From assembly GCA_965112735.1 (NCBI GenBank), contig OZ218950.1:1984001-2048000 (forward strand): a DNA stretch of 64,000 bases, read 5' to 3'. Made by a program: the position numbers and the translations under genes. Within the stretch, counting starts at the first letter, position 1, and every line of letters begins with the position of its first letter. Source of the DNA: Phaeosaccion multiseriatum (lineage: Eukaryota; Protista; Ochrophyta, other classes). The notes under the pieces were generated by a model. That model was not told the DNA's origin and made no database searches. It worked only from the letters and a program-made list of their open reading frames with translations. Below, piece after piece: positions 1 through 64,000 of this stretch.

Positions 1-290
1 AGGAAAGTAACAAACCGCCCTCCAAACCGCCCCGAATGCTTTCTCTTCTCCCCCTGCGCCTTCCATTCTGCAGCAAGAGGCAGCCCCGTCTTCCTCCGTC
101 CCCTCCTTACCTTGGGATGGGTGCGAATCTGGGTGCTACAGCCTCTTTTTTCGATGAATACGCCGCTCGTTATTTCCAGGTTCGTACGTACCCGCCGGGG
201 GGAAATGGAGCTGAGCCGGCACTCAAACTTTCATTGCCTTCCCTCCCTTTCCCTTTGTCCCCCTTCTCTTTTTTTTCCTTCTTGCTGATC

Positions 291-3200
291 ATGGTACACA
301 GGCAGGCTTTGACGGCCGCGGTGGTGCTCGTGACATGCCACGCAGTCGCGGGCTTCGCGGTTCCCACTGCGTCGCGGGTGTCGGTGGGATCGCCGGCAGG
401 GCTCAGGCCATCGTCCATCTTTATTGCGTCACAGACCTCCGGACTTCGGGGCGGAGGGAGCGCGAGGTCGCTGCGGATGGAAGCCAGCGACTCGCACTTC
501 GAGCTGCTAGTCATCGGGGGAGGGTCGGGGGGCATTGCATGCGCCAAGAGAGCGGCTGGGTACGGAGCGAAGGTGAGAGGGACTGAATAAGCGGTGTCTG
601 GCCCTCCGCCACACCGCGCCTACCTACGTGACGCCGAGCTTGCGTATGCAGGCAACAGGCAGTGAAACGTGCCCCTGACTCGATGAGCGCTCTGCTGTGC
701 CGCCCTTGCCCCTGCCGTGTCCCTCTCGACAACAGGTTGGGCTGGTGGAGAAGCAAGCATTGGGAGGCACCTGCGTCAACGTTGGTTGCGTGCCCAAGAA
801 AGTGAGGAGCAGGATAGTGTTCATGCGTGAGAAGCGCTTCCCGTCCTGTCTTTGTCTCTGCGATGCTCCTCCTTTCTCCTCCTCCTCCTCCTCCTCCTCC
901 TCCGCGTCCTCACTGTCCTACCACCACCTCCCCCCCGTCGGCACTGTCCTCCTACCACCACCCTCCCTCCCTCCTCCTCCTCCTCCTCCTCCTCCTCTCT
1001 CCTCCTCCTCTTTCCCCTCCTCCTTCCATCCTCCTCCTTAACGGCCCTTTGTACTGGCCCTTTGCACTGTAAGGTTATGTGGAACGCTGCCACGGTCAAC
1101 GAGATCATCACCGAGGCCAAGCACTTTGGCTACAAAGTGGACGATTACCAGTTCGACTGGAACTTCCTCAAGCAACTCAGGGACAAGTATATCACGAGGC
1201 TCAATGGCATTTACGCCAACGGCCTTGACAGCACCAACGTGCAGCGCATCGAAGGAGTAAGTGTGTGTGTGTGTGTGTCTGTCGTTCTGAGCTGTGTAGA
1301 ATGGAAACTGCCTCCTCGCTCCCTCCTCAACTCCCCCGCTCCCTCACTCCCTCTCGTCTGCAGTTTGCGTCATTCAAAGACGCCACCACCGTCAACGTGG
1401 AAGGGAAGGAGCTCACCGCGGATCACATTGTAGTGGCTGTCGGAGGCAAGCCGACTATGCCGGACCTGCCCGGAGTGGAGCACTGCATTTCTAGCAACGG
1501 ATTCTTCGAGCTCGAGGAGCAGGTGAGGGAGGAAGGGAGGGAGGGACGGAGGGAGGGAGGGAGGAGGGCATGAGGAGAGTTGGCAGTGGATGGCAGTGGA
1601 TCGGGAGGGATGGGAGGGGAGTGGGACAAGTCAAGTAGCTAAGTCCGTGACATCTGACGGGCATGCGTCTCCCCCTACCCCCCCCAACTCTCTCTCCCCT
1701 GTTGTGCGTCCTCGTCTACTGCTACTGCTACCGCTCTTGTTGGTGCTGTCTCACCAACTGCTGCTTACGATGGTCTGGGTCCGTCCCTACCCCTCTCCTG
1801 TCATTCCTCAGCCCAAGAAGGTGGCAGTGATCGGAGCCGGGTACATTGCAGTCGAGCTGGCCGGCGTGTTCCAGGCCCTTCACAGCGACACTACCCTCCT
1901 TGTGCGCAAAGAGACCGCCCTGTCGAGCTTCGATGACATGATCAAGGAAGAGCTTGACGCTGAGATGAAAAAGGCCGGTATGACGGTCAAGAACCACTCC
2001 AAGTGAGTGAGAGGCGCGTGGACTCAGGCTTCGAGGGGGGGGGGGGGAGGGAGGAGGGCCTCGTCCCGCTTCTCCCCTTCCTCCTCTCCTCCTCCTCCCC
2101 TTCCTCCCCTTCCTCCTCCCCCTCCTCCTCCTCCTCCTCCTGCTCCTCCTCCTCCTCCTCCTCCTCCTCCTCCTCCGCCTCCTCCTCCTCCTCCTCCTCC
2201 TCCTCCTCCTCCTCCTCCTCCTCCTAACCTCTCCTTCCTCCCCCCTGTACGCTCCTCTGCTCTTGACCGCTCCCACTCGTGTCCATACACGCTCCCCCCC
2301 CCATAGCACGGCCAAGATCGTCAAGGACGAAGCTACCGGACTGATGAGCTTGGAGCTCGAATCGGGAGAGACGCTCGAGGGCTTTGATTGTGTGCTCATG
2401 GCGGTAGGAAGGGGCCCCCTCACGGAGAAGCTGAACTTGGGCGATGTACGTAATAGCGAGAGGGAGGGAGGTGGCGAGAGAGGGGCATGGTGACTGCTCT
2501 GGTACTGCTGTTGCACTGCTGTTCAAGACCCCCTCTCCCTCTCTCCACTCACTCACTCACTCTCTCTCACTCTCATTCTTTTTCTCTTTCGCTCTCTCTC
2601 TTACTCTCTCTCTCTTCTCCCTCTCCCACTCCTTCTCTTAACTCTCACTCTCTCTCTATCGTATTGTTCTGTACTTAACCTCTCCCCCCTTGCTCGGGTG
2701 TTGCCTGCTTCACTACAACCTAATCCCCCTCCTTTTCTCCCTCACCCCTCCAGGCCGGTGTGGAGGTGGACCAGAATGGATTCATCAAGGTCGATGACTT
2801 CCAAAACACCAACGTAGAGGGGGTGTACGCACTCGGCGACGTTATCGACAGACATGTGGACCTTACCCCCATGGCCATCGCGGCAGGCCGAAGACTTGCA
2901 GACAGGTAAGTAGTGGTGCGGAAGGAGGAAGAAGGAAGGCAGGAGAGATCAAGGCGACTACGAGCGAGATGTTTGCTGTATGTTGGGTCTGTTCCTGTCG
3001 GCCGTCAAAGCATACTACATCTCCACCACCCTCTGACTACCGTACGCACCCACTTACCTCCCCCCCTCTCTCCCTCCCTTCCTTCCTCCCTCCCTCCCTC
3101 TCTCCCTCCCAACCCCTCTCACCCTCCCTCCCTCCCTCCCTCCCCCCTCTCTCTCCCTGCCTCCCCGTCCCTAGACTGTTCAACGGGGACAAGGACGCCA

Positions 3201-4500
3201 AGGCTGACTACACAAACGTGCCCACCGCCATCTTCTCGCACCCGCCTATTGGCGTGTGTGGACTTACGGAGGGAGAGGCAAGGGAGAAGTACGGAGATGA
3301 TGGTGAGAAGGGAAGGGAGGGTGTGGGAGGGGACGGATGGGAAGGGGGGGGAAGGGGAAGGTGAAGAGAAGGGAATGGGAAGGGGCAGGGGAAGAGAAGG
3401 GAAAGGAAAGGGGAGGGGAGGGGAGGCGAGGGAAGGGGCAGGGGAGGGAGAGAGAAGGGCAAGGGGCGGGAAAGGAAGAGAAGAGAAGGGAAAGGCAAAG
3501 AAGGGGCAGGGATCATATGCATCACATGCTCACTCTCCTCCCTCCCCCTCCCTCCCTCCCCTCCCCTCCCTACCTTCCTCCCTCCCTCCCGTCTCGCTGC
3601 CTTCTCGCTTTCCTTTCCAATTCATTTCTTCATCCTGTGCTTTGTTGCATTACTGACGACTCACTGACTCACTGTCCTATGGCCGTGTGCTCCATTTTGC
3701 TCTTTGTTGTATTTCTATGGTAATGTACTCCGCAGCCATTAAGGTGTATAAGTCGAGGTTCACAAATCTGTGGTACGGCCCCTGGGACATGGAACCCGAG
3801 GACAAGCCCAAAACGGTGAGAGGACACTCGAGAGGAGGAAGGGAAGAGAAAAAAGACTTCAGAATAGAAGTACACACATACACGCTCACACACACAAACC
3901 CATTGTCCACCGAGTTGCTTTCCCTCCCTCCCTCTCTCACCCCCCCCCCCCCCCTTCCTCTCTCCCCCCCCTCTCTTGAACAGGCCATGAAGCTTGTGTG
4001 TGTAGGCGAGGATGAGAAGGTGGTGGGTCTGCATAGCATCGGCATGGGCAGCGATGAACTCCTCCAGGGGTTCGGCATCGCCATGAAGATGGGGGCCACC
4101 AAGGTACAGGCATATGGGGGGACTGAGCGACGACTCACTGACTCACTGACTCACTGACTCACTGAATGACTGCCTCATTGACTGTCTGATCGACGGACAG
4201 ATTGGCGGACTGACTGACTCACTGACTGACTGACTGACGGGCTGGCTCATTGACTGACTGATTGATGGAATGACTGATTCCCTCACTGACTGACTGACTG
4301 ACTCACGGACTTACTGACCTCCCTCCCTCCCCCATCCCTTCATGTACATATATATACATATATATTCCTCTTGTCCTTCTCCCCCCCACTCATCGTAACG
4401 CAACGAACAGGCCGACTTTGACAGCTGTGTGGCCATTCACCCAACCGCTGCGGAGGAGCTCGTCACTTTAGCCCCCTGGGGGAAGAGTGGGCAGAGCTAA
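291..4500 (+). CDS. GSR: Glutathione reductase, probably plastid-targeted, 11 exons (291-572, 736-801, 1074-1256, 1364-1522, 1812-2002, 2307-2445, 2754-2905, 3175-3302, 3736-3815, 3984-4103, 4411-4500)
   Basis: FAD-binding VIGGGSGG, redox-active [18 protein letters not shown]-binding [20 protein letters not shown] and the C-terminal HPTAAEE motif. All introns are GT-AG and phase-consistent. The N-terminus [21 protein letters not shown]|FAVPT resembles an ochrophyte bipartite presequence. Confidence 0.96.
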
Positions 4501-4868
4501 GACAGAGCGGAGAAGCTGAAGGCGTGCAGGGAGGGACAACACGATCAATCAACAAAATAGATATGCCTATTTGTGTATTAGAACCCGAGGGGTCTACGAG
4601 TACTGGATGAGTAGAACTTGCTGCCGTACATACGTAGTACTTCATTCATTTCAAAATAGAGAAGACAACGGAAATCCGAAGTATTGAGGTTGTCCTCCTC
4701 TCCTCTCTTACCTCCGAGCAACGCTGCCGAAGCTTCTCTGTCTGCCATCGCCACTGCCAGCTCCCCCACCACCTCCTCTTCTCTCGCTCGCCTCCTCTTC
4801 CACGGGGGAGATACAGCAACAGCAGGTGGGGTGGTACAGCAAGCAAGCGGCAAGCATCACTCTTTGCC

Positions 4869-8140
<3,272 letters not shown>

Positions 8141-8586
8141 CTCGCACGAAGGGACGTTACAGAATCTGGTCTCCCTCTCCTGCTGCTCGTGGCCACCTCT
8201 TCCCCTTCCCTTCTTCCTCCCGTCGCTCCTCCTCAGTAGTTCCCTTGCGCCCCTACAGCCACTACTGCGTGACACTGCACTGCGATAGCTATGCGCCAAA
8301 CCCCTCCGTAGCCAAAAACGAGCGTTTTGAGAAAATGTCGAGTTCCTCGATATATTTATTGCACCCCTTCAAAATGATCCAAAATCCAGCCTCCTCGGAA
8401 AATCACAAAGCCCTAGAGAGTTTGGGGGCTCGGAGACGCTTTGGGGTCAGGAGGGGGGTAGGGATCTATGTGGTATGGGGCAAGAGACTTCTAACTGAAC
8501 CATCTGCGCATTTTCCGTGTCTTTAATAACAAAGCCATTGGTTTGAAAGCAACCGCAAAAATTCTTAAGGGAACAGGAGGAAAGGG

Positions 8587-11500
8587 ATGAGCGTGGTGGA
8601 GATGAGCGATACGGAGATGGACGATACCGGGGGCAAGACGAATCTCTACTGGAGCTTGCAACAGGAGCCGATGATCTCGGTTGAGGAGCTGAAGGAGCTC
8701 TTGGAGGCCCACCCCGAGCAGTGTCGAGAGGCCGAGGCGGAATATAGGTGGTTGCCCCTCCACCTCGCCATTATGAATGAGGCCTCGCCGGAGCTGATCC
8801 GTGAACTGCTGAGGGTGCATCCAGATGGGGCGAAGTGGCGAGACAAGTATGGGTACAATGCACTCCATCTGGCTCTGTCGTCGAAGCGGCCTCTGCCTGT
8901 GATTCTGGATCTGCTGGAGGCGCACGCGGAAGGGGTCAAGGAGCAGGACGAGGATGGAAGACTTCCCTTGCACCTTGCGACCATCGAGGGTGCCTCCGTC
9001 GAGGTTGTGGCCGAATTGCTGCGCTTGTGGCCCGAGGCCGCGCAGGAAAGGACACGCGACGAAACCCTGCCCTTGCACTTGGCGCTCAGCGAGACGAGCG
9101 AGACGAGCGAGACGGCAGAGGCAGGGGTCATCGAGATGCTGCTCTACGCGCACCCAGATGGTGTGCTGGAGAAAGACAACAAGGGAGAGCAGTTGCTTCA
9201 TTCAGTGGTCAATGTGCAAGGCCTGGAGAAGTGGATGAAGGACTACATTACAGACAACCCTGACCTGGTCGAGATCAAGGACCAGCAGGGCACCAGGCTC
9301 ATCGAGGGGGCCCCAAAACCCTACCGGACGGCAATGCTCATGGGCCTCCATTTCTACGGACGGTATGCGAACATTGTCATGCAGCATGTGTCCGACTCCA
9401 GCATGGTTCTCTTTGCTAGAGACCTCAAGCGCTCCAGCCATGTGGCTCTCAAGCTCATGCGTAATGTTGAGGACTTTGAGAGGGAAGTGGGCGTAAGGGT
9501 GGGGAGAGACCTATCCCCTAAGCTCGTGGTGCCCATTCTGAGGTACCACAGCGGGCATCAGCTGGTGGAGGCCGTTGAAAAATGGCAGCTGGGGAGCGAG
9601 TACAAGTACTGTGTGGTGATGGAACGAGCGGAGCGCACGTTGGCGAGTGTTTGCCTGCACCAGAACGTGGCGGGCAAGGACTGGAGAGCGATCCGGGATA
9701 TTACCAAGAAGGTTGGTTCTTCACTCGCTCATCGCTGCTGTCTAGCACCGCCACGAGCCCCGTACCTACTCCTCTTGCTGCTGCTATTGTTGTTTCACAA
9801 AAGTGCTGCAAGTGCCAAATCCCGCTCCCCCCTCCCCTGACAACATGGCTCCTGTTGCTGCTCCTTGTTGCTGTATCACCAACTGCTGCAGGTGGGTGAG
9901 GCGCTCGACCACGTGCACTCCGCGGGGCTGCTGCACGGAGATGTAAAGCCCCTGAACATTGTCAGGATCGGCGCGGGGTGGAAGCTTATTGACCTAGACG
10001 CATCCGTCGCATTAGGCAACAAATTATGCCCCAAAAGCAAGCTTTCATCGGCCTATTGCCCGCCTGAGCTGGTCTTGATGTCAGACGACGGGACGCCGGC
10101 CTTGGTGCCAGAGGAAGTGGATGCAAGCGTCTCCTTCGACATTTGGGGATACGGTGCAATGCTATACTACCTGTGCACCGGACAGAACCTGTTCCACCAG
10201 ACCGTCTACGGCAGCATGCTGGACCTCATTGAGCTGCATCGCTGGAGCGATGCTGAACGGGACAAGAGGCTCGAGCTGGTCGGGGCACATGGGGCTGAGG
10301 TGGTCAGCCTCCTAAAGGGGCTCTTGACCACAGATCCTCTCCGCCGCCCTCGGAGTATGAAGAAGGTTCTGGAGCACCCTTTCTTTATTACTACGCCACC
10401 TGACGCGGAGGGGGATGCAGCAGCACTTGGTGATACAGCAGCAGGAGCAGCAGCAGTAGCAGTTGGTAATACGGCAGCAGCAGCGGCACAAGGAGGAGCA
10501 GAAACGGTGCGGACCTTAGCGGTGGCGGGGGGAGGAGGACCCATTCCCCATGGAGGAGGTGGCAGCAGCAGTAGCAGCATCTGGAACGGAAATGGAAATT
10601 GTACGAGTCTCATGGATGGCGACGACGCCGCGGAGGCGGTGCTTGCGCGGCAGAGGGAAGAGGCGCTGAGACGTACAGTTGATCTCCGCTCCCCTCTCTC
10701 TCGTGGGGTGGGAAGCACCGCGCCTTCGGAGCAAGAAACTGTCATGGTGGGGGACATGGACACCTCATTAAGTGCTAGTGGTGGTGCTGGCGCTCCTGGA
10801 GCCACTGTGCCCACGCTGTTCATCCTCCAACCCGCGTCGTTGCGCAGAGGGCTTTCGACGGAAGACGGGTGGGGTCCGGGGGGTGAGGGCGAGGGCGGCG
10901 ATGGGGAGTACTGGAACCAAATGCGGTCTTTCGCACGGGCAGAGGATGCGGCGTCCATCTGCTGGGTCGATGACATCGACACGAACAACGTGTCAGAGGG
11001 GAATCTGAAACTCAAACTCAGGCTCAAGCTAGTGTGCCAGGGCTGCCTCGTGGCGCAGGGGCCCGGCTTCGTCCTTCGAAGGCCCAGGGAGGAAGTGGCC
11101 CTTCTCCTGCCGCTGCTCCAGCGTAGCCTGACCCGTATTGGCGCTTGTGCTGACGGTGGTGATGGTGATGGTGATGGTGCGGGCGCCCTAGCTCTGGCAA
11201 GGTGCCTCCTGCCACTCGACTCTGCCATCGACGCACATTCGCTGCTACTTCCCCTTGACTCGACCATCAGAAATGCCGAGGAGTTGCTGGCTTCTCTACA
11301 AGAGAGAGAGCGCGTAGAGGGCGGGGCAATGATGGTGGTTGATGGTGTGAGAAGTGGTGCGACAAGGAGAGGCAGTGCCAGCAGCACCGTTGGGGGGGCT
11401 ATCCAAGCGAAGAAGCCGGAGGAGGAGGAGGAGGAGGAGGAACTTCTGGTGGCTGTGGAACGCGACTTCGCCCTGCTTTTGGCCCTCTATGACGACAAGC

Positions 11501-12072
11501 AAGATTGGGGCGGGCTGCAGAGGGTGGTAGGGGACCAAGACGACGACGACGCTCAGCAGGCCGGCGACTATGGGGCCGTCTCTTGGATGTGCAACCCCTG
11601 TGTGGAACGCCTCAGGCAGAGATGCTCTACCGAGGAAGCGACAGGAGGAGAAGAAGCAGCAGCAGGAGAAAAGACAGGAGAAGCAGCAGCACGAGGAGGA
11701 GGAGAAGGAGGAGACGAGGCAACGACAGCAGCCGCAGCAGTAGCAGGAGAAGCGGCAAGAGGAGGAGGAGCAAAGGACCCTGAGAGGGGGTCACCGCGAA
11801 CCAGCGGTGCATCGACGGAGCCAACGTCCCCAAGGCTAGAGGAAGAAAAGATGGAGCTGGAGCGGCAGCAGGCAGAGCTGACGAGGGCACAGCAGCGGCA
11901 GGACGCGGACAGGCAGCGGCTGGTCGAGTGGGAAGCTCGACTCAAGCAGCAGGAGCAGCAGCAGGGGCCGCAGGAGCAGTTGGTGATACAGGAGGGTGGC
12001 GTTGGCAAGGAGCCGGTCGGCCCTGGCTATGAGCAGCAGAAAGCGCAAGGGGCGTGCTGTATCATCCAATAA
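8587..12072 (+). CDS. Ankyrin-repeat Ser/Thr protein kinase with a Roco-like C-terminal Cys domain and CaaX box (exons 8587-9711, 9892-12072)
   Basis: About four LPLHLA ankyrin-type repeats. Kinase motifs VALKLM, HGDVKPLN, KLIDLDAS, YCPPE and DIWGYG. The protein ends CCIIQ*. One phase-0 GT-AG intron joins the two ORFs. Confidence 0.9.
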
Positions 12073-12349
12073 GCTTGCTGCTGCTGGGCATGCATGTAGC
12101 TGGCTGGGGTAACAGTAGCAGGTAGCAAGAAGCAGGTAGCACGTCAGGGATCAAAACCCTTACATATGTGAAAAAGTAGCACAGGTGCCGCCATAATTTG
12201 GGGCTTCACAACGGATTTATTTACGTAAGTCCTCCACTTGGGGGGCTCTACTTGGAGTAAAACACAGGCTCAGTTCAATCAATGCGGTAATGCTTGAGCA
12301 CGATTATCAATAGCGTAACGAGTTTCGAAAGAAAGAAACTTCTAAACAC

Positions 12350-12427
12350 GTCAAGCATCGGATTCGAACCCACTCGCACAACAGCGTGTAGCGTCAAACG
12401 CGGTACGTATCCATCGCGAATCTGGAC
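12350..12427 (-). pseudogene. Possible degenerate tRNA-derived sequence (pseudo-tRNA or SINE head)
   Basis: The minus strand has a B-box GGTTCGAATCC, an imperfect acceptor stem (GTCCAG..CTTGAC) and a T-rich tract downstream. D and anticodon arms do not fold convincingly. Confidence 0.3.
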
Positions 12428-13858
12428 CTGTCTCTCACGCTCCATTTGTAGAAGCATGTGATATATATACCACCAATCGAGTTGCCTCGTGTTGGCTTCT
12501 CCCCACTGCACCTCACGCCAGCAAGAAGGCAAGAAGGGTGGGTGGCCCGTGGCCAGTGCGAAGAGACTTTGAGCAGAGCTTGTGCCTTCGAAGAGAGGCA
12601 TGTTCGGATAGTTGCTTGGAGAGGCGCACACCGACGCCCCACCCAATCCCTCCGATGCAGAAAGAGGTCGATCTTCTGCCGTCTCGCCGTCTCACTCCCG
12701 CTCTTCGCTTCACGCGGTACTGTATCTCTTCCTTCTCTGCTTTTCGTAGGGTGGGCACATTGCTCCGTCTTCCCCCCTCCCCCGGCCCCGATATCAGAAG
12801 GAGGAAAAAACACCACCTTTGATGGTGTGATTCGTCTCGTGCGCTCCCCTCTTCGCCGCTGAGACTGAGCCACCACACGGCACCCACGGGTACCCCTTGT
12901 ACATCTCACCACCACACCGCGAATCCATCCGCGACTCCCCCCTCCTCTCCTGGTCCTTGTCCTTCGTGTGCAGTCATGGATGGTATAATGATCATCTCCT
13001 CTTCTTTGTCCTCCTTTCTGTGCACCGAGCCATGAAGCGAATTGCAAGCCCCCTCTCCTCTCCCCCCTGAGCGAGAACGCCCTGAGCGAGAACTCCCCCC
13101 CCGTGACGGAGCCACAATCGATCCCTGGTGATAGATGGACACATGTCTGATACCTGTCCATGGCTATGGCAAGCCCAGGCCCAAGCAATCCTACCCCTTT
13201 CACTGGAGCTCGCGTCGTCGCATCTGCAGCAACGGGGGAAAGAGGCACCGCAAGAAAAGGCCCAAGTGTGCATAGCACCAGGGATCGATCACCGGAAAGC
13301 AAAGCCCTCTGCTCACCGGAGCCACTCGAGCCACTAGCGACGAGAGCAGGCGCATGTGCGCACACCTAGACACCCACGCCCCGAACGAGTTGCAGACAGA
13401 CTTACTTGCCTATTCGCCACCACAGACTGTGTCTGGGTGGTCAGAGCACAAGTAGAATCAGTGGTGAGAGGGGTGAAATATGAGATTGCTCTCGCCCCTC
13501 TGCTCCACTCGCTCGCCGCATGGTGGGGGGCAACCACCTGAAATTTCAATTGCTTTCTGCCTTGCTGCTTGGTGCCGTTCCCCCCTTCCCTGGCCGGCGT
13601 CTCCGTTATGGCTCCACACGGGTCATTGGACTAAGAAGTAGGTACGTAGCCCTGTGTTCGTGTAGGGAGCAATCTCCTCCTCCCTTCGCAAAGCCTCCCT
13701 CTACACAGCGCAGAGCTCCTCTGGGGGGGGGGGCGAAAGAAGGAGTGTGGGGACATTTGCTCCTCCATTCGTCGAGATGATTCGCGCAGCTGCTGCAATC
13801 ATCGGCCGGTTGACTCTACAAAATCTCACAGAGATGCTGACATAGAGAGAGAGAGGTC

Positions 13859-14885
13859 TCAGCCCTTGGCTGTCTCCCCTTGTTCATCATCCCTCGTTCT
13901 CGCCTGCTGGCTGCTGCTGCCTTTGACTACTTTTAGTATGGACAGGGCCTCATTCTTGGCTCGCCTGGCCAGCACAGTGGATACACTCACCCCGTACTCG
14001 CTCTCCAGCATCGCCTTAAGCTGCTTGGGTTCGTTGTCTGCCACCACAACCATGTACAAACACCCCCCCATCGGGTTCAGCAGGCGCATCATCACCGGTA
14101 TGGCCCTGTCGATCACCTCCCTGCCTCTCTTGCCCCCCGCCCACGCCGCTGAGATGTCCTGGGTGCCGACTTCTTCAGGCGGGGTCGGAACGTATGGTGG
14201 ATTGAAGAGGAGTACGTCCACGCTGTCGGAGAGGCGGTGCTGGAGGCAGAGACCCAGGTCTGCACACACAGGCTCTAGCAATACCAAACCGTTGGCTTTG
14301 CCTGTTCGAGCGGTAGCGGCGGTCGCCGCCTCGTTGATGTCCACAGCAAGGAATAGCGGCGAGGTAATGGCGTCCTCTCCGCGAGTCAGCAGGCCGTGCA
14401 GCGCGGTGATGACCACTCCACTGCCGGGTCTGGCCCGATCAATGACGGCAGAGCACAGCACAGCAAAGAGTCCAAATATTGTTGTTGGGGGGGAGGGTAA
14501 GGAGAAAAAGTAGCTGGGTCACGTCCATGGCCACCACCGTGGTCTTGGTCCTTGGCCTCAGGCCATCAAGTGCATGGGGCAGGCATGGTGGACGGAAGGA
14601 TAAAGCCGACTCCCTGGATCAACTGGGCCGCTTCGGGGCAGTCAAAGGTGGGGAGAAAGCAGCAGGGAAACCAGCTATACAGGTTCATAAGCCCCGCTCA
14701 GCGCGGCACACTAGCCAGCCTTTGGCGACGTACCCCAGCTCCATGCAAACTCTTGGCCGGACGACGGTCTTGAGCCACTTGCTCTCCGCCTGCAACGCAT
14801 CCAGCAGCAGATAGGTGTCGTCTGACGGCTCGTAGAATGAGTCGTAGTCCCTGTAGTCGAAGTGATCCAGGCTGGGGAGCTCCAT
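13859..14885 (-). CDS. N6AMT1: HemK2/N6AMT1 (Mtq2-like) eRF1 glutamine methyltransferase (exons 14885-14734, 14429-13859)
   Basis: YEPSDDTYLLLDAL, the SAM motif ELGPGSG spanning the intron, FNPPYVPT and AWAGGKRGREVID. Confidence 0.95.
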
Positions 14886-15011
14886 CACGCGAGAGACACA
14901 CACAGAGGAATGTTTGTCTCCCCTGTTGACTTAGGTTTCTGAGACACGTGAAGGGAAAAAAAAACAAGGAGAGGAGACATTAAGCGGAACGAGGCTCGCC
15001 TCCGATAGCGA

Positions 15012-17999
15012 ATGGTGCGGTTACGGGCACGGCAGGGGTTGGGCTGGCTCTGGGTACTCGTGTGTGTACGAGCCAAGAAAGAAGCTCGTCCGCCCGCACT
15101 CGGGGATGGGCGTCCTGCGATGCAGGACCATCCATCGCCTCCCTCCTCGGCTACCGAAGCTCCAGGGCGTCCTGCAGAGGAAGCTGTTGCTGCTCCGGGA
15201 AGGGGAGGGGCCTTCACTCTCAAGTCGCACGATGACATCGTGGACGAGCTCTCACTGATGGCTGAAATGTATCCAGACCTGGTCGAGGTGAGAAAAAGAG
15301 TGTCTCGGATGCGTCCAAAGATGCCCAATGCCCTCTCCATCGGGCACTCTATAGCCCTGTTTCAGCAAGGCCCTAACTTTCGTCAAACTCATCGCTACGT
15401 ATTGCCCCTTCTTCCCTGTGGCCCCAGGTATATACTGCTCAGGACAGATACGGCCTCCCTTCTCCGGGTGGCTGCGGTAGCAAGCCTTGTGTGCACCATG
15501 TCCTGCACATCACAGAGCTCGCCACCCTCCCCTTGGACCCTGGTCGTCCAGAGGTGTTCTTCAGTGGTTGCCTGCACGGCAACGAGAGAGTTGGTCCCAC
15601 AGGTAGGTGGGGGAGGAGGGGAAAAGTGGAGAGGAAGAGGGGGGAGAGAGAGAAAGAGGAGAGAGAAGGAGAGGAGAGAGGGGGAGGGAGAAGAGAGAGT
15701 GAAAGGGGGAGGGGGAGGACGAGAGAGACACGCAACGAGCATTAGCACCTGGGCATGGAACTGGCTGTTGTTGGCTCAGGCGGGCAATAATGAGCACTTG
15801 CGGTGCATCTCAGTCCTTTAGAGGTGTCTATTTGAGCTTACTGGCTGACGCAGGATGTTATATCGTTGTCAGTAGTTAAGGGGGGGCTGTCGTGAACCTT
15901 TACGACGCATCTCAGTCCTTGGGAGGAGAGGGGAAGCAGAGCTCAGTGCCCCACCGGCTGTGTGTGTGCTCCATGTGCTCTGCACTGGCCTATTGTCCCG
16001 GTTGGAAGGACTTCACCCGCTTTCTCTCTCTCTATCTCACTTTCTGCTATTCTCTCTCCCTCCCTCCCTCTCTCTCTCCCCCTCTCGCTCCCTCCCTCTC
16101 TCATCATCTCATCTTGTCTGCGATGCCTTCTTGGGGCGGGTGCCCTTCCCCAAACACACCCCTCTGCCATTGCTTGCAATTGCAAATCAACTCCTCTGTG
16201 CAGCGACAATGGAGGCTGCGTGGCTGCTGCTCAAGGCGTACTCGTGTCAGAATGATCCGTCGAAGGCCACCGACTGCGCCTACGGCAGTCTGCTGTCGGA
16301 CCCCGATCACGTGCCCTGGCTGGCAGGCTTGCTCGCTACAAGGAATGTGTACATTATGCCCATGACGAACTCGTGGGGGTACTACCACGACACGAGGTGA
16401 GTTGCAGTTTCAGGTTATTAGACCCTACCCAACGCCCTCCCTCTGTCTGCGTCTCTCTCCGTGTGTATGTGTATGTATGTATGTACGTATGTATGTGTGT
16501 GCGTGGGCGTGTGTTTTTCTCTCTCTCATACAGTCTGGTATCCTATTACAACGCATGGACTTTTGTCACCCTGACAACCGCAGGGAGGAAGTGAACATAG
16601 ACCCGAACCGAGACTTCCCCTTCAACCAAGCGCCCGACAAGTGCATGACATCAGTGGTAGCCCGAGCTGTCAACGAACTATTTAGAGAGCACGCCTTCCA
16701 GCTGGCCCTTACCTTCCATGCGGGTATGGTGGCCATTGCGTATGAATGGGGCTCCACCAACCACCCCAAGAAGAGGCAGGGAGACGTGTCCCCTGACGAG
16801 GAGGTCCAGGTGAGTTGAGTGCGTGCGTGCATGCGTGCGTGTGTGTGTGTGTGTGTCGTGGTCGTGCGTGCGTAGCGTGCTCTGCTCTTCGCGCACTCGC
16901 GCACACACACACGCACACATATCATCATCATTATTATCACCGGCAGCAGCATCAGCATCGTCCTGCGCGCACCCACACACGCTATTACTTTCCTTGCTTT
17001 TCCCATCAAACAACCCACAACCGACCAACCAACCAATCCATTCATCAAAGGCAAGCATTGGCAAGTCTCTGAGCCTTTTCGGGGGCAGCTTCACAGACGC
17101 GGAGGGCACGGCTTTCCCCGAGTACCCTTCCGACCGCATGAACCAGATTGTTTACCCGGTGGACGGTGGTATGGAGGATTGGGCATACGCGAGCTCTTGG
17201 GACGGCCACCAGCCAGCCTGTGAGCCCAGCACTTTCGGCGGTTACCCCAAGGCCCGCACTCGCTACACACCAGACATGCTACGCACGCTCAACATTCTTG
17301 TGGAGGCGGCGGAAAACAAGACACCAATGGAGGACACCCTCGGGAGCATTGTAGATGTCTTTAACCCAAACCCAGCAGGGGATTCCAACGGACACATTCC
17401 GCGGAACATTCGCCTGGTGCTCACCACCACGGACATTGTCCAGCCCTATCTTGTGTTCGTCGATGAGGAGGAGGACGCTTCGCAGTCGCCGTCGCAGCGC
17501 CGGCAGCAGCAGCAGGTTTCATGGAGAGTCGGCGGCTGCACGTTCGTGAATAGCACACGCCTTGCGGTGATGCCGCTGAGCGCCGACTCAGAAACCCCAT
17601 GGTCGTGGGAAAAGAAACAAAAAGGAGGAGGAGCAGGAGAAGGAGTGGCAGCACAGGCTTCGACCTGGCCGATCCTTAGCCAGCGGCTGGCAGCCAAGGC
17701 AGGGGACACAGTTGTCTACTCCAACGCGCAGACGGGACCCGGCCGCTGGGGTGTGGAGGACGGTGCAGCAGGGACCAAGACCCTGGGGCCTGTGTACACT
17801 GTTCGATTTAGTGATATGGACCCACTTGCAGATGGCGACTATGCGGTGGCGGTGACGGCGAGGGTGGACCTGACGTGGGCATCAGATCCAGGTGCGTTGG
17901 GTTCGGTTGGGTTTGACTATAGGTGGATTAGGTGTGGCGGATGAGCAAAACTGTGCTACCTGTCGTAAGGAGGGGGAGAACGAGAGAGAAATGAGAGGG

Positions 18000-18044
<45 letters not shown>

Positions 18045-19041
18045 AAGAGAGGTGCTGAGTAAGGCAAGGGGTCCATTTTATGCCCTCGCAAGCTCCACCT
18101 CCACCTCTCGCCAGCATGTTTTCTTCATCCACCATCGGCCTGACTGACACTTAACGGCTTGCCCTTCACTCCTGCTTTGCCGGCGTGCGCGCCGCGTGTG
18201 TGCGCGTGTGCGCGCGTGTGCGTATGCATTCGCTCGTGCGTGCGTGCGTGTTTGTTCTTGTTTTCCTTCTCCGTTTCAACCAAAACCAAAACGAAACACA
18301 GAGCATGTGCACCACCCGGAGCTGGGCCCGCAGAGCCACTTTGTCAACGCTCGAACCAACCCCTCCTGGGACAAGAGTGTGGACGGACACACGGTGCAAG
18401 GGAAGGTGAATTGGTGGTCGCCGGCTCGCCACTTGAGGGTCTCAAAGGGGAAGGGGAGGTGGATACCGCACTCACCACCTCCAATACCGTCTCTGTCTGG
18501 GAGTCCGGAGGGCGGGGGAGAGGGAGGAGAGGGTGAGGGACAGAAGGGAAAGGGGGAGGGACAGAAGGGCGAGGGTGAGGGACAGGAGGGCAAGGGAGTG
18601 GGACAGAAGGGCGAGGGTGAGGGACAGAAGGGAAAGGGGGAGGGACAGAAGGGCGAGGGTGAGGGACAGAAGGGCAAGGGGGAGGGACAGAAGGACAAGG
18701 GGGAGGGACAGGAGGGCAAGGGGGGCCATAGCGGGGTTGCCACAGCAGGAGGAGGAGAAGGAGGAGACGAGGAGGGAGGGGAGGAGGGAGGGGAGGAATG
18801 GGAGCCAGCCGAGGATAAGACCCCTCCATCCACCACCGTTTCCCACGTAGCCATCGGAATAATGGCTCTGTGCGTAGTCATGGGGGCTGCCTACGTGGTG
18901 GTGAAGAGGCGATCTCGCCCCAGCTATCTCGCCGTGGAGTCCGCGGAAGACTACGGAGGGGAAGGCTCAGGGACAGAGCTCCCCCCTCTCTCGAGACTGA
19001 ACGAAGAGGACTCACTGAGGGAGGAAATGGGTTACGGGTGA
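15012..19041 (+). CDS. M14 zinc carboxypeptidase, type I membrane protein (exons 15012-15287, 15428-15602, 16204-16396, 16584-16809, 17051-17891, 18302-19041)
   Basis: Zn ligands LHGNE and FHAG, DPNRDFP, YPVDGGMEDWAY and a catalytic Glu in ILVE. The C-terminal TM segment VAIGIMALCVVMGAAYVVV is followed by KRR. Confidence 0.92.
18525..18722 (+). repeat. Coding 21-bp minisatellite (GEGEGQK/GKGEGQK, about 9 copies) in the carboxypeptidase stalk
   Basis: Seen directly in DNA and in translation. Confidence 0.9.
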
Positions 19042-20077
19042 GGGAGGGAGGGAGCATGCTTCTAAGTAGTCGCGCGGTTTGCCACACTTTTTTTGTTTTT
19101 ATTTCTTGTAAAGAGCACCAACATATACATGGTAGCACTCACTGGTTGAAACATGAATCAAATGGCGTTTGCTCTTGTTTTCTACGATAGTTACAACTAT
19201 TGTGGTGATGGGAGAATTCTTCGCCTGCACGATACTCTCCCTCCTTGGGCACTCCTCCTCTTATAGCCTCCCTCCTTGGGCACTCCTCTTCTTCTGGTGG
19301 GTGTCGGCTGTGCTCCCTCGTTCCGTGCATGCACCGGTGGGAGAGAAGGAGAGGGGTTGACCGACTCCACATTTCACCAATCCCATCCTCAGTCAAGTTC
19401 CCTTGTAGGACGAGTGGCGCTACCTGTGCTCTGCGACCCCGTGAAGCAAGTCTCGTCTCGGGTCTCGCTCCTCCCGCGCCGGTCGCCCCAATCGCACAGA
19501 CTCTCTGTTCCGCCGGCACCGCTTGCCGCTGCCTGACTCCGATGGGGAAGACCAAGGAAGGGCACTTTGGTTGGTTGGTTGGTTGGTTGGTTGGTGGGTG
19601 GGTGGGTGCTTCGCTTCTCACTTCCTCTTCCCACCGACGAGCCATGACCGAGCAACGGGCACCAAAAAGTGGGCTGCTTGCTGATTGCTTTTGCTCTTTT
19701 GCGCCCGCGCTGCCTATAACGATGCGGGGGAGCTTTTCACCATCCACCCCTCCAAGCAGGTTGGGGGAGCGCGAGGGTGGGGAGGGGGGGGAGGTTGAAA
19801 GTGGCAGAGCCTAATGGTGACGGGGGACTTCGAGGAGATGGATGGCAGCCAAAGGCAGCTGCAGCACTGACACCGAAGCGTGCACACGGAGCCCAAGATC
19901 AATATACTTCGCCTCTCTCCTTCTGTCTTGTACCCCCCCCCCCCCTCTCTCTCTCTTGCCCTCCTCTCGAAGGAGGTCCTCCTCCTCCCCGCTGCCCTGT
20001 CTCTCTTGCTCTTCTCTTGTCGATTCGGTAGAGCCAAGACAAACGCCAGCGTAGCGTGGTTTCCTCCCCCACAGGCC

Positions 20078-20115
<38 letters not shown>

Positions 20116-20455
20116 TGTGTGTCGTGTGTCGCTGGCTAACTGCCCCACCGCCGCTCGTTGCACGACGCAGCTATGGAAGCAAGAGGCGTCTCGTCTCCCC
20201 ACTCCTCCACTCCTTGTCTTCAGCATCAGGCATCGCCAGAGGCCCAAGTCTTTCCCATCGTCACCATGTCCTCAGGAAGGAGGCATAAAAAAACCTCGCC
20301 CCGGAAACAACCCAGTACTCATCTAGTACCATCCCTACCATCCCTTGAGTCCGTCACTTAGGAATGAGGTACAATCAACACGCTGCATGGATCCATCGAG
20401 GCCCTCCTCCAAATCAAATCCAAGCTCATCGGTCCGTCCCCCTGCTCTGCTGCCA

Positions 20456-22324
20456 TCAGCCGCTGCTCGTCGCCTTTTCCCAATCCTCGAAAGTCTGGAT
20501 CGTCTTGGCGGACACGGATGGAGCAATGTGCTTCATTGCTGCCACAACGTCTGAAGCTGTCACCGCCCGAAGGTCCTCCTCCCTCGCGCTCAGCACCCCG
20601 ATACCGAGCTCCCGAATGGGCATCATGGCTGCTTCTTTGCACAGCTGAGTGAGGGAGTGAGGGAGGGAGGGAGTGACGGAGTCGGTGAGGGAGTGGGTGA
20701 AGGAGTGAACAGGGAGGGAGGGAGGGAGGGAGGAAGGGAGGGAGGGAGGGAGTGAGAGCGTGAGGGAAGGAGTAAGGGAGTGAGCAAGAGAGGGAATGAG
20801 TGAATGAATGAGTGAGTGAGGGAGTGATTGAGTGAGTGAGTGAGTGAGTGAGTGAGTGAGTGAGTGAGTGGGTGAGTGAGTGAGTGAGTGAGTGAGTGAG
20901 TGAGTAAATGAGTGGATATCGAAGGCCTAGAAGCGGCCTACCTGTGTCAAGTCGCTGCAGCTGTACAACTCCGTCCTAGTTGCGAGACTGGTCACCTCCT
21001 TGTCCGACAGACAGCTCCCAAGGAGACTCACCAACAGCTCCCTCCTCGTCTCGCTCGAGGGCAGGGGCACGTAGATACGCTTCGCCATCCTTCGCAGCAC
21101 CGCTTCATCGAGGTCCATGGGAAGATTGGTGGCTCCCATGAAGAGGATTCGGTCTTTGCTGTCCCCACCCATCCCGTCCAGCTGAACCATAAACTCCGTT
21201 TTGAGTCTCCGGGAAGCCTCGTGCTCCTGGTCGCCCCTTGCAGAGAGGATAGAGTCAATCTCATCTAAAAAGATGACGGCAGGCTGCCTCTCACGCGCCA
21301 CTTTAAACAGCGCCCTGACCATCTTTTCCCCCTCTCCCAAGAATTTGCTTGTAATTGAGGCGGCGCTGACGCAAAAGAAGGCGTAACCGGAGCTGCTGGC
21401 CACCGCCTTGGCGAGGAGCGTCTTACCAGTCCCCGGGGGCCCGTACAGTAGGATGCCTTTGGGCGGTTCGCGGAGACCCGTAAAGAGATCAGGGCGAAGG
21501 GCAGGCAATACAACAGCCTCTTGTAGCATGCGTTTTTGTTCGGAGAGTCCACTGATGGAGTCCCAAGTCACTTCCCTCAGAGAGCTGTCCAGCATCTCAT
21601 CGAGGACGGTCTGCTCCATGCTGTCAGCGGCTCTGGCAGCGACGCCGGTACCGGCACCCGGCCTTCCCATGCTGCCATTGGCTCGTCTTGGTGGCGACCT
21701 GTTTCCGCCCCTACTGCTGGCAGTTCCGCCTCTCGCATCCGATGAGTGAGAGGTTTTGCCTCTGCTGGCACTTGTGCCAGTCACCCCACGGCCACGCGCA
21801 GCAGCTGCGGTGGAATGTGTCGTTGCCCGCGGAGGAGAAGGAGGAGGGGGTGCCCTCCTCTTTTCCAAGGAGCCCCTCCCCACCAACGAGAGGCTGTCCA
21901 CTCCATAACCCGTCCTTGCCTGCCCCCCTGCCCCTGCTGCTGCTGCTTTCCCCACCGGCCTTGATCCTGCTTCCTTTGCCTGTGCTTGCGCCCCCAAAAG
22001 GGCCTTGAGCCTCTCCGCCTGTGTCATGTAGTGTTTAATCTCCTCCTCGAGGTTTTGCTTTAGGCTACTGCCACCTGCGGCGTTCTTATAGTGCTCCAAG
22101 AGGCCCTCAATCCCAGTTTTGTAGTGTTCCAGCGCTGCGGCCCAAGCCCCCGTCTCTTCGGCCCTCCTTCCCCGCGCGAGAGAGTCCAGCATCTCTTGAC
22201 CATCCCTGCTCAAACCCCCTCCCTGGCGCCGTCCTCGAGCAGGGCTCGTTGGCCGCCCTCTGTGGTCCCTAGGGGGACTGGGGCTTGGCTTCCCACTGCC
22301 CAGCCACTTATCGAAGAACGACAT
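20456..22324 (-). CDS. SPAST: Spastin-like microtubule-severing AAA+ ATPase with a MIT domain (exons 22324-20942, 20644-20456)
   Basis: N-terminal MIT-like helices, LPALRPDLFTGLR, Walker A GPPGTGKT, Walker B IFLDEID and EHEASRRLKTEF. Exon 2 reads LCKEAAMMPIREL...PSVS...FEDW. Confidence 0.9.
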
Positions 22325-23400
22325 TGGCCCCTAGGCCCCACAAAGAGCAACCAAGGGAGGGAACGAAGAGGTGATGAAATGAAATTGCAGTTAAAAAGGG
22401 GGGAGGTTAATGCATGAATAAAGCGAACGACAACAATAATCACAGGCTGGCGACACAAAATGATAATCGTCCACTAAGCTCCCTCTGACCCTTCGCTGCG
22501 CTCACTGTGAAAGTGAGGCAGGAGAGAGCGCTGCAGCATGGACGGATCTTGATTTTTTTTTTTTCTCAATGGCCTTGGCATGCTGCTCGTCCCACCACAG
22601 CCATTCTGGCAAGCCAGCAGGCCTTCTGCCGGCGGCACCCTTAGACCTACATCAGAGCTTCTTCCGGGTGAAGTATGCGCATCCCCTCGTCCTGAGGCTG
22701 CAGCGGTGGGTCTTGCTGTGCCTCTTAGGTCGAGGCTGCAGAGGCGTCACAACTCCGACCACGCCTACTTCACCGTCTTCCCCGACGACACATTCAAGCA
22801 TCACTGGACTGTTGCTCATGCCAGCACATCCGACCTTCCTCAAGTTCTTCTACTCTTCCATCGCACCGTCGCCCTCCCCAACCACGGCCGCCTTCGTTTC
22901 GTACGACACGATCACGCGGAGGAACTTTGTCACTCTGCCTTCAACTGTGCTCTTCACGACCTCGGTGCCACCACCGTAATCGCACCCATCGCTCTCGCGC
23001 TCTACCCTCCGGACCTCCTCCCCCCGCGCGCTCGACGTCGGACTTTTCACTCCACACGTTTTTCATCTCTGTGCTGTTGCCGTCGGTCGAGTCTGCCCCG
23101 GGGTTCGGCAACTCCCTCTCAGCGCCTGGGGAGGAATTCGCCAACTCCGTCTTAGAGCCACAGCCGACGTGCCCATCGCCAGGACAGCTCGAGCAGCAGA
23201 GGCAGCTGAGAGAGGGGCCTGTGCCTTTGGTAGCAGCAACTGCTGCGGCTGGCCTGCGGCTGCGAGTAGCGCCGAGGCGTGCACCCTGCGGGAGCAAGTC
23301 TCTTCCCTCTCTTCGCAGGGGAGGACGCGTGCCTGATAGCGGTGCCAGGGGTCAACCGGCCACACTTCCCGATTAACCACGGCGGAAGAGGGCCTTTAAG

Positions 23401-23854
23401 ATGTGCAAGACGTGCGGGCATTATCAGGAGGCTCGGAGGGGTGGCGTGAGCGTGCACACAGGGAAGAAGAAGACTTGCGCCGTGCCCGATACCGCGAAGC
23501 GGCCCAGGAAGCGCAAACCAGCCAAGGCCATCACGGCTCCGAAGCCCACACCGGCCCCCACCATGAAGGTAAGGCGGTGCTGTGTTTCGCGCATATCTCA
23601 CGTGCTGCTTGATGACGAAGAGCACCTTCCTCCTCATGCTCTCACACGTGTGTTAAACTTCTCTCTGACTTCGCTTGTTCCCCACATTCTTTGCTTCCCT
23701 TCGCAAGACGGAGTCTCCCTCCCACGCACCCACGGCCGCCTGGACGGACATTTCCACAGACGCGTCCACGTCGGACTGGAAGGCGCCTCTCACTCACGCC
23801 CGAACGCCTGCCTGGACGGAGCCTCCCTCGCCATCTGTATTTCAAAATCTCTAG
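23401..23854 (+). pseudogene. Truncated or chimeric paralog of the WTEPPT-repeat gene (exons ~23401-23568, 23708-23854)
   Basis: The exon ends PTPAPTMK|gtaagg, like PTPTPMMK|gtaagg at 31434. Exon 2, TESPSHAPTAAWTDISTDASTSDWKAPLTHARTPAWTEPP, aligns to 34917-35040. Confidence 0.65.
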
Positions 23855-24567
23855 GGGAATCTGTGAGTTAGTTACCAAGTGGGGAGGCGGAGGAGCAGGA
23901 GCAGGAACAGTTAGATGTTTTGTTTCAATGGGGAGGTGAGTAGGGAGGGAGAAGAGGGGGGGTGGGGGAGGCAGTGGATATTTGGGTAAAGCCTTTTTCT
24001 CGGTGGCGGATAAAGAGGGAGAAAGAGACTTTTTAGACACAGGTAGAGAAAGTGGTGATGGGGCATGGCAAGGCAAGGTACGAGCAGTGCTGTAGTGTAT
24101 ACACAAGGCATATGCTTTCTACTTTCTTACTGGCGCGAAACGAACGACTAAATTGTATGGCAAACAGCTTGGCAGGTGAATGGGAGCAGGACGAAAGGAA
24201 GGAGGAAAAGTTGATGGCAGGGTGGGAGCGAAGGGGACCGTCGACGGGGAGGGGGGTAACAAATTTTCGACCATTCACGTTCTATAAACGTATATGATGT
24301 AGGGTCTAAATGCACACACACAGCCCTACACACTACACTCCTCTGTCATGCATAGTTCGCAATTCATTCTTTCATTGGTTTTACAGCTGGACGCAGGTAT
24401 CAGGTCGGTCGTTGCTCCTGTCCTCCGCCACTGAAACACAACACTCTGATTCCTTCACTTTATACTGTACAAGTATGTACAAGCGACAGAAACCAACAGT
24501 AGCTCCGCCGACTCTCTCCCTCGCTCACAGCTCAACAACTCAAACCAAAATTTCAAAAAGCTTCATT

Positions 24568-27500
24568 TCATAACGTGCCAAGCTCCGCTTCCGCTGCCGC
24601 CGCCGCTGCTCGCGGAGCATACGGTCCCATTCTTCCCTCCTCATCAACCTCCTCCTCCTCCCCCTCCTCCTCATCCCCCTCCTCCTCATCCTCCTCGTTG
24701 TCGTCGTTATACCCATCCTTACCCCCTTCCTCGAACAACTGCCGCTCGCGATGGGCCCAGGCCTGGCGGCTCTTGCACTCCGTATTGCCCGGCGGCAGCA
24801 GAGAGAGCGCCTCGGCAAAGGCCAAGTCCGCCTCGTCGAACTTCTTTAGACGGGCCGACACTTCCCCGTAGTCCACGAGGGCATCCGCGTAGTCGTGCAC
24901 CAGACCGAGGACGACCTTGAGTACGTCGTAGGACTCTTGGTAGAAGTGGGCACCCATGAAGAAGCGCGCACAGTTCAGCAGCACTGCTGACGTGGTGGCT
25001 GGGGTTGGGGTGGGATGTATGTGTGGGTGGGGGTTGTGTGGGTAGGGGGTGTGGAGTTTGAGTTTGAGTTTGGGAGTCAAGTGTGTGGGGTGTTCTTCAG
25101 TTGGTTGGTTGCTTGTTTGTTGAGTTTTGTGTTTGTATTTTGTTTTGTCGAGGGGTGCTTAGATAGGAAGAGACAATGGACAGTGTGGGGTACGGGGTGG
25201 GCAGGGACTTACAACCAGAACAGCATCAGAAAAACTGGTCCTTGATACAACCCACCCCTTCCCCTTCTCTCTCCTTTTCTCCCCATCTCCTCCAATCTCC
25301 GCACCCACCCACCCACCCATCCATCCACGCATCCACTACTCACCCACGGGAACCCGCTCGGTGGTGGCCACCAACATATCCACGAGCTCCATCACCACCT
25401 TTTTGGCCGAGTCCAAGTCTCCTCCGTTTCGCATGGTCTCCGCGAGCAATAAGCGCACCTCCGGATGACCGGGCTTCACCGCCACTGCCCTCTTAAAGTA
25501 CTCTACAGAAGTGTCCGCCAGCGCGTGCCACTCCTCCTCCTGCTCCCTCTCCCACTTGAGCTGTTCTGCGGTCTTCGGGAGTGGCTGCGCGCCCCTCTCG
25601 TCCCTCCTCGTGCTCCCCTCGTCCTCTGAGTCGTCCTCATCCATGGCCGACGCAGCTTCCTGTGCGTCCCTTTCCCTCTGCTCTCTCAACGCGTCCTTCA
25701 CATACCCCATTTTGTGTGCATTGGTGAGGCCGGCGTTGGTCAGCGCCTCAAAGTCAAACGGAGAGCGCTCCAACACATCCAACGCATGCTTCATCCTCAA
25801 GTCCGTCTCGTACTGCATCTGCCCACCGACCCCAATAGCCTCCCCCACGTTCATGGTCATGTGCTTGAAAGCTGCCGGCAGATAGATAATGTCCCCCGCG
25901 TGCTGGATGCAATGAAGCGGGGTGGTGCCAATTTCCCGAATCGAACCCGCTCCCCCCGGTCCTCGCGCCCCTTCCCCATCTACGACAGGGGGGCGCCCTC
26001 CTCCTGCAGCCTCGTACGCCTTCCTCCTTTCTGCGGCAAGGGGTTCAATCAAGGGCAGCACGTCTGTGAACCACTCGAAAGATCCCATCATCGGATGATA
26101 CTTTGCCTTCTGCTCCGCGAGAGGCGGGGGCGAGTTGCCTGGTTCGTACACAGCCCAGCGCTTGATCCCAAAGACAAGGCCGATCCAAGTCTCTCCGTGT
26201 ACGTGCCAGGGTAGACCGCTGCGTGAGGCCCCGAGAGAGAGCATGTTCCAGCCCTGGTTCCTGTGTGTTGCTTCCGTAGGCATGAAGGTCGAGGTGAATA
26301 GAGGAGGGGTTTCGAAGTCTGGTGTTGTGGAAGGGAGGGGAGGGGAGGGGGGAGGAGGGAGGGACCAGAGTGAGCGAATAAAATCGGGGGGCGAATTTTC
26401 AGGTCGTGGCGCCTCAACTGTTCCATTGGGCCCCCCCTTGCTGTCCGTCCACGTGCACGCGCGCACACACCCGCACACCCATCCACACACACACACACAT
26501 ACCCTTTTTGAGGGTGGGGTTGTTGTTAAAGAAGCGCACGTCGAAGTTGAAGTCTCTGGCGCTGTCCTCCGAGACAGAACCCTGCCACGGAGAGGGAGAC
26601 GAAGAGGGTGTGTGAGTGAAAAAAGGAGATAGAGAGAGGGAGACAGAGGGGGGGTGGGACGAAAGACAGAGACAGAGAGATACAGATAGAGAGCGGGAGA
26701 GGCAGAGAGAGAGGAGGGGGGGGATAGGAAAGACCTGCAGCACCGCCTCTGCACTGCCCGAGATGGAGCGCTTGGAGTTGCTGGGGGGGCTGCCAACTGT
26801 GATTTGCTGGTGCGTGGCGTTCATCTTGATGTCGCTGAGGTATTGGCCGAGGCTTGTGGAGCGGGCACTTTTGCCGCCGCTGTACACAATGGCACTGCCA
26901 GAGGAGACCTGTTGAAACATAGCCAGTCGGTGCGTGTTTTCAGTTGTTACGACAAGATGGGTGTGGGAGGGGGGGAAGGGAAATTACCACCGCCGGACGG
27001 ACTTTGCTGTGCTCGTTCCTTTGAGTGAGAGGCAGGCGGCCGCTGTGCTTCCTTTACATCGCATTGCGGCTCCATATCCTCTCTTTTCTTCCCCTTCGAT
27101 AAGACTCCACCTTGTCGCTGCATCCTTGCATCTTCCATCACCTCCCTACTCACAATCTCTCTCGTCTCCCGCCGCCACTCACATCGTTCATGTCCCCCCT
27201 GCTCCTGCTGCTGCTAGGCCAGTGGAAGCCCCCCCGCTCTTTTCTCTCTTTTCTTTCTCTCAGCCCCTCTGCCTCCCTCCCCCTCCCTCCCCTCTCTCCC
27301 AGCACACGCACACACGCACACGTACCTTGGTGCTAACCCCGCCCTGAAAAGCAGCCATCCTTGACCTGGACCAGAGGCCCTTCTTGCGCGCATCCCACTT
27401 GGCGTCAAGGTAGCCGGAGATGAGCAGTGGTTTCTGCCCCAGGTACTTCTCCTCGAAGTTCTTTACGGAGATGTCCGCGTAGTGCACCTGATCGAAGTCG

Positions 27501-28116
27501 CAGGTGTCGCTGCCAATGAGGGACGCAGCGCTGCTCATGAGTGTTTGTGGAGCGCGGTGGAGTTTGATTGGGGAGGTGGGGAGGAAGAAGGACGATCGAT
27601 CGAGCGATTGATTGGCGGGGGAGGGAGGAAGGGACGGTTGTACCACAGGGTCAGAAGGCTGCCAAAGAGGTAGATGGGGCGCGGGGGGGGGGGGGGGCGT
27701 TAATGTTGTGACTGAGATTGCGGCGCGGCAAAGCAGCAGCTTCCGAGCGAGATGAAATAGAAATCCGTCAGTACATGCACTTACTCAGGATCAGTCGCCC
27801 AGCCGCCGTTGTTCCGGGCCATGGAGTCAAGCACGTCACTTTTTGCATCCGCCGCAGCGGTATCCTGGTCACACTTTTTACAACTGTTACAGGTCCCGTC
27901 GCCAGCACCCCACTGGAAGGCCATCTTCTTGGCGCCCCAGATACCGCTAAGCACCACCACCAGCGACGTCCACAGCATGGTCTTCTTGCCGACTTGGAAG
28001 AGCGGCCCATCCGACGAGTATTGACTCCCGCCGCTGCCTTTGGTTCCCGGCGAGCGAGTCAGGCCTTCATCACAGGCACTCGCGTCTCTCCCCTTGGCTG
28101 TCCTCTTCTCCCCCAT
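24568..28116 (-). CDS. JMJD8-like JmjC protein with an N-terminal TM/signal anchor and C-terminal TPR repeats, about 6 exons
   Basis: CDFDQVHYADISVKNFEEKYLGQKPLLISG, SGLPWHVHGETW and CIQHAGDIIYLPAAFKHMTMN (HxH...H triad as in JMJD8). TPR-like helices include YFKRAVAVKPGHPEV and YADALVDYGEV...AFAEALSLLP. Hydrophobic segment LWTSLVVVLSGIWGA. Confidence 0.85.
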
Positions 28117-28538
28117 GTTCGATGAAGGTCGGTCCCGCCCAGTATATAAGTACGCTGCTCGCGCTGCTGTTGCTCACTACTCCACTGAAGGTCCCGCTGC
28201 GTCGATACTGTCTGATTGTCCCCCCGCCGTCCCCCCCGCACGACACCACATTCATTCAAGGGGTCGCCCTGTCAGCCACGGCACGGAGCTCCTCTCGCTG
28301 TGCGATGCTGGAGGCGAAGTTTTTGTTCAGGTCCCTGGGCAGACTGCCGCAATTCTATTGTTCTTTCCAGACACCCCCCGTGCATCTCCCCTTTTTTTTG
28401 TACTAGCACGCATTATGGTTGGTGAGAGAGCTTGTGTTTTTTTCGTCTTCAATTAGAGTCAACTTCAAAGAGAGAGGGTTGCGAGAGAAATTTTATTGAC
28501 TTAATAGGAATCACCTAAGAAACTGAAAGTGTGAATGT

Positions 28539-28581
<43 letters not shown>

Positions 28582-29879
28582 GGTATCGCTGTGTCTCCGG
28601 GGCCCTCGAGGGGCCGGTTACTCCCCCTCTCGGGCGGGGAGGGGGAGTGCAGGACCGGCTCCGCGTTGAGCCGACCCGAAGATCTCTCTCCTCTCTCTCC
28701 GAGAGCCCCCAAAGCCCCAAAGCCCCCATCTGGTGGCTGCAGCTGAAAGTTGAGACTCAGGGAAATTGGCGACCACGAATTACAACACATTCCCCCTCCT
28801 TTATGATAGGATGGCACTAAAAGGTGGTATTATCTTCTGCAAAAGAACAAAATATATCCAGAAAAGCCAGAGAGACAGGGCGCCTAATTTTACAACTCAC
28901 CTCCCCGTCCCGTGGCGTAGGTCTCTCCGCTCCGCCTCATCCCTTCCTTCCTCCTTCGGCCCACTCGAGAGTCTGAGGCCCCGGCCGAGCACCTTCTGCG
29001 GCGCCTCTGTTTCCCCATTAACACTCCCGAAAGGGTTGGCTCAGCAGGGCGTCAACAGGCCGTGATTTGCGACAAAGCGCGTGGGAAACACCTCATCTGT
29101 CTGTCGTTTTGATTAATGTCTGCGTGTTAGATTTAATTCGTAACGGTGATGGGATGCAGAAAAGGCAATGAAACTGGGAGAGGTCGCTTTTCTGCCTCTT
29201 CTTTCCCGTTGAGACGTGCACCTTTGTGGGGACGAACGCCAAATCGATAAGCGCTTATCGTTCAGCAAGCAAATGTGAAATCAGAGAGCATGAACGCGTA
29301 CTGTCGGAACAGCGGAGGATCGATCAAGAACAGGGTGAACAAGCGCGAAAAAGATTTAAGTCAGGGAAATGAGCGAGGAGAGGGAAAGGCAGTCAGGACC
29401 CCGAGACTTCGAAGCAGAGGAAATGGGGGGTGATGGGCGGTGCTGCTGGTGAGGAGGAGGACCAGGGAGAGGATGAATGTCAACAACGAGGCGGACCAGG
29501 AGGGAAATATGACAAGAACCAACTCATGGGGGGCACGGGGGCGGGCCTCACTTGATCCCACCACGTTGCGATGATCCACATCTTGATGTCGACGAGGACG
29601 AGGACGACGACTTGTTCCACCAGCACGAACAACCACAACAAGAACAAGAAAGAGACGTCATCACAGATATGCTTGCGCCAGGAGCAAGCTGCCGAAGAGC
29701 TCCGGACGCAGTAAACGCGAAGTGCTCATGATAAGCAAGCTTGCTCTGCCAATCGACGAGACAAGTCTCTCTCAGGTGCACATTCGGGTGTTTTTGCCAT
29801 TGCTGAAGAGCCCGTACTTCAAACCGGACCGGCTCCATGGAGCGGATCAAGGCTTGCAGCAGTGGCCAGAGTAGTACAA

Positions 29880-30280
29880 GCAACTGCCGCTCTCAGCCAG
29901 GAAAGCACGGGGATGGCGCCGCTCTACGCTTTGTTCGGCAGACACCCGCCGGTGCCTTTACAGGCGATGTTTCCTGCTCTGGTGGAGGACGGGTTGTTCT
30001 CGTTCGCCTCGGCTTGGGTACATGAGCTGCGGGCACGCCTTGCTTGTTGCTGTGGCTGGCTGCGGAGGTGGCTGGCTGGCTGGTTAACGGGAGACGCTGC
30101 GAATACGACGGGAGGTTGCAGCTGAAGAATGCCTCACACCACTGGCTAACGCCCTTGCAACCAGGGTCCAAGGTGATGTTGTATCGCCCTGGCACAGCCG
30201 CACAGCAAGAGGGGGAAACACTCGAAGGGCCTCCGTCCGCGCAGCCCAAGGCTCTGCAGCATTCGTCCATGCTGCAGCGC
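29880..30280 (+). mobile_element. Degenerate Ty3/Gypsy integrase C-terminal fragment
   Basis: QESTGMAPLYALFGRHP matches the integrase end motif. VNGRRCEYDGRLQLKN...PGSKVMLYR...KALQHS aligns with the 37.4-37.7 kb copy. It is frameshifted. Confidence 0.75.
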
Positions 30281-31044
30281 TCTCTCCTGCCTCACTCTCA
30301 CAGTGAGCGCAGCGAAGGGTCAGAGGGAGCTTATACGAACCTCTTGACCCTAGACCTAACCACCCAGCATTTCACAACACAACGTTTCACTTTGTACGGC
30401 GGACTAAATCAAATGCCGTTTCGTTAGTGGGTTGAACGTGTCGCCAGCCTGTGATTGTTTTTATCTCTGGAAGGGTCCAAAGTGTGTTAGTATATATAAT
30501 ATAAAAAAAAAAGAAAGGGGGAAATCGTGCCTTTGAAGAATAACGGAATGACCGTAATGACCGTAGTATGCGGGGCATGAAAGCATCGCCTCCGGCCTCT
30601 TCTCTCACGGACAGGCTGAACTTGAATGCGATATTTTGGTGGAAAGCGTGACGAGGTATTGCCTCCGGTGGCACAAGCCATCTCTGCCTGGAGAGGGTTA
30701 AGGTAAGAGCCGAAACGAGAGGGGGGCTGCTGCTCTTTGTCCCTTCTGCGCTCTCTCTGTATCAAACAGGATTGTACTGGGGGTGCTGTAGATGGCTTTC
30801 TTCGTATGCCGTGCTGATGCGGCACTGTTATGCTGTTCCGTATCATCGGGCAGCTCCTACTGACCCTTTCTCACCGCCACATGACTTAAGGGCCTGCTAT
30901 TCATCCTCCTCCTCTCTTTCCTCCTCCTCTCTTCCCTCGTTTCCCCTGCGCTACGCCGCTCTGTCTCGGCTCATGACTTGCTGCCCTGCATGGCCAGGCA
31001 TACACAACCGTGTAGCGCCCAAGGAAACAACAAACACCACCCCC

Positions 31045-34000
31045 ATGGTTGCCATGAAGACCAAGGTCGCTACTCTAGCCGCCTTCCTGGCCTTCATCTC
31101 CCCCTTCGCCGGTGGCGACGTGGCGACCGTTGATTCCACGCGGAATCAAACGTCGCCTGAGCATATCCCTTACAGTAGCGCTGACACGCCTGTCTGGACG
31201 GAGCCTCCTACCACAATCGAGCACTCCGACTCGTCTGATTGGACGGACTCCGCTGGCTCGGAGGAGCCTTCAAGCGTGGACTCGCATGTCTGGACCGGGC
31301 ATCCAAAGGCCACCGAGCCCCCCACGCATGCACCCAGGTGGACTGCCTACCCAACACCTGAGCCTACCTGGAGCGCCCCTCCGACCCCCGAACCCACCTG
31401 GACGGACGCTCCTACCCCGACGCCGATGATGAAGGTAAGGTATCACACGGATGGCCGCACCGTGCTTTGCCTATCGAGTGCTTGTGCCAGACTGTCTCCT
31501 CATGGTCTAAGCCTCGCCCTCTCCCCTCCACTTCCTTACGGTCTTGGCTCCCCCAACAACAGCCGCCCACTCCCACCCCGGTCTGGACGGAGCCTCCCAC
31601 TGACGCTCCCGTCTGGACGGAGCCTCCCACTCACCCCCCTCTCTGGACGGAGCCCCCCATCGATGGGCCGGTCTGGACGGAGCCACCCACTGACCCTCCG
31701 GTCTGGACGGAGCCTCCCACTGACGCTCCCGTCTGGACGGAGCCCCCCACTCACCCACCTGTCTGGACGGAGCCCCCCACCGATGCGCCGGTCTGGACGG
31801 AGCCTCCCACTGACCCTCCGGTCTGGACGGAGCCTCCCACTGACGCTCCCGTCTGGACGGAGCCTCCCACCCACCCCCCCGTCTGGACGGAGCCTCCCAC
31901 TCAACCCCCGGTCTGGACGGAGCCCCCCACCGATGCGCCGGTCTGGACGGAGCCTCCTACTGACGCTCCCGTCTGGACGGAGCCGCCCACCCCTGCACCC
32001 GTGTGGACGGAGCCGCCCACTCACCCACCGGTCTGGACGGAGCCGCCCACCCCTGCACCCGTCTGGACGGAGCCGCCCACCCCTGCACCCGTCTGGACGG
32101 AGCCGCCCACCCCTGCACCCGTGTGGACGGAGCCGCCCACTCACCCACCGGTCTGGACGGAGCCACCCACCCCTGCACCCATCTGGACGGAGCCGCCCAC
32201 CCCTGCACCCGTGTGGACGGAGCCGCCCACTCACCCACCGGTCTGGACGGAGCCGCCCACCCCTGCACCCGTATGGACGGAGCCGCCCACTCACCCACCG
32301 GTCTGGACGGAGCCGCCCACCCCTGCACCCGTCTGGACGGAGCCGCCCACCCCTGCACCCGTGTGGACGGAGCCGCCCACCCCTGCACCCGTCTGGACGG
32401 AGCCGCCCACCCCTGCACCCGTGTGGACGGAGCCGCCCACCCCTGCACCCGTGTGGACGGAGCCGCCCACTCACCCACCGGTCTGGACGGAGCCGCCCAC
32501 CCCTGCACCCGTGTGGACGGAGCCGCCCACCCCTGCACCCGTGTGGACGGAGCCGCCCACTCACCCACCTGTCTGGACGGAGCCGCCCACCCCTGCACCC
32601 GTGTGGACGGAGCCGCCCACCCCTGCACCCGTGTGGACGGAGCCGCCCACCCCTGCACCCGTGTGGACGGAGCCGCCCACCCCTGCACCCGTGTGGACGG
32701 AGCCGCCCACTCACCCACCGGTCTGGACGGAGCCGCCCACCCCTGCACCCGTCTGGACGGAGCCGCCCACCCCTGCACCCGTGTGGACGGAGCCGCCCAC
32801 TCACCCACCTGTCTGGACGGAGCCGCCCACCCCTGCACCCGTGTGGACGGAGCCGCCCACCCCTGCACCCGTGTGGACGGAGCCGCCCACTCACCCCCCG
32901 GTCTGGACGGAGCCGCCCACCCCTGCACCCGTTTGGACGGAGCCGCCCACCCCTGCACCCGTGTGGACGGAGCCGCCCACTCACCCACCGGTCTGGACGG
33001 AGCCGCCCACTCACCCACCTGTCTGGACGGAGCCGCCCACTCACCCACCGGTCTGGACGGAGCCGCCCACTCACCCCCCGGTCTGGACGGAGCCTCCCAC
33101 TCACCCCCCGGTCTGGACGGAGCCTCCCACTCACCCCCCGGTCTGGACGGAGCCTCCCACTCACCCACCGGTCTGGACGGAGCCGCCCACCCACCCCCCT
33201 GTCTGGACGGAGCCGCCCACTGACGCTCCGGTCTGGACGGAGCCTCCCACTCACCCCCCGGTCTGGACGGAGCCGCCCACCCCTGCACCCGTCTGGACGG
33301 AGCCGCCCACCCACCCACCCGTCTGGACGGAGCCCCCCACTCACCCACCGGTCTGGACGGAGCCGCCCGCTCACCCTCCGGTCTGGACGGAACCTCCCAC
33401 TCACCCCCCGGTCTGGACGGAGCCGCCCACCCATCCACCGGTCTGGACGGAACCCCCCACTCACCCACCGGTCTGGACGGAGCCTCCCACTCACCCACCT
33501 GTCTGGACGGAACCCCCCACTCACCCACCGGTCTGGACGGAGCCTCCCACTCACCCCCCGGTCTGGACGGAGCCGCCCACTCACCCACCGGTCTGGACGG
33601 AGCCGCCCACTCACCCACCGGTCTGGACGGAGCCGCCCACCCACCCACCGGTCTGGACGGAGCCGCCCACCCACCCACCGGTCTGGACGGAGCCTCCCAC
33701 CCACCCTCCGGTCTGGACGGAACCCCCCACTCACCCACCGGTCTGGACGGAGCCTCCCACTCACCCACCGGTCTGGACGGAGCCGCCCACTCACCCCCCG
33801 GTCTGGACGGAGCCGCCCACTCACCCACCGGTCTGGACGGAGCCGCCCACTCACCCCCCGGTCTGGACGGAGCCGCCCACTCACCCCCCGGTCTGGACGG
33901 AGCCTCCCACCCACCCCCCGGTCTGGACGGAGCCGCCCACCCACCCCCCGGTCTGGACGGAGCCGCCCACCCACCCCCCGGTCTGGACGGAGCCTCCCAC

Positions 34001-35123
34001 TCACCCACCGGTCTGGATGGAGCCTCCCACTCACCCACCGGTCTGGACGGAGCCCCCCACTCACCCACCGGTCTGGACGGAGCCGCCCACTCACCCTCCG
34101 GTCTGGACGGAGCCTCCCACTCACCCACCGGTCTGGACGGAGCCACCCACCCACGCTCCCGTCTGGACGGAGCCTCCCACTCACCCACCGGTCTGGACGG
34201 AGCCTCCCACTGATGCTCCCGCGTGGACGGAGCCGCCCACTCACCCTCCGGTCTGGACGGAGCCGCCCACTCACCCACCGGTCTGGACGGAGCCGCCCAC
34301 TCACCCACCGGTCTGGACGGAGCCGCCCACTCACCCCCCGGTCTGGACGGAGCCGCCCACCCACCCACCGGTCTGGACGGAGCCGCCCACTCACCCTCCG
34401 GTCTGGACGGAGCCTCCCACCCACCCTCCGGTCTGGACGGAACCCCCCACTCACCCCCCGGTCTGGACGGAGCCTCCCACTCACCCACCGGTCTGGACGG
34501 AGCCGCCCACACACCCACCCGTCTGGACGGAGCCGCCCACTCACCCCCCGGTCTGGACGGAGCCGCCGACCCACCCCCCTGTCTGGACGGAGCCGCCCAC
34601 TTACGCTCCCGTCTGGACGGAGCCTCCCACTCACCCACCGGTCTGGACGGAGCCTCCCGCTGACGCTCCCGTCTGGACGGAACCCCCCACTCACCCCCCT
34701 CTCTGGACGGAGCCTCCCACCCACGCTCCCGTCTGGACGGAGCCTCCCACTGACCCTCCGGTCTGGACGGAGCCTCCCACTGACGCTCCGGTCTGGACGG
34801 AGCCTCCCACGCATCCACCAGCCAAGAAGGACCTTCCCACCCACGATCCCCTCTGGACGAAGCCTCCCACTCACCCACCGGTCTGGACTGACCCTCCCAC
34901 TGACGCTCCCGTCTGGACAGAGCATCCCACAGACACGCCAACGCCCGCCTGGACTGACTTTTTCACGGACGCGCCCACGTCGGACTGGAAGGAGCTTCCC
35001 ACTCACGCCCCAACGCCAGCCTGGACGGAGCTACCCACGCGCACACCCACGGGAGGACAGCTAGGCGAAGAACCATACGAAGCGGAGGAGGGGCCGGGGG
35101 GCGCCGAGGCGCGGCAACCATAA
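31045..35123 (+). CDS. Secreted Pro/Thr/Trp-rich tandem-repeat protein, about 1316 aa (exons 31045-31434, 31563-35123)
   Basis: Signal peptide MKTKVATLAAFLAFISPFAGG. A phase-0 intron (gtaagg...caacag) joins exon 1 to the VWTEPPT frame. Exon 1 already has degenerate WTEPPT units. Variation in the array is largely synonymous in this frame. Confidence 0.85.
31581..34820 (+). repeat. 30-bp coding minisatellite, about 108 units, no indels
   Basis: gtctggacggagccgcccactcacccaccg-type units hold perfect register, two per 60-bp line over 54 lines. Confidence 0.99.
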
Positions 35124-35343
35124 GGCCTTAAGGCTACACTTGTGAAGTTGATTTGTAATATACATGCTCTTTTATCGCCCTCCCCTCCATGCCGCGCTCT
35201 CTATCTCCGCATGACTGTCTTCGCCAGTCGCACCACCCTAGAGGTGTCTCTTGGCCCGAGGGTCCCTCTCATTGACGTGTGTGCTGTCTCCATTTATTCG
35301 ATTGATCCGATAGAGAGAAGTAGAGAGGGAGAGAGAGAGAAAC

Positions 35344-35395
<52 letters not shown>

Positions 35396-35747
35396 AGAGA
35401 TAGAGGGAGAGGGAGAGAGAGATAGAGAAAGAGTTTTTTTAGCGCTGCGAGATGCCAGACTGCCACCTCGATAAGTGAAAACGGGGTTCACAGCGGGGTT
35501 GTTGTCAACCTGTGTGTGTGGACTTCCGTTCTGAAATGTTGACTCTTCGTGCTGGAGAAGGAAGGAGCTAGGGAGGCGTATCCTGGGCCCCTGTACGTGT
35601 TGAACCGTACCGACGCTGCGCCGCCCGTGCTGCGTGCTTCGATAACCAGGCAAAAGGGCATTCTGTAGCGCCCGCCGCTGCGCTGAGTTTTTGGGCGCTG
35701 CTGGAGAGAGAAGTAGCGTGGCCAAGAGGCGCTTTGGCCTCTTTTCC

Positions 35748-37047
35748 CGTTGCAAGGCAGTCTCAGTGCTCTGCTGCTGCGTCACTGGCCCGCGAGCCCC
35801 ACTCCAAAGCTCGATGTCAGCACAGCTGCTGTGGTTCGGCCAACCTCGCTGAGCGTTGCAGGACAGCCTCATTGCTCTGCTGCTGCTGCGTCACTGTGTC
35901 GTGAGCTCCACTCGACAGCTCGATGTCATTGCACGGCTGCTGTGCTTCGACCAAGCTCGCGGAGCGTTGCAGGGCCGCCTCAGTGCTCTGCGGCTGCTGC
36001 GTCACTGTGTCGTGAGCTCCACTCGCAGCTCCATTGCGCGGCTGCTGTGCTTTGACCTAGCTCGCTGAGCGTTGCAAGGCAGCCTCATTGCTCTGCTGCT
36101 GTGGCCCTCTCTCGTCCGCTCCACTTTACCACTCCATGTCATTGCACTGCTGCTGTGCTTCGACCAAGCTCACTGAGCGTTGCAGGGCAGCCTCAGTGCT
36201 CTGCTGCTGCGTCATTGGCTCGTGAGCTCCACTCGACCGCTCCATGTCCTTGCACGGCTGCTGTGCTTCGATCAAGCTCGCGAAGCGTTGCAGGGCCGCC
36301 TCAGTGCTCTGCGGCTTCGTCACTGTCTCGTGAGCTTCACTCGACACCTCGATGTCCTTGCACTCCTGCTGTACTTCGCCCAAGCTCGCTAAGCGTTGCA
36401 GGGCAGCCAGAGAGCTCTGCTGGTGCGTCACTGGCTCGTGAGCTCCACTCGACAGCTCCATGTCATTGCACTGCTGCTGGGCTTCGACCAAGCTCACTGA
36501 GCGTTGTAGGGCAGCCTCAGTGCTCTGCTGCTGTGTCGTGAGCTCCACTCGACCGCTCCATGTCCTTGCACGGCTGCTGTGCTTCGATCAAGCTCGCGGA
36601 GAGTTTCAGGGCCGCCTCAGTGCTCTGCGGCTTCGTCACTGTCTCGTGAGCTTCACTCGACGGCTCGATGTCCTTGCACTGCTGCTGTACTTCGCCCAAG
36701 CTCGCTGAGCGTTGCAGGGCAGTCACAGTGCTCTGCTGCTGCGTCACTGGCTCGTGAGGTCCACTCGACAGCTCGATGTCATTGCACTGCTGCTGTGCTT
36801 CGACCAAGCTCGCTGAGCGTTTGCAGGGCAGCCTCATTGCTCTGCTGCTGCTGTGTCATTGTCACCGGAGCTCCACTCGACAGCTCGATGCCGCGCCCTG
36901 CTTCGACGCAGGTCCTGAGCGTTACAGGGCAGCCTCATTTCTCTGCTGCTGCTGCGTCACTGTCTCGTCCGCTCCGCTCGACAGCTCGATGTCATTGAAC
37001 TGCTGCGGTGCTTCGACCAAGCTCGCTGAGCGTTGCAGGGCAGCCTC
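35748..37047. repeat. About 108-bp tandem repeat, about 12 diverged units; the minus strand reads as a 36-aa coiled-coil-like repeat with frameshifts
   Basis: cgttgcagggcagcctcagtgctctgctgctgcgtcactgg... recurs at 35748, 35854, 35965, 36070, 36178, 36286, 36394, 36502 and onward to 37031. Confidence 0.93.
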
Positions 37048-38223
37048 ATAAGGTCATGCAGCGCAGCACAGTGTACCTGTCCATGAAACGAGTGCGAGAC
37101 GATGAATTGGAGCAGCTGCATCGGGCGTACCATAGAGACTTGACAAAGCCGTTCATCGATGGTGTGAGCGAGCTGCCTTCCGGCCTTGCTTCCGGCAGGG
37201 TTCGCCAGGTATCATATATCCGCTGATGTTCGCCGCAGTGGGCTACCAGCTCGATGCAGGAGCGGCGTAGCTTAGAGCTGGACGAGGTGAGTGACGGGAG
37301 AGTGCCCACGCGAGCAAGGATTGTGAAATTCCGCTGGCGCAAGGCCACGGGGCTGCCGCTGCGGCGAGAGTACAATGTTCGGTGGGCAGTGGCGGAGGGC
37401 GGCACGTTCCAGACCTGGGAGTGGGCGGAGTTGGCCGCAGCGGCAGAGGTCGTCAACGGGCGGCGCAGTGAGTACCTGGGGCGGTTGCAGCTGAAAAACC
37501 TCTCGCGGCAGTGGCCAGTCCCGCCAACCCCGGGAAAGAAGGTGTGGTTGTATAGGGGGGAGGAGCAGGCCACGGTCCAAGAGGATGAGCGCCAGGAAGA
37601 CGGAGGTGACGGGTCCACGGGGACACAGCGCCCTCGCCTCAAAGCACTTCGGCACTCCTGGGATGGACCGTACAAGGTCTTAGCATGGCCGTCCCACCCT
37701 GTGTATTGCGGCCAGCATGGGACTGTGAGCGAGGAGCACTATGACGTGTTGCAGCGCAGCACGGTGTATTTGGCAGTGCCGCGCGTGCGCGGTCGGGGAG
37801 TGGAGGCGCGGGAGCAGGCCTACCACCTGGAGTTGACGAAACCGTATGTGGATGGGGTCAGTGAGCGGCCACCGGGATTGCCAGACGGTTTCGCACGGTA
37901 TCACATCCAGTGCGTGGTGTTCGACCCACTGGACCACCAGCCCGCAGTAGGAGCACCGGCGCCTGGAGTCCGGCGATATGCGTGCGAATAGTGGGGGGGA
38001 GGGTCCGCAGCTGGACAAGGTCGTCCGGCTGCGGTTTCGCAAAGCCACGGGGTTCCCCGTGCGGAAGGAGTATGGGGTGCGATGGAGGCTCAAGGCGGGG
38101 GGGTCGTTCCACACGTGGGAATGGGAGGACTGGCTGGAAGAGCGGGGTTATTATAGCACGCTCTTGGAGTTTGAGAAGGCGCTGCCGATGGAGGCGCTGG
38201 ACCCGAGCACGAACGTGAAATGA
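37048..38223 (+). mobile_element. Two tandem 3' pol fragments of a chromodomain-containing Ty3/Gypsy retrotransposon
   Basis: GPY/F module PGKKVWLYR...KALRHSWDGPYKVL. Chromodomain-like segments ARIVKFRWRK...EYNVRW...QTWEW and DKVVRLRFRK...EYGVRW...HTWEWEDWL...LLEFEK. Stops and frameshifts are present. Confidence 0.8.
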
Positions 38224-38369
38224 GGCTACAGGTCACGGCGGGAGAGCACCATCCGCAAGCGGCTGCACGTGACGTGGAAACTGGGACTCACGCACGAGAC
38301 GCAGCGGTGCACTTCGCTCCTTGGTTGTTGACGGACGGGTTGCGGCGGGGGGTGCACAACTGGCGCATG

Positions 38370-38600
38370 ACGGGAGCGGGTGAGTTGTCACTGTAGTGTG
38401 TAACTGTAGATTATCCGAAGACGGTTATCCGACGACCAGAATGTAAGGTCGGAGGGCCACGCAAGTATCTGTTGGCGGGCGGGCTTGGGCGAACTGGGCT
38501 TGTGGGCCTAAGTAATATAAGATTCACATAGACTCTAACTGCCTGGGCTTCAGGCTAACTCTTAGGAGTGAAGTGAACTAGAACTACTTTTGGGTACTAC
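38370..38600 (+). mobile_element. Possible polypurine tract and start of the 3' LTR (extent unknown)
   Basis: Purine-rich acgggagcgggtgagt followed by TGTCAC about 150 bp after the pol stop codon, with a TATA-like taatataag at ~38513. No partner LTR is visible. Confidence 0.3.
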
Positions 38601-39635
38601 CTGATGTCGGGACCCAAAGCGTTGTAAATCGCATCCTCGCCAAGGAGAGCATGTAAAGAGTACCAAATCGGCGCATGGTCATGAGGTATAGCCTCGCGTT
38701 GTATCTGGTCCATATCTATCGTCATACCCTCTCTTCCCCCTCGATCGAGGGTCAGGATGACGACGAAAAGGGGCCCTTCACACTTGAAAATTCTCTCCCT
38801 CGCTCTGTAGCTCCTGAAAGGACACTTCGAGCTGCCCAGCACTCAGCAGACTATGTATCCCTCAAGTCTTCTCAAGGGTTTCATATCTCGTGGTCTGCTG
38901 GTCGCACACGCTCCTCCCTCTCCTCACCATTTTTGAGGTGAAAACTGCTGCCATAAGTGTTTCCATCTCGCCTCACCCCTTCTGCTCCACAGCACCTGCA
39001 ATCGCACTCTTAGCTGCTCAACGTCGACTTCCATATGTAGGTCGCAGTCTGCTCAAAGCCATTCCTCCCTCATGGGCTCTTGCTCGCACACGCTCTTCCC
39101 CCACTCCCCCCTTGTTTGAGCCCAAATTCCCGCCAAAGCAACGGACATTTCAGCTCCACATGTTAGCCCACTATCTCCTAAGATCGCGCTCCCAGCTTCA
39201 CATCGGCTATTTGACTACATAATCCGTATTCAGCCCGAAGATTATCACCTCTTGTTTGAGCTACGCCTCTCTCTTTCTCCCTTGTTCAGGGGCCAAGATC
39301 TCGTCAACATAGCAGCACATTTCACCTCCTAAATCGCTCTATACAGACGCAACAATCAGACTTTAGGCTGCTCAACATCTATAATACTGTCTTTGCCTCA
39401 GATCTCCCGAAGCGCTTCGCCTGTGGTGCTCGGTAGCGTGCGTAATACCTCTTTTCCTATAGTAGACATACTACAATACTACAATAGACACACAAGGGTT
39501 CTTCGCCTTTGATGACATAATATTCTCCCCTCTTGATATCGATATCCCCTCCTGTTCTCGCTGTTCTCTTTCAAAGAAATCCACATTCCCGGCAAAACAA
39601 ACAAACAAACAAACACACACACAACACACAAGGCC

Positions 39636-41979
<2,344 letters not shown>

Positions 41980-42220
41980 GGAGCCAAACAGGTGGAGGAG
42001 TTAAGTTTGGCTTCTTCCAACGCAGCAGCAGCAGCAGAGGGTAGCAAGTAAGCGGCTCGAGTGGAGTAGGAGTATGTGGTTATTTCTGTCTTACGCTCGC
42101 TTCGTATCTTGTTTTGTCTGCTGCCACACCGCTTCTAGACTGTGCATAAGGATATATATATATATAATATATATAATTTATATACATACATCATGAAGAG
42201 AAAACATGTCATCAAATCCA

Positions 42221-46265
<4,045 letters not shown>

Positions 46266-46492
46266 CTTGAGCTCGGAATTATTATTCGTGTTCACCCAAC
46301 ACAGAGCTCCCGCCTGTCCGGAGAGGCAGAGGGAGAGGGATAATCGAAGAGAGATAGGATCGGACAAAATCAGAATCAAAATCAACGGCCGAGATGGCAG
46401 TCGACGGCCTGGCGGATCGAAATCCGTTGAGTGCCGGTTTTCCATATTCCTTCCTTTGCCAGACCTTTTACCGACAAAGACTGACGTGCAAC

Positions 46493-47425
46493 ATGGTTCG
46501 GCTCCAGCTCGTGCTTCTTGTTACGGTGGTGGTGAGCGTGCTGCTCGGGCAGACGGGGCAACAAGCTCTGGCGCAAGAGGGTGGAGGAGAACAGGGAGGC
46601 GATGTCCTTCATAACGAGACGGAGGAGATGAGCCAGGATGCGCAGGACGCGGCGCTGGCCAAGGAGGCTGCCCTTCTCCAGGAAGCACAGCTGGCCATCC
46701 AGGCAGAGCAGGAGGCCTTGAAGCAGCAGCGGGAAGCCGAGCGAGTGGCGACAGAGCAGAGGGAGGCGGAGGAGAAGAAGGCGGCCGAGGCCGCTGCTGC
46801 TGCCGCCGCTGCTGCGGCGGCGGAAGCTGCGGAGAGGGAGGCAGCTTCTATCCGTGCCGCCGCAGAGATGGAGGCAGCTGCCGTCCGCGCAGCACAGGAG
46901 AAGAAGGACCAAGAGGAAAAGAAGAAGAAGGAGGAGGAGGTGGAGGTGGAGGAGGTTGGGGATGCAGAGGTGGAGATTGCTGCCCAGGAGCAGGCCACGG
47001 AGCAGGAGCCGGAGCCGAAGGTGGCCCCCCAGGGCAGCAAGGAGGAGTGCCAAATCCTCTGCGACTCGATGGAGTTGCTCGCCGAGCATGCGTGCCGGAA
47101 GGAGGTGGCCTCCCTGCCCCGCCCCAAGCTGGGCCGGGTGTGCAAGGATGCTGTACTCAAGGCCAAGGAGGTGTGCCCAACCTTGTGCATGGAAGTCGCG
47201 TCGGGAGGTGAGAAGGTCTCTGACCTGGACGATCTGGCGGGCGGTCTGAGTCACGAGCACTGCCAGACGTACTCTTCCGCGCGCCCCTACCCGGCGATGT
47301 TCAACTCCTGCAAGGCTGGCTACGAACACGGCTTGCTGCAGGTCATCGCCAGCCTGCAGACTGAAGACGGAAAGCCGAAGGTGGGCGCATCTGGCAAGGT
47401 GAGAGGGGCGGTGAGCACCGCCTAA
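46493..47425 (+). CDS. Secreted protein: signal peptide, Ala/Glu coiled coil and C-terminal Cys-rich domain; intronless
   Basis: Signal MVRLQLVLLVTVVVSVLLG, E/A/K-rich helix, and eight Cys in CQILC...CRKEVASLPRPKLGRVC...CPTLC...CQTYSSARPYPAMFNSCKAGY. Confidence 0.8.
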   Translation: MVRLQLVLLVTVVVSVLLGQTGQQALAQEGGGEQGGDVLHNETEEMSQDAQDAALAKEAALLQEAQLAIQAEQEALKQQREAERVATEQREAEEKKAAEAAAAAAAAAAAEAAEREAASIRAAAEMEAAAVRAAQEKKDQEEKKKKEEEVEVEEVGDAEVEIAAQEQATEQEPEPKVAPQGSKEECQILCDSMELLAEHACRKEVASLPRPKLGRVCKDAVLKAKEVCPTLCMEVASGGEKVSDLDDLAGGLSHEHCQTYSSARPYPAMFNSCKAGYEHGLLQVIASLQTEDGKPKVGASGKVRGAVSTA

Positions 47426-48988
47426 GCCCTCCATCCCGCAGCACGTAGCAGCAGCAGCAGCAGCAGGAGAGCAGCGAGGAAGGCAGCAGCGGTAGCAACC
47501 GGTGGGACCGTCAAAGTCTTTCCGCTGGTGCTTTTGCTGCTGCTACTGCTGGTGCTGCTGCTGCTGCTGTCCTGTCTATTCTCTGCGCGACTCTCTCGAG
47601 TAAGTATACCACAGGAGCAGGGAGGGAGGAGAGAAAGGGGTGGGTGCGATTTATCGATTCAGCCGGGCATAAAGCTGTATCTGTGTTCGCGTTGTGGCTA
47701 CCTGCCGCAGCCGGGCAGGGAGGGGTATTACTCTTTCGGTGCATATATGTGTGTGTGTGTGTTTATGACGTCCCCCCAAAATCTCCGTGCTCTTCTACAA
47801 ATTGGCAATTGCTGAGTGTGCTGGACATCCATCTTACTTTGCCCCCCCCCCCCCGCCGCCAATCCTCCACTTCCCGCAGACGACAGCCTTGGGTGCTGAA
47901 TCGATCAGAGGGGCACTGCAAACCCAACGAAGAGTGGCCGGAGGCGACGACGGCCGATTAGCAGCCTTGGACTATCCATTTGAGCGTCACGGGTATGCCC
48001 AGCAACGGGTGCGGCAAGCGAAGGAACGAGCGGCCACTGGACACACGTTGGAGAGGGGCCCTGGTTGTGATGAGTGCGGGAGCTAATCTTGTGTAGGCAG
48101 GAAGGAAGTACTAGGCCCTGGGATTGATCAGCCAGTCAGTCGGTCAGTCAGTCAGGTCAGTCAGTCACAGCTGACAATTGTCTGGGACAGGGGTGGGCGG
48201 TACGTATCGCCGTCCGACTCCGTATTGTATGTGTGTGTATTATAAATATCCCTTTATCCCTCAATACCACAAATGACAAATGATACATACATGAAGAACC
48301 ATTTTCCATGCTTTGGGAAATCGGCTGTCCGGCACGGGCCTCCCCTGATCGGAGCCATTTGAGTATTGCACTGATTGGATGAGTACAGAAGCGTATCCCA
48401 GCGGTAGAGGTGGGTGGCATTGGTGTGAAGGAGCTGCAGTACCCCACGGTGGCCCTCTCCAGGAGTGTCGATGGCCCGAGACCTCCACTCTCCGATACCT
48501 TCATCTTCCAGCAAGGCTCTTGGTGCGAGGAGGACTGGGCAGCAGGTGTAATCCACCACGGGAAGATCGTTGCCAGCTGAAGCTGCCGCGAAAGCGAGCG
48601 CTTCCTTCCTCGGGTATACCATCTCGAGATTCCCTCTACACCCAGGGTATCCTGCATATTATACCCACTAAGGCGTTATACGCACAAAGGCGCCTCGCTC
48701 CCATCCCTGGCCCCCCTCAGCACCGTTACTTATCTTGCTAACACGCTGCGCTTCCCTCCCTCCCTTACTTGTCGCCCTCACTCACTCTCCCCGCCTCTGT
48801 CGCGCCATGTGCTGCCGAACCTTGTAGACGCGAAGCACGGTACTCTAAAGAGTAGATAGGGCAGTTGTGTTGTATGCTCGCTTCGCTGCTCTGGCAAGGT
48901 ACAGTCGAGAGAGGGGCACCTTCCTCCCTTCACAACTGCCTGCCCCTCTCTTTTTAGTACTTTCAGGTTCGTGGACGGGTATATATAT

Positions 48989-49148
48989 TGGAGGAGGGTG
49001 GTCGTGGACCGAATGGCTCGCTCCCGCCGAGGCCGTTCACCTTCTCTTTGCTCATAGCTCTCCTTTACGCACAAGGGAGCTATGAGCAAATAGAAGGTGA
49101 CAGACCTCGGTGGAAGCGAGCCGTTCGGTCCACGACCACCCTCCTCCA
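48989..49148. other. 160-nt inverted repeat / foldback with ~76-bp arms (pre-miRNA-like or MITE-like)
   Basis: The left arm tggaggagggtggtcgtggaccgaatggctcgctcccgccgagg...ctcatagctc matches the reverse complement of 49073-49148 with about 7 substitutions and a 1-nt bulge; the loop is about 7 nt. Confidence 0.9.
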
Positions 49149-49327
49149 CCCGTGCGAGTCCAGTCGAGGGGTGAGCGCGTACGCTGAGAGAGACGTGCAG
49201 CTTCACAGCCGCCGCCTCGGCCAGCGACATGCGAGAGGGAGAAGTACTGGTGTCCCTATTCACAGATTCAAATAGATGACCACCAAGCAAGGGGCCCCCT
49301 CCTTCTCATAGACCACTTCCTCGGGGC

Positions 49328-49373
49328 TCAGTCGTTGAGAGTGCCGTAGCGGTGTCGTACCCCCCTGTGCCAC

Positions 49374-49406
<33 letters not shown>

Positions 49407-51038
49407 CCTCCTCCTGCGCCCCCTTCCCTCGACAACAAGGGAGTCAATAGACTGCCCTCCCCTGGAGAAACCACCACCTCCTCCTCCTCCTCCTCCTCCT
49501 CCTCCTCCTCCTCCTCGCCCTCCCCCCCCCCCTCCTCCTCTTCCTCCTGCCTCCCAGCCGCGTTGGCGCTGCTGGACGTGTACTCTTCTCCTCCATTCAA
49601 GGTGCCCTTGCTCGATGCGGCCTGTGCCCGGTACGGCTCAGGTACGACTCGCGAGGGAGCCGTCAATGCTGGTTGTGCATAGCAGTCTTCCCGGAAGGCG
49701 GTGCTGGGGTTAAGTGCCCACGTCTGCTGTGTGTGCGCATGTGGGGACGGATGGGCAGGGTAGTGAAGGAGGAGGCACTGTGGCAGTCAGAGGGAGAGAG
49801 GGAGTGACGAGAAGTCAAGTGAAGGATGAGTTGAGTGGGAGAGGGATACATACTATGCGATCAGCCCCAAGACTGGTCCAGCCAACTCACTCACTCACTC
49901 ACTCACTCACTCACTCACTCACCCACTCACTCACTCACCCACTCACTCACCCACTCACTCACTCACTTTCTCACTCACTCACTCACTCACCTCAGAATCG
50001 CTGTCCTCCCGGAAGCCGTCGGCAGCAGTCGCGTCCAAGTTGGCGCGTTGGTGTTTCAGCGCAGCGTCGTTCTTATCATCTTGTTGCCGAGCTCGCTCCA
50101 GCGACAGACAGCGAGTGGCCTTGTCGTACTTGTACTTGCTGAAAGGATGAAAGGAAGAGTGAGGGGTGTGGGTGAGGGTGGTGGCGAGGTTGAGGGTGAG
50201 GGTGAGGGTGAGGGAGGGGGTGAGGCTGAGGATGAGGTTGAGGGTGAGGGTGGTCACACTTCACACCACTGGGGTGGGTATTCTTCATTGACTCGTCATA
50301 GATTGTTGCACAAAGCATCACATATCACATTACTCGGGCAGAGTAAAGCAGAGTAGAGCAGAGGAGAGGATGGCAGAGTAGAGGAGAGCAGAGCGAAGAG
50401 TAGAGCAGAGTAGAGCAGAGTAGAGTAGAGCAGAGTTAAGAGTAGAGCAGAGTAGAGGAGAGGCGAGTAGAGGACAGCAGAGGAGAGCAGAGGAGAGCAG
50501 AGGAGAGGAGAGGGGAGCAGAGAAGAGTGTGGGTGCTGTGATGCTCACACGGACCAACGTGCTTGCTTCTTATCCCCAGTTCAAAGCATCCCAACACAAA
50601 TGGAGAACCTGACATCCCCTCTGACGTAACTCTGACGGTTTCGTCTCAATGAAACAAAACCTTCTCTACTCACCTTTTGTTGTAGAACCAAAGCACCACC
50701 AGGGGTAGAGGAATCATCACAGGGCTCTGACGGAAGCCCCCCCTGAGGCTCACGTAGCCTGGGCAGAGAAGAGAGAGGGGCAGAGAAGAGAGAGGGGCAG
50801 AGGGGAGGGGGGAGAGAGGGAAGAAGGGTGAGGGGGGAGAGGGAGAGGGGCAGAGAGCAGAGGGGAGGGGGAGAGAGAGAGAGAGAGAGAGAGGCAGAGA
50901 GCAGAGGGGAGGGGGAGAGAGAGAGAGAGGGAGAGGGGCAGAGAGCAGAGGGGAGGGGGAGAGAGAGAGAGAGCCGGAGCGGGGAGAGAGAGAGAGAGGG
51001 AGAGGGGCAGAGAGCAGAGGGGAGCGGGGAGACAGGGA

Positions 51039-51087
<49 letters not shown>

Positions 51088-51628
51088 AAGGGGAGAGGGA
51101 GAGGGGCAGAGAGCAGAGGAGAGAGTGTAGAGGGTTGAGAGAGGAAGGAGGTCAAAAGATAACAGCCGAGGGAAGAGGATGGGACTCCCGGAGATGCAAG
51201 GGGCAGCGACAAAAACAAAAGAGAAAAGAAGAGAAAATAAACAGCAGGCGCACACAGAGAAGAGGCTAGCGGGGTGGAAAGGTGGAGAGAGACCGACAGA
51301 GAGAGGGAGAAAGTGATAGACAGGAAGAGAGATAGAGAGATAGAGTGAGAGAGAGAGAGAGAAAGAGAGAGAGAGATAGAGTGAGAGAGAGAGATAGAAA
51401 GAGAGAGAGAGAGTGAGAGAGAGTGAGAGAGATAGAGAGAGAGATAGAGAGAAAGAAAGACAGTAAGAGGGAGCGAGACTCACTCATCATCACAGAGCCC
51501 CTCTTCTCGTGTTATCGTCCTTTGTCTCTCTCCACCCCTCTCCCTCTCCCTCTCTCTCTCCTCCTCTCTCCCTCTCTCTCCCTCTCTCTCCCTCTCCCTC
51601 TCCCTCTGTCCCCTCCTCCCTCTCTCTC

Positions 51629-51661
<33 letters not shown>

Positions 51662-52835
51662 CTGCAACTGTGACTTGTGCGAGCACGAGGCCCACCAACA
51701 CGCAGTTGAACACAGGGTAGAACAGTACCCCGCCAGACTCGTAGTCCGGCATATACACATAGAGCACCTGGGGAAGGGAGGGGAGGAGAGGAGAGGGGAG
51801 GGGAGGGGAGGGGAGGGGAGGGGAGGGGAGGGGAGGGGAGGGGAGGGGAGAGAGGGGATGGGATGGGAGGGGATGAGAGGGGAAGGGAGGGGAGGGGAGG
51901 GGGGAGGAGGGGAGGGGAGGGGAGGGGAGGGGAGGGGAGGGGAGGGGAGGGGAGGGGAGGGGAGAGGAGGAGAGGGGAGGGGAGGGGAGGGATGGGAGAG
52001 GAGAGGAAGGGGTAGGGTAGGGTAAGGGAGGAGAGAGGAGAGAAGGGGTGAAAGTGAGGAAGAGAAACGCTGGAGGAGAGCAGCGGGCTAGCGCTCCAGC
52101 AGAGTCGAGAGGGCGCATCCGCAAAACAACCTCATAGACAGAAGAGGGGGTTGTGACAGGTTTCCGATACGTTACGTTACGCTACGTTACGGTTCTGTCA
52201 AAGGCTGACCTGGAACTTGTAAACGAGGAGAGCGAACGCGAAGTAGGCCGCTCCCACGGGCAACATGAAGGGGCTGATGACGGCGTAGAGCAGGCATACG
52301 ACGAGCACGAGCAGCAGCGTGGGGTACGTCCAGCCATACATGAGATGGGGAGGGGCTAATGCTCCCTGTTCAAGAGGAGGAGGAGGAGGAGGAGGAGGAG
52401 GAGGAGGAGGAGGAGGAGGAGGAGGAGGAGGAGGGGGAGGGGGGCGGAGGTGGTGGTGGGGACAGGGACAACAGTGAGGGGGGGTATAGAGCTGTTGAGT
52501 GGCGGGCTGTGATGACCCCACGGGGGGGGGGGGGGGGGTAGAATGAGGTCTGTGAATGGGATACAATGCTTAGGGCAGGGGAAAGAGGAAGCACACACAC
52601 ACCCCTCTAGAGTACTTACCCTTGCTGAAGTACCTCTGCGCTGCCTCTGCGCCTTCCTTGCCTTACTGGCGCACTTTTGACTCCACATGACTCGCAAGAG
52701 AGGCACCACACGAGAGAGCTCCATGGGGAGGCCTGCCAACGTTTGGACCAGCACGAGATTGACAAAGTACCTGCAAGAGTTTGTCACACACCATGTGTGT
52801 ATGTATGTATGTATGTATGTGTGTATGTATGTATA

Positions 52836-52866
<31 letters not shown>

Positions 52867-53088
52867 GTGTGTATGTACGTACGTGTATGTATGTATGTAT
52901 GTATGTATGTATGTATGTGTGCATGTATGTGTATGTATGTATGTATGTATGTACGTATGTAGGTACGTATGTGTGTATGTATGTATATACAGACATGCAG
53001 AGCAGGACAGGGGTAGTAGCAGGACGGGGCAGTAATGAGCGAAAAAGACAGATAGAGACATGAGGGTAGATAGATTGATGGATAGACA

Positions 53089-53169
<81 letters not shown>

Positions 53170-54472
53170 CTAGTGGGTGAAGGAAAGGTCCTTGAGCACA
53201 CCCTCTCCACGCCCCCTCTGCGCGGCGGCACGGAGTCTGAGGACGCATGCACACACACACACACACTCACACACACGCACACACACGCACACACGCACGC
53301 ACACACACACGCAGACACGCACGCACACACGCACGAACGCACGCACTACGTACTCACACTGCGACGGAGGGAAAACTCTTGCCTAAGATTCTGAATATTT
53401 CCGACGGCTGCTCCACGATATCCTGCAGTCGCCCGCGGGAGGAGAAGGAGGAGAAAGGGGGAGGAGGAGGAGGAGGAGGAGGAAGAGGAGGAGGAGGAGG
53501 AGGAGGAGGAGGAGGAGGAGGAGGAGGAGGAGGAGGAGGAGGAGGAGGAAGAGGAGGAGGAGGAGGAGGAGGAGGAAGGGGGGAGAAGGAGGAGGAGGAG
53601 GAAGAGGAGGAGGAGGAGGAGGAGGAGGAGGAGGAGGAGGAGGAGGTGGGGTCTCATCAACCAACTGCTCTACTCTATGGATGTAGCGGTGTGCGCCTCT
53701 ACCCAGGCTCTCTCGCACACAGGGCTCTCTTGCTATACGCACGCACACACACACACGCACACACTCACACACACACTCACATACACACGCACAAACACGC
53801 ACACACACATACACACACACACACATACACACACACACATACACACACACACATACACACACCTGCAGCGCCTCGAAGACGGAGCCTGCGGTAACGGTAA
53901 TGTATATATTGGCCATCTGGTAGTAGAAGAAGCGCGTCAAGACCTCTGCTTGCACCTCGGGGGCCGTCTTGCAGCCCTCGTACGTCTGAGCCACGAACTG
54001 AACAGGAAGGGAAAGTGCGGCAGTTGGTGATACAGTAGATTTAAATGACATCATAGCAGGTGGGAGGGAGGAGAGGGGAGGGGAGGGGAGGGGAGGGGAG
54101 GGGAGGGGAGGGGAGGGGAGGGGAGGGGAGGGGAGGGGAGGGGAGCAGGATCAGTACACCTCCCTGGCCCTCCTCAGAGGTCCTTCCGGACAGGTCCATA
54201 AATGGCGACGACCGACTTTACACTACCTGAATGAAGTACGGCAACACCTGCATGAGGCCCAGCAAGGCCAGCACAGGGAGGTAGCCGGACAAGAGCGAGT
54301 ACCAGAGACTGTTGGGGTCGAGGCGAGTGAGGAAGGGCAGCACCTTGCTCAACTCATCGATACTTGCAGCGGCTTGAATGAAAGCCACGGGGATGGTCCA
54401 GAAGATTGCTCCCAGAGAGAGGAGGAGGGTGGTCACAGACGCCCGCAGACGAATTTGACCCTGCAGTCATTA

Positions 54473-54513
<41 letters not shown>

Positions 54514-57500
54514 CAAGAGAGAGGGGAGGTGAGGGTTGCGAGAGCGGAAGGGGAAGTAGTTCGACACTCAGTTAGGGCACGTACGCGGGACAGAAGAGAA
54601 AGAGAGTAAGAGTCATTTGGCGATTCTGCATCAGATCCGGTGTGGTGGGCCACGCGCATGTTCTCTTCCTCCTCGCCAACCCTCCCCTCCTCTCTCTTGC
54701 TCTCCCCGCCCGTCTCCTCCTTTCCTCTGCTCTCTCCGCCCCTCTCCTCAGCTACCCTCCCCCTCCCCCTCCCTAGCTTCCCCTCCTGACTCCCCTCTCC
54801 CTCTCCCTTCCCCTCCTCTCACCAACGGAATGGAGACATTTCTCCATAGGACCGCACTCTCATCCGGCGCTGAGGAGCACACGAGCTTGTCGGGCTGACT
54901 CGTCAACAACATTTGAGATGCAGAGGCCCGGGCGGACAGCGAGGTGAAACTCACAAAGCCCGTCCCGCTCATGCGCTGCCCCAGCGTCAGATAGAGCATG
55001 CTCTGTGTAGCGCTCCGCGCACCCTTGAAAAAGGCGTCTGCTCCGACATAGGACAGTGCCGTGCGTACCCCTGCTGCTGCTCCTCCTTCTTCTTCTGCTC
55101 CTCCTCCTCCTCCTCCTCTTTCTCCTCCTCCTCCTCCTCCTCCTCCTCCTCCTCCCACCCCCCCCTCCTCCTTCTCCTCCTCCTAGTCCATGCCGCAAGC
55201 CTCCCTCCTCTATGTGGTCCTCCTCCCAGTCCGAGCCCATCGCTGCCATGTCTGCTGCACCATCTCCTGCTACTGTATCACCAACTGCTGCTGCTGTACC
55301 ACCAGCTGCTGTATCGCGAACTGCTGAGGTATTTCGGCCGTTCCAACGCTCGGGGTAGAGTCCACTGTCGGGCTTTGACTTTGGCTGTGGCCCGTTGCCT
55401 CCCTCCACCGGAGCGATCTGCCCAAAGTTGATTTTGGCCAGCAACACATCGGCTGTGGTGGCCACGGAGCGACGCAGCCTGACAGAGCAAGAAAGAAGAA
55501 ACGGCCCGCCGCAAGGCAAAGACAAAGACAGAACAGAAAGAGAGAAACACGACGAAACGAGAAGGAACAAGTGTCAGGAGTGGGAATAGAAAGGACAAGA
55601 GGGAACGACTTGACTTGCGGTGTCTTATCTCCCTCAAGACGTCCGTTCTTGCTGATTATTGGGTACGCGCACGTATGCTTACGTACGTGGCGAAGAGCTC
55701 GTCGTCCAGCCTGTCGAGCTTGAGAGCCGCCTGCTTGCACGCCGCTTGCTCCTGCTCCACCTGTGTGTTTAGTTCCGCCAGTTGTTTCTCCAGAGAGGCG
55801 ATCTTATCTACTGGGGCAAGGAGATAGAGAGAGAGAGCGCGCCAGAGAGAGGGAGAGAGAGGAGGAGAGAACGAGAAAGAGACGGATAGAAAGACAGATA
55901 CATATATAGACACATAGATATTTAGACAGATAGACAGATAGATAGAGAGATAGAGAAAGAGAGAGGGAGAGAGCTAAGTGAGGGAGAGGAACACTCGAGT
56001 AAATGAGAGATGGATAGGCGAAGTGGCGACGAAAAGAGCCCACGCCATCATGCGCCCTCGACAACGTCCATGTTGAAAGGAGGACTCAAGCAAGAAAAGC
56101 AACAACAGGGGGAGATCAACGTTACACAGATGGATGGATGGATGGATGGATGGATGGATGGAGATCCAATTGGTGTGCTGAACAGAAGGCTCAAAAATCC
56201 TTTCTTCTGTGCCCCTGACCACCACCCCACCCCCCCCTCCCCCTCCACGGTGCTTCAAGTGCTCCCTCCTACACGCACCTTTGCCGGTGCCGCCGCATCC
56301 CAGGCAGTCGAATCTGCAGAGGAGGTCTCTATGTCTGTGGGACCGTCGCTTGGCTCGCGGAGAGGAACCCGCCAGCGCCGCTGCCGACCCCAGCTCCAGC
56401 CCCTGCCCTTGCCCCTGTCCCTGTCCTTGTCGATGTCCTCGGCCCACCTCCAGGTCAATTGCCTTCTCCAGCTTCCTCAGCACGCTCTCCCTCTTGGCAA
56501 CGAGCCCCTCCAAGGAGGTGAGATCAAGGCACACGCAGGCAGAGTGTACCTCACCGGGGAACAGGGATTCAAAGTAGGACCGGAGGGCGACGTTGCTGCC
56601 AGTTGGGGGAGTGGGGATGGGGGGTGTGGATGGGGTGGGGGAGTGAGGGGAGGGAGGGAGGAGAGTGCATGAGAGTGAGGCTGGGGCTGGGGGGATGAGC
56701 AGGCACACACACACACACAAACGCACACGCGCACACACACGCACACACACTCGCACATACACTCGCACGCACGCACACACGCACGCGCACACACACACAT
56801 ACACACACCTCGTGAGCTCCTTGGGCAGTCTCTGCACCATGATAGAGTATCGAGCCTGAGGTCTGAAGAAGTCTGCGTCCCCCTCACTCAGGAAGTCCTC
56901 TCGGACCTGAGCGAAGATTTTCTGCTCCTTGTCGAGGAGATAGAGTGCGTGCAGAGTGAAGAGGTAGGCGAACACCACTGCGGCCCACAGGAGGTCGCTA
57001 CCCTGCCGTACGTTGGCGAGAGTGATACGGTAAAAGCCAGACAGTCCTGCGGGCCACAGATCAGCAGACGGGAGTGGGCACACAACAAAGACAACACGCA
57101 CACGGGCGTGATTTAAGAATTCAAGGTACTCAGTGGGCGGCCTCTCTCGGCCTACCTTCCTTCGCCCTATCTCTTCTACCCTCCCCCTCTCTCTACCTTC
57201 GCCACCTCCACAGTTGCTTGCCCCTCCCTCTCTCTTCTATCTTCCTTCTACAGTCCCTTCTGTGGGGTTGAGGAGGTAGACGCTACCTGCGTGGCCGGTG
57301 CTGTACAGGGGAGCGAGCACGAGGAGTCCGAAGAAAGAGCCGAAGAGACAGATCCGGAGACACAGCTTGCAGAAACGCAGAAGGACGTAGGCGTCTACGC
57401 CTGCGAGCCAAAGAATATACAGAGGGTTGGGAGAGAAGCACGAGCCGTGAGATATCATAGACTGTGGAGGGAAACTGATCTTGTGATCTTGTACCGAGGG

Positions 57501-58103
57501 TGGCGGATCGTGCATGAGGGCATGTGATAAGTGTGTGTGGGGGGGTGGTGTCGAAGTCCCGCTCACTCCGCCCAGTTGGTTGATGCTGGGGACTTTCATC
57601 AACACCCGACGGACTCGTTAGGCCCCAGCCATGCAGCTGGAAACCGACAAGATGATCAAAGCTCGGACCCGAAAAAAGCAATGCTGGGACAACATAAGAC
57701 GCGGAACACACCTGCCATCCGCCTGACATCACGACCCGACAAGCGCATCACACTCACTGCCCAGCCGAGGGGCCACCGAGGTGGTAGGTCCGGACATCTG
57801 TGGCGGAGTTTGTTGTACCGCTGCGATGGCGACAACGATCCAGAAGGGGTGCAAACACGAGTACAAGTGTGGCCAGCGAGGGCTCAGTCAAGGAGCACGG
57901 AAGAGCACCTTTTCGCCCCATAGACTTACCTGTGCGTATACGGACTTCTTCTTCCTTTTGATCTCGAAAAGTGTGATCATTCCCACGGCGAGGAGCAGGT
58001 TGAGCGCCAGGGTGGAGTAGATCTCTCCGAGTCCTTGCGAGCTGATGTCGTCCGGCCGGACATCCGGCGTGCCGTCCAGCATTTTCAAGTCGCCTGCTCC
58101 CAT
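49328..58103 (-). CDS. OSCA/TMEM63 (CSC1/ERD4-like) mechanosensitive channel, about 16 exons
   Basis: GVDAYVLLRFCKLCL, RITLANV, YSIMVQRLPKEL, YFESLFPGEV, TGFVSFTS, APDESAVLWRNV, FWTIPVAFIQ, YAVISPFMLP, YKFQVLYVYMPDYESGG and YAQPAL occur in the expected order. Confidence 0.93.
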
Positions 58104-58393
58104 TCTGACCGCTCCTCCCGCTTCACTACTCTCCCACCCCCTCCCACCCCACACCCTACTCTCCTCTTCCTCCTTTTCTTCGCGGGGGAAGCAAGACCCG
58201 CAGAAGCTGTTTGCAGAAGCAAGGGAAAGTTCACATGGTGGTAATTCTAGATCACAGATGGGCGAACGGTTAGGAGATTGGCACTTAAGGGTGTAATATA
58301 TCATAGATTCCCTCTCGCGAATCTATAGGGCCCTTCTTTACACGGCATCATTGCAAAGAACCTAAAGCAGAGAGGCAAACCAAAGCAAGCACA

Positions 58394-58928
58394 ATGAAGG
58401 CTTCGGGTGCAGGAGGACAAGGATACCTCATTGTCTGGCTGTTAGTGATCCTCGCCGGTGCTCGAGGGGGGGGGGGGCTGGAAGGTCGGCGGCGGCATCT
58501 GTACGCAGAGAGAGGCGTACATCAGTGCATCCAGCACCAGCAGGTGAGGGAGCTTACAAGAAGAAAAGGGCCTCATTTGCTTTCAATACCTACAAACTAA
58601 GTGGACCTTGTTTTTGTCTTCGCCCCTCTTGTTTGCTAGAATGGAGAGGGGCTGGCCCTCCAGGAGGGTTGTTGGCTGGGGCTGCAGCAAGCCAATGAGG
58701 CCAACTTCGCTACAGAGGACGCCTACGAGCCCACTAACAGCACGGCCCACAGACACCGTGAGTGAGAGTGGTAACGGTGTACCCTCTCTCTCGGTCTCCT
58801 TTCTCACACACACTCTCTCCCTCCCTCCCTCCCCCCTTCCTCCACATACAGCCTGGCTTGCGACCATTCTCTCCCTCGCGCTGCTCTTTGGTATCATCAT
58901 AGCGATCATCATGTATTACGGCAACTAA
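58394..58928 (+). CDS. Small (~114 aa) signal-peptide protein with a C-terminal hydrophobic anchor (exons 58394-58543, 58640-58757, 58852-58928)
   Basis: Three phase-consistent exons: MKASGAGGQGYLIVWLLVILAGARG...HQCIQHQQ|NGEGLALQEGCWLG...EPTNSTAHRH|PWLATILSLALLFGIIIAIIMYYGN*. Confidence 0.65.
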
Positions 58929-59233
58929 GGCGAGAGGAAACGGCATTGAGAGGGAGAGAGAGGAGAGGCCTTTGGTTTGCAATCAGCACATAGAACTCTT
59001 ATTAACATACGGAGCTGCAGAGAGACACACATACAGGAAGACGAACATCAGAGAAGCAAACGTTGGGGAGCATAGGCCAAGCATTCGACACCTTCCTTGG
59101 CTTACTGCCTCGGCCGCTACTTGGCGCCACGGCCACCTTCGCGAGTATCCACGGCTGTGCATCTGGCACCGCTGCTACTACCGCTACTGTTGTTGTTGTT
59201 GTTGGTCCTGCGCCTACGAGCTACAACCGCCCA

Positions 59234-61273
59234 TCAGTCCGCCTCCGCGTTTCGCCGGTAGTGCAGCAGAAGGTCAGCGCCGCCCGCGTTCTGCCAGCAA
59301 GTCCTCAGCACGTATTGGAGAGTGTGCTCTTTGCCCAACAGCTCGTTCCTGGCCATTCAACCGAGTCGAGGCCACATGGGTGTCGAGGGAGGGAGGGAGG
59401 GAGCGAGCGAGCAAAGGGGGGGGACGGAGGAGGAGGACGGAGAGAAGGGGTGGGAAGCGGAAGCGTGGGTGCTGCTGGTGAGCAAAGGGACCTCTGAGGC
59501 TACGGACGATGTTTTGCTCGGCAGGGATAGTACGAGAGAAAGGATACGGACCATACCAGCCAGTCAGTCCGTCAGCCAGTCAGTCAGCGAGTCAGTAAGT
59601 AAGTTCTTCAGTCAGTTACAGGTACTTGGCAAGGAGACACATGGGAGGCAGTGAATCAAGGAGGGGGGACTCGAGGGAGGCTTCGTGCAGTGACAGTGAA
59701 GACGGTTTCAGAGACGTCACAAGTGCATATGAATACATCGCCGCGAGAGGAGGGTGGAGAGGAAGCTATTCCAAGTGCTTCGCTGTAGAAGGATGTGGGT
59801 GGGACGTGAAAAGGGGGGTCTGACCTTCTCTTGTATTACCACCCACCCCGGCCCACCAAGAGCCGACCGTCTGCAATACACCAAGAACGCACCTACAGAG
59901 AAGCTCAATGTCATCGGGGCTGTTGAGGCCGAGCTTGTCCATCAGATACTTCCGCAAACGACTCATCTGTGCGGCAGAAAGCGCAGAGAGGTATTGGAGG
60001 AGGAGGAGGAGGAGGAGGAGGAGGAGGAGAAGGAGGAGGAGGAGGAGGAGGAGGAGGAGGAGGAGAAGGAGGTGGTGGAGGAGGAGGAGGAGGAGGAGGA
60101 GGAGGAGGAGGAGGAGAAGGAGCAGGAGGAGGAGATGGAGGAGGAGGAGGAGGAGGAGGAGGAGGAGGAGGAGGAGGAGGAGGAGGAGAGGAGACGGGTC
60201 AAGAGGGGTCACATCGGATTCTCCGGCAACAGGCAGTACAGCTGGACAGAGGTAGGGCGGTAGCAACAAGACAAAAGAGCGAAACATACAAACGCAGTGC
60301 ATCACAAGGAGTCTCAGAGTAGGAGGAGGCAGGCGAAGATCTAAGCAGTGACTTCCACGGCACGGCACAAATAAAAGGCATAAACCGCCGTCTTGAGCCC
60401 CTGCACACCCCCCCCTTTCCTTCCCTCTTTCCCTTCCCTTCCGTCCCTCCCTCCCTCCCTCCCTCCCTCCCTCCCTCTCTCCCCCTCTTACCTTCATAGT
60501 CTGCAGTGTCCTCAGCATGGGCTTGGCCAGGCGAGGAAGGGCCAAGCTGGGGGCGTCTGTGCAGGGGTATGGCTTGAGCAGGAAGGAAATGTGTTGCTTG
60601 TCCGTGCCCGTCTTCTTGGCTTTGGGTTTCGGTTTGGCCGCTGCCTTTGCAGCCCCTCCTCCTGCTCCTGCTGCTGCTGCTCCTGCTGCTGTGGAAGAGG
60701 CTGACGACGCGACAGCAGCAGACGCACCGCTGGCACCCCCCGCCTCCCCTGCGGTGTGCCCAGGGAGTTTGGCCGCCTGTGGGGCGTGGCGGGGGTGGGG
60801 GGTGGGTGGGACATACAAAAAAGAGTGGTTGAGCCACTGTTCTTATCGACACTCGCTACCTTGCTGCTTTGCCATCTATAAAGGACCCATCGACCTCGGT
60901 GCCTCTCCGGCATTGTGCCTCACTTTCTTCGCCTCTCGGGCATTGCGGCTCACTTTCTTTCCCGTCGCTCAAACTAATTCCCTTCACTCTTTTGGTTCGT
61001 CTCACCTCAGCCTCTTCTATCCTCTTTAGAAATTCCCTTTCTGACTGCTTGTCAGCCTCCACCATCTCCGGAAACATCTTTGGGGGGGGCAGGGGGGAGT
61101 TGTACGTATTCGAAACACGGGAAGGAGAAAGAGAAAGGCAAAAGGGTGAGAGCCAGCCTGTTTTCTCAGAGGCCATCCTGAGCGTGATGCTCGCAAGAGG
61201 CGGGAGGGAAGGAGCCAGACCTACAGGACAGCACCAGCCGAACGGCTTTACCTCTACTTCAGCGACAAGAATC

Positions 61274-61322
<49 letters not shown>

Positions 61323-62300
61323 GTAGATGGATAGAAAAGACGAACAGACAGACAGACAGAGAGACGGAGAAACAAACAAACAAACAGACAGACAGATAGA
61401 CAGACAGCAGACAGACAGCAGACAGACAGACAGACAGATAGAAAGACACGGCGAGGCGTGCTTTGCGTTAGAGTGGAAGCTTCCCTCTCCTCTCCTCCCT
61501 CACCTTGTCCACCACCTCCTGCAGCAAGTGATCTTGCAGTATTTGGTCCTTGAGCTGTGCGGGCTTGAGCAACGTTTCGCACGCCGGGCACTTGTTGCTG
61601 CTACCAAAGTGTCTGGGTGGCAGTGGGTAGAAAGTAGTAGTAGTAGTAGTAGAGCAGGAGTGTGAGATGAGGAGGAGGAGGAGGAGGAGGAGGAGGAGGA
61701 GGAGGAGAAGGCGGAGAAGATGGAGAAGCAGAATCCACCCGCAGTCAGGGGGAACAGGAGCGCACAGAGAAGGGAGAGGAGCAGCAGCCACAGCGTAAGA
61801 GAAGGGAAGCGAGGGGAAATTTTCCAGTTGAGTTGGCTAGGACTTCATGCACGAAAATGCACACCAAGACAGGAGAATCGGGCACCGCAAGAAGAGAGTG
61901 GCTCTTCCCCCTTCCTCTCTGCCTCCCTCCCTCCCTCCAGAGCCGATGCCTCAGCAACCCTCACCTCCAAAGGCAAATCTTGCAGAAAGAGTGCACACAT
62001 TCGGTGATGGTGTGCGCGTCTCGAAAGTAGCCGTCGCATATCTTGCATACCAGGTAAGGGTTCATGTCTCGCAGGTATATGTCAATCTTCTGCTTCCCCA
62101 ACGCGTCGGCGGCAGGGGGCTTTGCGGTGGCCCCTGTTGGCTCGCCAGAGAGCTGGGTACAGGGATGAGGGATTAAAAGCAGGGGGGGAAGGCGTGAGTC
62201 CTTCTATTCTTCGCTCCTCACCTTCCTTGTGTGCACCCCTTCCTTTTCCTTTCCGTACCTTCCGCTTCTTGGTGCTGCTTGCCCCGCCATTGTCTTTCAT
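59234..62300 (-). CDS. PCGF: Polycomb group RING finger protein (PCGF/Psc/BMI1 family; RING + RAWUL), about 7 exons
   Basis: MNPYLVCKICDGYFRDAHTITECVHSFCKICL...CPAC...DHLLQEVVDKMFP. RAWUL: ISFLLKP...PMLRT...LRKYLMDKL...IELLCRNELLGKEHTLQYV...LLLHYR. Confidence 0.93.
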
Positions 62301-62559
62301 CGATTCTTCACCCTCCCTCCTTTTCCCTTCCAATGTCCTTCTTCGCTTCCAATTGATTCAATCTGTGCGCACTTTTTCGAGGCTATATACAGCTGCTGCT
62401 GCTTTGTTCGGTTCTGTGCTAACACTATGATGCGAGCGGGTCCTTTTTTTTGCTTTGTTTGGTTGTCTATCTTTTCCCCTCCCCCCCTCTGGTGCCATCT
62501 TCCCTCTCTCTTTTCTTTTTTTTCCTTCTCCAAGACCCTGCTGGTAGCTGCTCCACCAC

Positions 62560-63276
62560 ATGCAAGTGTAAGTGCCTTTATTTGAAGTCTTCGAACCTGT
62601 GTGGTTCGCGAGCTGATGGTCGGGTGTTGACTCTTGCCTTAATTCCCCCTCACTAACCTCGCTGCTCGCTCCCTCTGTGTATCTGCTGCTGATATCTGCT
62701 GCTGCTCCTGCTGCTGCCCTCAGCATCAATCATGATCACCTGGTGACCAACTTCGAGGTGCTGGAGCTTGTGAAAGCTCGCATAGCGGCTCGGAGGGAAC
62801 GAAGCTCGCAAGGGGGGGGAGTGGCGACAGGGGGAGGAGGAGGGGGGGAAGAAGGAAATGGAGGCCCCGGCGCCGCGGGGGGGGAATCATCGGGCCTGGC
62901 GGGCGCAGGACACGGAGGAGGTATAGGGAGTGCGGGCGCGGTGCACGACCGAGGCCTGGCGGGGAGGGACTATGTAGAGCTGCGCCTTTTGAACTTCCTA
63001 GAGGACTCCCCTAGCGCCACCCAAAGCCGAGAGAGCATCATGCGCTGCTGGAATGCGCTGGATGACTTTATAGGCAAAGACGGCAACCACGCCTTCACCA
63101 CAGCCGAGAAGCTGCAGCTCATCAACTACCCTCCGACGGAGCTTGTGGAGGTGCATCTCATGGTGGAGGACTGCCACAAGCGCATGAACGACTCGCAGAC
63201 CGAGCGACTCACAGAGACCATCAAGGAGGCTTTGGCAGGAGCCGACGGTAGCGTTGCAGGAGGGGCACAACCGTGA
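62560..63276 (+). CDS. RPC9: RNA polymerase III subunit RPC9/C17 (Rpb4 family) (exons 62560-62567, 62724-63276)
   Basis: MQVINHDHLVTNFEVLELV and FTTAEKLQLINYPPTELVEVHLMVEDCHKRM; the first coding exon is 8 nt (ATGCAAGT|gtaagt). Confidence 0.88.
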
Positions 63277-64000
63277 AGCAAGCACGCGAAGCGGGGAGCG
63301 GACGGAAGCGGCTGGGAGTGGGCGGGAGCCGACAACACGACACCATTGGGCAGGGCAAGAACGGCCGTGTCTGGGTACGAAGTGTGATTCTCAGTGGCCT
63401 GGCCCCAACCAGGCAGTAAGGACGTTCAAGGACTCATTCAAGGACTCTTAGAGTGTGGTCAAGGAAATGGGCATCGAACTGGGCATCGAAAGGTGTGGGA
63501 CAAGGATGCGAGAAGGATGCTGTGGGCCCCAGCTCGACTTGACTGATCGTCGACTTGCCGATTTACTGGGCGAGTTTCCTCTGTCGCCGGTGAGGAAGGA
63601 AGGAAGGAAGGAAGGAAGGAAGGAAGGAAGGAAGGAAGGAAGGAAGGAAGGCCACAGCCTTATTGAACCTGCCTCGAGCCCCGCAAGAGAGGGAAGGACG
63701 CGCAGGAAAGAGCGAAAGCAGCATCACCACTGGGTTGTGGGGCGTGGGAGAAGAGAGCAGCAAACAGGTGTTGCACCAGGTGTGCCCATGTATCGATATG
63801 CCACGGGCTGGTGCTGTCCTCGCCATACCCTACGCCCAGAGCCACGCCACGCGTTGTTCAGGATGCTGATGCGCTTATGCTCAAAGGTTTCGGGACCTGC
63901 AGGGTTTGTTACTTCATCAGACGATGGGACACTCCAGTGAGCACGTGAGCACTGCTTGCGTTTGTCGCACAGGAGGGTTTCAACCCAGGCCTGCCGACTG

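Follow-up and report, generated by a model that had tools for sequence, protein, structure and literature searches.

The locus at positions 31045–35123 of the window (the whole stretch of 64,000 nucleotides that was analysed) carries a long array of 30-nt units and raises a simple question: does this array belong to an intact gene and, if so, what kind of protein does it encode? To our knowledge, almost nothing is known about the extracellular proteins of non-diatom ochrophyte algae. The reading that we favour, with a probability of roughly 60%, is an intact, lineage-specific two-exon gene whose product would be a secreted, extended and probably O-glycosylated acidic thread of the extracellular matrix.

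The predicted gene lies on the forward strand. On translation, its first exon (31045–31434, +; 130 codons) provides the start codon and a signal peptide, together with degenerate copies of the W-T/P-T motif (VWTEPPTT and TWSAPPTPEPTWTDAPTPTPMMK), and ends with the residues MK immediately 5' of a GT donor. A phase 0 GT..AG intron of 128 nt follows (31435–31562, +), running from GTAAGG through a pyrimidine tract to CAG. The second exon (31563–35123, +), as judged from its translation and composition, comprises 1186 codons and a stop at 35121–35123, and encodes the array, decayed repeats and an acidic tail. A frame change is needed between the exons because exon 1 carries the motif in a different frame from the array, and removal of the intron indeed shifts the reading from the frame of exon 1 into the selected frame of the repeat. 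The last 14 residues of exon 1 match a cassette exon of a paralogue (PVWTAAPTPAPTMK), and the donor ATGAAG/GT is common to both. The intron can also be aligned with those of the cassette paralogue on contig 5, with an invariant GT and a common ACAG/CC acceptor. The splice sites, the phase and this homology all fit the two-exon model, in which splicing is predicted across 31434/31563, the junction on which the original prediction depended.

The putative signal peptide, MVAMKTKVATLAAFLAFISPFAGG (31045–31116, +), is the only hydrophobic window of the protein, and the −3/−1 rule would place its cleavage after about residue 24. The leader of a small paralogue on contig 9 (AMKVKAATVAAFLAFISPFAG) is nearly identical, which strengthens the signal peptide originally proposed. 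At the other end, the decayed repeats (TPAWTDFFTDAPTSDWKELPTHAPTPAWTELPTRTP) and then the acidic tail (GEEPYEAEEGPGGAEARQP) occupy 34941–35120 (+) and show no hydrophobic anchor in their translation and composition. About 190 nt 3' of the stop codon, a repeat search located an (AG)n microsatellite (35312–35433, +), which probably lies within the 3' UTR or close to it.

By its sequence, the gene is a member of a PVWT-motif family that is private to the host genome (67 Mb) and has the motif P-V-W-T-[E/A]-[P/A]-P-T. The family traits found here are the signal peptide, the repeated P-V-W-T-[E/A/D]-[P/A]-P-T, the MK/GT exon end and the homologous intron. Across the genome, the pattern VWT[D/E]PP has 125 forward matches and one reverse match, compared with six and one in a reversed control, while PVWTA has 68 matches, compared with one in the control. 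The paralogues resemble the VWTEPPT gene in their core (P-V-W-T-x-x-P-T-x-A-P), exon end and intron, and in the leader of the contig 9 member. They differ from it in that the motif is multiplied exon by exon (with introns of about 160–250 nt) or is present in just 2–12 copies. The large cassette paralogues are arrays of 14–16-residue micro-exons with the units PVWTAAPTPAPTMK and PTRAPTDAPTPAPTMK; among the paralogues there are also signal peptides, Lys/Ser-rich tails (with tracts such as KSKNKKSKK) and a Cys-rich module. The paralogues are basic or bear Lys-rich tails or the Cys-rich module, whereas the VWTEPPT gene is acidic and is the member in which the motif was amplified inside one exon. 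None of them scored above cut-off against Pfam, and a protein word search seeded with the Cys-rich exon of a paralogue returned no match. The family membership, the small Lys/Ser-tailed paralogues and the large micro-exon genes had all been missed in the original prediction.

Tandem Repeats Finder describes a single array at 31561–34930, with a period of 30, 112.3 copies, 87% matches and no indels. The tandem decapeptides that it encodes span about 1,110 residues, have the consensus VWTEPPTHPP and each contain one Trp and four or five Pro. In the reading frame of exon 2, 112 in-register slots can be counted (31581–34940, +), of which 111 encode x-W-T-E-P-P-T-[H/P/D]-[P/A]-P; strictly, x-W-[T/M]-[E/K/D]-[P/H]-P is kept in 111 of the 112 consecutive slots, and the slot at 34821–34850 has decayed to AKKDLPTHDP. 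About 108 exact decapeptides with invariant Trp and Glu had been announced. There are indeed some 108 WTEPP cores (107 in array units and one copy in exon 1), but only 62 units are exactly VWTEPPTHPP; similarly, Trp is present in 111/111 units, but Glu in 109/111. The other units comprise 24 VWTEPPTPAP, nine VWTEPPTDAP, three VWTEPPTDPP and singletons. The array has heterogeneous ends (D and H types); TPAP and THPP units are intermingled in its first third, and THPP predominates in the remainder. At the nucleotide level 54 distinct units can be distinguished, 37 of which are singletons, and this diversity argues against both an assembly artefact and a very recent neutral expansion.

The protein, of 145 kDa and with a pI of about 4.5, has a very biased composition. 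Exon 2 contains 37.4% Pro, 19.6% Thr, 4.2% Ala and 0.1% Ser (P+A+S+T about 61%), with only one Ser, two Tyr and four Lys among its 1186 residues. Its 139 acidic residues, compared with six basic residues, make it strongly polyanionic, a feature overlooked at first. As originally described, the protein contains no Cys at all, and it shows no sign of a TM or GPI anchor: no hydrophobic stretch exists beyond the leader and the C-terminus is acidic and hydrophilic. The claim that it lacks a globular fold agrees with an AF2 model of 200 residues, which has no secondary structure and a pTM of 0.13 (the two exons were handled separately in both folding and searches).

This lack of an anchor bears on the alternative that survives best, namely that the protein is a surface coat or decoy of variable length, serving to escape grazers, viruses or epibionts through changes in copy number rather than as a structural polymer. 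The array is locally homogenized along its length, in the manner of a minisatellite, and tandem-repeat surface proteins in many microbes do vary in copy number (PMC2566889). However, a decoy of this kind would lack any attachment to the membrane or wall, and six of the ten unit positions are strongly conserved, which suggests that the sequence matters beyond its length; we consider such a role unlikely.

We may also ask whether the array is translated at all. Because the 30-nt unit leaves five of six frames open throughout the array, open reading frames alone prove nothing. The array could instead be a GC-rich minisatellite without coding function, or part of a dead gene, with frames that are open solely because the unit is stop-free; this would also be in keeping with a 64-kb window rich in micro- and minisatellites and with the lack of an expressed-sequence match in the databases searched. 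The distribution of the substitutions argues otherwise. In the VWTEPPT frame, pS is 0.39 and pN is 0.06 over the 110 units compared, giving a pN/pS of 0.16, which is indicative rather than a formal test since units of an array under concerted evolution are not independent. Within the same array, the other two sense frames give ratios of 2.1 and 3.3, and the one further frame with a low ratio is antisense and contains a stop. Third codon positions carry 72% of the minor-allele weight among the array units, and variability at first and second positions is confined to codons 8–9 (H/P/D and P/A). The variants are thus distributed non-randomly over codon positions, as had been noticed at the outset, and the low ratio in one frame indicates that the peptide is under purifying selection. 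Moreover, the decayed repeats at either end are still in frame, and their translations retain the W-T/P-T pattern; paralogues have conserved both the signal peptide and the splice sites. A non-coding origin is therefore very unlikely. No DNA similarity was detected between the flanks when they were compared for a transposon origin.

If the gene is translated, its product could be a polyprotein precursor cleaved into about 110 small bioactive peptides with a signalling, antimicrobial or mineral-directing activity, and the high uniformity of the units would suit such a precursor. Yet the units offer no basic, dibasic or RxL site (Lys and Arg total six in the 1186 residues of exon 2 and zero in the consensus) and their Pro-rich junctions are poor protease substrates, making this processing highly improbable. 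A part in a biomineral (silica) matrix, comparable to the silaffins and cingulins of diatoms, deserves no more credit. The Lys/Ser-rich tracts of the paralogues are reminiscent of silaffin lysine clusters and the W-type cingulins of diatoms are Trp-rich, but the protein itself is acidic and almost devoid of Lys and Ser, and a six-frame search of the genome for the silicon transporter PF03842 gave no match. Finally, an unspliced gene read from the ATG at 31045 through to 35064, in a frame that is stop-free from 30772 and would yield an Arg/Ser/Pro/Leu-rich protein of RSGRSLPLT-type units, is hardly credible, given that this is the frame with a pN/pS of 2.1 and hence a peptide that is not conserved, that exon 1 contains VWTEPP motifs corresponding to the other array frame, and that paralogues share both the intron sequence and the donor that follows MK.

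Does the predicted secreted product have relatives elsewhere? The repeat had not been recognised as one of any named family, and no homologue emerged from Pfam, the protein word search, the HMMER scan, the metagenome patterns or the literature. Against Pfam, both exons and pieces of them gave solely sub-threshold matches to Extensin_1 (19.2–23.3 bits, compared with a cut-off of 105). The word search with exon 2 over 5.8 billion proteins returned a lone compositional match, a Diplonema Thr/Ala/Pro repeat without Trp, which we rejected. A full HMMER scan of 400 array residues against 1.84 billion representatives gave 622 matches; the best 150 of these 622 were examined and rejected as other periodic low-complexity repeats (among them TEGPTT, EWEEPERPAP, LWTSPPEAMN and VWTDRTHPEE), in which W-T-x-P-P never occurs twice. 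The ESM Atlas contained none over 0.81, and a literature search with the motif strings found no paper. In 241 million metagenome records, a strict two-unit DNA pattern had no match; a loose pattern retrieved 41 contigs, which were set aside because most of them showed either one chance match or a Pro-rich linker of bacterial origin.

In layout, on the other hand, the VWTEPPT protein is mucin-, extensin- and Mfp-1-like, while belonging to none of these families. Like mucins, it places a long Pro/Thr tandem domain after a signal peptide, but the Cys-rich flanks are absent. Its composition, with high P+A+S+T and AP/TP dipeptides, is that of arabinogalactan proteins, a likeness that is compositional only. 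With extensin/arabinogalactan-type glycoproteins, as cited in PMC12223506, it shares secretion, short Pro/Thr/Ala-rich tandem units and an unfolded chain; the TP and AP dipeptides lie in its TPAP and TDAP units, and Hyp and O-glycans are presumed. The periodic Trp recalls the periodic Tyr of PPVYK-type proline-rich proteins. Unlike extensins, however, it has no Ser-Pro(3–5) (SPPP is absent from the array units), almost no Ser or Tyr, Trp as its aromatic residue, a polyanionic character, no GPI signal and no sequence homology to them. Its layout also resembles that of mussel foot protein-1 (Mfp-1), which coats an attachment structure: a very long decapeptide array with a Pro-Pro-Thr core and aromatics at fixed spacing, secreted and unfolded. 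Mfp-1 is nevertheless polycationic, with two Lys per unit and Tyr/Dopa, whereas the VWTEPPT protein is polyanionic, with one Glu per unit, Trp and His; coming from an unrelated organism, the resemblance would be an analogy of design only. Among protists, the EP/GPEET procyclins of Trypanosoma brucei have acidic Glu/Pro repeats thought to form a rod-like extended polyanion outside the cell, but they are short (25–30 dipeptide repeats), GPI-anchored and Trp-less, and show no homology (PMC4339879). Among stramenopiles, the oomycete mucin-like adhesion protein CAR90, like further secreted Phytophthora proteins with repeats, also has tandem Thr/Pro repeats, with adhesion as the proposed role (PMC3091767), but the unit is another one, the copy number is far lower and a periodic Trp is absent; neither the protein word search nor the HMMER scan detected sequence similarity to oomycete CAR90-type proteins.

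How might such a thread work? The protein would enter the secretory pathway through its signal peptide, and its Pro (37%) and Thr (20%) residues may be hydroxylated and/or O-glycosylated. The genome contains at least 11 matches to prolyl-hydroxylase-type 2OG oxygenases and three to GT31, but both enzyme types are widespread, and their presence does not establish the protein as one of their substrates. The chain would be kept in an extended, polyproline-II-like form by its high Pro content, its charge repulsion and its glycans, and would reach at most about 0.3 µm at full extension. From composition alone we infer the O-glycosylation, this conformation and all binding properties. Within the extracellular matrix (wall, mucilage or attachment glue), the thread could then act as a polymer that gives structure, keeps spacing or adheres. 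Its strictly spaced Trp residues may make weak sticky contacts with polysaccharide or partner proteins, while Glu and His may form cation-bridged links to anionic polysaccharides or basic family members. A bolder and quite doubtful extension is that the polyanionic (VWTEPPTHPP)n and the basic family members (the PVWTAAPTPAPTMK/PTRAPTDAPTPAPTMK micro-exon proteins and the Lys/Ser-tailed genes) are matched parts of one undescribed extracellular material, assembled by charge pairing and by Trp–cation and Trp–Pro contacts into a glue, sheath or scale matrix of the coacervate type, with the motif amplified both within an exon and exon by exon.

With one selected decapeptide and a Trp every ten residues, this 145-kDa protein offers a clear case in which a candidate role as a structural or adhesive polymer can be tested, and its repeat is a simple design for synthetic peptides with which polyproline rods, aromatic–carbohydrate contacts and metal bridging can be addressed. 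As an orphan low-complexity protein, its importance hinges on the extracellular presence of the product. The family itself offers a system for the growth of repeat proteins, since it multiplies one motif by two routes, a within-exon minisatellite versus duplication of micro-exons with their introns. Finally, an adjacent spastin-like ORF has its best named matches in brown algae and Tribonema (60–65% identity over half of the ORF), which places the host among the ochrophytes.

The giant gene (31045-35123, forward strand) owes its size to its second exon (31563-35123). Tandem Repeats Finder places a single array at 31561-34930 (period 30, 112.3 copies, 87% matches, zero indels), which in the exon 2 frame reads as 112 consecutive slots of 30 nt (31581-34940). 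All but one of the slots encode x-W-[T/M]-[E/K/D]-[P/H]-P-...-P, the remaining one being a decayed AKKDLPTHDP. The original prediction of about 108 exact decapeptides with invariant Trp and Glu therefore holds for the array and for Trp, but not for exactness, as VWTEPPTHPP (62 units) occurs together with VWTEPPTPAP (24), VWTEPPTDAP (nine), VWTEPPTDPP (three) and singletons, nor for Glu, which is found in 109 of 111 units. At the nucleotide level there are 54 distinct variants (37 of them singletons), and neighbouring units are 3.3-3.6 nt apart compared with about 5.4 nt for distant ones. Such a pattern points to an old, locally homogenised minisatellite and, together with the unit diversity, makes assembly collapse or inflation of the array unlikely.

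The repeat unit lacks stops in five of the six frames and ORFs of 994-1430 codons are present on both strands, so that ORFs across the array are uninformative by themselves. The coding frame is instead settled as VWTEPPT by the substitutions among units, a strong indication rather than a formal test because the units are non-independent. In this frame 72% of the minor-allele weight falls at third codon positions, and first and second positions vary in codons 8 and 9 only. Nei-Gojobori counting over all pairs of 110 (non-independent) units gave a pN/pS of 0.16 (pS 0.39, pN 0.06), compared with 2.1 (0.084, 0.179) and 3.3 (0.054, 0.177) for sense frames +1 and +2, 0.24 (0.283, 0.068) for the antisense frame with a stop, and 1.8 (0.095, 0.170) and 4.7 (0.040, 0.188) for the two further antisense frames. 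The proposed selection on the peptide, with variation concentrated at wobble positions and late codons, is thus borne out by a non-random distribution of variants. An unspliced reading (31045-35064), with RSGRSLPLT-type units, is rejected on the pN/pS of 2.1 in its frame.

Exon 1 (31045-31434) starts with the ATG at 31045 and runs for 130 codons, from MVAMKTKVATLAAFLAFISPFAGG... through degenerate W-T/P-T motifs to ...PTPMMK, immediately 5' of GTAAGG. The second frame opens after the CAG at 31562 and continues for 1186 codons to the stop at 35121-35123. A frame change is needed, as the exon 1 motifs VWTEPPTT and TWTDAPTPTP are not in the frame of the array. It would be provided by a putative phase 0 intron of 128 nt (31435-31562) with GT..AG ends and a pyrimidine tract. 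In paralogues on contig 5 of the same assembly, the small exons all end in ...PTMK before GT and start with CC after ...ACAG; the giant-gene intron aligns with their introns in conserved blocks, with the GT invariant. It is this comparison with paralogues that supports the splicing out of 31435-31562.

The two exons were each examined separately at the protein level. Exon 2 encodes 37% Pro, 20% Thr, 10% Glu, 9.6% Trp, 9% Val and 6% His, with no Cys, one Ser and six Lys+Arg versus 139 Asp+Glu (pI about 4.5); a single N-glycosylation sequon (NQT) lies within exon 1. The N-terminal leader is the sole hydrophobic stretch and the C-terminus is acidic and hydrophilic, hence without a TM or GPI signal. 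AlphaFold2 gave no secondary structure for 200 residues (pLDDT 63, pTM 0.13), consistent with a chain that is unfolded or extended. A small contig 9 paralogue has an almost identical leader (AMKVKAATVAAFLAFISPFAG), in support of the start codon as well as of a functional signal peptide. The protein thus appears as originally described, with a signal peptide and with no Cys, globular domain or membrane anchor. Cleavage is predicted after AGG, leaving Asp at +1 and not Phe, the residue typical of plastid-directed proteins in algae of this kind. Both Thr residues of the unit have Pro nearby (+2/+3 or -1), which in animals favours O-glycosylation.

The giant gene has relatives elsewhere in its genome. 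The VWT[D/E]PP DNA pattern matched 125 forward-strand sites and one reverse-strand site genome-wide (six and one for the reversed control), more than 100 in the giant gene and about 20 elsewhere, and the PVWTA variant gave 68 matches versus one in the control. The genes concerned, private to this genome, are built on P-V-W-T-[E/A]-[P/A]-P-T (the PVWT family). Around 3.163 Mb on contig 9 (3162083-3165286), small tandem genes carry the giant-gene leader, two or three VW[T/I]EPP motifs and a KSKNKKSKK-type tail; around 2.857-2.859 Mb on contig 11 (within 2854000-2862000), a 13-residue unit, PVWTEPPVEPTPV, is repeated 12 times and a PTPHPTDAPVWVAPP type is also found, both with Lys-rich tails. These tandem duplicates on contigs 9 and 11 share the giant-gene signal peptide, 2-12 VWTEPP-type motifs and Lys/Ser-rich tails (KSKNKKSKK..., KEGKKNKKAKKSNSKDKK...). 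The tails resemble silaffin lysine clusters, although no silicon transporter was found in the host genome. Two further genes, on contig 12 (2989000-2996000, at about 2931-3963 of this segment) and contig 4 (560000-567000, at about 3343-4100), combine a signal peptide, a Lys/Ser/Gly-rich stretch and SPVWTDPP or PVWTATPTAA repeats with a common Cys-rich module, C-x-P-D-x-C-[IV]-A-x-C-A-x-Y-G-E-T-C-Y-T-A-x-x-Y-C. Neither the genes nor the module had a Pfam match, and the contig 12 exon bearing the module found no database relative by word search.

The cassette genes, micro-exon members of the family, lie on the minus strand at contig 9:3222500-3232499 (at least 30 exons in 7 kb) and contig 5:4105500-4115499 (at least 34 exons in 10 kb), and at contig 6:2690000-2695000. 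Each comprises dozens of micro-exons that encode 14-16 residues, either PVWTAAPTPAPTMK or PTRAPTDAPTPAPTMK, are bordered by AG/GT and alternate with introns about 160-250 nt long; the peptides are almost invariant, whereas third codon positions are only about 85% identical. The cassette genes are paralogues of the giant gene. Past the leading Pro, the cassette-exon VWTAAPTPAP differs from the giant-gene unit VWTEPPTPAP at two of ten residues, and the giant gene is therefore the one family member to have multiplied the motif within an exon. The others being basic or Lys-tailed, it is also the acidic member, and it is here classed as the founding member of a new family.

Outside this genome, the repeat fits no characterised family, as had been anticipated. 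Pfam returned Extensin_1 alone (19-23 bits against a cut-off of 105). When exon 2 was compared with 5.8 billion proteins in a word search, the one match, to a Diplonema membrane protein whose repeat is of the TSAP type, was compositional. Scanning 1.84 billion cluster representatives in full by HMMER, with 400 array residues as the query, gave 622 matches, the best 150 of which are other periodic low-complexity proteins, none with W-[T/S]-x-[P/A]-P twice. The ESM Atlas gave no match above 0.81, and a literature search for the motif strings found no paper. A two-unit DNA pattern had zero matches in 241 million metagenome records, and a looser one hit 41 contigs, mostly by chance or in bacterial linkers. 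Four environmental contigs (Ga0308025_1002450, Ga0308013_10001876, Ga0308025_1003542 and Ga0308013_10025018) encode, ahead of a long Ser/Asp/Lys-rich tract (SSDSKDS...), between two and six tandem copies of 11 residues; the unit is DPWTEPPVATM in three of them and DPWTEPPVETM in the other. Six DPWTEPPVATM copies are found in a few polar marine contigs. The WTEPPV core is identical to that in a contig 11 paralogue, and may reflect convergence or kinship.

In design, the protein resembles hydroxyproline-rich glycoproteins and AGP-like proteins, reported in brown algae (PMC12223506), but lacks the defining extensin motifs, its Pfam score being below cut-off. Mussel foot protein-1 likewise repeats one decapeptide containing Pro-Pro-Thr over a long array, its aromatic positions being fixed (PMC9999432), albeit with a Lys and Dopa chemistry absent here. 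The acidic, rod-like EP procyclins (PMC4339879) are similar except for their GPI anchor. A further resemblance is to mucin-like adhesion proteins of oomycetes, CAR90 among them (PMC3091767). Sequence homology was found with none of these, and the protein is classed in kind with secreted Pro-rich tandem-repeat matrix proteins, as a member of no compared family.

The giant gene has a selected coding repeat and a conserved secretory leader, belongs to a secreted family, and its product is extremely negatively charged and lacks fold, Cys and anchor. We consider that it encodes a real secreted repeat protein (probability about 0.85). The gene and general nature of the predicted secreted structural or adhesive polymer thus stand; an extracellular structural or adhesive role is itself somewhat favoured, and any one specific binding chemistry is unlikely. 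After entering the secretory pathway, the protein would be hydroxylated on Pro and glycosylated on Thr and/or Hyp; the host genome has at least 11 prolyl-hydroxylase-type 2OG-oxygenase matches and three GT31 matches. The chain could adopt an extended, polyproline-II-like form, reaching at most about 340 nm if its roughly 1,110 residues each span 0.31 nm, and serve as a structural, spacing or adhesive polymer of wall, mucilage or attachment material. Spaced 3.1 nm apart, the Trp residues might make weak repeated contacts, and Glu and His might form cation-bridged links to anionic polysaccharides or to basic PVWT family members. Orphan repeat proteins are common in protists; this repeat is unusual and clearly selected, and its family context is new.

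The host genome comprises 67.1 Mb in 22 contigs, with the window at 1984001-2048000 of contig 1. The window is eukaryotic, microsatellite-rich and about 58% G+C, with split genes for kinase, ankyrin and EF-hand proteins and a spastin-type AAA ATPase. The MIT + AAA ORF of the latter (20927-22324, minus strand) has its best named matches in brown algae (63-65%), Tribonema (60%) and oomycetes (59%), each over the AAA half only, which identifies the host as an ochrophyte stramenopile; judged from these matches, the protein database holds no close relative of it. A 108-nt tandem repeat lies 0.6 kb downstream of the giant gene (35748-37048; about 12 copies, 80% matches, 5% indels). Its minus strand reads as a 36-residue unit, SASLVEAQQQCNDMELSSGAHEPVTQQQSTEAALQR, split by frameshifts into ORFs of 106-192 codons; it may represent either a satellite or a repeat gene in decay. 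The forward-strand ORFs flanking the giant gene (30044-30427 and 37254-37991) share the protein motif VNGRR-EY-GRLQLKN...PG-KV-LYR, with no mutual DNA similarity and no Pfam match; they are perhaps ancient remnants of a single mobile-element family. Finally, a 70-nt segment found in opposite orientations at 30264-30333 and 22475-22544 (98.6% identity) may be a small dispersed repeat.
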